Notes under the pieces: model-generated | Told to the model about the DNA's origin: nothing | Database searches by the model: none | What the model saw: only the letters and a program-made list of their open reading frames with translations | Position numbers and translations under genes: made by a program | Shown here: positions 1 through 35,452 of the stretch, one piece after another | How the letters are laid out: each line of letters begins with the position of its first letter | Numbering within the stretch: position 1 is the first letter of the stretch | Virus record (IMG/VR): IMGVR_UViG_2563366975_000004 | Direction: 5' to 3' (one strand) | DNA length: 35,452 nucleotides | Origin: a virus | Taxonomy: Duplodnaviria > Heunggongvirae > Uroviricota > Caudoviricetes

Positions 1-1131
1 TCAAATGACCAGTTTTTTCCATTCCTTACCGCGTGCGTCGTTGTAAATATCGGTCATTTTTTGATTCGAATGGCCTAGCAAAATTTTGGTATCAACCCCC
101 TGCTCTCTGAACAATCGCTCTGATAAAGATCTCTGCTCATGGAAAGAGGGTGGGGTGCCATTAGCACGCCAGTTGTAATCCACAGAATCCCGGGCTTTTT
201 TAAATGCAACGGTTAATGTTGCTGGCTTAACCATCCCGCCGCGCTTAGCTGTCCCTTTCGCGTGATGGTGGTGCAATAGCCACGGACTAAGAACGCAATC
301 GCGGCAGGATGACACTACATCATCCAGGGTGAGATTTAATTTATCGCAACGCAGAGCCAGAGGGATGGCAATCCGGGTTCCTGTTTTTTGCTGTTCGACA
401 TGAAGATAACCATCCCGGATATCCGAAAATTGCATTTTGCAAATATCTGAAAGGCGCTGGCCTGTCATCAGTGCCAGCAGCATACCGCGCTGTAAAAAGT
501 AACCATTCTTTTCCGCTGCGTTATAAATCATCATCCACTCATCAAAAGTCAGTCGCTGTCTTGATATCCGCACCTGCGGTTTTTTTGCCGATTCTGCAGG
601 GTTAAAGCCTGGCGGGACATCGCCCGTTTGCTGAGCTTCCCGGAAAACATCGATCAGTACTTTCCTGAAAATTTGTCCCATTCTGTTATGTCCTCTGGCC
701 TTGTACTCTTCCAGTACTGATACCACATCTTTTACGGTTATGGCATCTAACGGTCTGGTGCCAAAACGTTCATCAAATACCCTGAGAGGGGCCGCTTTCT
801 GTTTCAGCGTGTTGAGTTTGATCTCGCCGTTTTCATATCTTTCCTGTTGAATTTTTCTGTAATTATTCAGAAAAATGGTAACGGTTGATGAACCGCCGGT
901 ATCACTAATAATTTTCTCCTGCAGACTGAGCATTTGTTCCATTTGCTGCCGGGCAAGACGGCTGTTCGCTTCTGCTGCAATAGTTTCTGCCAGTTTCTGG
1001 TCAATACTGCCGAGACCGTGATTTTTGCCTGTTATGGGATGCCTGTAACGCCAGTAAACTTTGTTATTTCTTTTGTCAAAATACGGAGATAATCCCGGAA
1101 CATCGGTTTTATATTTTCGCGGGCGCGCCAT
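1..1131 (-). CDS. int: Phage integrase, tyrosine site-specific recombinase (376 aa)
   Basis: Complete ORF with stop at window position 1-3; C-terminal HxxR and LLGHSN...TDIY catalytic-tyrosine context typical of tyrosine recombinases; excisionase-like ORF overlaps its start. Confidence 0.85.
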   Translation of the reverse strand: MARPRKYKTDVPGLSPYFDKRNNKVYWRYRHPITGKNHGLGSIDQKLAETIAAEANSRLARQQMEQMLSLQEKIISDTGGSSTVTIFLNNYRKIQQERYENGEIKLNTLKQKAAPLRVFDERFGTRPLDAITVKDVVSVLEEYKARGHNRMGQIFRKVLIDVFREAQQTGDVPPGFNPAESAKKPQVRISRQRLTFDEWMMIYNAAEKNGYFLQRGMLLALMTGQRLSDICKMQFSDIRDGYLHVEQQKTGTRIAIPLALRCDKLNLTLDDVVSSCRDCVLSPWLLHHHHAKGTAKRGGMVKPATLTVAFKKARDSVDYNWRANGTPPSFHEQRSLSERLFREQGVDTKILLGHSNQKMTDIYNDARGKEWKKLVI

Positions 1132-1357
1132 CTTCCAGTATCCTCTTCAAAGCAGGGTGATCTGTGGCGATCACCTCCGGCTTGTTTACCATTCCGACAA
1201 AGCGAGCTTGCGGATCCACTCGCCAGCGTCTTCCAACTTTTTTGGGGAGAGGAAATATCATTCCGGCTTTAGCGTATTTACTTAACGTACTCGGAGTAGG
1301 GACCGGTTCACTGAATTCCTCTTTTGCCCACTCAGTGAGCAAAATAAGTCTTGCCAT
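1109..1357 (-). CDS. xis: Excisionase-like small DNA-binding protein (82 aa)
   Basis: Small basic ORF immediately upstream of and overlapping int by 23 nt on the same strand; position and size fit lambdoid Xis. Confidence 0.6.
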   Translation of the reverse strand: MARLILLTEWAKEEFSEPVPTPSTLSKYAKAGMIFPLPKKVGRRWRVDPQARFVGMVNKPEVIATDHPALKRILEDGAPAKI

Positions 1358-1421
1358 GAGCGTCGTTCGCTAATCATGGTCGCCGCCACTATAGCTGGTG
1401 GGCAACGACCGGGGTTGAACA

Positions 1422-3893
1422 TTAAAAATCAGCCTGATTTGGGATCAGTTTTTGCCAGATAGCTGAAACGTATTTTGCCTGGTAACGGGCGTCATCAAGT
1501 GCATTATGGCGCTCACCTTCGAATGGAATAGCCGTTCTGGCATCGAAGTCTATGGCTTTCCCCAGCTCAACGATTGTGCGTACATCGCGATCGTTGTAGT
1601 AACGCCACGGGCAGGGGATCCCCTGCCGTTCGTATGAACGGCGCAAAATCGTGTTGTCGAAGTTGGCTCCATTTCCCCAAACCTGAACAAAAAATTCACC
1701 GGAGTTTTCGTCGATAAATTCCCGCAATTGTAACAGTGCATCATCTAACGGGATTTCATCGGTCATAATGGCAGATTGCGCTTCGCGTGATTGCTTAAGC
1801 CACCATTTAATGGTGTCCCGATCAATGACTCCGCCAGCAGTTTCCAGATCGATAGTCTTACTAAATTCCGGTCCCATATCTCCGGTTTGCGGATCGAAAA
1901 ATATTGCACCTATTGAGATGATCGGGGCATCAGGATTTTTTCCCATGGTTTCAAGGTCGATCATTAGATGGTCACACGTCCTGCTGGTGGATGTGATAAC
2001 GTGATGACCGTTCACCGTAATTAAGGGATCTGCCGTCTCGCCAGTTTCACTATCGCTGGCGTGGTCCTGAGCGCTGCCAGCATTCTCCTTGTGTGGATGT
2101 TCAGCGCCTTCCATTTTCTCCGAATCGTCTTCCTGAACTTCAACCTGGTTCTTGTCATCGAATGTTTCCTGGTATGTTGCGTCGCCCATCACCGCACCAC
2201 ATTCAGGGCAGTTGCCGCCGCCGGTCTGACCGTAGGCGGTGCAGATTTTTTCCGCTTCCTGTTGCGCTACTGGCTCAGGTTGTTTCGTTTCTGGCTCGTT
2301 TTGTAACGCATTTGGGCTGTTTTGTTCCGCTTTCTGGTCGTTCTGTTCCGTTTCTTGCTGGTTCTGGTTCACAGAATCGCGGGTCTGGTTCCCCTTAACC
2401 CATTTCGGATCATTCGGGTCGCTAATCCCTTCAACAAATTCACCACGTGATACAGCAAGCAACTGATCGGCGTCAGGCTGGCTGATATTGGCTGCCTGCA
2501 TAATTTTGTTTACTTCGTCAGCGGTAACTTTTACTGACCCTGGTTGTGCGGTCGTGTCAGATGCACCAGTATTTTGTTGTGAACCTGAGTATGTACCGTT
2601 TTTGCGGGCGAAATATTCTTCTTTCGTGATTTCAGTAGCCCCAGCAGACAGCGCCTTATCCAGACCAGAAAGTTTGTTTGCGCGACCGTATTTTTCGCCA
2701 TCCTTGTCGGTGAAGAGGAAGTAGAACGGCCCCTCACGCTCTACAGATGGTTCGACTTCCACTTTGCATTCAGTTTTTTCGTTGCCCGGAATTGCCGTTT
2801 CCACTGCATCAGTTTCTGGTACTGGCGACGAGAGAGTATCAGTTGCGCTCTGATTTGTTCCTTCATCTTCAAACACGCCCTTTGTAGTCAGGTATTCAGT
2901 AATGTATTTGTTCAGTGCCACAGGGTCTTTGTGAATGTCGATCGGACGTTCACGGACAAGGCCAAAAATAGTCTGGCGGTCGTAGCGAAGGGCATCAGGC
3001 TGTTTGCGCATTGATGCCGAGATACGCTTCCAGTCTTCGCGGTCGTTGTCGATAACTTCATTTTTTGCCCAGCGATGGATGCTGCCGTCAATGTTTCCGG
3101 CATCCACATCACCAGGCCAGAGAGCGTAGGCCAGTTCGTCATCCAGTGTTTTCCATGTCTGCTTGTATTCGCGATGAATGGCAGCAATGACCGGGTTGAT
3201 TTTTCCTGTTGAATTTTCAGTGTGCTGTTGATTGGCTCTGGCGCGGGCGAGATCAACAACAGACGTGTATTTTCCGGCTTCCTTGCGTTCACCTTCGCGA
3301 CGTTTTTTCCAGATGCGCATCTCTGCCTGAATTTCGGGCCATTTGGCACCAGGCTTACATTTATGCTTAACCCACCCGATGGCATGCAGCTTAAGCTCCG
3401 GATACATGGCGTTAACTTCTGGCATTTTCATCAACGCTTCAACGATATGTCCGTCGAATGTTGCCATGTCTTCCTGCAACAGTTCCTGCGCGCTAATCAC
3501 CATATCAACGGTGATGTTTTCACATGTGTCGAACTTAACCATGACAGCGTTCTGTACTTCAGGGGCCAGCTTGTCAAAAGTGACGTTCATCGGATCTGAT
3601 TCAGTCTCAACCGGGACAAAGGAAGCAGACGCCTCATCCCAGCGGTTTTCCTGCATATATTCAGCATCCCAGGAATCTAGGGCAGGGCGGGGTATACCGG
3701 GTTTATCCTCGCAGACAAGAAATTTATAAGCGCAGTCCTGAGCAGCCGGATAATGTTCCAGGAATTGCCAGTGAAATTTTGCGCGGGCGCGACGTTCATC
3801 ACCGGCTTCAATGGCAGTGGCTACAGCGACGGCACCTTCTTCCTTTATTGCCTGTTCGTCCGGAATGGCGGCGCAAATAAAGACTTTACTCAT
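1422..3893 (-). CDS. Phage exonuclease with C-terminal DnaQ-like (DEDD) 3'-5' exonuclease domain (823 aa)
   Basis: Long ORF; C-terminus contains MIDLETMG...GNGANFD...HNALDDA motifs resembling DEDDh exonucleases; long acidic low-complexity linker; early-left position next to xis/int. Confidence 0.65.
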   Translation of the reverse strand: MSKVFICAAIPDEQAIKEEGAVAVATAIEAGDERRARAKFHWQFLEHYPAAQDCAYKFLVCEDKPGIPRPALDSWDAEYMQENRWDEASASFVPVETESDPMNVTFDKLAPEVQNAVMVKFDTCENITVDMVISAQELLQEDMATFDGHIVEALMKMPEVNAMYPELKLHAIGWVKHKCKPGAKWPEIQAEMRIWKKRREGERKEAGKYTSVVDLARARANQQHTENSTGKINPVIAAIHREYKQTWKTLDDELAYALWPGDVDAGNIDGSIHRWAKNEVIDNDREDWKRISASMRKQPDALRYDRQTIFGLVRERPIDIHKDPVALNKYITEYLTTKGVFEDEGTNQSATDTLSSPVPETDAVETAIPGNEKTECKVEVEPSVEREGPFYFLFTDKDGEKYGRANKLSGLDKALSAGATEITKEEYFARKNGTYSGSQQNTGASDTTAQPGSVKVTADEVNKIMQAANISQPDADQLLAVSRGEFVEGISDPNDPKWVKGNQTRDSVNQNQQETEQNDQKAEQNSPNALQNEPETKQPEPVAQQEAEKICTAYGQTGGGNCPECGAVMGDATYQETFDDKNQVEVQEDDSEKMEGAEHPHKENAGSAQDHASDSETGETADPLITVNGHHVITSTSRTCDHLMIDLETMGKNPDAPIISIGAIFFDPQTGDMGPEFSKTIDLETAGGVIDRDTIKWWLKQSREAQSAIMTDEIPLDDALLQLREFIDENSGEFFVQVWGNGANFDNTILRRSYERQGIPCPWRYYNDRDVRTIVELGKAIDFDARTAIPFEGERHNALDDARYQAKYVSAIWQKLIPNQADF

Positions 3894-3972
3894 TTTGTTT
3901 TACCTCATTACAGATTTAAGGGTGAACAAATCCCTGCCATTGCTGGCATATAAAAATGAAACTGGATATTAA

Positions 3973-4182
3973 TTACGGCGCTGTTTTTAATCCTGCCGGG
4001 ATTTCGTTATTGTCCATGTGAATAACTTTATCGACCGGATAACAGTTGCCGGGAATTTTCTGTTCCGCTGCGGCAGCCATGCATTCTTTCATTGAGTTGT
4101 ACATGCCGGTGATTGCATCAAGCGACTCACCAGTATTGAGATGTACAGTCAAAATGAGTACGAATAATGTGTTCATCGCCAC
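3973..4182 (-). CDS. Small membrane/secreted protein, YdfD-like by position (69 aa)
   Basis: N-terminal hydrophobic segment MAMNTLFVLILTVHL; lies immediately downstream of the dicB-like gene as ydfD does in Qin. Confidence 0.45.
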   Translation of the reverse strand: MAMNTLFVLILTVHLNTGESLDAITGMYNSMKECMAAAAEQKIPGNCYPVDKVIHMDNNEIPAGLKTAP

Positions 4183-4361
4183 TCTCCGAAAATACCGAGT
4201 TTAAGAAGGGCAATTCTGGAGAGTATGGAATTGTCATTCAGCAGGTAGGGTTCATATTTTCTCATATTGATTGCATCCTCGGTGAAATCCCTGTTACTGA
4301 GCAGAACACCAATATTAAAGCACCCGTCAGACGTATTAACGTTTGGTAGTGACGTTTCCAT
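4173..4361 (-). CDS. dicB: Cell-division inhibitor DicB-like protein (62 aa)
   Basis: 62-aa product with recalled DicB-like motifs (LPNVNTS.GCF.IGV..SN..FTEDAIN.RK); located downstream of a DicF sRNA in the same orientation. Confidence 0.7.
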   Translation of the reverse strand: METSLPNVNTSDGCFNIGVLLSNRDFTEDAINMRKYEPYLLNDNSILSRIALLKLGIFGEWR

Positions 4362-4371
4362 TATCGCGTCC

Positions 4372-4929
4372 TCAACAATGAATTTTTAGCAATTGCTCCA
4401 CAGTCATATTTTTAATTGCGCTCCGGTTTACAAGAGTCCATCCTTGTTTCTCCAGATAAAACCGGAAGGTATCCAGGGTGCAGACCATTGCGTCGTCAGG
4501 AACGGTTTCAGTGAATTTGATATTGCCGTGTTCGTCGAGACGGATAACCAGGGTGCGTCCGTCCCCGTGAATCATTTTGTCGGGAGACGGGGCGTTATTC
4601 TGGCGCAGTTCTGCTTCCATGCGGTCGAACTCAGCAATGTATGCCTCTTTAAATGCAGCGGCTTTTTTGCCAGTGAAGCCCATCACCAGGAAAACGAAGC
4701 CGTTTTTGGTGATTTGGTACATTGGGAGTTTGCGCCCGGTTGAGTCGGTGTATTCGCTTGACACAAAATTGTGCTCAGTGAATTTTGCTGAACAGTCCAG
4801 ATTGCGAATTTTATCCAACACTCGTTCGTGGCGTTTGCCAAAGAACTCGGCGATCGCAACAGACGTAGTGACAGCGCGACCATTTTCGATGGTTACGTCA
4901 GGGTGAGAAAGGGTAAGGATAGTAGCCAT
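4372..4929 (-). CDS. Phage regulatory protein Rha family (about 186 aa, start at internal ATG)
   Basis: Rha-domain motif VTTSVAIAEFFGKRHERVLDKIRNL near N-terminus; GGAGG 8 nt upstream of the ATG at 4929; the 284-aa track ORF extends upstream across an intrinsic terminator so I prefer the internal start. Confidence 0.6.
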   Translation of the reverse strand: MATILTLSHPDVTIENGRAVTTSVAIAEFFGKRHERVLDKIRNLDCSAKFTEHNFVSSEYTDSTGRKLPMYQITKNGFVFLVMGFTGKKAAAFKEAYIAEFDRMEAELRQNNAPSPDKMIHGDGRTLVIRLDEHGNIKFTETVPDDAMVCTLDTFRFYLEKQGWTLVNRSAIKNMTVEQLLKIHC

Positions 4930-5096
4930 GATGGCAGCCTCCGCGATGAATTTGATTAACTCACCACCGAGGTTTTCCACGACCATAAGGGTGGTGAGAC
5001 GTACAGGGGTGGAAATACCGGTCATCACGGAACCCGGCCAGCCTTGCGGCTGCCCTGCACGCCCCACCATAATGCGAATGTGGCTGTGCTTAACGC

Positions 5097-5121
5097 ATAA
5101 AAAAACCGCCTGAGCGCGGTT
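5097..5121 (-). terminator. Rho-independent terminator (minus strand)
   Basis: Inverted repeat aaccgc/gcggtt with 6-nt loop followed on the minus strand by a run of 7 T. Confidence 0.5.
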
Positions 5122-5414
5122 ATGCGCCGTGAATGATTTCGGGTTTCCACGCCCGGCACCCGTTTTATGAGGTGCAGGTGCACTATAATTCCACCCGTTC
5201 TGGTTTTCAATAGCTACATTCAACATTTTCTCTACCTTTCATCACCGAAGTGAACTTTGTTGATGCGGTGCCTGGTGCCTCCAGGTGACGTTAACCAGTT
5301 AACAATTAACGTCGGATACAGAGCATTCCCGTTACGCCCGTAAAAGACCGCTTGTTTTAACTGTTCCGCGTGCGCTGAGCCGCATTCACCGCATCACAAA
5401 ATTCACTTTAAAAA

Positions 5415-5467
5415 GGGCGGCAGAGCAGTCACGGAGTAGAACTGATACCGCCAAAAGTCACCAGAAA
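5415..5467 (-). ncRNA. dicF: DicF small RNA (53 nt)
   Basis: Minus-strand sequence TTTCTGGTGACTTTTGGCGGTATCAGTTCTACTCCGTGACTGCTCTGCCGCCC followed by TTTTT; matches my recollection of E. coli DicF apart from about 2 substitutions. Confidence 0.75.
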
Positions 5468-5802
5468 ATTGATAACAGAGGGCGTTGCAGCGGAGTTGTC
5501 ACTTAAGCGTATGGTCAACCTGACAACCCGGTGTCCTCAACGGGGGAAGGAATAACCCCGCCATACTTACCGCCGCGCCATTTCGCGGATTGCCACAACC
5601 GGAAGCGCACGGTCGACGAAAATTTAACGACAGGCTATCTATGAACCAGCTACCTCACCGAGCGCTTTCGCGTTATGGTCTGACTTTTCAGGGAAATATC
5701 CTTTCAGTAAACTGTCAGTGCCGGATGCTCACCCGTGTCCGGCGCACGCACTCCACCTCACCCGTGGAGAACTCCTTAATCACCAACCCTCAGGAGGGTG
5801 AA

Positions 5803-6078
5803 ATGTCGACTGAAAATGATGAAATCATTAACTCCCTGATACGCCAGATTAATAATTTTGATAAAGCATTGCAGCATGCTGCGGCGCGTAGTGATATAAC
5901 TCTTTTAGCAATTTCATTTCTTGCATCTGTTATGGATAAAAATGAAGTCGTACGACAGAGTCTTGTTGATTATATCGACTCGCTTCAACCCGGCACTTTC
6001 AATCATGAGAGCTTCAATCATGAGAAAGAGCATGTTAAGTCTGTAATTAATTCTCTTATTTTGAATCAAAAGAATTAA
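5803..6078 (+). CDS. Hypothetical protein (91 aa), opposite orientation to the surrounding operon
   Basis: Internal ATG preceded by AGGAGGGTG-aa RBS; AT-rich; contains a tandem 12-bp repeat encoding FNHESFNHE; the 162-aa track ORF upstream extension lacks an RBS. Confidence 0.5.
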   Translation: MSTENDEIINSLIRQINNFDKALQHAAARSDITLLAISFLASVMDKNEVVRQSLVDYIDSLQPGTFNHESFNHEKEHVKSVINSLILNQKN

Positions 6079-6376
6079 TGCTTTTTGTTGCAAAGTAATT
6101 TTCAAGGGGTTCTATTCGAATCCCTTTCTTTTTCATTAACAAGCCAAACCCCTTATCAATGATGTCCATTAGATCCAGGAAGTATTTTTCATGTAAATCC
6201 TGGTTATCAGAGAGCTGCTTCTCTTCGTACAGACCGATAAAGGCACGACGCACGTTACCGGATATAGTATCGATGGTTTCTTTTTCTACGGTACTCAGGT
6301 CAAGAGTCGCCAGTTGGGAACGAACTATATTCGCTGCCATTTCCTGGAATGGCATTGGTAAATCTTTAAATTCCAT
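6056..6376 (-). CDS. Hypothetical protein (106 aa)
   Basis: ORF with GAGG RBS 7 nt upstream of ATG; converges on and overlaps the 3' end of the 5803..6078 gene by 23 nt. Confidence 0.5.
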   Translation of the reverse strand: MEFKDLPMPFQEMAANIVRSQLATLDLSTVEKETIDTISGNVRRAFIGLYEEKQLSDNQDLHEKYFLDLMDIIDKGFGLLMKKKGIRIEPLENYFATKSINSFDSK

Positions 6377-6398
6377 TATTAGCCTCGTTGGTTAGCTA

Positions 6399-6617
6399 TT
6401 AACGTGGGTATGTAACCATTCTGGCAATGCTTAATGCCGCTGCTTTTTCCAGCCTGGTGATATCCTGCTCCAGAGCGGACAGATTTTCAGCCTGCTTAGT
6501 CCTGGCTTCATTGGCCCATTTCAGATCCTGCGCTGCATTAATTTTCTGGCGCATCCACTCATAAAGTTCATCATCGGTATAGTCTGGCGCGATGATGACG
6601 GGTTCTCGTTTCTGCAT
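6399..6617 (-). CDS. YdfC-like small coiled-coil protein (72 aa)
   Basis: 72 aa, same size and relative position as ydfC in the Qin dicB operon. Confidence 0.55.
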   Translation of the reverse strand: MQKREPVIIAPDYTDDELYEWMRQKINAAQDLKWANEARTKQAENLSALEQDITRLEKAAALSIARMVTYPR

Positions 6618-6646
6618 ACTGATTCCTCGCGGTGCTGTTTCGCTTA

Positions 6647-6775
6647 TCAGCCGTTAGATTTTGCCGAACTGGAAAGCACCTGTTTAAATTCGTTGAAGCT
6701 GTGAGCTTCTTCGCCTTCGGCAAGGCCTTCGAAGTATTCTTCGTAAGCCTTTTCCATGATTGTGTCAAAATCCAT
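6647..6775 (-). CDS. YdfB-like small protein (42 aa; not in ORF track)
   Basis: Hand translation MDFDTIMEKAYEEYFEGLAEGEEAHSFNEFKQVLSSSAKSNG with double stop; GGTGAG RBS; size and position match ydfB. Confidence 0.5.
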   Translation of the reverse strand: MDFDTIMEKAYEEYFEGLAEGEEAHSFNEFKQVLSSSAKSNG

Positions 6776-6776
6776 A

Positions 6777-6932
6777 TCACTCACCTGAGTTTCTTTCCAG
6801 CCAGCGACGGGCACCATTTTCGGTTTTAAACGTTTTGCTTTTGGTATACGTCATTGCGGTGAACGTACCGTCCTGGTTGGGGAACACGCCACATACCAGA
6901 GATTCGCTGTTGCCAAGATCGATAGTATCCAT
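6777..6932 (-). CDS. YdfA-like small protein (51 aa from internal ATG)
   Basis: MDTIDLGNSESLVCGVFPNQDGTFTAMTYTKSKTFKTENGARRWLERNSGE; GAGG 5 nt upstream of ATG; stop abuts ydfB-like start. Confidence 0.55.
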   Translation of the reverse strand: MDTIDLGNSESLVCGVFPNQDGTFTAMTYTKSKTFKTENGARRWLERNSGE

Positions 6933-7117
6933 GCTGACCTCATTTCCCCTTAACGCCGGGGTAGCGGAACTAAAAAACTGCTGCGCTGTTATATAAAGTG
7001 TTCCCGCCGTCATGTTCATACGCCTCGGGCTGGCTACTTAACCCCTGACCACTGCCGGGTAACTCGAAGTATTGCCTGGCGTTCTGTGGGGCGGGGTGGG
7101 TTGGTATGAAAAGAAGG

Positions 7118-7155
7118 ATACCCATAGGTATTTAAAAAGTAAATACCCATGGGTA
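7118..7155. promoter_or_regulatory. Left-operator-like palindromic sites (2 copies) beside the repressor gene
   Basis: ATACCCATAGGTAT and the perfect palindrome TACCCATGGGTA; share ACC-N-GGTA half-sites with the three sites between repressor and cro-like genes. Confidence 0.45.
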
Positions 7156-7197
7156 AATTTTTGCGGTGTCTTAACTGGTGACTAGTTGTTTGGTGAG

Positions 7198-7617
7198 CTA
7201 TGATGCGTTTTGTGCTTTCTTTTTACGGATTTCTTCGTAGATCATATTGTAATACTGTTTTTTCTCTTCAAGAGTTTTTAATAATTTATCCGCTTCACTT
7301 TCTGGCAGTTCGTCTAAGAGATCTAAAAAAATACGTTGTCGTGGCGTTAGAACCCTTGTTTCATAACTGGAGGCTGTGTTCGTTGATGATGAAACGATAC
7401 CATCCATCCATCCCCGGGGTAACCCAAAGGACTCTTCGATAATCTCCACCATATCATCAGCGATCCGTTTTTTTCCCTTTTTCCCCTCTGGGTACAACAT
7501 TCTTGATACATAAGAAGGCTCGCGCCCGATCTTTCTGGCCACGTTAACCGCTTTACCATCGCATTTCTCATCACGAATTTTGATGAGTTGCTGTCGTCTA
7601 AATTCATATTTGTCCAT
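7198..7617 (-). CDS. Prophage immunity repressor (CI/DicA functional analogue), HTH protein (139 aa)
   Basis: HTH-like segment GKAVNVARKIGREPSYVSRM; divergent from a Cro-like gene with repeated operator sites in the intergenic region. Confidence 0.7.
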   Translation of the reverse strand: MDKYEFRRQQLIKIRDEKCDGKAVNVARKIGREPSYVSRMLYPEGKKGKKRIADDMVEIIEESFGLPRGWMDGIVSSSTNTASSYETRVLTPRQRIFLDLLDELPESEADKLLKTLEEKKQYYNMIYEEIRKKKAQNAS

Positions 7618-7637
7618 AGGTAAATAATAGATGCGAT

Positions 7638-7689
7638 TACCGCAAGGTAAACAACCTGTGGGTATTGACTTTTGTTTACCTGTGGGTAT
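7638..7689. promoter_or_regulatory. Right-operator region: three sites with ACC-N4-GGTA(T) symmetry between repressor and cro-like gene
   Basis: TACCGCAAGGTA (7638..7649), ACCTGTGGGTAT (7654..7665), TACCTGTGGGTAT (7677..7689); followed by AAGGAG RBS and ATG at 7718. Confidence 0.55.
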
Positions 7690-7717
7690 TCTTTGCTGTG
7701 TTTACTAAGGAGTAGCT

Positions 7718-7999
7718 ATGGAAGAATTAAGAATATTTCTCAATTCTCTTTCGTCAGATGAACAGCGTATGTTTGCATGCGAGTGTGGTACCAGCATCGG
7801 TTATCTAAGAAAGGCATTGAGTAAAGGTCAAGTGTTAGGGGCATCGTTATGTGTCCTTATTGAGCGAGCCAGTAATGGTGAAGTTACACGTCAGCAACTA
7901 AGGCCTTTTGATTGGATGAATATTTGGCCCGAGCTGGAAGATACCAAAACGTTAACACAACCACTTTCTAGGAGCTTGATTCATGAAAATCAAGCATGA
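7718..7999 (+). CDS. Cro-like / YdaS-family HTH regulator (93 aa)
   Basis: First gene of rightward operon; HTH-like GTSIGYLRKALSKGQ; resembles YdaS-type Cro analogues of Rac-like prophages. Confidence 0.6.
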   Translation: MEELRIFLNSLSSDEQRMFACECGTSIGYLRKALSKGQVLGASLCVLIERASNGEVTRQQLRPFDWMNIWPELEDTKTLTQPLSRSLIHENQA

Positions 8000-8408
8000 A
8001 CACATCCGCATGGCGATGAATGTCTGGGCGCATCCGGACGGCGAAAAAGTGCCGGCTGCGAAAATTACCAAAGCGTATTTCGAGCTGGGAATGACGTTCC
8101 CGGAACTGTATGACGACAGCCATCCGGAAGCCCTGGCCCGTAATACCCAGAAAATTTTCCGTTGGCTGGATAAAGACACCCCTGATGCTGTTGAAAAAAT
8201 GCAGGCTCTGTTACCGGCGATCGAAAAGGCGATGCCGCCTTTGCTGGTGGCCCGTATGCGCAGCCACAGTTCTGAATATTACCGTGAGATCGTCGAACGG
8301 AGGGATCGGCTGGTGAAGGATGTCGATGATTTTGTTGCGTCAGCGGTTGTTTTGTATGACCAGATGAATCGCGGCGGCCCGGCAGGGAATGCTGTGGTGA
8401 TGCACTAA
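7983..8408 (+). CDS. YdaT-like protein (CII-position regulator), 141 aa
   Basis: Follows and overlaps the YdaS-like gene as ydaS-ydaT pairs do; size about 140 aa. Confidence 0.5.
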   Translation: MKIKHEHIRMAMNVWAHPDGEKVPAAKITKAYFELGMTFPELYDDSHPEALARNTQKIFRWLDKDTPDAVEKMQALLPAIEKAMPPLLVARMRSHSSEYYREIVERRDRLVKDVDDFVASAVVLYDQMNRGGPAGNAVVMH

Positions 8409-8415
8409 AAGCACG

Positions 8416-9393
8416 GTGTTCGGGGGTTTTATGAGCAGCAAGCTTCATGGTCTTGTCTGGGAAGGGTGCGCCTTCACCGGCATGATCTTATCCAGGGTGG
8501 CGGTTATGGCCCGTCTTGCAGACTACAGCAATGACGAGGGCGTGTCATGGCCTGCCATTGAAACTATCCGGCGTCAGATCGGTGCAAGAAGTGAATCCAC
8601 AGTGAAATCGGCTATTGCAGAACTGGCGAAAGAGGGCTGGCTGACGAAGGAAGAGCGTAAGGTCGGTGGGCGTAATGTAAGCAATATCTATCGGCTTAAT
8701 GTGGAAAAACTCGAAGCAGCTGCGGCGGCGGCGCGTGAGTCATATAAACCGAAAAGAAAAATTAGCCCGGCAAAAAATGACCCGTTAACAGTTGACCCGT
8801 CAAATATTGACCCCTCAACGGTTGACCCGTCAAATTTTGATGGATCAACTGTTGATAAAAAACTGCCGATTAGGGGGCCGATGATTGACCCCGATCCGTC
8901 AGTATTAAAACCTGATCCGTCAGATAAAAGATCTTCTTGTCCGGACGCTTCGCAACCGGACCCGCAGACGGCTGAACAGGATTTTTTAACCCGACACCCT
9001 GACGCGGTTGTGTTCAGTGCGAAAAAACGCCAGTGGGGAAGTCAGGAAGATTTGGTGTGCGCACAGTGGATCTGGGGACGAATCGTGAGTCTTTACGAGC
9101 AGGCGGCCAGCTATGATGGCGAGATCACTAGACCGAAAGAACCCAACTGGACAGCATGGGCCAATGACGTTCGCACAATGCGGATGCTGGATGGCAGAAC
9201 TCACAGACAAATTTGTGAAATGTTTGGGCGTCTCCAGCGGGATTCGTTCTGGGTAAAAAACATCATGAGTCCGGCAAAACTCCGGGAAAAATGGGATGAA
9301 CTGGTTATCCGCCTGGGGCGTTCGCCTGCGCAGCGTTGCGTGAATCACATTTCTGAACCGGACACTGAAATTCCGCCGGGCTTCAGGGGGTAA
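8416..9393 (+). CDS. Replication initiation protein (O-like) with N-terminal winged-helix domain (325 aa)
   Basis: Position after cro/cII analogues; N-terminal wHTH-like region; internal direct DNA repeats (iterons) encoding DPxTVDPSN repeats. Confidence 0.6.
   Translation: MFGGFMSSKLHGLVWEGCAFTGMILSRVAVMARLADYSNDEGVSWPAIETIRRQIGARSESTVKSAIAELAKEGWLTKEERKVGGRNVSNIYRLNVEKLEAAAAAARESYKPKRKISPAKNDPLTVDPSNIDPSTVDPSNFDGSTVDKKLPIRGPMIDPDPSVLKPDPSDKRSSCPDASQPDPQTAEQDFLTRHPDAVVFSAKKRQWGSQEDLVCAQWIWGRIVSLYEQAASYDGEITRPKEPNWTAWANDVRTMRMLDGRTHRQICEMFGRLQRDSFWVKNIMSPAKLREKWDELVIRLGRSPAQRCVNHISEPDTEIPPGFRG
8777..8852. repeat. Putative origin iterons: about 5 direct repeats of TGACCCGTCAA at roughly 15-bp periodicity
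   Basis: tgacccgtt / tgacccgtc / tgacccctc / tgacccgtc / tgatggatc at 8779, 8793, 8808, 8823, 8838, followed by A-rich tracts; inside the replication gene as in lambda O. Confidence 0.5.
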
Positions 9394-9433
9394 GTGTTAA
9401 TTTCTGGTCATGAGGTAATTTTCAGGAGGGCTT

Positions 9434-9856
9434 GTGGCAAAAGTTTTTACACAAGAAGAGCGGGAAAAAATTAAAGGGCTGATCGTGGAATTCGTACGCC
9501 TTAACGGACGAGGCACGATTCGGCAGTTATCGGATGAAATTGGTGTCAGTCATGCGTCTGTCGGTCGTTTATGCATGGAGCTGGCCGCCAGTGGTGATGT
9601 TTACAATTCCGGTTACGGAGTATTCCCGTCTGAGCAGGCGCGCAAGGACTGGCAAAACGCCCGCAAAAAACTCTCAAGGGCAAAGCTGAAGAAACCATCT
9701 GTGGTTGATCCGGACCTTATCTGGCTATTACCAGACGGCGAAATACGCCGCTACGACAGGCGTCAGAACATAATCTGTCGCGAGTGCCGGAAGAGCGAAG
9801 TTATGCAGCGCATATTGTCGTTTTATCAGGGTAATTTTCAGGAGGTAGCGCAGTGA
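9434..9856 (+). CDS. Hypothetical protein with HTH-like N-terminus (140 aa, GTG start)
   Basis: AGGAGGG RBS before GTG; segment IRQLSDEIGVSHASVGRL resembles an HTH. Confidence 0.45.
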   Translation: MAKVFTQEEREKIKGLIVEFVRLNGRGTIRQLSDEIGVSHASVGRLCMELAASGDVYNSGYGVFPSEQARKDWQNARKKLSRAKLKKPSVVDPDLIWLLPDGEIRRYDRRQNIICRECRKSEVMQRILSFYQGNFQEVAQ

Positions 9857-10347
9857 GTGCACCGGCAACCATTCTTGATATGTGCTGTGGCAGCCGCATG
9901 TTCTGGTTCGATAAGAATGACGACCGGGCGATATTTAGCGATATCAGAAAGGAAGAGCACACATTATGTGATGGACGAAGACTGATAATTAGCCCTGACC
10001 TGATAGCAGATTTTCGTGCATTACCATTTGCAGACGCATCGTTTCCGGTTGTTGTATTCGACCCTCCGCATCTTGAGCGTGTTGGTGATAACGCCTGGAT
10101 GGGAAAGAAATATGGACGGCTGAATAAAGATACCTGGCGTGATGATTTGCGGCAGGGATTTAAAGAAGCCTTTCGTGTGTTGCGGCCATACAGCGTTCTG
10201 ATTTTTAAATGGAATGAAACGCAAATACCTGTTCGCCAGATATTGGCACTGACCGACAGAAAGCCTGTTATCGGTCAACGAACAGGAAAGGGTGACAAGA
10301 CCCACTGGATTATTTTTATGAAGGAGGCGACCAGTGAGCAAGATTGA
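9853..10347 (+). CDS. Small phage DNA N6-adenine methyltransferase, Dam-like (164 aa)
   Basis: SAM-binding-like DMCCGS motif and catalytic-like VVFDPPH (DPPY-type) motif; size typical of small phage Dam proteins. Confidence 0.6.
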   Translation: MSAPATILDMCCGSRMFWFDKNDDRAIFSDIRKEEHTLCDGRRLIISPDLIADFRALPFADASFPVVVFDPPHLERVGDNAWMGKKYGRLNKDTWRDDLRQGFKEAFRVLRPYSVLIFKWNETQIPVRQILALTDRKPVIGQRTGKGDKTHWIIFMKEATSEQD

Positions 10348-10519
10348 CTATCAGGCACTGCGCGAGGCGGCGGAACAGGCAACGCAAGATGAATGGGTAG
10401 CATATATTTTGCCGGGTCATAACGGCATTTATCCTGCGCGCACGTCTGAGGGTAGGCATTGTGCGGATACTTTATTGACTGGCCTGGCGTCTGTCAGGGG
10501 CGGGAGAGCATCAACATGA
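10334..10519 (+). CDS. Ea22-like N-terminal module, short ORF (61 aa)
   Basis: Starts MSKIDYQALREAAEQA, the same N-terminal module as the Ea22-like gene at 10956; short, possibly a truncated mosaic remnant. Confidence 0.35.
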   Translation: MSKIDYQALREAAEQATQDEWVAYILPGHNGIYPARTSEGRHCADTLLTGLASVRGGRAST

Positions 10520-10959
10520 GCATCAGAACCTACGCAGTGAATTGCAATGACGCATGGCTAAACACCGAAGGTGATGACATCTCCGGCTCATACGTTAAGT
10601 ACAAAGACCATCAGGAAGTGGTTGCCGCTCTTGAGGCCAAGTGCGCGGCGCTGGCGGCGGAGAATGCGGTAATAAAGTCTGCAATTCCAGAACCACGGGA
10701 TATTGAGGACGACAATGACAATATGGATGACGTATCTCTTGCTGAAGATTTCGGGTTCAATCATGCAATAGAACTGATGAGGAGACGGATTCCTGAAACT
10801 CCGGCCACCGATGCTTTCCTGGCTGAAGTACGGGCGCAGGGCGTGGATACAGCTATCGAGCACCTGCATAAGAAGTTTAAAGGAACTGTGCTTGTTGGCG
10901 TCCCGGTAATGGCGTTGGAGTATTTAGCCGCAGAGCTTCGCAAAGGAGGCAACCAGTGA
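10516..10959 (+). CDS. Hypothetical protein (147 aa from internal ATG)
   Basis: ATG at 10516 overlaps preceding stop; acidic central region; stop overlaps start of next gene. Confidence 0.45.
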   Translation: MSIRTYAVNCNDAWLNTEGDDISGSYVKYKDHQEVVAALEAKCAALAAENAVIKSAIPEPRDIEDDNDNMDDVSLAEDFGFNHAIELMRRRIPETPATDAFLAEVRAQGVDTAIEHLHKKFKGTVLVGVPVMALEYLAAELRKGGNQ

Positions 10960-11705
10960 GCGAAATTAATTACCAGGCACTGCGTGAGGCAGCAGAACGT
11001 GCAATTCCAGCAATGGAACGCCTGTTAATGTTGCCAACTGATGATGATTTGTTAAGTGAACAGGAACTTAAAGATTACGGTGTGGATATTGATGCGCTCA
11101 ATGCCTTCAAATTTCTGACCGGACCAGAAACCGTGCTGGCACTACTGGATGAACGGGAAAGGAACCAGCAATACATCAAACGCCGCGACCAGGAGAACGA
11201 GGATATTGCGCTAACGGTAGGGAAGCTGAGAGTTGAGCTTGAGGAAGTAAAACAACACGCTGAAGAATTATCCGAAACCAAGGCTGTTCGTAACCAATGG
11301 CGGCCAGATATTTGCCCAATAACCGGACGTGCATTTTTCATGTGGATTGAGCATCCAACATTGGGGAATGTGCCGACATATGGTGGCCCATTAGATAGTT
11401 ACACCATTCCAACAAAGGACGGTGACGGTGAGTTTTCATGTGAGCGTTACGATCATGATTTTGGCGGTTGGGTAGAAAGCGAATGTCTTGGGTTATATCT
11501 GATTGATGATAGAGAACAATGCAGGGTCTACGAACTGGAGGAACGCGTTAAGGAACTGGATGCTCGGGAAATATCGCTCCCGGAACGTAGCAGCATGCTT
11601 CATCGAACAGATTTTCACGATGATTACCAAACGGTAATGGCATACAAAGTTTCTGAAGTCATCGCTGCAATCCGCGCCGCTGGCATTCGCATCAAAGGAG
11701 AGTGA
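10956..11705 (+). CDS. ead/Ea22-like protein (249 aa)
   Basis: N-terminal MSEINYQALREAAERA module and overall organisation recalled from Ea22-like prophage proteins. Confidence 0.6.
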   Translation: MSEINYQALREAAERAIPAMERLLMLPTDDDLLSEQELKDYGVDIDALNAFKFLTGPETVLALLDERERNQQYIKRRDQENEDIALTVGKLRVELEEVKQHAEELSETKAVRNQWRPDICPITGRAFFMWIEHPTLGNVPTYGGPLDSYTIPTKDGDGEFSCERYDHDFGGWVESECLGLYLIDDREQCRVYELEERVKELDAREISLPERSSMLHRTDFHDDYQTVMAYKVSEVIAAIRAAGIRIKGE

Positions 11706-11706
11706 T

Positions 11707-12222
11707 ATGGCGTTAACACACCGCGAACTCTGTCAGATTGCGTACAAGTTCCTTAAGCGCAACGGGTTCAAGGTTTGCTTTCATGACCGCTTTGTTGCTG
11801 TAACCAGTACCGGAGAACAGCCAGATGCTATGGGATTCAGAAATTCAGCATCATGCCTGATAGAGGCGAAGTGTTCTCGTGCTGACTTGTTGGCAGATAG
11901 AAAAAAGCGTTTCCGTAAAAATCCCTCACTTGGCATGGGCGACTGGCGATTCTTTATTAGTGAGCCGGAAATTATTTCAGTTGAGGATTTACCTCCCGGC
12001 TGGGGATTACTTCACGTTGTTAACGGAAGAGTACGGAAAGTACATGGATGGCCCAGGGGTAATTGCTGTTGGGGTAATCCTGACGATAAGCCATTTACTG
12101 GGAATAAGCAGGTTGAATGCGATTACATGTTATCTGCATTAAGGCGCATGGAGTTGAGAGGGCACCTTAATGAAATATATGACGGTGTGATTGTTAATAA
12201 GAAAGAAGGAAACGCGGCATGA
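11707..12222 (+). CDS. Hypothetical protein, possible PD-(D/E)xK nuclease fold (171 aa)
   Basis: D...IEAK-containing segment (DAMGF...CLIEAKCS) compatible with a PD-(D/E)xK core; weak assignment. Confidence 0.4.
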   Translation: MALTHRELCQIAYKFLKRNGFKVCFHDRFVAVTSTGEQPDAMGFRNSASCLIEAKCSRADLLADRKKRFRKNPSLGMGDWRFFISEPEIISVEDLPPGWGLLHVVNGRVRKVHGWPRGNCCWGNPDDKPFTGNKQVECDYMLSALRRMELRGHLNEIYDGVIVNKKEGNAA

Positions 12223-12626
12223 TCACTATTACCAAAGGGCGACTGCTGACAATCAAGCAGTGGCGCGAAACATACGGACCGGGTAGCAACGTTGTACTGC
12301 CAGCAGAAGAAGCGGAAGAACTGGCACGAATTGCACTGGTATCGCTGGAAGCAGAGCCGGTGGCAAAGATTATAGCTCATTACCCATTAGGAGTTGACGT
12401 AGGCAAACAAAAGTTCGTACAGGCCATTGGAGAGCTTCCTGACTTTGGCGGATATCTATTTGCCGCCCCTCCAGCGCCGATAGTGCCGGAAGAAGCAACT
12501 CCGGAAAACGTAGAAATGCTCTCTGGCTATGTTTCCACGTACAAATTAACCGATAGCGAGCGCGATATTGCTGCCGAAATATGGAACGCCTGCCGCGCCG
12601 CTATGCTTCATGGGAAAGGAGAGTGA
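12219..12626 (+). CDS. Hypothetical protein (135 aa)
   Basis: ORF translationally coupled to upstream gene; starts MITITKGR, a module repeated at 12902. Confidence 0.45.
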   Translation: MITITKGRLLTIKQWRETYGPGSNVVLPAEEAEELARIALVSLEAEPVAKIIAHYPLGVDVGKQKFVQAIGELPDFGGYLFAAPPAPIVPEEATPENVEMLSGYVSTYKLTDSERDIAAEIWNACRAAMLHGKGE

Positions 12627-12627
12627 T

Positions 12628-12891
12628 ATGGCAACTTTAACAAAAAAAGAACGGGCATGGTTGAACGAATTACAGGACGTTCTTGATCGCTGCCCATCAC
12701 CGAAAAAAATTGGTTTTTACACCATTGGCGATAAAAGCATTTACCTGTATGACCTGCGCCGCATGGATGAAATCATGGAGGCTCTTGATAATCGTTCGTC
12801 GATGGATTGGTGTGTTGCTGTTCATGATATGAATGCAGGGTTTGATGAAAAGATTTTGTTCCCCTCATCAGTTGAAAGCACTGCGGGTTAA
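12628..12891 (+). CDS. Hypothetical protein (87 aa)
   Basis: ATG preceded by AAGGAGAG RBS. Confidence 0.45.
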   Translation: MATLTKKERAWLNELQDVLDRCPSPKKIGFYTIGDKSIYLYDLRRMDEIMEALDNRSSMDWCVAVHDMNAGFDEKILFPSSVESTAG

Positions 12892-12901
12892 GGAGTAACA
12901 C

Positions 12902-13045
12902 ATGACCACTATTACCAAAGAACGTATTGAATTGTTCATTAAATTTTCAGGAGGCGGTACTGTGAGTGAAATTAGCTATCAGGCTTCAATTACCGCTGGC
13001 ATTCGCATCAAAGGAGAGGAGCATGGAAATAAAACCAGAGGATGA
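12902..13045 (+). pseudogene. Chimeric remnant ORF (47 aa) fusing MTTITK, SEISYQ and AGIRIKGE modules
   Basis: Contains gtgagtgaaattagctatcag (Ea22-type start) joined to gctggcattcgcatcaaaggagag, which also ends the Ea22-like gene near 11680; looks like a deletion/recombination scar. Confidence 0.35.
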
Positions 13046-13379
13046 GTTAAGCAATATCGTTTTATTTCCGGTAAAAGAGGATGACCCTCGTAATCAGGTT
13101 AATTTTCTTTATGAGCCATCGGAAAGACCATATTGTCATCACGCCTCTGTCCGGGTTGACGAAAAAGAGCGTCAGGTCCGCTGTAAAATCTGCGGTGCAG
13201 TTGTGGAACCATTTGACTGGATGCTCTCTGTGGCGAAAAGAGAAACCAGACTGGCAGATGATGTAAGGCTATTGCGCCAGGAGGAACAGGAAAGGCGAAA
13301 AAATATAGAAAAGCTAATTCAGATTGAGCGTAACGCGAAAGCGCGGATACGCAGGGCGACAAAATCCAGAACTGAATAA
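13023..13379 (+). CDS. Hypothetical protein with Cys/His cluster and basic coiled-coil C-terminus (118 aa)
   Basis: AAAGGAGAGGAG RBS; CHH...CKIC motif suggests a zinc ribbon. Confidence 0.45.
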   Translation: MEIKPEDELSNIVLFPVKEDDPRNQVNFLYEPSERPYCHHASVRVDEKERQVRCKICGAVVEPFDWMLSVAKRETRLADDVRLLRQEEQERRKNIEKLIQIERNAKARIRRATKSRTE

Positions 13380-13472
13380 TTAAATTTAGCTCTGTTAAAA
13401 ATTTAATCCTTAACCGGAGGGATTTCTGCACCCTCAGAACATCAGGAGGCCGCCCGAAAGGGCGGTAGTTAA

Positions 13473-13655
13473 ATGCGAAAGTTTAAAATAATTATTGAAA
13501 CGGGAATAGCCGGTGGAGATTTCGAGGATGAATTCGAAGTGGATGATGATGCGACGCCTGATGAAATACATGACGAAGCAAAAGATATTTTCTTTAACTA
13601 CTGCAATTACTCATATCACGAAATAAAAGACGAAGAGGAAGAGCAAAATGGCTGA
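13473..13655 (+). CDS. Small highly acidic protein (60 aa)
   Basis: D/E-rich sequence; AGGAGG then a GNRA-loop hairpin immediately before the ATG. Confidence 0.45.
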   Translation: MRKFKIIIETGIAGGDFEDEFEVDDDATPDEIHDEAKDIFFNYCNYSYHEIKDEEEEQNG

Positions 13656-13824
13656 TTTTGGTTCAACTAAATACAACGTCAGTTTTGAAGCATGGCATGA
13701 ACTGTTAATGGACTATGCAGAGTTACGTGGTGGCAGTGCTGCTGATGCTGAAGCATGGCGTGATGATTATGAAGCAGGAAAAACTCCGGTCGAAGCATAT
13801 TGTGATGAGTGGGGCGATGAATGA
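13648..13824 (+). CDS. Small acidic protein (58 aa; not in ORF track)
   Basis: Hand translation MADFGSTKYNVSFEAWHELLMDYAELRGGSAADAEAWRDDYEAGKTPVEAYCDEWGDE; overlaps neighbours at both ends. Confidence 0.4.
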   Translation: MADFGSTKYNVSFEAWHELLMDYAELRGGSAADAEAWRDDYEAGKTPVEAYCDEWGDE

Positions 13825-14137
13825 GCGAGGTTAATTATCAGGAAGGGCATGAAACGGCGGGGCAAGCAAAAACAGTGGCATGGCGATATCGCTACGTGAA
13901 AAAAAAGGCGTTACGGACTTTCAGGGGAAGTAGTGGTCTGGTGACTGGAAATATGTACCGAAAAAAGAGGATTGTAACGACAGGCCGAACTATGAAATTC
14001 AGGCCTTATTCACTGCCCCGCCAGTCCCGGTTACATCAGAAGAACTGGTTAAAGCTGTGCACTTTTATGAACAACTAAAACGCGAAAATCCACCAGCATC
14101 CGGAAACCTGATTACAGATTCCCAGATAAGGCAATGA
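13821..14137 (+). pseudogene. Degraded Ea22/DUF551-like gene with frame disruption
   Basis: Starts MSEVNYQ then becomes K/R-rich nonsense after an A8 homopolymer (about 13897..13904); a protein-like segment WSGDWKYVPKKEDCNDRPNYEIQALF... sits in another frame with no start. Confidence 0.35.
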
Positions 14138-14307
14138 GCTACCTGGCGCAGAACGGGCTGATAAGTATGGGGAATGTTTTACGATGAATATTTAGACTAA
14201 AGAGTTTGTAACGCTATGTAAGTGATTTTTTCTGGTTTAGATATTTATATGTCCGGCCAAATTGAGGTGTGTTTAAATGTAATTGCACATTGATTGTAGG
14301 AGGAATA

Positions 14308-14487
14308 ATGAAAAACGCATTGCAGTTTTTGTTTGTTGCGTTCTGGTTGTTCGTATCATGTATGCCCATCATCTTCACAGCAAGGTATATGGAAAAAGTT
14401 GATGTTTTGATATTAATATTTGGATATATAAATGCCCTTTTTTTAGGGGTGTTCATGGCGGTCATGTGCATTGAATACTGGCGGTAA
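14308..14487 (+). CDS. Small hydrophobic membrane protein (59 aa) in AT-rich island
   Basis: GGAGG 6 nt upstream of ATG; two predicted hydrophobic helices; AT-rich context just upstream of hok locus. Confidence 0.45.
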   Translation: MKNALQFLFVAFWLFVSCMPIIFTARYMEKVDVLILIFGYINALFLGVFMAVMCIEYWR

Positions 14488-14574
14488 ATACAGCGAACGC
14501 CATTGGTTTAGTTGGATATTTACTGTGCCGGACAAAAACGGTTTGCGGGGAAATCTTAGTTAAGTAGAATGACT

Positions 14575-14745
14575 GCGGGTGCTTGAGGCTATCTGTCTCA
14601 GGCATGAACACCAAAAGGCAGATAGAGAAAAGCCCCAGTTAACATTACGCGTCCTGCAAGACGCTTAACATTAATCTGAGGCCATATCTATGCGACACAT
14701 AGAGATTAGCCTCTTACGGACCGAAAGGTCAAGGAGAAGCAGGCT
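14575..14745 (+). promoter_or_regulatory. hok mRNA leader with mok-like upstream reading frame
   Basis: Leader segments gcttgaggctatctgtctcagg and tagcctcttacgg...caaggagaagcaggctATG resemble the recalled R1 hok/sok leader. Confidence 0.45.
14630..14700 (-). ncRNA. Expected Sok-like antisense RNA (position approximate)
   Basis: Inferred from hok/sok locus architecture only; antisense to the mok start region; no independent sequence signature identified. Confidence 0.25.
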
Positions 14746-14901
14746 ATGAAGCAGCAAAAGGCGATGTTAATCGCCCTGATCGTCATCTGTTTAACCGTCA
14801 TAGTGACGGCACTGGTAACGAGGAAAGACCTCTGCGAGGTACGAATCCGAACCGGCCAGACGGAGGTCGCTGTCTTCACAGCTTACGAACCTGAGGAGTA
14901 A
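14746..14901 (+). CDS. hok: Hok/Gef-family type I toxin (51 aa; not in ORF track)
   Basis: MKQQKAMLIALIVICLTVIVTALVTRKDLCEVRIRTGQTEVAVFTAYEPEE closely matches the Hok/Gef consensus as I recall it; AAGGAG RBS. Confidence 0.8.
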   Translation: MKQQKAMLIALIVICLTVIVTALVTRKDLCEVRIRTGQTEVAVFTAYEPEE

Positions 14902-14971
14902 GAGACCCGGCGGGGGAGAAATCCCTCGCCACCGCTGATGTGTCAGGCATCCTCAACGCACCCGCACTTAA

Positions 14972-15000
14972 CCCGCTTCGGCGGGTTTTGTTTTTTCTGG
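14972..15000 (+). terminator. Rho-independent terminator after hok
   Basis: aacccgc-ttcg-gcgggtt hairpin followed by ttgttttttct. Confidence 0.5.
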
Positions 15001-15068
15001 TCGTTCTGGTTTACAATCCATCCGTCAGCCTGAACAACTGGCACCTGCTGCGCCAGCAGAGAAAACAG

Positions 15069-15347
15069 ATGGCGCACGATACCAAATTTTACAATTCGGA
15101 TAACTCTGCCGCCCCTGCCAGCAGGCACGGGCGGCGTTCCCGCACTTTCAAATCTGACTGGTTCCAGCATCCCCCATGCACTGAAGAACAGGCCGAGTGG
15201 CTAATTCAGTGCTACCGCAGACACGGATACGAGATTAAGAAAGCCCTCAGCCTCGATTATCGTCACTGGATAATCTCCGTCAGGCTTCCTTACTCCGAAC
15301 GACCACCGCGTCCGTCCCGCACATTCCAGCAACGCATCTGGAGGTAA
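15069..15347 (+). CDS. Hypothetical protein (about 92 aa from internal ATG)
   Basis: Only the C-terminal part of track ORF 14940..15347 is plausible because its N-terminus runs through the hok terminator; weak RBS. Confidence 0.3.
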   Translation: MAHDTKFYNSDNSAAPASRHGRRSRTFKSDWFQHPPCTEEQAEWLIQCYRRHGYEIKKALSLDYRHWIISVRLPYSERPPRPSRTFQQRIWR

Positions 15348-15348
15348 C

Positions 15349-16404
15349 GTGCGGGTATTACTTCGACCTGTTCTGGTACCGGAACTCGGGCTGGTGATCG
15401 TTAAGCCGGGCCGTGAATCCATGCCGGTATTCCACAATACCCGGGTACTGGTGGAGCCGGAACCGAAAAGCATGCGTAATCTGCCGTCCGGGGTCGTTCC
15501 TGCCGTTCGCCAGCCGCTGGCGGAGGATAAATCATTACTGCCATTTTTCAGCGACGAACGAGTGATTCGTGCTGCTGGTGGCGCTGGCGCATTGTCTGAC
15601 TGGTTACTGCGCCATGTTAAATCCTGCCAGTGGCCACACGGTGATTATCACCACAGTGAAACCGTCATTCACCGTTATGGTACCGGCGCAATGGTGTTGT
15701 GCTGGCACTGCGACAACCAGCTGCGCGACCAGACATCCGAATCACTCGGGCAACTTGCTCACCAAAACCTGTCTGCATGGATGATTGACGTCATACGCCA
15801 TGCAATGAATGGCTCGCAGGAACGGGAATTATCGCTGGCTGAATTATCCTGGTGGGCGGTCCGCAATCAGGTGGCGGACGCGCTACCGGAAGCGGTATTA
15901 CGTCGTTCGCTGGGGTTGCGTGCGGAAAAAATCCGCTCAATGTACCGTGAAAGCGACATCGTACCGGGAGAGCAGACCGCCACCAGCATACTGAAGCAGC
16001 GCACAAAAAATCTTGCGCCGCTGCCTCACGCCCACCAGCAAAACCCGCCACAGGAAAAGACGGTGGTCAGCATTGCCGTTGATCCCGAGTCACCGGCTCA
16101 GTATCTCCAGCGCCAGAAATCACAACGGGAAGAGATGCCTGTATACACGCGCTGGGTAAAAACGCAGAAATGCATGACGTGTGGCAATCAGGCAGATGAT
16201 CCGCATCACATCATTGGTCATGGACTGGGAGGGATGGGAACAAAGGCTGATGATTTGTTTGTTATTCCGCTGTGCCGTAAATGCCATAGCGAACTACACG
16301 CCGGGGTAAAAGATTATGAAGAAAAACACGGCAGCCAGCTGTTGTTGCTGATTCGTTTTTTAATGCACGCGAGAAATTCGGGTGTTCTGAAGTGGAAAGC
16401 ATAA
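15349..16404 (+). CDS. DUF968-type prophage protein with C-terminal HNH-like Cys/His motif (351 aa)
   Basis: C-terminal CMTCGNQADDPHHIIGHG...CRKCHSELH resembles an HNH zinc-binding core; sits between hok and rusA as ydfU-like genes do. Confidence 0.55.
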   Translation: MRVLLRPVLVPELGLVIVKPGRESMPVFHNTRVLVEPEPKSMRNLPSGVVPAVRQPLAEDKSLLPFFSDERVIRAAGGAGALSDWLLRHVKSCQWPHGDYHHSETVIHRYGTGAMVLCWHCDNQLRDQTSESLGQLAHQNLSAWMIDVIRHAMNGSQERELSLAELSWWAVRNQVADALPEAVLRRSLGLRAEKIRSMYRESDIVPGEQTATSILKQRTKNLAPLPHAHQQNPPQEKTVVSIAVDPESPAQYLQRQKSQREEMPVYTRWVKTQKCMTCGNQADDPHHIIGHGLGGMGTKADDLFVIPLCRKCHSELHAGVKDYEEKHGSQLLLLIRFLMHARNSGVLKWKA

Positions 16405-16785
16405 ATGACTGAACGCATAGAATTTGTTTTGCCTTACCCGCCAACGGTGAACACTTACTGGCGTCGTCGTGGCAGCACATATTTTGTATCAAAAGCCGGG
16501 GAGCGTTATCGCCGGGCAGTGGCGCTTATTGTTCGCCAGCAGCGGCTGAAATTAAGCCTGTCCGGAAGGTTGGCAATAAAAATTATTGCAGAACCACCGG
16601 ATAAGCGCCGCCGTGACCTGGACAATATTCTGAAAGCGCCGCTGGATGCGCTGACGCATGCGGGGTTGCTAATGGACGATGAGCAGTTTGATGAAATCAA
16701 TATCGTTCGTGGTCAGCCAGTATCTGGTGGACGTCTGGGGGTGAAGATTTACCCCATAATGCATGAAGAGCAGGTCAAAAAATGA
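16405..16785 (+). CDS. rusA: Holliday-junction resolvase RusA (126 aa)
   Basis: N-terminal FVLPYPPTVNTYW and acidic catalytic region RRRDLDN...D typical of RusA. Confidence 0.85.
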   Translation: MTERIEFVLPYPPTVNTYWRRRGSTYFVSKAGERYRRAVALIVRQQRLKLSLSGRLAIKIIAEPPDKRRRDLDNILKAPLDALTHAGLLMDDEQFDEINIVRGQPVSGGRLGVKIYPIMHEEQVKK

Positions 16786-25621: not shown

Positions 25622-25966
25622 ATGACTCAAAACTATGAACTGATTGTGAAAGGGATCCGCAATTTTGAGAATAAAGTTACGGTAACTTTAGCGTTACGGG
25701 ACAAAAAACGCTTTGACGGTGAAATTTTTGACCTGGACATCTCGCTGGACCGTGTTGAAGGTGCCGCGCTGGAGTTTTATGAGGCAGCAGCCAGAAGGAG
25801 CATCAGACAGGTCTTCCTGGATGTTGCTGCCGGGTTATGTGAAGGGGATGAGCAGTCGCCGGAAAAGCGCCCCGTAATTTTAGAGGCGCAGGATGTGTTG
25901 ATAACCTACAGAGGAAAACTACCGGGAATAATTACTGGTTCTCTGAAGAGTCCGCCGAAATGGTAA
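25622..25966 (+). CDS. Hypothetical protein (114 aa) inserted between holin and endolysin
   Basis: GGGGAGAG RBS; no family recognised. Confidence 0.5.
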   Translation: MTQNYELIVKGIRNFENKVTVTLALRDKKRFDGEIFDLDISLDRVEGAALEFYEAAARRSIRQVFLDVAAGLCEGDEQSPEKRPVILEAQDVLITYRGKLPGIITGSLKSPPKW

Positions 25967-26204
25967 TTTTACCAGCATATTTTTCATCCAGTAATACAGC
26001 AAGCCGCCTGAAAGAGTCTTGTTGTTCCTGAGACCATTTGGGATTGCATGATTCAAACTGGATTGATGCCAGCGTTGATTGCATCTGTTCCCTTGGAATT
26101 GAGAATGCCAGATATGAGAAGGCGACGGTAAGGGTATTCACGTCTTCCCGAAGCCTGGAAATGCTGTCGAGCAACTCCTGTAGAGAAATGGTGTTATTGT
26201 CCAT
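25932..26204 (-). CDS. Hypothetical protein (90 aa), convergent with the preceding gene
   Basis: GAGGA 6 nt upstream of ATG on the minus strand; 3' ends of the two genes overlap by about 35 nt. Confidence 0.5.
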   Translation of the reverse strand: MDNNTISLQELLDSISRLREDVNTLTVAFSYLAFSIPREQMQSTLASIQFESCNPKWSQEQQDSFRRLAVLLDEKYAGKITISADSSENQ

Positions 26205-26309
26205 AAATAATCCTCATGATTGTATTGACCTGTTAGCAGCCTGAGGCAACAGGCTGGAACTGATAAACATATCCAGGGCTCAGAAACCGATAAATCCTGA
26301 TAAATATCC

Positions 26310-26843
26310 ATGAACGCAAAAATCAGATACGGCCTGTCGGCTGCCGTTCTGGCGCTGATTGCCGCTGGTGCGCCTGCGCCTGACATTCTCGACCAGTTTC
26401 TGGATGAAAAGGAAGGTAACCACACCACGGCATACCGTGATGGCGCGGGTATCTGGACCATCTGCCGCGGTGCCATCCTGGTGGATGGCAAACCTGTCGT
26501 TCCGGGCATGAAGTTGTCGAAGGAAAAATGCGACCGGGTTAACGCCATTGAGCGTGATAAGGCGCTGGCATGGGTGGAGAAAAACATCAGAGTGCCATTG
26601 AGTGAACCCCAGAAAGCGGGGATCGCGTCATTCTGTCCGTACAACATTGGCCCCGGTAAGTGTTTTCCGTCGACGTTTTATAAACGAATTAATGCAGGTG
26701 ATCGCAGGGGAGCGTGTGAGGCGATTCGCTGGTGGATTAAGGACGGTGGCAGGGACTGCCGTATTCGCTCAAATAACTGTTACGGTCAGGTATCCCGTCG
26801 TGACCAGGAGAGCGCGCTGGCGTGCTGGGGAATCGACAGATAA
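26310..26843 (+). CDS. Endolysin, lysozyme (GH24-like) with N-terminal signal-anchor-release-like segment (177 aa)
   Basis: N-terminal Gly/Ala-rich weakly hydrophobic segment GLSAAVLALIAAGAPA; catalytic E...D...T arrangement (DEKEGNHTTAYRDGAGIWTICRG). Confidence 0.85.
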   Translation: MNAKIRYGLSAAVLALIAAGAPAPDILDQFLDEKEGNHTTAYRDGAGIWTICRGAILVDGKPVVPGMKLSKEKCDRVNAIERDKALAWVEKNIRVPLSEPQKAGIASFCPYNIGPGKCFPSTFYKRINAGDRRGACEAIRWWIKDGGRDCRIRSNNCYGQVSRRDQESALACWGIDR

Positions 26844-26933
26844 GCAGAATATTTTGCTAATAAATGACGTTGGCCAAGGCGGACGGATAACACGAAATCC
26901 TGCGAACTGGCAAAATGTAAGTGAATAAAAGTA

Positions 26934-26972
26934 AAAACCCCGTTTGTTGGCAGCAAGCGGGGTTTTGTTTTT
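26934..26972. terminator. Hairpin with flanking A- and T-runs (possible bidirectional terminator)
   Basis: aaaaccccg ... cggggtttt stem with about 15-nt loop, T-run downstream and A-run upstream. Confidence 0.4.
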
Positions 26973-27037
26973 ATGGCAGTAAGCTATGGGAGGCTGCCTT
27001 GATTGATTTTAGCAAACTGATTAGGGAGTTGCGACTC

Positions 27038-27133
27038 ATGATTAGTCAATTACCAAACTGGAAATTTTTGCTGGTCTGGAGCATCCCTTTTTTATGGGTA
27101 GTATCCCAGTTAATTGTGGCAATTAAGGGGTAG
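27038..27133 (+). CDS. Micro-ORF 1, hydrophobic peptide (31 aa; not in ORF track)
   Basis: MISQLPNWKFLLVWSIPFLWVVSQLIVAIKG; GGGAG upstream. Confidence 0.3.
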   Translation: MISQLPNWKFLLVWSIPFLWVVSQLIVAIKG

Positions 27134-27135
27134 CT

Positions 27136-27267
27136 ATGTCAGACAAACTCATAACGCCGGCAAAGGTCCTGTGTGTGATTGTCGGTATTTCATTTTCACT
27201 AATGCTGGTTGCTCTTTTTCTGTCCCTCGCCTGGGTGATGTTGTCTTCGTCGGGGCTGCTGGGGTGA
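27136..27267 (+). CDS. Micro-ORF 2, hydrophobic peptide (43 aa; not in ORF track)
   Basis: MSDKLITPAKVLCVIVGISFSLMLVALFLSLAWVMLSSSGLLG; AAGGGG RBS 6 nt upstream. Confidence 0.35.
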   Translation: MSDKLITPAKVLCVIVGISFSLMLVALFLSLAWVMLSSSGLLG

Positions 27268-27386
27268 CAGTGACTGATGACATCAGCAGAGCGCTGGCTT
27301 TTGCTATTAAGTGGGTGGCTGTTGGTATTGCTGTGTCTCCGATGCTGTATGGGCTGGCAAAACTGGTCATTGCGCTGAAATCGTGA
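27264..27386 (+). CDS. Micro-ORF 3, hydrophobic peptide (about 40 aa, GTG start)
   Basis: VTVTDDISRALAFAIKWVAVGIAVSPMLYGLAKLVIALKS; start overlaps stop of micro-ORF 2 (GTGA); paralogous to micro-ORF 4. Confidence 0.3.
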   Translation: MTVTDDISRALAFAIKWVAVGIAVSPMLYGLAKLVIALKS

Positions 27387-27397
27387 ACTTTAAAAAG

Positions 27398-27484
27398 ATG
27401 AGTGCTGAACTTATTCGGGCAATGGCATTTGCCATTCGTATTGTGGCCATTGCTGTTCTGGTCTGGGCAATCCGTTGGTGGTGA
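27398..27484 (+). CDS. Micro-ORF 4, hydrophobic peptide (28 aa; not in ORF track)
   Basis: [28 protein letters not shown]; stop overlaps Rz start (TGATATG). Confidence 0.3.
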
Positions 27485-27485
27485 T

Positions 27486-27980
27486 ATGAACCGTGTTCTG
27501 TGTGTGGTGATTATTGTCCTGCTGGTAGCCTGTGGTGTGCTTAGTCTGGGGCTGAATCATTACCGCGATAACGCCATCACCTACAAAGCGCAGCGCGATA
27601 AAAAAGTCAGTGAGCTGAAACTGGCGAACGCGACAATTACTGATATGCAGATACGCCAGCGTGATGTCGCTGAACTTGATGCCAGATACTCGAGGGAATT
27701 AGCCGATGCGAGAGCTGAAAATGAAACTCTGCGTGCTGATGTTGCCGCTGGTCGTAAGCGCCTGCGGATCAACGCCACCTGCTCCGGTACCGTGCGTGAA
27801 GCCACCGGCACCTCCGGCGTGGATAATGCAACCGGCCCCCGACTGGCAGACACCGCTGAACGGGATTATTTCATCCTCAGAGAACGGTTGATGACAATGC
27901 AGAAGCAGCTGGAAGGGGCGCAGGAATATATCCGCACTCAGTGCACTAAGCTGGCTTTTTATTATCCGGAGGATACATGA
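27486..27980 (+). CDS. Rz-like i-spanin (164 aa from internal ATG)
   Basis: N-terminal TM segment then coiled-coil-rich periplasmic domain; contains embedded Rz1-like ORF in +1 frame. Confidence 0.7.
27706..27891 (+). CDS. Rz1-like o-spanin lipoprotein embedded in Rz
   Basis: Lipobox LVVSAC followed by proline-rich sequence; entirely within Rz in another frame. Confidence 0.65.
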
Positions 27981-28201
27981 AGAAATTACGGGTAACCGTA
28001 GAACCTTTTCAGGGAACAATTCCGTTCCGTATTTTGCAGCGTGGTCGTGTTCTTGTTGAAGGTTCGTTCAGTGGTAAATGTACGCAATTACACTCCCGGA
28101 CCTTTCAGGTGAATGCCACGAATGAAGAGCTAACCGTGGAGTGTACGATGAATGCCGCTAAATGCCGCATGGTATCCGCTGCATTACAACCAGTGTGTTG
28201 A
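27977..28201 (+). CDS. Hypothetical protein (74 aa)
   Basis: ATG overlaps Rz stop; no family recognised. Confidence 0.3.
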
Positions 28202-28399
28202 GCGACCTTATTATCCATGCGCGGTATTGTCGCCGTATTCCTGCATTAACAGAGACCGCAGCCCGACAGGGAGACTCCTCTGCGCGAGTGTGCGGGGATA
28301 ATCAAAAACGATACACACCGGGGTTTACCGCGTTAACGGAGCGCGGCGTTGTCCCCTCATAGTCGCCTGTCCGGTGCGATGGTGGAAGAAACCGAACGT

Positions 28400-28600
28400 T
28401 CATTTCTCGTTATTTGTCATGCTGGCCGGGCGCAGATGCGTTGCATCTGTTGCCAGCCTTCTCCTGCAGGCTTCAATAACCCACGCTGAAAAGTTACCGG
28501 ACCCTTTATGCTCAAGGGCGATGTTGATCTGTTCAATTATGTGATTGGGGAAACGGATATTGCGGGTTGTGGTTCTGCGGGTCCGGTTTTTCGATGACAT
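28400..28600 (-). CDS. Ribbon-helix-helix (CopG/Arc-like) DNA-binding protein (66 aa from internal ATG)
   Basis: AAGGA RBS 8 nt upstream of ATG at 28600; RHH-like segment NIRFPNHIIEQINIALEHKGSGNFSAWVIEACRRRL. Confidence 0.5.
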   Translation of the reverse strand: MSSKNRTRRTTTRNIRFPNHIIEQINIALEHKGSGNFSAWVIEACRRRLATDATHLRPASMTNNEK

Positions 28601-28641
28601 ATTTATTTCCTTTACTGATTGCCATATGACGGGGATTTTAC

Positions 28642-29007
28642 ATGGCTGAGCTTCGTACACTCCAGAGCAGAATCAAAACACTGAATACCCGACGGGTGAA
28701 TATTCTGAAGGGGGAGCAGCGTCGTGTCAGTGGCAGTGCACGTGTTTCCCTCAAGCGTCATATCTGGCTGAGGGACGCCGGGCAGTGCTGTATCTGTGGT
28801 CGTGTGGTTGACCTCTGTGACAGTGAACTCGATCACCGAATTGCACTTCAGTTCGGTGGTGGTAATGAGGAGACGAATCTTTGGACGCTCTGTGCCGAAT
28901 GCCATCGACAAAAGTCTGCTCGTGAAGCGGCGAGTGGTATGCCGGACCCGACGCTGCCGGAGGTGTCCGGAGGTAGTGGCAGAGAGGACGACATCATCGG
29001 ACTGTAA
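28642..29007 (+). CDS. HNH endonuclease (121 aa), terminase-associated
   Basis: CxxC...DH...N...CxxCH arrangement (CCICGRVVDLCDSELDHRIALQFGGGNEETNLWTLCAECH); immediately upstream of cos-like region and terminase genes. Confidence 0.8.
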   Translation: MAELRTLQSRIKTLNTRRVNILKGEQRRVSGSARVSLKRHIWLRDAGQCCICGRVVDLCDSELDHRIALQFGGGNEETNLWTLCAECHRQKSAREAASGMPDPTLPEVSGGSGREDDIIGL

Positions 29008-29094
29008 CCCAACCCGGGGGGGTATCATCCGGCGTAAAAAACGATCGCTTTGGACACCGCGCCCCCTCTCACGCAGAGAAAAAATTCCCGTTTC

Positions 29095-29225
29095 AGGGCA
29101 GTTAACATGTTAACTGGCTGCCCGGGCATTTTTGCGGTTTTTATCTTTATTATTCAGTTTGTTGTGCGGAAAAAATGTTAACAGGCTTTTTCAGCAAATG
29201 TTAACCAGGCAGCAGTTAACATTTG
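29095..29225. promoter_or_regulatory. Candidate cos region: 18-bp perfect palindrome plus three TGTTAAC repeats
   Basis: CAGTTAACATGTTAACTG at 29099..29116 (flanked by gggcag/ctgccc); TGTTAAC copies at 29176, 29199 and 29215; lies between HNH and small-terminase genes. Confidence 0.4.
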
Positions 29226-29296
29226 CGGCATGAGACGCCGGGAAAAATGGGCTGAACCATACCCGGCTGAGTGCGTTCTGGACCCGGGAGGAGGCT

Positions 29297-29860
29297 GTGC
29301 TGACAACGCAAAAACGAAAATTTGCGCTGGCGCTCATGTCCGGGAAAAACAAAACAGCGTCAGCCATTGCCGCCGGTTATTCGGCGAAGACCGCCAGGGT
29401 TAAAGGCTCGCAGCTGGCAAAAGATCCGGAGGTGCTTGCGTTTATAGCCCGTAAACAATGCGAGACGGTGGAGGTGGATGAGGTTCCTGTTTACCGGCAG
29501 AAAAAATCAGAGCAGGAGGATAAACCCCGTCGCCGTGAGGCGGCTGCAATACCACAGCCGGACGAAAACAATCCGGAGATGCCACCGTCCGCGGTGATGT
29601 CTCCTGGTATTGAATATATGGAGGATGGTCTTCCCGATCCGGTGAAAGCCATGGGGCGGATCCTGGTGGAAAACCTCTGCATTGATCCGAAACTGGCACT
29701 GGATGCGGCCTGGCGTCTGGCGCAGTTCACGCACCATAAAAAAGGGGATACCGGGAAAAAATCGGCAAAAGGTGATGCCGCGAAAAAAGCGGCTAACCGT
29801 TTTGCGGTGCCACCGCCACCCCGACTGGTGGTGAATAACGATAATGAGGGCAACGGATGA
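29297..29860 (+). CDS. Terminase small subunit (187 aa, GTG start)
   Basis: GGGAGGAGG RBS; N-terminal HTH-like region; immediately upstream of large terminase. Confidence 0.7.
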   Translation: MLTTQKRKFALALMSGKNKTASAIAAGYSAKTARVKGSQLAKDPEVLAFIARKQCETVEVDEVPVYRQKKSEQEDKPRRREAAAIPQPDENNPEMPPSAVMSPGIEYMEDGLPDPVKAMGRILVENLCIDPKLALDAAWRLAQFTHHKKGDTGKKSAKGDAAKKAANRFAVPPPPRLVVNNDNEGNG

Positions 29861-31518
29861 TACCTGTATGGAGCACAGCCTGCCCGGACTGGGCAGAGCG
29901 CCTGAAAAAGGGGCTGTCGATTATTCCGGATCCGATTTATCCGGACGAGGCCGCACATGCCCTGGCGATTTTTAAACAACTGCGGATTGTGGATGCACCT
30001 GGTAGCCCTACGTTCGGGGAGTCCTGTGCACCGTGGGTGTTTGACCTGGTGGCGGCCCTGTTTGGCTCCTACGATGCGCAGACCGGTGTACGCCATATCA
30101 AGGAAGTTTTTATCCTTATCCCCAAGAAAAACTCGAAGTCCACGCTGGCCGCGGGGATCATGATGACTGCACTGTTACTGAACTGGCGGCAGGCGGCGGG
30201 TTACACGATTCTGGCCCCGACTGTGGAGGTGGCGGCCAACGCCTTCAACCCTGCCCGGGATATGGTACGACGTGACGATGATCTGGATGATCTCTGCCAG
30301 GTACAGACCCATATCCGGACCATCACCCACCGGGTGACAGACACCACCCTGAAGGTGGTGGCAGCCGATCCGAATACGGTGTCCGGTATCAAGTCCGTGG
30401 GTACGCTGATTGATGAGTTGTGGCTGTTTGGCAAGCAGTGCAAGGCGGAGGACATGTTACGTGAAGCCATAGGCGGCCTTGCCTCCCGCCCGGAAGGGTT
30501 TGTGGTGTATACGACCACCCAGTCGAATGAACCGCCCGCCGGGGTGTTCAGACAGAAACTGCAGTACGCCCGGGATGTGCGCGACGGCAAAATTCATGAT
30601 CCGCACTTTCTGCCGGTGATATTTGAACACCCTCCTGAAATGGTGGAAAGCGGGGCTCACCTGCTGATGGAAAACCTCGCCATGGTCAATCCTAATCTCG
30701 GCTATTCAGTGGATGAGGCCTTTCTGTACCGGGAGTACCGTAAAGCCCGGGAAGCCGGTGAAGAGACATTCCGGGGGTTCATGTCAAAACACGCCAATGT
30801 GGAAATTGGTCTTGCCCTGCGCTCTGACCGCTGGGCGGGGGCTGATTTCTGGGAAGAGCAGGGCCGTTGTATCAGCCTGGACGATATCCTGCGTCGTGCT
30901 GATGTGGTGACGGTGGGGATTGACGGCGGAGGGCTGGATGATCTGCTGGGGATGTATGTGATTGGGCGTGACCGGGAGACCCGCGAATGGCTGGGCTGGG
31001 GCCATGCCTGGGCGCATGAAACCGCGGTGGTCCGACGGAAGAGCGAGGCGTCCCGGTTTCAGGATCTTGTTGCCTGTGGAGATATGACCATTGTCCGGCG
31101 TGTCGGGGATGACACGGCGGAAGTGGCGGAATATGTGCGTCGCATTCATGAGGCTGAGTTACTGGACCATATCGGTATTGACCCGTCAGGGGTGGGGCAG
31201 ATTCTGGATTCACTGGCGGAAGCCGGGATCCCCGACGGAATTGTGGTGGGGATAAGCCAGGGCTGGAAACTGGGCGGGGCCATTAAAACCACCGAGCGCA
31301 AACTGGCTGAAGGGGTGCTGGTGCATGGTGACCAGCCCCTGATGGCCTGGTGTGTCGGCAATGCCCGGGTGGAGCCTAAAGGTAACGCCATTCTTATCAC
31401 CAAACAGGCCAGTGGACGGGGAAAAATTGACCCGCTGATGGCGCTGTTCAATGCGGTCTCCCTGATGTCCCTTAACCCGGAACCGAAAAAGAAAGAATAT
31501 GCGGTTTTTTTCATATAA
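29857..31518 (+). CDS. Terminase large subunit (553 aa)
   Basis: Walker A-like ILIPKKNSKST and acidic nuclease-domain region; size and position typical of TerL. Confidence 0.85.
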   Translation: MIPVWSTACPDWAERLKKGLSIIPDPIYPDEAAHALAIFKQLRIVDAPGSPTFGESCAPWVFDLVAALFGSYDAQTGVRHIKEVFILIPKKNSKSTLAAGIMMTALLLNWRQAAGYTILAPTVEVAANAFNPARDMVRRDDDLDDLCQVQTHIRTITHRVTDTTLKVVAADPNTVSGIKSVGTLIDELWLFGKQCKAEDMLREAIGGLASRPEGFVVYTTTQSNEPPAGVFRQKLQYARDVRDGKIHDPHFLPVIFEHPPEMVESGAHLLMENLAMVNPNLGYSVDEAFLYREYRKAREAGEETFRGFMSKHANVEIGLALRSDRWAGADFWEEQGRCISLDDILRRADVVTVGIDGGGLDDLLGMYVIGRDRETREWLGWGHAWAHETAVVRRKSEASRFQDLVACGDMTIVRRVGDDTAEVAEYVRRIHEAELLDHIGIDPSGVGQILDSLAEAGIPDGIVVGISQGWKLGGAIKTTERKLAEGVLVHGDQPLMAWCVGNARVEPKGNAILITKQASGRGKIDPLMALFNAVSLMSLNPEPKKKEYAVFFI

Positions 31519-31543
31519 CCCTGTTCACACTGTAACCATCACG

Positions 31544-31568
31544 AACCGCTCCGGCGGTTTTTTTATTT
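31544..31568 (+). terminator. Hairpin plus T-run between terminase and capsid genes
   Basis: aaccgc-tccg-gcggtt followed by a run of T; directly upstream of the AGGAGG RBS of the next gene. Confidence 0.45.
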
Positions 31569-31581
31569 TCAGGAGGCTGAT

Positions 31582-33519
31582 GTGACTCTTAAACGGGCCT
31601 GTTCCCTGCTGACGGTGAAATCCTTCAGTGAGGATGAACGAGTGATCACCGGGATTGCGTCAACGCCTTCTCCGGATCGGGATGGTGACATCCTGGAGCC
31701 GGAGGGCGCGGAGTTTGGCAGTGCGATCCCGTTTCTCTGGCAGCATGACCATTCCCGCCCGGTGGGGCAGTGTACGGTGCGCCGGGTCAGCGAAGGGCTG
31801 GAAATCACGGCAACACTGGTGAAGCCCGTACCGGATATGCCGTCGCAACTGGCTGCCCGGCTGGATGAGGTCTGGGCGGCCATTAAGACCGGGCTGGTCA
31901 GGGGGCTGTCCGTGGGCTTCCGTCCCCATGAATACACCTTTCTGGACGGAGGCGGACTGCATTTTCTGCGCTGGGAACTGATGGAGGTGTCTGCCGTCAC
32001 CGTGCCCGCGAATGCGGAATGCACCATCCGGACCATTAAATCTTACGACCGCCCGTTTTCTGCCGCGTCCGGCAACCGGAAACCGGTGGTGAAAATCGCA
32101 TCTTCTGCCGGCGCTGCGGCACAGTCAACAACCGTTTTTCATAAGGAAAAGACCATAATGAATATTGGCGAACAGATTAAAAGTTTTGAAAACAAGCGTG
32201 CAGCGCTGGCAGCCTCCCTTGAGGAGGTCATGACCAAAGCCGCAGAGGAAGGGCGCACGCTGGATGTGGAGGAGGAAGAGCATTACGACAACACCGCAGC
32301 GGAAATCCGTCAGGTGGATGCGCACCTGAAGCGCCTGCGTGAACTGGAAGCCGGTAAGGCCGCCACGGCGCAGCCGGTGAAACAGGCCGGTAACGGGAAT
32401 GTGGCCGCGGTGGCTTCTGCGCCGGTGATCCGTGTGGAGCAGAAACTGGATAAGGGGATTGGCTTCGCCCGCTTTGCCAAATCGCTGGCTGCGGCTAAAG
32501 GCGTCCGATCTGAAGCCCTGGAAGTGGCCCGTCGTCAGTATCCGGATGACAGTCGTCTGCATCATGTCCTGAAATCGGCAGTGGGCGCGGGGACCACCAC
32601 GGATCCGCAGTGGGCAGGCAGCCTGTCTGAATATCAGGAATACGCACAGGACTTTATTGATTACCTGCGTCCGCAGACCATTATCGGGCGATTTGGTCAG
32701 GGCGGGATCCCTGCACTTCGTCAGGTGCCGTTCAATATCCGTGTGCACGCCCAGGTGTCCGGCGGTGCTGCCGGCTGGGTGGGTGAGGGTAAGGCAAAAC
32801 CCCTGACGAAGTTTGATTTTGAATCCATCACCTTCAGTCATGCGAAGGTGTCGGCCATTGCGGTACTGACGGAAGAATTGATCCGTTTTTCCAGTCCGGC
32901 TGCTGATGCACTGGTCCGTAATGCGCTGGCGGAAGCGGTGGTGGCGCGTCTGGATACAGACTTTGTGGACCCGAAAAAAGCCGCAGTGGCAGATGTCTCC
33001 CCGGCGTCCATCACCCATGATGTGAAGGGCACGGCATCAACCGGTAACCCGGATGCGGATGCAGAGGCTGCGTTTGGACAGTTTGTGGCAGCAAACCTGC
33101 AGCCCACCGGTGCGGTCTGGCTGATGTCCAGCACCAATGCCCTGGCACTGTCCATGCGTAAAAATGCGCTGGGTCAGAAGGAATACCCGGACATGACCCT
33201 GCTGGGTGGCTCCTTCCAGGGGCTGCCGGTGATTGTCTCCCAGTACGTGGGTGACCAGCTGGTGCTGGTGAATGCCCCGGATATTTATCTGGCGGATGAC
33301 GGCGGCGTGGCAGTGGATATGTCCCGCGAGGCATCACTGGAAATGCAGTCTGAGCCGGGCGGCGACAGTACCACGCCGTCCCCGGTGGAGCTGGTTTCCA
33401 TGTTCCAGACAGGCAGCGTGGCCATCCGTGCGGAGCGCTGGATCAACTGGCGTCGTCGCCGTACCGCGGCGGTGGCGGTGATCACCGGAGTGAACTACGG
33501 CAGTGCGTCCGGCGGCTGA
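31582..33519 (+). CDS. Prohead protease - scaffold - major capsid protein fusion, HK97-like (645 aa)
   Basis: N-terminal HK97-protease-like motif (GIAS...DRDGDILEPEGAEFG...PFLWQHD...PVG), central coiled-coil linker, C-terminal HK97-fold capsid-like region. Confidence 0.7.
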   Translation: MTLKRACSLLTVKSFSEDERVITGIASTPSPDRDGDILEPEGAEFGSAIPFLWQHDHSRPVGQCTVRRVSEGLEITATLVKPVPDMPSQLAARLDEVWAAIKTGLVRGLSVGFRPHEYTFLDGGGLHFLRWELMEVSAVTVPANAECTIRTIKSYDRPFSAASGNRKPVVKIASSAGAAAQSTTVFHKEKTIMNIGEQIKSFENKRAALAASLEEVMTKAAEEGRTLDVEEEEHYDNTAAEIRQVDAHLKRLRELEAGKAATAQPVKQAGNGNVAAVASAPVIRVEQKLDKGIGFARFAKSLAAAKGVRSEALEVARRQYPDDSRLHHVLKSAVGAGTTTDPQWAGSLSEYQEYAQDFIDYLRPQTIIGRFGQGGIPALRQVPFNIRVHAQVSGGAAGWVGEGKAKPLTKFDFESITFSHAKVSAIAVLTEELIRFSSPAADALVRNALAEAVVARLDTDFVDPKKAAVADVSPASITHDVKGTASTGNPDADAEAAFGQFVAANLQPTGAVWLMSSTNALALSMRKNALGQKEYPDMTLLGGSFQGLPVIVSQYVGDQLVLVNAPDIYLADDGGVAVDMSREASLEMQSEPGGDSTTPSPVELVSMFQTGSVAIRAERWINWRRRRTAAVAVITGVNYGSASGG

Positions 33520-33563
33520 GTCTGATAAGGAGGACGGGAGGCGTGCGCCTCCCGTAACAGGTT

Positions 33564-33785
33564 ATGGCAAAGATCCGATATCTGCAGGGCACGCATGATG
33601 CCCGGGCCGGGGATATCCGTGATGTGGCACAGCCGTGTGCGGAGGTGCTGGTTCGCCTGGGAAAGGCGGAGTACATCACGGTGCGACGTCCGGCAGGTCA
33701 GAAAAAGAAACGTGATGCGGAGCATGGCGAATGTGGAACCTTTTACGGCGAACCCGAAAAAACCAGAAATCAGGACGTGACGTAA
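33564..33785 (+). CDS. Hypothetical small protein (73 aa)
   Basis: ORF between capsid and portal genes; overlaps portal start in another frame; weak. Confidence 0.3.
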   Translation: MAKIRYLQGTHDARAGDIRDVAQPCAEVLVRLGKAEYITVRRPAGQKKKRDAEHGECGTFYGEPEKTRNQDVT

Positions 33786-35452
33786 GAGAGGCGGGCTGGA
33801 CCAGCCTGTTTCAGGCGGTGGCTGAGCCCTTTTCCGGCGCCTGGCAGCAGGGCGTGAAAGCCGATCCTGAAGCCGTCCTCTCCTTTCATGCGGTGTTTGC
33901 ATGTATTTCGCTGATATCCCAGGATATCGCCAAAATGCGGCTGCGTCTTATGCAGACGGATGCGCATGGGATACGCAGGGAAACGCGCCGGGGGGATATT
34001 GCCCGCCTCTGTCGTCGTCCCAACGCCCAGCAGAACCGCATCCAGTTTTTTGAACTGTGGCTGAACGCCAAACTGCGTCACGGCAATACGGTGGTGCTGA
34101 AAATCCGTAATGCCCGGGGGCAGATCAAAGAACTGCGTATTCTGGACTGGAGCCGGGTTGAACCTCTGGTGGCGGATGACGGCGAGGTGTTCTACCGCAT
34201 CACGCCGGACCGGAACTGCGGGATCACGGAGGCGGTGACGGTGCCTGCCCGGGAAGTGATCCACGACCGGTTTAACTGTTTTTTTCATCCGCTTATAGGA
34301 TTGCCGCCGGTGTATGCCGCCGGGCTGGCGGCCACGCAGGGGCATCATATTCAGGAAAATTCGACGTCTTTTTTCAGAAATGGTGGCAGGCCGTCCGGGG
34401 TGATTGAGATCCCCGGCAGTATTACGGAAGAAAATGCGAAAAAACTGAAGAGCAACTGGGACAGCGGGTATACAGGCGAAAATGCGGGGAAAACGGCCAT
34501 TCTGAGCAACGGGGCAAAATACAACCCCACGACGTTTTCACCTGTGGATGCGCAGACGGTGGAACAACTGAAGATGACCGCTGAAATTGTCTGTTCGGTG
34601 TTCCGTGTCCCGGCCTACAAGATTGGCGTGGGACAACCGCCTTCCAGTGACAACGTGGAGGCGCTGGAGCAGCAGTATTATTCCCAGTGCCTGCAGACGC
34701 TGATTGAGTCCATTGAACTGTTACTGGATGAGGCGCTGGAAACGGGGGAAAACGAGAGTACAGAATTTGATGTCACCACGCTGCTGAGAATGGACAGTGA
34801 GCGGCGCATGAAAACGCTGGGGGATGCGGTGAAAAATACGCTTCTCACGCCCAATGAGGCCCGTAAACGGGAGAACCTGCCGCCCCTGGCCGGCGGTGAT
34901 GCACTGTATCTTCAGCAGCAGAACTACAGTCTGGAGGCGCTGTCCCGTCGTGATGCCCGTGAGGATCCGTTCTCGTCTGCCGGGAAAACAGTTTCATCAC
35001 AGCTGCCTGACGGCGCATCTGACGGTAATAAGGCAATCAGTGAAACAGAGCATGATGCGGTGAAAGCGATGTTCAGGGGGGATACTGAGAAAATGACGGA
35101 ACGGGAACTGTCCATTATTCGTGCACTGGGAGAAGAATTCTCCACAGTGCTGGCGGATTTACAGCGCACATTTGAGGGGAAGATGGCCTCGCAGGCACAA
35201 GCGTTTGAAGAGAAACTGACTTCCCTGTCGGCGGTATTACAGAAGCATGTGACGGTGGATGAGGTGCGTCCGGTTCTGCAGGCGATGGTGGATGACGCTG
35301 TGGGGGCCATTCCGGTACCGCGTGATGGTCGTGATTATGATCCGGATGTACTGCAGCAGGCGGTGAATGATGCGGTCGCAAATATTCCGCAGCCGGCGGA
35401 CGGTAAAAGTCTCACCCCGGATGATGTGCGTCCGATGCTTGAACAGATGGTG
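33731..35452 (+). CDS. Portal protein, HK97-family (partial; continues beyond window end)
   Basis: Open frame by hand translation from ATG near 33731 to the window edge with no stop; contains portal-like block FFRNGGRPSGVIEIPG...NWDSGYTGENAGKTAILSNGAKY...EIVCSVFRVPAYKIGV; absent from ORF track because unterminated. Confidence 0.7.
   Translation, partial: MWNLLRRTRKNQKSGRDVREAGWTSLFQAVAEPFSGAWQQGVKADPEAVLSFHAVFACISLISQDIAKMRLRLMQTDAHGIRRETRRGDIARLCRRPNAQQNRIQFFELWLNAKLRHGNTVVLKIRNARGQIKELRILDWSRVEPLVADDGEVFYRITPDRNCGITEAVTVPAREVIHDRFNCFFHPLIGLPPVYAAGLAATQGHHIQENSTSFFRNGGRPSGVIEIPGSITEENAKKLKSNWDSGYTGENAGKTAILSNGAKYNPTTFSPVDAQTVEQLKMTAEIVCSVFRVPAYKIGVGQPPSSDNVEALEQQYYSQCLQTLIESIELLLDEALETGENESTEFDVTTLLRMDSERRMKTLGDAVKNTLLTPNEARKRENLPPLAGGDALYLQQQNYSLEALSRRDAREDPFSSAGKTVSSQLPDGASDGNKAISETEHDAVKAMFRGDTEKMTERELSIIRALGEEFSTVLADLQRTFEGKMASQAQAFEEKLTSLSAVLQKHVTVDEVRPVLQAMVDDAVGAIPVPRDGRDYDPDVLQQAVNDAVANIPQPADGKSLTPDDVRPMLEQMV

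Follow-up and report, generated by a model that had tools for sequence, protein, structure and literature searches.

An exchangeable reverse-strand gene overlaps the late gene ydfR between holin and endolysin in a phage-21-type lysis cassette

Why should two small genes on opposite strands separate the holin gene from the endolysin gene of a phage lysis cassette? The question arises at positions 25,622 to 26,204 of a 35,452-nucleotide stretch of DNA from a virus of the Caudoviricetes (Duplodnaviria; Heunggongvirae; Uroviricota; IMG/VR record IMGVR_UViG_2563366975_000004), the whole of which we refer to as the window. A preliminary description had presented the pair as an unusual insertion that splits the cassette, with a convergent overlap that allows mutual antisense regulation. 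The explanation we consider probable is a different one, namely that the forward gene, ydfR (ORF A), is an ordinary late gene, that the reverse gene, B, is a self-contained reverse-strand moron cassette, and that the two are independent, abutting units. The region is organised as follows.

25334..25362, plus strand: intrinsic terminator, a 12-bp stem followed by TTTTTATTGTT, just 5' of the holin gene
25402..25617, plus strand: S21-type class II holin (pinholin), 71 aa, PF04971 at 111 bits, with an M1/M4 dual start
25622..25966, plus strand: ORF A, ydfR (DUF1327), 114 aa, ATG start, PF07041, PHROG 406, NCBI 'YdfR family protein'
25932..26204, minus strand: ORF B, reverse gene, 90 aa, ATG start, PHROG 2411, NCBI 'hypothetical protein' WP_000369851.1
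26310..26843, plus strand: R21-type lysozyme (endolysin), 177 aa, hydrophobic N-terminus, PF00959 at 84 bits, annotated as lysozyme / rrrQ

The surroundings are those of a phage-21-type cassette: the class II S21 holin has a dual start within the N-terminus MYQMEK, the lysozyme is of the R21 type, and Rz (PF03245) with an embedded Rz1 (PF06085) lies downstream of the lysozyme gene. Adjacency of holin and endolysin is the one feature that is missing, with 692 nt containing ydfR and B between them in the window, whereas in phage 21, as described in the literature of the Young laboratory, the two genes are adjacent. The terminator at 25334..25362 silences the lysis cassette unless antitermination occurs. 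The basic observations of the preliminary description proved accurate: two open reading frames on opposite strands lie between holin and endolysin, their 3' ends overlap by 35 nt (exactly 25932-25966), and neither gene has an established function. Both also have good ribosome-binding sites, GGGGAGAG at 25607-25614, within the last codons of the holin gene, ahead of ydfR, and GAGGAT, on the minus strand of 26210-26215, 6 nt ahead of the ATG of B.

An identical 1.6-kb stretch is found in many E. coli chromosomes, where NCBI annotates the genes in order as 'class II holin', 'YdfR family protein', 'hypothetical protein' (reverse) and 'lysozyme'. In a search of 5,426 complete E. coli genomes, the holin occurred at 13,418 places (4,296 genomes), the ydfR N-terminal domain at 8,603 places (4,348 genomes) and B at 1,338 places (1,207 genomes). 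The number of ydfR places is about 64% of the number of holin places, and in about four in five genomes a ydfR adjoins a holin gene. By these counts, cassettes more often than not have ydfR between the two lysis genes, and B is a frequent accessory. Among deposited phage genomes, ydfR was present in 101 records, including H-19B, BP-4795 and many Stx1a and Stx2c phages, and B in three. In addition, ydfR accompanied the holin in nearly all of those 120 sampled IMG/VR loci in which a holin was detected, and Qin-type prophages carry essD/essQ-ydfR-rrrQ. The arrangement is therefore neither an unusual insertion nor unusual for this type of cassette, and because it is present and annotated in exactly this form in thousands of E. 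coli genomes, it is not reportable as an odd split of the lysis genes. Whereas the preliminary description had staked its reading on the pair not being a standard, characterised part of such cassettes, the genes are standard there, though not characterised.

We next consider the forward gene, which begins 4 nt past the holin stop codon, directly after an S21-type holin gene and ahead of a lysozyme gene, the position expected of ydfR. It belongs to the late operon rather than forming a separate convergent unit, and would be co-transcribed with the holin gene and probably translationally coupled to it. The protein matches PF07041 with 145.2 bits over residues 1-111, against a membership threshold, the Pfam gathering score, of 25 bits. 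The family alignment comprises a core of 112 residues, beyond which the tails diverge sharply, and within this core two parts can be distinguished.

25622..25846, plus strand: YdfR N-terminal domain (residues 1-75), modelled by AF2 as three beta strands that lead into a long helix
25847..25957, plus strand: YdfR second module (residues 76-112), with the C-terminal end ...ITGSLKSPP, from protein and DNA alignments, pLDDT 41-48

Residues 1-74 are 81% identical to Qin-type YdfR. The AF2 model reaches a pLDDT of 61-86 over residues ~1-73 and is poor for the remainder, and its fold matches are weak. DUF1327 is the sole Pfam match, and profile sequence searches returned no NCBIfam and no PDB match. 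Functional data on YdfR were found in the literature in a single paper, in which residues 1-72 of the K-12 protein bound the N-terminal (catalytic) half of RNase E, and also RNase G, in two-hybrid assays, Strep-YdfR co-purified Rne(1-598) together with RNA, and over-expression of YdfR altered few transcripts (PMC13232886, RNA Biol 2026). For the YdfR of the window, the reported link to RNase E would be carried over by conservation of the N-terminal domain, and RNase E or RNA binding may be regarded as the best lead on this protein. YdfR would accordingly be a small cytoplasmic protein that plays an accessory part in the late phase by acting on the RNA metabolism of the host. Since DLP12-type cassettes do without ydfR, it is probably not a lysis protein.

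The reverse gene belongs to what is, judging by sequence and modelling, a real but narrow family of acidic four-helix proteins. B matches PHROG 2411 with E = 9.3e-59, residues 1-90 aligning with positions 1-90 of the 90-position profile. Its relatives number 62 in 5.8 billion proteins, nearly all of them 90 aa long and from Escherichia, Shigella or Citrobacter, and a profile search of 1.84 billion cluster representatives returned 20. The protein is acidic (pI 4.5), and AF2 models four helices with a pLDDT of up to 85, residues 81-90 being disordered (pLDDT 37). Structure prediction, which had been proposed for both proteins, thus provided models for the N-terminal domain of YdfR and the helices of B, but the fold matches were weak for the former and generic for the latter. 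B had no match in Pfam, NCBIfam, PADLOC or PDB sequence searches. Separately, an identity as a toxin-antitoxin pair or as known anti-phage defence was rejected, as neither protein matches such families in PADLOC, Pfam or NCBIfam. At E <= 1, PADLOC returned nothing for YdfR, B or the alternative reverse proteins described below; the single weak match was Cmr5 (E = 0.018), to a 211-aa YdfR variant of locus L003.

Given that B lies opposite the late operon, we considered whether it is a gene at all, or an antisense reading frame of an untranslated spacer or of a plus-strand coding frame. Between two B lineages, dN/dS is about 0.3 in the frame of B and about 0.2 in the plus frame that has wobble positions in common with it, so that dN/dS alone cannot pick the coding strand, and in one variant (L157) the plus frame is open over 115 codons. 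In the window, however, that frame contains a stop and no ATG, whereas B has a strong Shine-Dalgarno sequence, well-modelled helices and a start, Shine-Dalgarno sequence and length kept in all variants, with 90 codons throughout variants that are 70-99% identical. In unrelated DNA there are also homologues of 81-97 aa with 25-43% identity, in every case in the frame of B, and these distant homologues, together with relic copies, decide the strand question for B. We regard the spacer reading as very improbable; both ORFs are confirmed by sequence comparison as more than chance.

Alignment of DNA from cassettes with differing contents showed that B occupies a hypervariable slot (hereafter the S-R slot) whose left edge is ydfR codon 112 (...CTGAAGACNCCNCCG) and whose right edge is a block of about 50 nt that runs to the endolysin ATG. 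The minus-strand elements flanking B, and the overlap itself, are the following.

25861..25889, minus strand: terminator-like hairpin for B, inside ydfR (GCGCCUC, 9-nt loop, GGGGCGC, UUUUCC)
25932..25966: ORF overlap, 35 nt, formed by B codons 80-90 and ydfR codons 104-114
26205..26259, minus strand: B leader, with the Shine-Dalgarno sequence (26210-26215) and a hairpin at 26237-26256 (CAGCCUG / CAGGCUG)
26260..26309, minus strand: conserved 50-nt block, the right boundary of the slot, kept in every slot type in the alignments

We surveyed the contents of the slot in 120 IMG/VR loci picked solely by the block upstream of the endolysin, 96 of which had a complete ydfR.

31 of 96 loci: B
42 of 96 loci: empty, with ydfR ending in ...TPPESQP, ...TPPLA or earlier
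11 of 96 loci: ydfR extension and an 86-aa reverse gene
5 of 96 loci: ydfR extension and a 91-aa reverse gene
5 of 96 loci: 268-aa YdfR and a 104-aa reverse gene
2 of 96 loci: long extension alone (329-aa YdfR), no reverse gene

The four kinds of reverse protein showed no homology to one another (hhalign probability below 1%; nothing significant in blastp), and all are PHROGs lacking an assigned function. In the empty slots of the 'LA' type, the ydfR sequence CCACCG is joined straight to the first half of the leader hairpin, a junction that looks like a microhomology deletion. As expected of a moron, B is absent from homologous cassettes with sharp boundaries, empty and alternative slots having these flanks in common.

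The position of the cassette boundary also accounts for the 35-nt ORF overlap. The last two codons and the stop of ydfR (KW*) come from the B cassette, while the end of B runs on for about eight more codons (ADSSENQ), antisense to the conserved ITGSL of ydfR. Citrobacter relatives of B end in ...ITIL or ...ITIREG and a Yersinia relative in ...ITIP, none of them with the E. coli run-on. That the part of B overlapping ydfR is predicted to be disordered and is absent from the Citrobacter relatives favours B as a transcription unit of its own, as do terminator-like hairpins in the sense of B, found 3' of B and of its relatives. The hairpin in the window is weak, with one G-U among its 7 base pairs and a run of four U, and was not called by the consensus scan, although RNAfold includes it in the minimum-energy structure predicted for the 3' flank both in the window and in L157. 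Its counterpart in a relic copy beside iha (L283) is better, with a 9-bp stem, and that in Yersinia (L296) is strong.

Upstream of B, the leader follows an order that is common to unrelated reverse genes in the S-R slot and in a slot between tail genes M and L of other phages. Read in the sense of the reverse gene, it consists of the block (..ATATCAGGAT..CCCTGGWTATGTT), UCAGCC, a variable hairpin whose stem differs wholly from locus to locus, (G/A)AUGGCUGAU(U/A)A, and the Shine-Dalgarno sequence. UCAGCC and GGCUGA are complementary and are paired by RNAfold in several loci. The leader in the window is homologous to these UCAGCC/GGCUGA halves and has no variable hairpin; its two halves directly form the hairpin at 26237-26256, the fold of which is non-significant by itself (z = -1.07). 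Rfam contained no family matching the region or the related leaders. The block at 26260..26309 recurs in tail-operon slots, both ahead of B relatives and ahead of unrelated reverse genes. It may be a promoter or regulatory region of B, its sequence including the candidate elements ..TTTATC-N17-TATGTT... A promoter scan detected no sigma-70 consensus site upstream of B or its relatives which, together with the weakness of the terminator, counts against the moron reading. LexA-box, sigma-54, sigma-E and CII-box patterns looked for by eye were dropped because they are not conserved across variants.

These elements raise the alternative that the cassette acts as RNA, with protein B being secondary. 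A leftward leader transcript, antisense to ydfR and the holin gene, would silence leaky holin expression in the lysogen, and would also collide with late transcription ahead of the endolysin gene. Late transcription must traverse all of B to reach the endolysin gene, so that the antisense overlap is the whole of B rather than 35 nt. Some antisense interplay would be physically unavoidable, and the mutual regulation suggested by the preliminary description is physically plausible. The 50-nt minus-strand block is retained whatever the slot contains, and in one class of empty slots as well, which would also be consistent with control by RNA, and the weak terminator makes read-through into ydfR and S likely. 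Against this, purifying selection acts on the B protein, whose ORF has been kept in DNA away from lysis genes, the candidate -10 element has decayed in empty slots of the 'ESQP' type, the scan called no promoter, and DLP12-type cassettes function without such an element. We consider RNA-level control of lysis distinctly unlikely.

To place B in a wider context, we examined its relatives outside the lysis cassette. Two E. coli copies with about 72% DNA identity lie elsewhere, one on a plasmid next to an autotransporter gene (L282) and one, with an intact ORF, beside iha (L283), where it is flanked by decayed fragments of an endolysin start and a ydfR end. A further homologue lies between dinI and bssS on a chromosome, and a narrower scan of genome contigs for B recovered one locus, in Yersinia. 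Together with a fourth locus (L288), the relic, plasmid and dinI-bssS copies have no forward partner. In phage contexts, B-family genes with 25-55% identity are mostly opposed by a small forward gene whose 3' end overlaps theirs, and in this respect the convergent layout noted in the preliminary description is a recurrent, conserved architecture.

L284, L297 and L298: reversed between tail genes M and L, 7-nt overlap with the forward gene
L289: beside terminase genes, overlap of about 20 nt with the forward gene
L296 (Yersinia massiliensis): after tail gene I, 47-nt overlap with the forward gene
L291: 17-nt overlap with the forward gene

Four of the forward partners carry a motif 6-12 residues from their ends, ITGSL in E. 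coli YdfR and in Yersinia, IFGDL in L284 and LTGDI in L289, giving [IL]-[TF]-G-[SD]-[LI] near the C-terminus in four unrelated contexts. Since its register relative to the codons of B varies between partners, the motif is not merely the antisense of B. Were B and the forward gene functionally unrelated, the recurrence of a convergent partner with a shared motif in four unrelated contexts would be unexpected, which counts against the reading as two independent units.

Such recurrence could reflect an old two-gene module in which the C-terminal part of the forward protein (coiled coil and KG..ITGSL tail) works with the reverse four-helix protein, for example as a late partner that neutralises a factor expressed in the lysogen, or as an inhibitor and its effector, the convergent layout giving the two opposite timing. 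The repeated occurrence of B-family genes facing an overlapping small forward gene and the similar, though differently registered, ends of the four partners speak for a module, as does the fact that three of the four reverse-gene cassettes of the S-R slot overlap the ydfR 3' end (by 35, 53 and 68 nt). The hhalign comparison of the L284 forward protein with the YdfR profile gave a single-comparison E-value of 0.0044, but a probability of just 7.8%. B homologues nevertheless persist in the four partnerless loci, ydfR with an identical second module is common without B, B co-occurs with several distinct ydfR N-domain alleles, and linkage of the forward tail to the reverse gene is automatic where they have DNA in common. 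We therefore think a true module unlikely. The partnerless copies of B, and the ydfR module without B, instead favour an exchange of cassettes that would drag the 3' flank along as the source of the recurring partners.

A broader form of this idea, which we put forward tentatively as doubtful but worth weighing, is that the S-R slot is one case of a system of cassette exchange that extends more widely among the temperate phages of Enterobacterales. A common leader (..CCCTGGWTATGTT.., UCAGCC, variable hairpin, AUGGCUGAUUAA, SD) would drive unrelated acidic proteins of 72-104 aa, with the cargo set against the late operon and each cargo rewriting the C-terminal tail of the small forward gene. 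This leader and this anatomy recur in the tail M-L slot of other phages, where the first ~47 residues of the forward gene product are constant and the tail changes with each reverse gene, an arrangement equivalent to the YdfR core and its tails. The cargo, including B, would be exclusion, anti-defence or host-modulation factors expressed in the lysogen, and convergent forward tails or late transcription would switch it off on induction.

Returning to the reading that we prefer, two independent abutting units, the B cassette would comprise the leader, the 90-aa ORF and a weak terminator. B would be expressed independently, the lysogen being the most likely setting, and would be shut off once antiterminated late transcription runs through it; expression during lysogeny appears to be the best lead on B.

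Taken together, these results shift attention from the splitting of the lysis genes to the ydfR 3' end, which is a hot spot for swapped small reverse genes with a conserved structured leader, found in tail-operon slots as well. The conserved leader, the swappable reverse genes and the rewritten forward tails, recurring in two operon positions, are the part of the locus that merits further work. Should the small proteins prove to act in conflict or host modulation in the lysogen, more such factors could conveniently be sought in this slot, and if the cargo is expressed in the lysogen, the convergent layout would amount to a simple timing switch.

Finally, we compared the locus with known systems. 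The Qin-type cassette (essQ/essD-ydfR-rrrQ-rzpQ; E. coli K-12 and ATCC 8739) has the same order of holin, ydfR, lysozyme and Rz, but its YdfR, of 103 aa, is without the second module (residues 76-112), and its ydfR overlaps rrrQ by 4 nt, with no slot and no reverse gene. The phage 21 / DLP12 cassette agrees with that of the window in having a dual-start holin of family PF04971, a lysozyme of the same family and Rz/Rz1. In the DLP12 type (essD-rrrD), holin and endolysin are adjacent, without ydfR or a reverse gene; the adjacency follows from essD and rrrD both lying under one match to a holin-only query (H149).

Phage modulators of RNase E include T4 Srd, T7 gp0.7 and Dip of phiKZ, none of which YdfR resembles significantly in sequence or fold. 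The part of RNase E that is bound also differs, being the C-terminal scaffold for Dip and reportedly the N-terminal half for YdfR, any effect of which on RNA decay would be putative.

For B, the closer parallels are morons in the sense of Hendrix and Juhala, such as lambda bor, which like B are extra genes missing from close relatives. In locus L002, bor is, like B, encoded within or beside the lysis cassette and against the direction of the late operon; bor has its own terminator. The two have no sequence or fold relation, B being cytoplasmic and acidic and bor a lipoprotein. The S-R slot also resembles the variable-cassette hotspots of P2 and P4, which Rousset et al. reportedly described in 2022 as defence hotspots of temperate phages, in having fixed flanks around mutually exclusive, unrelated cargo in similar phages. 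It differs from them in that its cargo consists of single proteins of 72-104 aa that match no known defence family, and in that it lies inside an operon, where it rewrites the 3' end of the forward gene.

A conserved leader was found to precede unrelated small reverse-strand genes in two different slots, namely the S-R slot of the lysis cassette, between ydfR and the endolysin gene, and the M-L slot that separates tail genes M and L. Its elements are, in order, CCCTGGWTATGTT, UCAGCC, a hairpin of variable sequence, AUGGCUGAUUAA and the SD, with AUGGCUGAUUAA doubling as a mini-ORF encoding MAD*. The leader belongs to no Rfam family, and no consensus promoter was found for it. It was located at the following positions, those outside the window being in locus coordinates:

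26260-26309 and 26237-26256, minus strand: window, upstream of B (the 90-aa reverse-strand gene)
4876-5000: L284
3383-3557: L299
3434-3600: L302
3800-3988: L296

In Atlantibacter-like phages (L299-L304 and L284), we additionally observed a small forward gene in the M-L slot:

~3001-3216 (locus coordinates), forward strand: M-L slot gene, L299-L304 and L284

The first ~47 residues of its product (MSLDNKVELLNIEIKELRG...) are constant across these loci, whereas the C-terminal tail comes in six or more versions, and each version has its own reverse-strand gene opposite. Beyond the forward gene, immediately ahead of gene L, lies a terminator in the late sense.

The lysis cassette of the window is itself preceded by a terminator, which lies about 40 nt from the start of the holin gene:

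25334-25362, plus strand: strong intrinsic terminator made up of a 12-bp stem and a trailing T-run

Given this strong terminator, only antiterminated transcription should reach the lysis cassette.

Further upstream, the esterase gene (20964-25251), which encodes DUF1737 towards the N-terminus and DUF6645 towards the C-terminus of its product, is interrupted by an insertion element:

~21661-23912, minus strand: IS21-family element encoding IstB (251 aa, PF01695) and IstA (499 aa)

In NZ_CP018957, a copy otherwise identical to the window, the esterase gene is uninterrupted (1857 nt) and an IS21-like element is found in the portal region rather than in the esterase gene. In an Rfam scan, the interval from the Q-like gene to the esterase gene gave two copies of the sRNA STnc100 as well as two tRNAs; the scan also detected a sok antitoxin RNA and, in the early region, C4, isrK and DicF RNAs:

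19700-19893 and 20169-20357 (plus strand); 19277-19433; 14577-14748; 4987-5466 (minus strand): Rfam RNA matches in the window

Between the endolysin and Rz genes (26921-27386, plus strand) lie overlapping small ORFs with hydrophobic stretches, which are 70, 43 and 90 aa long in our ORF listing. The NCBI annotation of this interval has three small hypothetical proteins, of 43, 51 and 28 aa. No Pfam family matched any of them.

Homologues of B also occur outside lysis cassettes (positions in locus coordinates):

2946-3218: intact homologue adjoining iha, E. coli CM2 chromosome (L283)
2967-3236: intact homologue adjoining an autotransporter gene, plasmid NZ_CP180703 (L282)
5001-5279 and 1463-1741: distant 92-aa homologue (L293/L294)

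Both intact copies are surrounded by IS elements and fall in a band of 60-80% identity to B that comprises ~72 E. coli records, and the iha-adjacent copy still has degraded remnants of the beginning of the endolysin gene and of the 3' end of ydfR. The distant homologue is a stand-alone enterobacterial chromosomal gene between dinI and bssS, ~1.7 kb downstream of rne.

Finally, a rearranged lysis cassette was observed in IMGVR_UViG_651053022_000004 (L119), spanning 2343 nt from holin to endolysin. Its order is holin, ydfR of the 'ESQP' (empty-slot tail) type, partial endolysin, partial Rz, B and full endolysin, the truncated Rz frame being joined to sequence antisense to B. This arrangement is evidence of recombination between two cassettes at the S-R slot.

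Follow-up and report, generated by a model that had tools for sequence, protein, structure and literature searches.

Lysis by lambdoid phages is usually regarded as settled, with holin, endolysin and spanin acting in three steps, and in Stx-converting phages toxin release is governed by when lysis occurs. What, then, lies between the endolysin gene R and the spanin gene Rz in the phage DNA analysed here, and does it belong to lysis? The DNA is a stretch of 35,452 nucleotides (IMG/VR record IMGVR_UViG_2563366975_000004), termed the window below, and belongs to a lambdoid, Stx-phage-like E. coli prophage. Its lysis region comprises the following features:

25402..25617, + strand: class II (phage 21 S-type) pinholin, 71 aa (Pfam PF04971, E=9e-33; PGAP 'class II holin family protein')
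26310..26843, + strand: SAR endolysin R, a phage lysozyme (Pfam PF00959, E=1e-23; PGAP 'lysozyme')
26844..26933, + strand: R 3′UTR (alignment of nine loci)
26934..26976, + strand: intrinsic terminator with a 15-bp stem, a 3-nt loop and a T tail (terminator scan)
26999..27133, + strand: ORF1, most likely 44 aa from TTG 26999 (family phrog_6632)
27136..27267, + strand: ORF2, 43 aa, one strongly hydrophobic TM helix (phrog_4906, E=4.5e-21)
27264..27386, + strand: ORF3, 40 aa from GTG 27264 (phrog_1115/3246/4493, E=4e-27 to 7e-17)
27383..27484, + strand: ORF4, 33 aa from GTG 27383 or 28 aa from ATG 27398 (phrog_4493, E=4e-7; phrog_3246, E=7e-5)
27486..27980, + strand: Rz i-spanin, translationally adjacent to ORF4 (Pfam PF03245, E=2e-49)
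27706..27891, + strand: Rz1 o-spanin inside Rz, with the lipobox LVVSAC (ORF list)

Downstream of R, whose N-terminus MNAKIRYGLSAAVLALIAAGAPAP is a weakly hydrophobic signal-anchor, a strong intrinsic terminator is followed by four tightly packed ORFs, all on the + strand and distributed over three reading frames; the Q antiterminator gene is located upstream of these micro-genes, and Rz1 is annotated at the equivalent position in L170 and SPN3UB. The sequence-only reading, which had already recognised four consecutive short ORFs here, placed the R stop about 450 bp from the Rz start; the actual distance is 642 bp, the first ~155 bp being the R 3′UTR and the terminator. Of the lengths it gave (31, 43, about 40 and 28 aa), those of ORF2, ORF3 and ORF4 (28 aa from the ATG) stand, whereas that of ORF1 has to be revised. 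The overlapping stop/start junctions proved to be as claimed or tighter: TAG-ct-ATG between ORF1 and ORF2, a GTGA overlap between ORF2 and ORF3, a second GTGA overlap between ORF3 and ORF4, provided that ORF4 starts at GTG 27383, and TGAtATG between ORF4 and Rz, where the ORF4 stop is situated 1 nt ahead of the Rz ATG and the RWW-TGA end of ORF4 includes an SD-like GGTGGTGA for Rz.

The peptides are 28–44 aa long, with GRAVY values of 1.1–1.6 and a net charge of +1 to +3. The suggestion that each is mostly one transmembrane helix holds well for ORF2, which is strongly hydrophobic, but the helices of ORF1, ORF3 and ORF4 are weakly hydrophobic and carry embedded Arg/Lys. Crude Hessa sums are −3.5 for ORF2, −0.9 for ORF4, +1.4 for ORF1 and +3.4 for ORF3, the last being near the value of the endolysin SAR domain (+3.1), and a hydrophobic helix is retained in every micro-gene family. 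All four ORFs are annotated by PGAP, stand as hypothetical proteins in RefSeq and match phage-only PHROG families without assigned function; they constitute three phage-restricted families, phrog_6632 (ORF1), phrog_4906 (ORF2) and phrog_1115/3246/4493 (ORF3 and ORF4).

Are these short frames genes? We regard it as highly probable that the four micro-ORFs are genuine, conserved genes for small hydrophobic peptides. It had been envisaged that homologous cassettes might fail to keep the reading frames; the frames are conserved, which favours genes. The sense + frame has the lowest pN/pS of the six frames in all four families, and the second codon position varies least throughout (pooled binomial P=0.003), under the + strand reading only. 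For ORF1 and ORF2 the selection is moderate, with single-pair tests that are not significant (P 0.04–0.2). The four-ORF chain spans all of 26999–27485, a coverage reached in 0/1000 mononucleotide shuffles. It is therefore extremely improbable that the ORFs arose by chance or that the real gene occupies the opposite strand or a different frame, for which a 73-aa minus-strand ORF (27149–27370) and a 33-aa + strand ORF (27277–27378) would be the candidates. The antisense frame sharing third codon positions is indeed open over ORF2 in 9/9 variants, with pN/pS of 0.54, but a sense gene is expected to cast such a shadow on the antisense strand, pN/pS is lower for the sense frame in every family, and the shadow frame is interrupted by stops in homologues of ORF1 and in one homologue of ORF3. 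The ORF at 27277–27378 shows pN/pS of 1.4–1.5 and 4–6 stops per sequence in full-length homologues. By the pN/pS and stop tests both candidates were classified as shadow frames.

The start of ORF1, read in the sequence-only reading as ATG 27038 (27038–27133, 31 aa), is most likely TTG 26999, as judged from the alignment of homologues. This codon is preceded by the SD GGGAGG at 26988–26993, and the N-terminal 'IDFSKLIRELR' that follows it is kept across genera, homologues annotated as 44–45 aa starting there; the N-terminus is conserved in homologues from six genera (E. coli, Salmonella, Citrobacter, Enterobacter, Klebsiella and Providencia). The match to phrog_6632 has E=1e-12 for the 44-aa ORF1 and 6e-5 for the 31-aa form. 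The 70-aa ORF1 annotated by PGAP from GTG 26921 was rejected: it would run across the stem of the terminator, and the part conserved in the family begins at its residue 28. ORF1 is composed of a charged amphipathic N-terminus and a weakly hydrophobic helix, and its pN/pS of 0.29–0.50 is the lowest among the six frames.

ORF2 is found at full length (43–44 codons) in 276 phage records (tblastn), mostly of Stx-converting phages and mostly unannotated, and in the Stx phages whose cassettes were read it is located immediately upstream of Rz. A protein search returned 103 hypothetical proteins at E<=0.01, and all source names given are E. coli. The homologue in E. coli O157:H7 EDL933 is annotated as EDL933_1392, which served merely as a length-matched annotated control and not as translation evidence in an earlier study (PMC4765031, supplement 1). 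The pN/pS of ORF2 is 0.49–0.51. A −1 frameshift fusion of ORF2 with ORF3 was discarded, since reading the sequence revealed no slippery heptamer and ORF3 is independent in PhiR5_2.

The proposed paralogy of ORF3 and ORF4 was borne out: both match phrog_4493 and phrog_3246, and intermediate homologues connect them. As judged from codon-level comparison, the family is under strong purifying selection, with pN/pS of 0.17–0.23 for ORF3 (P ~9e-5; 0.21 for the ORF3 family; codon-position variation 10/4/27) and of 0.07 (P=4e-9) and 0.24 for ORF4. In the family alignment the ORF3 of the window is N-terminally truncated, lacking ~10–20 N-terminal residues of the 48–60 aa prototype, which AlphaFold models as a helix at residues 3–15 and a 38-residue helix (pLDDT ~90 over the last 30 residues). 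Full-length relatives of ORF4, 50–57 aa long, are present in GER2 and phiSTEC1575, in the latter after a different lysis cassette; ORF4 has the N-terminal variant 'FK(K/Q)MSA(E/D)(L/F)IRA' in common with P0224 and P0238 and ends in RWW at its C-terminus. In phiSTEC1589 ORF3 is frameshifted and thus dispensable there. In Salmonella prophages with a different holin and lysozyme, the ORF3 family stands between a SAR-type lysozyme and Rz, and one member is situated away from every lysis cassette, behind tail-fibre genes. When 1.84 billion representatives were searched with a profile, only 24 clusters were recovered, all close kin, and no bridge to a known family.

The R–Rz segment is a mosaic array in an accessory slot, with modules recombined at their borders. 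Related phages carry one to four modules in differing orders, and at least eight R–Rz architectures were recognised, phages of each architecture type being read directly. Among the 75 IMG/VR loci with the closest Rz, R-1-2-3-4-Rz is found in 34, R-1-Rz in 15, R-4-Rz in 15 and R-3-2-Rz in 6, and the remaining forms include architectures containing ant or a methylase; R directly abuts Rz in 0/75. Other occupants of this slot are ant and DNA methyltransferase genes. In most related prophages of other species R abuts Rz without micro-genes, and in K-12 Qin, where the insert is missing, rrrQ and rzpQ overlap. Other Enterobacterales have a second, unrelated micro-ORF family (GWGW motif) at the R–Rz junction. 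The array is matched at >=80% coverage in 587 of 5426 complete E. coli genomes. The position between R and Rz may itself reflect a recombination hot spot rather than function.

When would these genes be expressed? The hairpin with A/T runs noticed upstream of the micro-ORFs is a strong intrinsic terminator (hairpin 26934–26966 and T tail) of −23.8 kcal/mol (z = −4.83; 0/200 shuffles equally stable), and the A run upstream of its stem makes it potentially bidirectional. An equivalent terminator is situated ahead of the micro-genes in L086, L088, L089, L090 and L174, and in PhiR5_2, among the simplest relatives, only ~33 nt separate terminator and start codon. The R 3′UTR contains a variable palindromic element at ~26866–26880 and a core GGATAACAC (26885–26893) that is conserved in phages of both E. 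coli and Salmonella, and in close relatives a SNP cluster falls within this UTR at 26859–26917. A simple consensus scan of 25000–28700 detected no promoter-like site on the + strand. Since a terminator stands upstream, no + strand promoter was detected and the stop/start overlaps link the ORFs mutually and into Rz, the micro-ORFs are probably late, Q-dependent products. The array would be transcribed solely by Q-antiterminated late transcription, and ribosomes, entering at the SD-led start of ORF1, would be passed by coupling through the stop/start overlaps via ORF2, ORF3 and ORF4 to Rz.

By analogy with known accessory lysis proteins, it may be tentatively proposed that the peptides are non-essential membrane modulators of pinholin/SAR-endolysin/spanin lysis, a reading we hold to be plausible and short of probable. 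The products would be small N-in inner-membrane peptides made alongside pinholin, SAR endolysin and spanins, and through helix–helix contacts, be it with pinholin, SAR anchor or Rz TMD, they could shift the timing or robustness of lysis; by position they would correspond to the P2 LysA antiholin, acting in the manner of Mu gp25 or LambdaSo Lcc6. With a terminator ahead of the genes, no + strand promoter detected and coupling to Rz, a late or lysis role is favoured over that of an exclusion factor or toxin expressed in the lysogen. Where the genes stand says little by itself, because ant and methyltransferase genes use the same slot; the link to lysis comes from the recurrence of micro-gene families beside spanin genes across different lysis cassettes. 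It is more doubtful that the peptides form a combinatorial toolkit of intramembrane lysis modulators, a class without sequence kinship to holins, antiholins, releasin or Lcc6, in which each peptide binds a different membrane helix of the pinholin/SAR-endolysin/i-spanin pathway and ORF2 helps to set lysis time. If the toolkit existed, ORF2 would affect both when EHEC releases Shiga toxin and how much of it. Full-text literature searches (peptide, accession and PHROG-id queries) found no paper on the four peptides; the micro-ORFs are not mentioned in a survey of Stx-phage lysis cassettes (PMC8136144), and a preprint on UPEC small proteins contains nothing relevant.

Could the array instead be cargo unrelated to lysis? 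Accessory membrane proteins gathered in a late-operon recombination hot spot might serve another envelope task, such as superinfection exclusion, a block of DNA entry, interference with host membrane proteins or anti-defence; we consider this a serious rival, if less likely than modulation of lysis. The occupation of the same slot by ant antirepressors and DNA methyltransferases speaks for it, as do the ORF3-family gene after tail-fibre genes, another classic cargo site, and the free shuffling of modules that are missing from many related cassettes. Exclusion factors, however, normally need expression in the lysogen, which the upstream terminator and the lack of a detectable own promoter make unlikely; PADLOC gave no match, and cargo would leave the recurrence beside spanin genes in different lysis cassettes to be accounted for. 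It is improbable that the short ORFs are translation-only spacers or relics, kept to carry ribosomes into Rz and to protect mRNA while the peptides, at least those of the truncated ORF3 and ORF4, are inactive; that the ORFs persisted after insertions had split Rz from R is similarly improbable. Such spacers would fit the junctions, each of which is a stop/start overlap or a 1–2 nt gap, the SD-like motif for Rz within the ORF4 end, the missing family N-terminus of ORF3 in the window, the frameshift in phiSTEC1589 and the weak selection on ORF2 and ORF1, but they do not fit the strong purification of the ORF3/ORF4 family sequence (pN/pS 0.07–0.23, P 1e-4 to 4e-9), the persistence of conserved motifs across genera or the hydrophobic helix that every family retains.

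A type I toxin–antitoxin-like arrangement is very improbable. Membrane toxins would be repressed by a ~170 nt RNA antisense to ORF1, which, with as little likelihood, would run from a minus-strand site at 27142–27113 to the bidirectional terminator. The peptides are small, hydrophobic and cationic, as small hydrophobic toxins are, the terminator is flanked by A and T runs, and the minus-strand site, weak but with an extended −10, is promoter-like. Yet the scanned region holds 2 promoter-like sites against 4.5 expected by chance, the ORF1 of the Stx phages does not preserve the −10, relatives that contain ant would have an interrupted antisense unit, and Rfam gave no match at E<=1 in 26700–27700. 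The sense genes are without a promoter of their own, and a promoter together with a conserved antisense RNA, as type I systems have, was not found. The antisense RNA was rejected because the sites fall below chance expectation, the −10 is not conserved and Rfam is silent.

Modulation of lysis by the peptides would have precedents, as pinholin/SAR systems can need extra small membrane proteins, i.e., Mu gp25 (PMC9239132) and LambdaSo Lcc6 (bioRxiv 10.1101/2024.01.23.576932). If the peptides do modulate lysis, a phage group of medical relevance would have new regulators that are easy to test; without such a role, the micro-genes would still be an example of single-helix genes shuffled as modules.

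How do the peptides compare with known systems? No matches were obtained when all the peptides and the family prototypes were scanned against Pfam, NCBIfam and PADLOC, and no peptide matched a holin profile in Pfam (E<=1), NCBIfam or the annotated PHROGs. Holins have a TMD and a highly charged C-terminal domain, whereas the tails here comprise only 2–7 residues (..IKG, ..SSSGLLG, ..LKS, ..RWW), and the cassette already holds a PF04971 pinholin. Nor do they resemble spanins: they lack a cysteine in a lipobox context, their periplasmic tails do not exceed 7 residues, and Rz/Rz1 are encoded separately. The small membrane antiholins lambda S107, phage 21 S71 and T4 RI tune holin triggering, and the helices of T4 RI and S21 TMD1 are weakly hydrophobic and of SAR type, as those of ORF3 and ORF1 appear to be. 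These antiholins are, however, holin isoforms or have periplasmic domains, and neither a sequence relation of the peptides to antiholins nor a holin-family Pfam match was found.

In P2 the gene order is Y-K-lysA-lysB-lysC, and LysA is a non-essential four-TMD antiholin that affects lysis timing (PMC3091744). There, as here, a membrane-protein gene is located exactly between the endolysin and Rz-like spanin genes, but LysA is one 141-aa polypeptide as opposed to four separate peptides of 28–44 aa in three frames, and it belongs to another phage lineage with another holin/endolysin type. Homology to LysA was rejected: BLASTP gave <=19.6 bits (single sequence, without composition correction), i.e., composition-level matches only. 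Mu gp25, the 'releasin' (DUF2730), promotes SAR-endolysin release and is not a holin; it has 99 aa, an N-out/C-in topology and a 73-aa acidic cytoplasmic domain (PMC9239132). The likeness is that of a small accessory protein, anchored in the membrane, whose gene is a few genes away from that of a SAR endolysin, while the micro-peptides are far shorter, basic and probably N-in; no Pfam match to DUF2730 was obtained at E<=1 for peptides of 28–44 aa or prototypes of 48–60 aa. Lcc6 of the Shewanella phage LambdaSo is a 65-aa single-TM protein, with an N-terminal TM and a 43-aa cytoplasmic tail, that is essential for lysis together with a pinholin/SAR-endolysin/Rz-Rz1 system and is encoded far from the lysis cassette (bioRxiv 10.1101/2024.01.23.576932). 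The micro-genes, likened to it by description and not by sequence, belong to the cassette itself, and many relatives can clearly do without them. With morons and other cargo (ant in Stx phages; bor, lom) they share insertion between otherwise adjacent genes, association with a terminator and a patchy distribution; they differ in that no promoter of their own was detected, the terminator is upstream and not downstream, and coupling ties them to the adjacent Rz, an essential late gene.

The window represents the late region of an E. coli prophage of lambdoid, Stx-phage-like type, with genes ordered rightward as Q, tRNAs, pinholin, YdfR-family gene, R, Rz/Rz1 and terminase genes. Between the endolysin gene R and the spanin gene Rz lie four tandem micro-ORFs, and this array is a real feature. 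From the R stop to the Rz start there are 642 bp, not the approximately 450 bp of the sequence-only reading; the first ~155 bp comprise the R 3′UTR and a strong intrinsic terminator, in which the hairpin with A/T runs that had been noticed upstream of the ORFs is recognized, and the remainder is occupied by the four + strand ORFs.

Features of the window
16782-17603, Q antiterminator
19277-19436, two tRNA genes (anticodon CAT and Arg-TCG), downstream of Q and a DNA methylase
25402-25617, phage-21-type pinholin
26310-26843, SAR endolysin R
26934-26976, intrinsic terminator: 15-bp stem, T tail, A run upstream (-23.8 kcal/mol, z = -4.8)
27038-27133, + strand, ORF1, 31 aa from ATG (form first proposed)
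27136-27267, + strand, ORF2, 43 aa
27264-27386, + strand, ORF3, 40 aa from GTG
27398-27484, + strand, ORF4, 28 aa
27486-27980 and 27706-27891, Rz and Rz1

The junctions are, in order, TAG-ct-ATG, GTGA, GTGA (if ORF4 uses GTG 27383) and TGAtATG into Rz; none of 1000 mononucleotide shuffles gave an ORF chain spanning the stretch. The tightly joined array first described is confirmed. The presence of ORF1 also holds, but its proposed ATG at 27038 probably does not: the true start is most likely TTG 26999 (44 aa), which has an SD, GGGAGG, 5 nt upstream. The N-terminal extension thus gained, IDFSKLIRELRLM, is conserved across six genera, in E. coli, Salmonella, Citrobacter, Enterobacter, Klebsiella and Providencia homologues, and several ORF1 homologues are annotated at 44-45 aa; some relatives end in (I/V)RWW in place of IKG. 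The existence of the four micro-genes is already on record: RefSeq/PGAP lists them as hypothetical proteins (WP_001043230, WP_001280935, WP_042004856, WP_032140280), and each has matches in PHROG families of unknown function. Pfam, NCBIfam and PADLOC scans gave no match for any of them, and membership in a holin family, LysA or DUF2730 was negative by profile and BLAST tests. The literature searched mentions neither their conservation and modular shuffling nor the revised start of ORF1 and the near-ubiquitous presence of ORF2 among Stx phage records.

Substitution patterns were measured on collected divergent homologues of each ORF, and those of the ORF3/ORF4 family provide strong evidence of gene status. 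ORF3 relatives gave pN/pS of 0.17-0.23 (E. coli vs Salmonella, pS about 0.5, P about 9e-5) and ORF4 relatives 0.07 (P = 4e-9), against 1.1 to 6 in the other + frames; variable sites at codon positions 1/2/3 number 10/4/27 and 8/2/14. Selection on ORF1 and ORF2 is only moderate (pN/pS 0.3-0.67, single pairs being non-significant or marginal). ORF2 keeps its 43-44 codons, start codon and SD in three different upstream contexts, and is full length in 276 of 276 matching phage records. Frame conservation in homologues, which had been proposed as a check, is found. That these are chance ORFs, or ORFs read on the wrong strand, is hardly credible, since the sense frame has the lowest pN/pS in every family. 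The antisense frame with common third codon positions is lowered too (0.54 over ORF2), as expected of a shadow frame; it contains stops in some homologues, and codon position 2 is least variable only in the + strand reading (pooled P = 0.003).

ORF3 and ORF4 had been taken for paralogues, and indeed belong to one family, whose 48-60 aa prototype reads 'MxKYKRILLRLTMKNGLExxAPVTDEISGAVAFAIKWVAVGIAVSPxLYGLAKLIIALKS' and whose intermediates end in RWW. The ORF3 of the window has lost the family N-terminus, GTGA joining it to the ORF2 stop, and ORF4 has an alternative N-terminus found in other members too. With only 24 50%-identity clusters among 1.84 billion representatives, the family is narrow; AlphaFold models the prototype as a short basic helix plus a single helix of 38 residues, the last 30 residues having pLDDT about 90. 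Of the transmembrane helices previously suggested, one in each peptide, only that of ORF2 is strong: crude Hessa sums, a rough calculation distinct from topology prediction, are -3.5 for ORF2, -0.9 for ORF4, +1.4 for ORF1 and +3.4 for ORF3 (Rz TMD, -4.1). The latter three show weak hydrophobicity and have basic residues embedded in them, ORF3 being close to the endolysin SAR helix (+3.1).

At a coverage of 80% or more, a 651-bp query across the R-Rz gap found matches in 587 of 5426 complete E. coli genomes, and at least part of it was present in 2078. Subsets and order of the micro-genes differ among related phages.

Architectures of the R-Rz slot (T, terminator; 1-4, ORF1-ORF4; 1′, ORF1 variant; ant, antirepressor gene; L numbers, related loci retrieved for comparison)
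T-1-2-3-4-Rz: this window
ant-1′-2-3-4-Rz: L008
ant-1′-2-Rz: Lys8385Vzw
ant-2-Rz: O104:H4 and O157:H7 Stx2a phages; EDL933_1392
T-3(full)-2-Rz: PhiR5_2
T-4(full)-Rz: GER2
T-1(RWW)-Rz: Salmonella phage SPN3UB; Escherichia sp. L091
Methyltransferase-containing forms: L219, L256

At least one micro-gene is present in all 75 IMG/VR loci with the closest Rz, the four commonest architectures accounting for 34, 15, 15 and 6. R abuts Rz in K-12 Qin and in most species representatives with a related endolysin. In Salmonella prophages whose holin and lysozyme differ from those of the window, a full-length ORF3 relative follows a homologous UTR and terminator and again separates a SAR-type lysozyme gene from Rz; one ORF3 relative is placed after tail-fibre genes instead, and in phiSTEC1589 ORF3 is frameshifted.

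The slot also takes DNA methyltransferase-like genes (255 and 311 aa; L219 1416-2183, L256 1269-2204) or one of two unrelated ant genes (L084 1776-2345, L085 1790-2485), always alongside at least one micro-gene. This identifies the junction as a hot spot for the recombination of cargo genes. In phiSTEC1575-Stx2k (L089 1649-1831) the gene to which an ORF4 relative is coupled (TGAcATG) encodes a predicted lipoprotein of 60 aa with lipobox LLVGC, not an i-spanin of the Rz type; two holins and an M15 peptidase belong to that cassette, in which no i-spanin is obvious. A second family of hydrophobic ORFs (33-44 aa), unrelated to the micro-genes above and carrying the motif G-W-G-W-(F/L), e.g., MSKRDVSALCFLMAAAVAISGNDGWGWLIFAGIIIL, overlaps the SAR-endolysin 3′ end and lies ahead of Rz in prophages of Salmonella, Enterobacter, Morganella and Trabulsiella, so that the endolysin-spanin junction seems a general home for single-helix micro-genes.

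Second micro-ORF family (positions within each locus)
L090, 1392-1502
L174, ~2215-2312
L137, 2998-3117
L140, 3016-3135
L156, 2989-3111
L157, 3004-3138
L101, 2998-3123

Several other elements of the region were observed. E. coli and Salmonella phages share a conserved core (GGATAACAC(G/A)AAATC) in the R 3′UTR (26844-26933); a short element immediately upstream of it (~26866-26880), which coincides with a SNP cluster among close relatives, varies among phages and is palindromic each time (TTGGCCAA, GTGGCGCCAC, TGGCGCCA, GTTGACCAAC, GTTGGTCAAC), and could be a protein-binding site or small hairpin. The CAT-anticodon tRNA is Met according to ARAGORN; in a related prophage PGAP annotates its positional counterpart as tRNA-Ile, and three tRNA genes (one Ile, two Arg) occupy this site there. 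A late-region gene (flanks 20964-21770 and 24067-25251), whose halves carry DUF1737 and DUF6645, appears to be split by an IS21-family element (21661-23912, minus strand), which is made up of IstB (PF01695, E=1e-61) and a transposase of 499 aa whose C-terminal domain is of the Mu-transposase type; related prophages have a SASA-family esterase at this place. Between YdfR and R, and overlapping the 3′ end of YdfR, is a 90-aa ORF (25932-26204, minus strand; hypothetical in PGAP), a leftward gene within the rightward late operon; its sole match, to an anti-silencing protein Mip model, is weak (E=0.037). Right after the spanins, the ATG of another coupled small gene (27977-28201, 74 aa, annotated hypothetical) overlaps the Rz stop (ATGA); it has no match in Pfam or NCBIfam.

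No + strand promoter-like site was found within 25000-28700, the terminator lies only ~33 nt from the start codon in the simplest relatives, and an equivalent terminator stands upstream of micro-genes even in an unrelated lysis cassette, which together point to late, Q-dependent expression. Only polymerase that Q has made resistant to terminators would transcribe the micro-genes and Rz/Rz1 behind them; ribosomes would load at the ORF1 SD and be carried into Rz by termination-reinitiation through the overlaps.

What, then, might these peptides do? Tentatively, they may be membrane-level modulators of lysis, to which the late expression that they presumably share with pinholin, SAR endolysin and spanins, their recurrence beside spanin genes in different cassettes and the second family at the same junction all point. 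Against this stand the dispensability of the micro-genes in many relatives and the ant and methyltransferase genes in the same slot; the latter favour cargo unrelated to lysis, a serious rival that is only somewhat less likely. That the ORFs are relics serving only coupling is improbable, and a type I TA system more doubtful still.

The micro-genes are not morons in the strict sense, since they have neither their own promoter nor a downstream terminator. Should they take part in lysis at all, their closest functional likeness would be to separately encoded antiholins or accessory lysis factors. Precedents for lysis modulators are Mu gp25 releasin, LambdaSo Lcc6 and P2 lysA, a 4-TMD antiholin encoded between K and lysB (PMC3091744).

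Follow-up and report, generated by a model that had tools for sequence, protein, structure and literature searches.

The window, meaning the whole stretch of 35,452 nucleotides that was analysed, probably carries between positions 29016 and 29222 a cos site, at which a lambdoid (Pankowvirus-like) prophage starts HNH-assisted packaging of the HK97 type. It is in this region that the right and left ends of the prophage, which is of the BP-4795/2851 type (Pankowvirus-like), meet. The packaging start site is of a known, ordinary kind, and the E. coli lambda-like prophage to which it belongs is very common. The genes are arranged around a 289-bp intergenic cos region, located between the second and the third of the following:

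28400-28600, minus strand: DUF3950 (YlcI/YnfO) gene, 66 aa, ATG at 28598-28600 (Pfam DUF3950, E 3e-19; phrog_949, function unknown)
28642-29007, plus strand: HNH endonuclease, 121 aa (PF01844, E 2.7e-7, residues 49-94; phrog_589, E 2e-44)
29297-29860, plus strand: TerS, Terminase_2 with an N-terminal helix-turn-helix (PF03592, E 1.3e-8, residues 2-57; phrog_641)
29857-31518, plus strand: TerL of HK97 type (PF03354 and PF20441)
31582-33519, plus strand: prohead protease (S78) fused to an HK97-fold major capsid protein (PF04586, PF05065)
33716-35452, plus strand: portal of the HK97 family (PF04860, E 2.5e-81), the ORF running past the window end

An HK97-type module in which an HNH protein assists cleavage at cos had been proposed in the earlier note and was borne out by the TerL, portal and capsid families, by the HNH gene adjoining cos and terS, and by the 10-nt 3' ends of relatives. 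TerL showed 23% identity to HK97 gp2 (BLASTP, E 2e-11) and its sole PDB match was the HK97 TerL (6z6d, E 1e-9). The part of the HK97-type arrangement that did not hold is the small subunit: TerS is a Terminase_2 protein of the SPP1/SF6 G1P type, aligning weakly with the G1P DNA-binding domains, and no similarity to HK97 gp1 was found. The start codon of terS is GTG, and a Shine-Dalgarno sequence, GGGAGGAGG, lies before it at 29286-29294.

The HNH gene does lie directly before the small terminase gene, as had been claimed, and the same order was found in relatives; among 80 TerL-family loci, about half have HNH immediately 5' of terS. The zinc-binding/beta-beta-alpha-Me motif is visible in the protein as CICG...DH...N...CAECH (CxxC...DH...N...CxxH), and the similarity to HK97 gp74 is marginal (pairwise E 0.096). 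HK97 gp74, an HNH protein, stimulates cleavage by TerL at cos, and the window HNH would, by analogy with this biochemistry, act as an accessory nuclease for cos cleavage. Relatives were found by a TerL scan of genome contigs; a TerS scan of the same contigs gave no confirmed relatives. The TerS proteins of the window and of SP-016 are about 70% identical over the N-terminal 54 residues and 48% identical over the whole length.

The elements of the cos region itself are as follows (positions with a plus sign, here and below, are counted from the cut):

29016-29022, plus strand: G7 run, candidate cosQ-like element, 45 nt upstream of the predicted top-strand nick
29042-29057, plus strand: conserved left flank of the cut, CGATCGC...GGACAC
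29058-29067, plus strand: putative cosN equivalent CGCGCCCCCT, predicted 10-nt 3' cohesive end, by homology to the mapped ends of relatives
29068-29098, plus strand: right flank of the cut, CTCACGCAGAGAAAAAATTCCCG..., likewise conserved and containing an A6 tract at +12 to +17
29099-29116, no strand assigned: perfect 18-bp palindrome CAGTTAACATGTTAACTG, made of two inverted ATGTTAACTG sites and homologous to the terS start region of relatives
29117-29174, plus strand: AT-rich spacer, possibly bent intrinsically, in which T-tracts recur about every 10 bp, as read from the sequence
29175-29184 (plus), 29198-29207 (plus) and 29213-29222 (minus): three further ATGTTAAC sites, kept with the same spacing in the long-class variants and in the satellite L147 (see below)

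Cleavage is predicted at the G+C-rich decamer 29058-29067, with the top strand nicked after 29067 and the bottom strand before 29058; both the position and the type of ends are taken by homology from relatives. One of them, phage Lys8385Vzw, whose TerL is 97.6% identical to that of the window, was classified by PhageTerm as a cos phage with the 10-nt 3' end CGCCCCCCCT (PMC7946995). Its record MT225100 ends with ...GGACACCGCCCCCCCT and begins with CTCACGCAGAG, and these boundaries align with 29067/29068 of the window. The decamer of Lys8385Vzw and other Pankowvirus-like phages has C at position 4, whereas the window prophage has G. For Acinetobacter phages, whose TerL is 52% identical to that of the window, the 10-nt 3' end CGCCCCCCAT was established by PhageTerm and by a restriction test with heating and cooling (PMC7354433); it lies in the homologous context GGACACC.../C.CACGCA..AAAAAATTCCC (the slash marks the end). 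PhageTerm is a computational method; bench confirmation of the ends pertains to the Acinetobacter phages only. Two contigs ending near the cos core (L091 and L184) were set aside as evidence for ends because they may represent assembly breaks.

These ends shift the cut away from the palindrome, which the earlier note had taken for the cos-like site. A perfect palindrome placed between HNH and terS would be an attractive target, symmetric sites being common substrates of nucleases, but the ends of both Lys8385Vzw and the Acinetobacter phages correspond to the decamer 31 bp upstream, and relatives have their terS start codon at the palindrome centre. Cleavage within the palindrome is hence very improbable, and its position between the cut and terS is rather cosB-like.

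The sequences around the decamer are conserved far beyond the proteins encoded on either side. A core of about 100 bp has hardly changed among Salmonella, Enterobacter and Citrobacter elements, although the identity of the proteins encoded next to it is only 33-69%; the left flank of the cut is nearly invariant in Enterobacterial relatives with HNH and TerS proteins of only 61-69% and 33-48% identity, respectively. An nhmmer search with a profile of the core returned 52 hit lines at E <= 10 (37 at E <= 0.01) in Gamma- and Betaproteobacterial loci. Every hit with E <= 0.1 was on the plus strand, the three minus-strand hits having E values of 0.16-9.2, and those compared with the tblastn coordinates of TerS fell just 5' of terS. 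The G-run is retained in Enterobacterial relatives, in Azorhizophilus and in the satellite L147, and it is found at the same 45-nt distance in the Acinetobacter phage, which is consistent with the cosQ-like role suggested above. ISEc20 insertions abut the G-run at 29016-29022.

Repeats lie 3' of the core. The window contains two perfect 18-bp palindromes, about 0.14 being expected per 35 kb, and therefore the palindrome alone is weak evidence. The heptamer TGTTAAC is present 12 times in the window (3.8 expected), six of these within 29101-29221. The 8-mer ATGTTAAC occurs five times in 29101-29222 and once in the remaining 35 kb, and the five GTTAAC copies in 121 bp were matched by none of 200,000 random placements. 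On these counts, five copies of ATGTTAACNG were recognized; those at 29099-29108 (minus) and 29107-29116 (plus) make up the palindrome. The palindrome and the three TGTTAAC repeats described in the earlier note are thus all present, the repeats being two direct copies and one inverted, and the last two sites (29198-29207 and 29213-29222) are part of a 12-bp inverted repeat, GCAAATGTTAAC / GTTAACATTTGC.

Comparative data suggest that the palindrome and the repeats together form an array of TerS recognition sites, analogous to cosB. The analogy with lambda cosB is incomplete because no match to the IHF consensus WATCAANNNNTTR with up to one mismatch was found in 29008-29296. The primary TerS site could instead be the A-tract at +12 to +19, since the TerS of HK97, a protein of a different family, binds nearer to the cut, at +15 to +29 with the A-tract included (PMC11331095).

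A role of the palindrome as RNA, in a terminator or attenuator hairpin between HNH and terS, seems the least credible of the readings considered. A hairpin could form and T-runs are found 12 nt after the palindrome, but a terminator scan found none, the fold of 29085-29150 (-16.4 kcal/mol, z = -1.26) was equalled or bettered by 27 of 200 shuffles, and the T-run context is lost in L147 and L154. In both of these the spacer 29117-29174 has diverged with its length unchanged. A small membrane peptide starting at ATG 29107 (MLTGCPGIFAVFIFIIQFVVRKKC, 24 aa) was also considered and rejected, the corresponding frame being 14 aa long in L154 and 4 aa in L147.

The relatives fall into two discrete classes with no intermediates found. 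The terS start is at +55, within the palindrome, in the short class and at +245 in the long class. The short-class contigs (L003, L004, L026, L027, L041 and others) use the central [A/G]TG of the palindrome to start terS, and GGAGG lies just before it. The E. coli lineage has a 190-bp insertion at the terS start/palindrome, most relatives starting terS at the palindrome centre. Of 44 unique long-class variants, 43 have a 100% conserved palindrome; the three extra ATGTTAAC sites with their spacing, and indeed all five motifs, are retained in 44 of 44.

The array is also found in a satellite island (L147/L212) of about 11 kb, which encodes an integrase, a primase, SSB, capsid and decoration proteins and is devoid of HNH, TerS and TerL; L212 is the yejM-yejO island. 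The only stretch it has in common with the window is 29051-29223 (79% identity), and the similarity ends at 29223, after the last motif. All five motifs are intact and equally spaced in L147, whereas the intervening spacers have diverged. In a wider set of 35 loci, the words GTTAA/TTAAC were counted 76 times in the 110 nt 3' of the core, in comparison to 3.1 expected. Loci encoding TerS with another N-terminus have no such words, and two of them show different repeats (AATCAAAT). The Acinetobacter phage has three AGTTAAA repeats at the same place, between the cut and terS. Some of the palindrome conservation and of the 76-versus-3.1 enrichment could come from translation or coding constraints and from shared ancestry, because in the short class one half of the palindrome encodes Leu-Thr of TerS and the other half falls between the ribosome-binding site and the terS start.

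It might be argued that the function resides in the conserved core alone, possibly with the palindrome, and that the 190-bp insertion and the three ATGTTAAC copies in it are neutral, having been left behind when parts of the terS 5' end were duplicated or as the scar of a recombination event. This is unlikely, though it deserves more credence than the cleavage and hairpin alternatives discussed above. The existence of two discrete classes (+55 and +245) without intermediates would agree with such an origin, the palindrome suffices for short-class phages, and the terS 5' end is similar to the copy at 29198 (ATGTTAAC...GCAG.AG...TTTGCG...CCGGGAAAAA, at an offset of 99-102 bp). The duplication signal was not significant in local alignment against shuffles, and because the score was barely above theirs (p 0.065-0.08) the derivation of the insert from the terS 5' end is left as a suggestion. 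Against neutrality speak the intact state of the three extra copies throughout the 44 long-class variants and in L147 with its diverged spacers, and the presence of extra non-coding motif copies in distant relatives (Azorhizophilus L071 and the Acinetobacter phage).

The two classes also permit a broader reading of the array, which we regard as possible and offer tentatively. The GTTAA inverted repeat at the terS start may be an ancient dual element, extending from Burkholderiales to Enterobacteria: TerS would recognise it for packaging and would also bind it as an operator, thereby repressing its own translation or transcription. In the E. coli Pankowvirus lineage these roles would have been uncoupled by the 190-bp insertion that moved terS, and the array, grown to five sites, would now be parasitised by a satellite without terminase.

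The oppositely oriented gene at 28400-28600 had been described as an RHH gene outside the standard arrangement, which agrees with its absence from 26 of 26 non-E. coli relatives that have the HNH-cos-TerS core. In lambda an intact DUF3950 homologue (48109-48303, minus strand) is the last gene before cos and adjoins it even though the lambda terminase is unrelated and there is no HNH gene. The DUF3950 gene is an accessory of the lambdoid right end, a neighbour and not a component of the packaging module, and nothing was found to link it to packaging regulation, a role that the earlier note had considered. The protein hardly varies over residues 1-50, in contrast to its hypervariable C-terminal tail. 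RHH regulators of the Arc/MetJ/CopG class have a beta-alpha-alpha fold whose N-terminal strand reads the DNA; the AlphaFold2 monomer model of this protein (pLDDT 70.5) consists of a coil (1-18) and two helices (19-32 and 34-55). A Foldseek search with this model returned the RHH proteins ParD2 and Arc as well as a TCP domain, all at E >= 3, and an Arc-like ribbon-helix-helix fold is possible on the basis of the model. No BLASTP alignment to Arc, no PDB sequence match and no Pfam family other than DUF3950 (no RHH) was found, so that homology to Arc by sequence was rejected and the Foldseek result taken as suggestive, not significant. In the search for a toxin partner, no ORF of 40 aa or more was found on the minus strand wholly inside 28020-28400, downstream of the gene; the one closest to it (27699-28019) stops 380 bp away.

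RHH proteins bind inverted or tandem repeats, and with the DUF3950 gene only 500 bp away the palindrome and repeats could be thought of as operators for this RHH-like protein, or for another transcription factor, controlling terS and late genes and having no part in packaging. A sigma-70-like match on the minus strand (29204-29175) overlaps the repeats. However, 26 of 26 short-class loci have the motifs but no DUF3950 gene, and the same holds for the satellite and the Acinetobacter phages. Moreover, the N-terminal 50 residues of the lambda DUF3950 protein are almost identical, yet GTTAAC is not found in the right-most 2.6 kb of lambda; the regions upstream of the DUF3950 gene in lambda and the window are neither conserved nor alignable, and an operator common to both was discarded as a candidate. 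A transcriptional role in place of a packaging role is therefore quite improbable.

With the palindrome and repeats regarded as TerS sites, packaging may be pictured in the following way. Late in growth TerS would bind, through its N-terminal helix-turn-helix domains, the five ATGTTAAC sites in the palindrome (29099-29116) and in 29175-29222, which are separated by the T-tract spacer. Bound TerS would place TerL, aided by the HNH protein encoded upstream, on the decamer 29058-29067 about 30 bp away, where staggered nicks would produce the 10-nt 3' cohesive ends. Packaging would then proceed rightward through terS and terL and stop at the next cos.

Of 5426 complete E. coli genomes, 1277 (about a quarter) contain this cos region, some in as many as 7 copies, and many Shiga-toxin phages have it too. 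Knowledge of the cut site and of the stretch of about 200 bp that would suffice for packaging aids the prediction of mobilisable prophages and satellites, the reading of virome pile-ups and the construction of cos transduction vectors. The general picture of phage packaging is unchanged, but the satellite that delimits the site and the terS start overlapping the palindrome provide testable ideas on how a G1P-type TerS works with an HK97-type TerL and an HNH protein.

Among known systems, HK97 resembles the window in having the HNH gene (gp74) last before cos and terS-terL first after it, in the TerL, portal and capsid families, in the A-tract just 3' of the cut and in 10-nt 3' cohesive ends (here, those of relatives). 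It differs in the small subunit (gp1 versus Terminase_2/G1P-type with a helix-turn-helix), in gp74 being only marginally similar to the window HNH, in the window's protease-capsid fusion located after TerL and before the portal, and in a single 15-bp TerS site at +15 to +29 compared with the GTTAAC array proposed here at +32 to +155. The lambda cosQ-cosN-cosB (R3-I1-R2-R1) layout is similar in its upstream element, nick site, repeat array and bendable AT-rich segment before the small terminase gene, and the lambdoid backbone and the DUF3950 gene beside cos are also common to both; lambda has an unrelated terminase (Nu1/A), no HNH, 12-nt 5' overhangs, another repeat sequence and, in cosB, IHF binding.

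Very similar are the Pankowvirus-like Stx phages (Lys8385Vzw, BP-4795, 2851, 1717 and YYZ-2008), with 95-99% identity in the intergenic region, 97-99% in TerL and the same order DUF3950-HNH-cos-TerS-TerL; the window prophage differs from them by lacking stx and by carrying an IS21-like element between Q and the lysis genes. The Acinetobacter phages share a related TerL (52% identity), HNH near the right end, a homologous cos core and repeats between the cut and terS, but have three direct repeats, no palindrome and no DUF3950 gene, with terS 72 nt after the cut. The G1P of SPP1/SF6 is likewise a Pfam Terminase_2 protein with an N-terminal helix-turn-helix, and that of SPP1 recognises repeated boxes (pacL/pacR) flanking the cut; SPP1 differs by headful (pac) packaging, a different TerL and no HNH. 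Finally, the L147/L212 island, which would be packaged along the route that they use, resembles the satellites P4 (with P2), the E. coli PICIs (with lambda and phi80) and SaPIbov5 (with HNH-cos staphylococcal phages) in having a helper-type cos without terminase, and is distinguished from them by its lambda E-like capsid and D-like decoration genes.

The window is a lambdoid prophage with the following gene order:

1-1131, minus strand, integrase
16782-17603, antiterminator Q
after Q and before the endolysin, DNA methylase, tRNA-Met and tRNA-Arg
26310-26843, endolysin
27402-27980, Rz
28400-28600, minus strand, DUF3950 gene (66 aa; Pfam DUF3950, E 3e-19), after the lysis genes
28642-29007, HNH endonuclease
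between HNH and terS, intergenic region of 289 bp
29297-29860, small terminase gene terS (Terminase_2), GTG start preceded by GGGAGGAGG
29857-31518, large terminase (TerL), HK97-type ATPase and nuclease domains
31582-33519, prohead-protease/HK97-fold capsid fusion
ORF continuing past the window end, HK97-family portal

The region is 92-99.8% identical to BP-4795, 2851, 1717, YYZ-2008 and many Stx1a/Stx2 prophage records (genus Pankowvirus), and its intergenic segment was found in 1277 of 5426 complete E. coli genomes. An IS21-like pair (21661-23912, minus strand), encoding a 499-aa protein with a Mu-transposase C-terminal domain and a 251-aa ORF, lies between Q/tRNAs and the lysis genes, the position of stx in related Stx phages; stx was not seen among the annotated ORFs of the window. 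The ORF at 27977-28201 looks like a remnant since it matches only the C-terminal part of the longer PHROG family phrog_2571. The segment 28202-28399 varies among relatives by insertions: JLK-2012, Lys8385Vzw and some Stx1a phages have one of about 600 bp that includes a 'TonB family protein', and other relatives have one of about 200 bp.

The HNH gene stands directly upstream of the small terminase, as the earlier note had read it, and was detectable in this position in about half of the TerL relatives taken from 80 bacterial genomes. The 18-bp perfect palindrome CAGTTAACATGTTAACTG reported between the two genes is present at 29099-29116; as a chance occurrence it is only mildly unlikely (0.14 perfect 18-bp palindromes expected, 2 in the window). 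The clustering of the motif ATGTTAAC is beyond chance, with five copies in 29101-29222 and one in the remainder of the 35 kb; five GTTAAC inside 121 bp were reached by 0 of 200,000 random placements. The five sites are:

29099-29108, minus strand, site 1
29107-29116, plus strand, site 2
29175-29184, plus strand, site 3
29198-29207, plus strand, site 4, inside a 12-bp inverted repeat with site 5
29213-29222, minus strand, site 5, inside the same inverted repeat

Every plus-strand copy of ATGTTAAC in 29107-29233 starts a mini-ORF. Since the spacings (68 and 23 bp) each equal 2 mod 3, the first two run into the TAA of the following copy, and the third ends at TGA 29231-29233; these ORFs are probably non-coding since their peptides are not conserved in variants. 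A short dyad around TTTTT at 29183-29197, between the third and fourth copies, carries compensatory-looking changes (GCT..AGC in the window; CCGA..TCGG and TACC..GGTA in the comparison contigs L154 and L147), which may be due to chance, the stems being just 3-4 bp.

The position of the cut was predicted from the ends of relatives. The Stx1 phage Lys8385Vzw, whose TerL is 97.6% identical to that of the window, belongs to the cos type with 3' cohesive ends according to PhageTerm and has the cos sequence CGCCCCCCCT at its genome end (PMC7946995). Its record MT225100 ends with ...GGACACCGCCCCCCCT and begins with CTCACGCAGAGAAAAAATTCCCG..., and this junction corresponds to window 29067/29068, which puts the cohesive decamer of the window, CGCGCCCCCT, at 29058-29067. 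Temperate Acinetobacter phages (TerL 52% identical) have the 10-nt 3' ends CGCCCCCCAT, for which a heat/cool restriction assay gave confirmation (PMC7354433). The last (...GGACACCGCCCCCCAT) and first (CGCACGCACAAAAAAAATTCCC...) bases of the Acinetobacter record are clearly homologous in sequence to the window cut region and so give independent support to the predicted position. From the ends of both phages, therefore, the cut in the window prophage is placed by homology 31 bp upstream of the palindrome and outside it. The cos-like site proposed in the earlier note is supported as a cos region between HNH and terS; its palindrome is not supported as the place of cutting.

About 100 bp nearly identical to window 29012-29116 were found in Salmonella phage FSL SP-016 and in Enterobacter, Citrobacter and Entomohabitans prophages, the proteins of which are 61-69% (HNH) and 33-48% (TerS) identical to those of the window. 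This core follows the pattern GGGGGGGTAT..CGATCGC..GGACACCGCGCCCCCTCTCA..CAGAAAAAAT.CCCC.TTGGAGGGTGTTAAC[A/G]TGTTAACAG. A search with a core profile returned 52 hit lines at E <= 10 in Gamma- and Betaproteobacterial loci, 37 of them at E <= 0.01, on the plus strand for every hit at E <= 0.1 and on the minus strand for three weak hits (E 0.16-9.2); the hits lay just before terS where coordinates were checked against tblastn TerS matches. In all relatives of the short class terS starts on the central ATG/GTG of the palindrome, with GGAGG upstream, at +55 from GGACACC, and TerS begins with MLT.QKRK. In the long class, which includes the window, terS starts at +245 and five GTTAAC copies are present. 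No intermediates were seen among 120 viral contigs with the core, therefore 29117-29296 is a lineage-specific insertion that shifted terS 190 bp from the palindrome. In the window, decay of the former ribosome-binding site has turned GGAGGG into CAGGGC. The insert resembles a degenerate copy of the 5' end of terS to a degree that is suggestive and not significant (p about 0.07).

An approximately 11-kb satellite-like island bears on the cis function of the repeats. It corresponds to 1-11200 of contig L147 and 2072-13300 of contig L212, and its flanks in E. coli S1-CAM-02-A are tRNA-Pro/yejM and yejO. It encodes an integrase, Icd-like and Ash proteins, a primase, SSB, PerC, a lambda-E-like capsid and a D-like decoration protein, and contains no HNH, TerS or TerL; for a satellite it is unusual to have a capsid-plus-decoration pair and no further head genes. 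The sole part of this phage family in the island is the cos segment, similarity to the window being confined to 29051-29223 (79% identity). L147 preserves the core, the palindrome and the three downstream motifs at the spacing of the window, the intervening sequences have diverged, and the similarity ends directly after the fifth motif; upstream, a G-run is also retained. Because a satellite dependent on a helper terminase must retain exactly the cis-acting packaging signal, the island delimits the putative functional cos to about 29016-29222.

Conservation among phages also bears on the cis function. The five motifs are intact in 44 of 44 unique long-class variants, and 43 of these show 100% conservation of the palindrome. 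Over 35 loci, the 110 nt that follow the core hold 76 GTTAA/TTAAC words versus 3.1 expected. Shared ancestry and coding Leu-Thr (TTAAC) inflate this count, and it is the non-coding copies that are informative. Three GTTAAC copies surround the terS start in elements of Azorhizophilus and Oceanisphaera, and in the Acinetobacter phage there are three repeats of AGTTAAA. The motif is absent from loci with a different TerS N-terminus (MAGVKGKSGG...), two of which carry other repeats (AATCAAAT) likewise overlapping the start codon. The N-terminal domain (Terminase_2) is the most conserved part of TerS between the classes (about 70% identity vs 48% overall) and aligns weakly with SPP1/SF6 G1P DNA-binding domains.

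We propose that TerS would bind the GTTAAC array as a cosB analogue; within the array a T-tract-rich, possibly bending spacer lies between the palindromic pair and the distal triplet. Bound TerS would recruit TerL, which is of the HK97 type, to the decamer some 30 bp upstream, and the HNH protein would aid the staggered nicks giving 10-nt 3' ends, by analogy with HK97 gp74, reported to stimulate TerL cos cleavage in vitro. A candidate cosQ-like element is the G-run, which precedes the nick by 45 nt in both the window and the Acinetobacter phage. HK97 TerS, of an unrelated family, binds +15 to +29 over an A-tract (PMC11331095); the window has an A6TT tract at +12 to +19, so part of the recognition could fall on it.

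In PPompW prophages ISEc20 (IS110 family) is inserted at the cos G-run (L207 1546-3004; window about 29019-29023), and upstream of it the lysis genes, DUF3950 and HNH are gone; a junction at this very point also occurs in contig L174. The G-run may be a preferred ISEc20 target, and such an insertion would disable packaging.

The DUF3950 gene belongs to the YlcI/YnfO family, nearly confined to E. coli. Lambda has an intact 64-aa homologue (48109-48303, minus strand; 2210-2404 in the lambda contig L084), unannotated in NC_001416 and 86.5% identical to the window protein over 52 aa; no other ORF stands between it and the right cohesive end, some 200 bp away. The gene is present in 23 of 24 long-class loci and absent from all 26 short-class relatives with the HNH-cos-TerS core. 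Since lambda has it with an unrelated terminase and no HNH, and the short class lacks it, the gene travels with the E. coli lambdoid right end and not with the packaging module, in agreement with the earlier view that this ribbon-helix-helix (RHH) gene is foreign to the standard packaging arrangement. That the repeats serve as its operator is disfavoured because the right-most 2.6 kb of lambda contain no GTTAAC; the region upstream of the gene shows no conservation between lambda and the window. No toxin-like ORF follows the gene in the window. Residues 1-50 are almost invariant and the C-terminal tail is hypervariable. The sequence pattern (RNIRFP, a helix, GSGNFS and a second helix) and a modest AlphaFold2 model make an RHH fold plausible; Foldseek matched ParD2, Arc and the TCP domain, none significantly. 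At a best guess, the product would be a moron-like accessory protein that binds DNA and whose expression does not depend on the late operon.

For a near-identical phage both the module and its cos ends have been published. From a limited literature search, three things appear to be undescribed: how the repeats are arranged, that they overlap the start of terS in relatives, and that a satellite carries them. Most features of the HNH-assisted cos class were found in the module. The HK97-type arrangement suggested earlier is borne out by HNH, TerL, portal and capsid, and 10-nt 3' ends like those of HK97 are predicted from relatives; it is not borne out by TerS, which is of the SPP1/SF6 type rather than gp1-type. 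The cos layout recalls the cosQ-cosN-cosB order of lambda, although lambda has an unrelated terminase and no HNH.

Follow-up and report, generated by a model that had tools for sequence, protein, structure and literature searches.

The region analysed here forms the capsid cassette of an E. coli prophage, lambdoid and of the phage 2851/BP-4795 type. It lies towards the end of a 35,452-nt stretch of viral DNA, the whole of which is called the window below, and its DNA is 99.7–100% identical to that of phage 2851 and of many E. coli prophages. The following genes of the window are relevant to the cassette:

16782..17603, + strand: Q-type late antiterminator gene (Pfam Antiterm PF03589, E 7.8e-51)
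29857..31518, + strand: large terminase subunit gene, TerL (Pfam TerL_ATPase and TerL_nuclease; same label in identical records)
31582..33519, + strand: protease–scaffold–capsid fusion gene, 645 aa, GTG start (Pfam domains, full-length PHROG 617)
33564..33785, + strand: conserved small ORF, 73 aa (PHROG 829, E 3.7e-39)
33731..35452, + strand: portal gene, cut by the window end (Pfam Phage_portal PF04860; start taken from the RefSeq annotation)

The TerL gene lies directly upstream of the fusion gene. The portal protein has 861 aa in identical genomes, and its full-length sequence, read from one of these, matches Phage_portal over aa 54–382 with 272.6 bits against a cut-off of 39.1 (E 6e-81). 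An earlier reading made from the letters of the DNA (hereafter the sequence-only reading) had placed a protease–scaffold–capsid fusion gene between the large terminase and portal genes, and this placement was borne out. That reading had also named an outcome that would count against it, namely a 645-aa portal protein followed by a capsid gene as the last ORF; since the last ORF is the portal gene by Pfam, this counter-case fails.

A position ahead of the portal gene might be regarded as odd, a view that is not supported: the order TerL, protease–capsid fusion, (small ORF), portal is common to gamma-, beta- and alpha-proteobacterial relatives, and a large, old prophage family has TerL, protease–capsid, portal as its fixed order. 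Of 5426 complete E. coli genomes, 1255 carry the module, which is among the commonest in this species. The head-gene block is therefore very common and ordinary in E. coli lambdoid prophages, and no part of its architecture is rare; identical database records already label the 645-aa gene "major head protein/prohead protease". A reading of the fusion ORF as an artefact or pseudogene was discarded, there being thousands of identical or related full-length copies.

Domain organization of the fusion gene

The full-length start of the fusion gene is preceded by the Shine–Dalgarno sequence AGGAGG (31571–31576). Over its whole length, the 645-aa product matches PHROG 617, which is labelled simply 'major head protein', and it also matches PHROG 4523, 'major head and protease protein', weakly (E 1.7e-11). 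Three segments were assigned within it:

31723..32037, + strand: HK97-type prohead protease domain (Peptidase_S78, aa 48–152)
32164..32364, + strand: delta-domain-like helical scaffold segment, aa 195–261 (AlphaFold helices and profile match)
32737..33486, + strand: HK97-family capsid protein core, aa 386–635 (Pfam Phage_capsid PF05065)

The HK97-protease-like N terminus and capsid-like C terminus that had been proposed from the sequence were both recovered as Pfam domains above their cut-offs (Peptidase_S78, 34.7 bits against 21; Phage_capsid, 52.7 bits against 24.2). The protease part is 29% identical to HK97 gp4 (E 4e-9), with homology covering aa 21–156. S110 is aligned to gp4 S114, and H55 stands one column off gp4 H65, beside an 8-residue gap; S114 and H65 are the catalytic residues of gp4. 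H55, S110 and E135 are invariant across 16 divergent sequences, down to 33% identity. The N-terminal part is thus a predicted HK97-type S78 serine prohead protease in which the catalytic Ser and His are conserved.

For the middle of the protein, AlphaFold predicted, at aa 195–222 and 229–261, the sole long helices of moderate confidence (pLDDT about 76), and positions 199–271 of the family profile align to residues 3–73, the N-terminal part, of a solved major head protein (9gyi_B). The predicted helices and this profile match support a reading of the segment as a helical, delta-domain-like scaffold. The C-terminal part matches solved capsid proteins in profile searches (9d9w, E 1.5e-12; 8gta, E 5.8e-8) and is assigned, on its sequence matches, to the HK97-family capsid proteins. 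The AlphaFold model of the whole fusion, made from a 13-sequence alignment, was poor (mean pLDDT 40.6, and below 50 over aa 337–645). Among the best 150 representatives of 50%-identity clusters, 139 were fused protease–capsid proteins. Together, these comparisons indicate that a protease gene and a capsid gene with its own N-terminal delta-like scaffold are joined in frame here. Such fused ORFs are a recognised class in annotation, as the actinophage annotation 'major capsid and protease fusion protein' illustrates.

HK97 has the same parts in a different arrangement. Its protease gp4 is likewise of the S78 type, with the catalytic Ser aligned, and is likewise encoded by a GTG-started gene; in gp5, a scaffold (the delta domain) is fused to the N terminus of the capsid protein. 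In contrast, the protease and capsid genes of HK97 are separate, 2 nt apart, and both lie downstream of the portal gene. The capsid part of HK97 has no detectable BLAST similarity to the capsid part here (E 0.31).

A candidate internal start at M193

Within the fusion ORF, a second set of start signals was recognised at the boundary between the protease and the scaffold–capsid part:

32143..32160, + strand: putative internal translation-initiation region, AAGGA at 32143–32147 and the ATG of M193 at 32158–32160 (start-signal conservation)

The position of M193 is that of the capsid gene start in relatives with two separate genes, and five stand-alone capsid proteins begin exactly at its equivalent. 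M193 is invariant beside a hypervariable linker. All 26 fused lineages have ATG, GTG or TTG at the site, most of them also carry a Shine–Dalgarno sequence of the AAGGA type or stronger upstream of it, and in 16 of the 26 the region belongs to the top 10% in predicted unpaired probability. For the linker Gly, GGA is the codon used in 19 of 21 cases, compared with 17 of 260 (6.5%) at invariant Gly columns. Met occupies the site in 114 of the 139 fused representatives from the best 150 (82%, against 14% by chance). The remaining 25 have no Met there, some having Val or Leu and about ten neither, so that the internal start is not indispensable. The internal Shine–Dalgarno sequence is moderate (about −5.6 kcal/mol, roughly the 5th–15th percentile of the in-gene background in most lineages) and weaker than the AGGAGG of the full-length start. 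These comparisons indicate that the fusion ORF keeps what reads as the ancestral capsid start codon, M193, and its Shine–Dalgarno sequence. The gene is probably a nested one with two products, the full-length protein and a capsid-only form.

An alternative is that only the 645-aa form is made, as a single-product polyprotein, so that a protease comes with every shell subunit and trimming follows assembly. The Met and the purine-rich linker would then be conserved as a relic of the ancestral gene junction or as part of a cleavage site. The stronger Shine–Dalgarno sequence of the full-length start and the fused representatives that have no Met at the site (about 10–18%) agree with this alternative, and we estimate that a T=7 shell has room inside for 415 protease-plus-scaffold moieties. 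A fused protease–coat gene is also found in the Salmonella phage Gifsy-2, whose protease is ClpP/lambda-C-like, not S78, and whose head module is lambda-like, with the portal gene upstream and a decoration protein. This 'tripartite capsid gene' (Effantin et al. 2010, Virology 402:355) is cited in later papers as a working example of such a fusion. However, the GGA bias is seen at the nucleotide level and is not explained by selection on the protein, the M193 region is predicted to be unusually unstructured, and Met persists down to 33–50% identity beside the hypervariable linker. We therefore consider a single product rather unlikely and favour the reading of two products from nested starts. 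The conservation of the Lys-Gly-x-x-Met pattern could nevertheless reflect, in part, a protease cleavage site instead of RNA signals.

A −1 frameshift at the T5 run (32135–32139), followed by a −1-frame TAA at 32142, would yield the protease alone. It was rejected because the T-run is absent in relatives, and it is further disfavoured by the ordinary stop/start junctions of the two-gene relatives.

Nested protease/scaffold genes are known from lambda (C/Nu3), HSV-1 (UL26/UL26.5) and the archaeal virus HFTV1 (gp17/gp17.5), in which initiation at an in-frame internal codon yields an assembly protein that is shorter and more abundant than the full-length, protease-bearing one and shares its C terminus. 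There, the short product is a scaffold alone and a separate gene encodes the coat protein, whereas the short product predicted here would comprise both scaffold and coat. A literature search found no paper on the hairpins described below or on an internal start for this prophage head-gene family.

The hairpin upstream of the fusion gene

The fusion gene is bracketed by two hairpins. MAFFT alignments of these were not structure-consistent across distant lineages, and each lineage was therefore folded separately, with shuffled and coding-region controls. In both hairpins, position and structure are conserved while the sequences differ. Terminator-like patterns show no excess as a class in the region (11 found against 8.8 expected); it is because of their conservation in relatives, not because of pattern counts, that both hairpins are taken to be more than chance. 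The upstream one is as follows:

31543..31569, + strand: hairpin 1, intrinsic-terminator-like (stem, U-run, conservation)

The sequence-only reading had noticed a hairpin with a T-run before the fusion gene, and this element is real. Its stem (31543–31549 paired with 31554–31560) has 7 pairs and a UCCG loop of the UNCG type, and is followed by T7-A-T4 up to 31569, ending 2 nt before AGGAGG. The 51-nt segment 31530–31580 folds with −13.8 kcal/mol (z = −1.84) and holds the terminator hairpin together with a second small helix over the AGGAGG region. Hairpin 1 has the sequence features that define an intrinsic (Rho-independent) terminator, a GC-rich stem-loop and then a U-run. With differing stems and loops, it is kept in all 16 Enterobacterales lineages and in four beta-proteobacterial ones, and it is absent from 10 alpha-proteobacterial lineages. 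HK97 also has a terminator-like hairpin with a U-run directly before its protease gene, and its GenBank record gives putative terminators immediately before gp4 (protease) and after gp5 (capsid). The same combination of hairpin, U-run and AGGAGG precedes the major tail gene of the prophage studied here.

Hairpin 1 is accordingly described here as a conserved intrinsic-terminator-like element, and by analogy with lambda, Q-modified polymerase would be expected to ignore it. It had been proposed that reading through the two hairpins needs antitermination. For hairpin 1 this is reasonable, as it is terminator-like and a Q gene is present; hairpin 2 has no U-tract (see below).

Hairpin 1 might otherwise be the terminator of an isrK-like, Hfq-binding small RNA that arises from the terminase message at its 3′ end. 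The sole match in an Rfam scan of 31000–34500 was a sub-threshold one to isrK (RF01394) at 31479–31564, comprising two hairpins and a U-tail. Its 18.1 bits are, however, far below the gathering threshold of 50, the match is mainly to a generic terminator, and no promoter-like site was found on the same strand. We regard such a small RNA as highly improbable.

The hairpin downstream of the fusion gene and the 73-aa ORF

Two further elements lie between the capsid stop codon and the 73-aa ORF:

33527..33533, + strand: Shine–Dalgarno sequence AAGGAGG for the 73-aa ORF, upstream of hairpin 2 (sequence, conserved layout)
33534..33555, + strand: hairpin 2 (perfect 10-nt inverted repeat, fold, conservation)

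The perfect inverted repeat reported earlier behind the fusion gene was confirmed and is one base wider on each side than had been claimed, with 10-nt arms at 33534–33543 and 33546–33555. Among perfect, closely spaced inverted repeats it is the longest of the whole 35-kb window; its fold has a GC-rich stem of 9 bp and a GUGC loop (−22.4 kcal/mol, z = −2.65). No U-run follows the stem, where AACAGGTTATG is found instead, and hairpin 2 is therefore not a canonical terminator. The U-run is missing in 14 of 15 Enterobacterales lineages, and a T-run is present in several distant relatives. All 29 lineages have a strong hairpin just after the capsid stop codon (median z −2.9; coding controls, −0.27), and hairpin 2 shows compensatory changes among E. 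coli variants.

Hairpin 2 is located exactly between the Shine–Dalgarno sequence and the AUG of the 73-aa ORF. Upon folding, the raw spacing of 24–30 nt between these two signals is reduced to 7–11 nt; of 15 Enterobacterales lineages, 14 show this layout, as do all E. coli variants and HK97. The distance from the stem to the ATG is constant at 7–9 nt in Enterobacterales and HK97 despite differing sequences, with nothing resembling a Shine–Dalgarno sequence in between. In HK97, the capsid gene is followed by the gene of a head–tail adaptor in place of the 73-aa ORF, and a GC-rich hairpin separates the ATG of the adaptor gene from GGAGG. Because hairpin 2 is conserved between the Shine–Dalgarno sequence and the AUG of the next ORF, its position points to a role in translation or mRNA stability, not termination.

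The geometry is that of a split ribosome-binding site and is analogous to those of T4 genes 25 and 38, which have been proven by mutation and structure probing. In T4, a hairpin cuts the spacing from 22 to 5 nt (gene 38) and from 27 to 11 nt (gene 25); here the change would be from about 30 to 8 nt. The T4 genes are unrelated to those considered here, in sequence as in kind, and the likeness lies in the conserved geometry alone. It is plausible that hairpin 2 would lower portal relative to capsid expression. In the beta- and alpha-proteobacterial relatives the Shine–Dalgarno sequence lies downstream of hairpin 2, so the split arrangement is derived and the older role of the hairpin would have been something else, that of a terminator or a stabiliser.

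Hairpin 2 might also be only a barrier to 3′-to-5′ exonucleases that prolongs the life of the capsid message compared with that of the downstream genes, with the adjacent Shine–Dalgarno sequence being incidental. Intercistronic hairpins are known to stabilise upstream mRNA, for example the malE–malF REP elements and those of the puf operon, and the post-capsid hairpin occurs in all 29 lineages, even where the next Shine–Dalgarno sequence lies downstream of it. Against an incidental neighbourhood, the stem is directly preceded, in Enterobacterales and HK97, by the sole Shine–Dalgarno sequence of the next gene, and the stem-to-ATG distance is held there with no substitute signal inside it. As the only function of hairpin 2, an exonuclease barrier is therefore doubtful; the barrier and split ribosome-binding-site roles are not mutually exclusive.

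The sequence-only reading had itself suggested that the two hairpins may tune capsid against portal expression. On the corresponding model, both act as terminators or attenuators, and their partial read-through sets the ratio of capsid to portal mRNA. Hairpin 1 has every sequence hallmark of an intrinsic terminator, the HK97 equivalents are annotated as putative terminators, a T-run follows the post-capsid hairpin in several relatives, and the capsid gene of phage T7 is directly followed by a partial terminator. Hairpin 1, however, lies upstream of both genes and thus cannot set the capsid-to-portal ratio; termination there would lower capsid expression. Hairpin 2 is without a U-tract both here and in most Enterobacterales lineages, and a Q gene is present in the window. 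Lambda Q-modified polymerase is resistant to terminators along the whole late operon. A ratio set by termination at the two hairpins consequently appears improbable, and we retain the reading of hairpin 1 as an insulator and of hairpin 2 as part of a split ribosome-binding site.

The 73-aa ORF consists of a 37-aa core followed by a basic tail, and its 3′ end overlaps the portal gene start. Homologues occur in Enterobacterales and Snodgrassella, and variation at third codon positions is twice that at first and second positions. A homologue search returned solely E. coli entries labelled 'hypothetical protein', no match was found in Pfam, PDB or profile searches, and AlphaFold gave no usable fold (pLDDT 54). 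This conserved ORF and the internal start site had no place in the sequence-only reading.

Discussion

On the basis of the domains, the synteny and the conserved start signals and hairpins described above, we infer a model in which the ORF gives two products, Q-modified polymerase reads through hairpin 1, and both hairpins have functions. The two bracketing hairpins would have been inherited together with the cassette. In the lysogen, hairpin 1 would act as an insulator, an intrinsic terminator that blocks ordinary polymerase, and Q-modified late transcription would pass through it; its U-tract runs straight into the strong Shine–Dalgarno sequence of the fusion gene. The ORF would then be read from two starts. 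From GTG 31582, the full-length protease–scaffold–capsid protein would be made, which would co-assemble into the shell and so carry the protease inside; from ATG 32158 (M193), the scaffold–capsid protein would be made, which would be the source of most shell subunits. After assembly, the protease would remove itself and the scaffold. Behind the capsid part, hairpin 2 would loop out 22 nt and thereby bring the Shine–Dalgarno–AUG spacing from 30 to 8 nt, and it may also shield the capsid message at its 3′ end. Translation of the portal gene would follow from that of the 73-aa ORF, whose end overlaps the portal start. Taken as a whole, with the cassette identity, the two-start reading and the hairpins as insulator and split ribosome-binding site, we consider this model fairly probable. 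The earlier observation at this locus is confirmed, and its interpretation is partly supported.

A broader reading would be that the two-start nested gene extends the principle of lambda C/Nu3 and UL26/UL26.5 to the coat protein, and that the hairpin-bracketed genes form a self-contained, exchangeable expression cassette shared with HK97. An exchangeable unit of hairpin, protease, capsid and hairpin would explain why it is located on either side of the portal gene. We give this combined reading an even chance of being correct.

The findings leave current views of phage assembly unchanged. Nevertheless, about one in four complete E. coli genomes contains the head module, frequently as several copies, and long-tailed Shiga-toxin phages have it as well; a correct gene structure would improve the annotation of very many genomes. 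If the internal start is real, the main capsid subunit is a separate product that is lacking from present annotations, and the locus would offer a simple genetic system for studying how the ratio of protease to coat protein is set. The hairpin bracket shared with HK97 provides a small, testable case of how lambdoid phages may tune their most abundant structural proteins within one antiterminated operon.

The fusion gene and its surroundings

The sequence of the window is that of a lambdoid prophage of E. coli. Many E. coli chromosomes match its 31400-35452 region at 100% identity; Enterobacteria phage 2851 (genus Pankowvirus) does so at 99.7%, and BP-4795, YYZ-2008 and numerous Stx1/Stx2-converting phages at 96–98%. 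Of 5426 complete E. coli genomes, 1255 carried a match, at a median of three and a maximum of 15 places per genome. The gene order was established from ORFs and Pfam; genes and RNA elements are listed below.

16782-17603, Q antiterminator gene of the prophage
28642-29007, HNH endonuclease
29297-29860, TerS
29857-31518, TerL
31543-31560, hairpin 1, then T7-A-T4
31582-33519, + strand, 645-aa ORF (the fusion gene)
33534-33543 and 33546-33555, perfect 10-nt arms of hairpin 2
33564-33785, 73-aa ORF
33731 to past the window end, portal (861 aa in identical genomes)
next after portal, gp6-like connector gene

The sequence-only reading, which saw a protease-scaffold-capsid fusion between two hairpins, was accurate as a finding and partly right, partly off in its interpretation; both hairpins lie where it had placed them, and the domain architecture was borne out. 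Matches above the curated Pfam cut-offs placed Peptidase_S78 at aa 48-152 and Phage_capsid at aa 386-635 of the 645-aa protein, and it is the last ORF, not this protein, that matched Phage_portal (E 6e-81). The protease part was 29% identical to HK97 gp4 (E 4e-9), with S110 opposite gp4 S114 and H55 one column off gp4 H65 (S114 and H65 are the catalytic residues of gp4); H55, S110 and E135 were invariant across 16 sequences with identity as low as 33%. The AlphaFold model of the fusion was poor (mean pLDDT 40.6), its best part being two long helices (aa 195-222 and 229-261). In a family profile, positions 199-271 aligned to the N-terminus (residues 3-73) of a major head protein of solved structure, and positions 389-627 to solved capsid proteins. 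The middle segment is thus a delta-domain-like scaffold joined to the capsid protein.

The gene order had been singled out, but TerL, fusion, portal is the family norm, found wherever flanking genes were detectable. The module is in fact an already known and very abundant head module: PHROG 617 extends over the whole length of the fused protein, another PHROG bears the name "major head and protease protein", GenBank records label the gene "major head protein/prohead protease", and papers citing the Gifsy-2 work describe a fused protease/coat gene in that phage. Homologues of about 645 aa were present in Salmonella, Enterobacter, Klebsiella, Serratia, Pantoea and others, and when a single genome of each species was scanned, fused copies turned up among alpha-proteobacteria (Rhizobium, Methylobacterium, Brucella, Haematobacter) as well as beta-proteobacteria (Candidimonas and a Burkholderiaceae genome). 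The fused form accounted for 139 of the best 150 representatives of 50%-identity clusters. In a Parasphingorhabdus locus (L036, 5001-6427), a capsid-like part (query aa 309-636) and a protease-like part (aa 3-156) share a strand, with the capsid-like part upstream; this is the opposite of the usual order and may reflect a rearrangement or two adjacent remnants.

An internal start site at M193

Protease and capsid were separate genes at four loci (Diaphorobacter, a second Brucella prophage and two Snodgrassella strains), and at all four the capsid gene started exactly at the equivalent of M193, as did five stand-alone capsid representatives. Several signals within the fused genes suggest a functional start as well. 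M193 does not vary despite the hypervariable, indel-rich linker just before it, and its codon was ATG in 24, GTG in one and TTG in one of 26 fused lineages, most of which had AAGGA or a stronger Shine-Dalgarno motif before it, although the strength of this internal motif was only moderate. The Gly codon within the motif was GGA in 19/21 cases, compared with 17/260 codons across ten columns of these genes in which Gly is invariant, a nucleotide-level constraint. The region was also predicted to be exceptionally free of base pairing, ranking in the top 10% of positions within the gene in 16/26 lineages. Among the 139 fused representatives, 114 had Met at this site against a chance expectation of 14%; a limit to this case is that about ten had none of Met, Val and Leu there.

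We consider it fairly likely that the gene is nested, encoding protease-scaffold-capsid from 31582 and scaffold-capsid from 32158. Such a scheme is known from lambda C/Nu3, HSV-1 UL26/UL26.5 and HFTV1 gp17/17.5, which the proposed arrangement resembles; unlike in these systems, the products proposed here would include the coat protein. The conserved internal start site is a modest addition of this work.

Hairpin 1 upstream of the fusion gene

The hairpin 1 element (a stem of 6-9 pairs, a stable tetraloop such as UCCG, UGCG, UUCG or CACG, T5-T7 and then directly AGGAGG) preceded the fusion gene in 16/16 Enterobacterales lineages and also in Diaphorobacter, Snodgrassella, Candidimonas and a Burkholderiaceae genome, with stems that vary from one lineage to another; folding gave no hairpin 1 in ten alpha-proteobacterial lineages (z ~0). 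The GenBank record of HK97 has a putative terminator at the equivalent site, directly before the gp4 protease gene, which shares its GTG start with the fusion gene. A near-copy (CCCCGC-CGCGU-GCGGG, U6-AUUAUC, AGGAGG) lies upstream of the major tail subunit gene of the same prophage, past the window end (26410-26450 of L001, a locus of this prophage), and putative terminators likewise flank the HK97 major tail gene.

Hairpin 1 had been proposed to tune the capsid-to-portal ratio, which it cannot set because it lies upstream of both genes. The most economical reading is that it acts as an insulator, which would keep non-antiterminated transcription off the most strongly translated structural genes, its U-tract leading into a strong ribosome-binding site. 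The suggested antitermination is plausible here: by analogy with lambda, Q-modified polymerase would be expected to pass hairpin 1.

Another strong terminator-like hairpin (26934-26966, + strand; 15 pairs and a T-run) lies within the late operon just past the lysozyme gene and is a further site for late transcription to read through. A weak Rfam match at 31479-31564, spanning a hairpin in the terL 3' end and hairpin 1, was to the Hfq-binding sRNA isrK; membership was rejected by score (18.1 bits against a gathering threshold of 50).

Hairpin 2 downstream of the capsid

No other perfect inverted repeat with closely spaced arms in the window is as long as hairpin 2. Antitermination had been invoked for it as well; canonical termination is unlikely here because the U-tract is absent. 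Strong GC-rich hairpins of unrelated sequence were found 5-25 nt past the capsid stop codon in 29/29 lineages (median z -2.9, z < -2 in 23/29; coding-region controls, median z -0.27, z < -2 in 7/87). Several relatives from the beta- and alpha-proteobacteria, and Rouxiella, had a T-run after the hairpin.

In the window, 14/15 Enterobacterales lineages, 14/14 E. coli variants and HK97, the layout was GGAGG, hairpin, 7-9 nt, ATG, with nothing Shine-Dalgarno-like 3' of the stem; the HK97 sequence reads TGA-tGGAGG-GGGCGGG-GAAA-CCCGCCC-TTTTAACGT-ATG of gp6. Folding of the stem would shorten the Shine-Dalgarno-to-AUG spacing from 24-30 to 7-11 nt, and a compensatory A-T to G-C change occurred at the outer pair among E. 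coli variants. This layout resembles the split initiation region demonstrated experimentally for T4 genes 38 and 25. Equally compatible is a function in stabilising the 3' end of the capsid message, probably the older one for the post-capsid hairpin; in the relatives from the alpha- and beta-proteobacteria, the following gene has its Shine-Dalgarno 3' of this hairpin. As judged by comparison, "hairpin, protease, capsid, hairpin" appears to be a cassette common to this prophage and HK97, a modest addition of this work.

The 73-aa ORF, the portal and the state of the prophage

The 73-aa ORF, a member of PHROG 829 occurring in Enterobacterales and Snodgrassella, is a real gene: a conserved 37-aa core (MAKIRYLQxTHDxxxGDxxxVxxxCAxVLVxLGKAEY) precedes a basic tail, and third codon positions are about twice as variable as first and second. 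The overlap between its end and the start of the portal gene suggests that the two are translationally coupled. Past its Pfam portal domain, the 861-aa portal protein (window 33731-35452; L001 22332-24917) continues for about 480 aa at the C-terminus, an extension for which no PDB or Pfam match accounts. Within the extension, a unit of 162 nt (54 aa) is repeated in tandem, with 3.3 copies at 95% identity (L001 23919-24451, window 35318 onward); the array starts within the final 135 nt of the window.

An IS21-family element (21661-23912, - strand; IstA-like, 499 aa, and IstB, 251 aa) sits between the Q gene and the lysis genes and splits a DUF1737/DUF6645 gene (20964-21770 and 24067-25251). The insertion thus interrupts this copy of the late operon, and the prophage itself may be defective. 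Among complete E. coli chromosomes, many records (for example RefSeq NZ_CP049118.1 and NZ_CP048934.1) start exactly at the terL start codon of the prophage (window 29857; query start 31400 is record position 1544), probably a side effect of automated assembly re-orientation.
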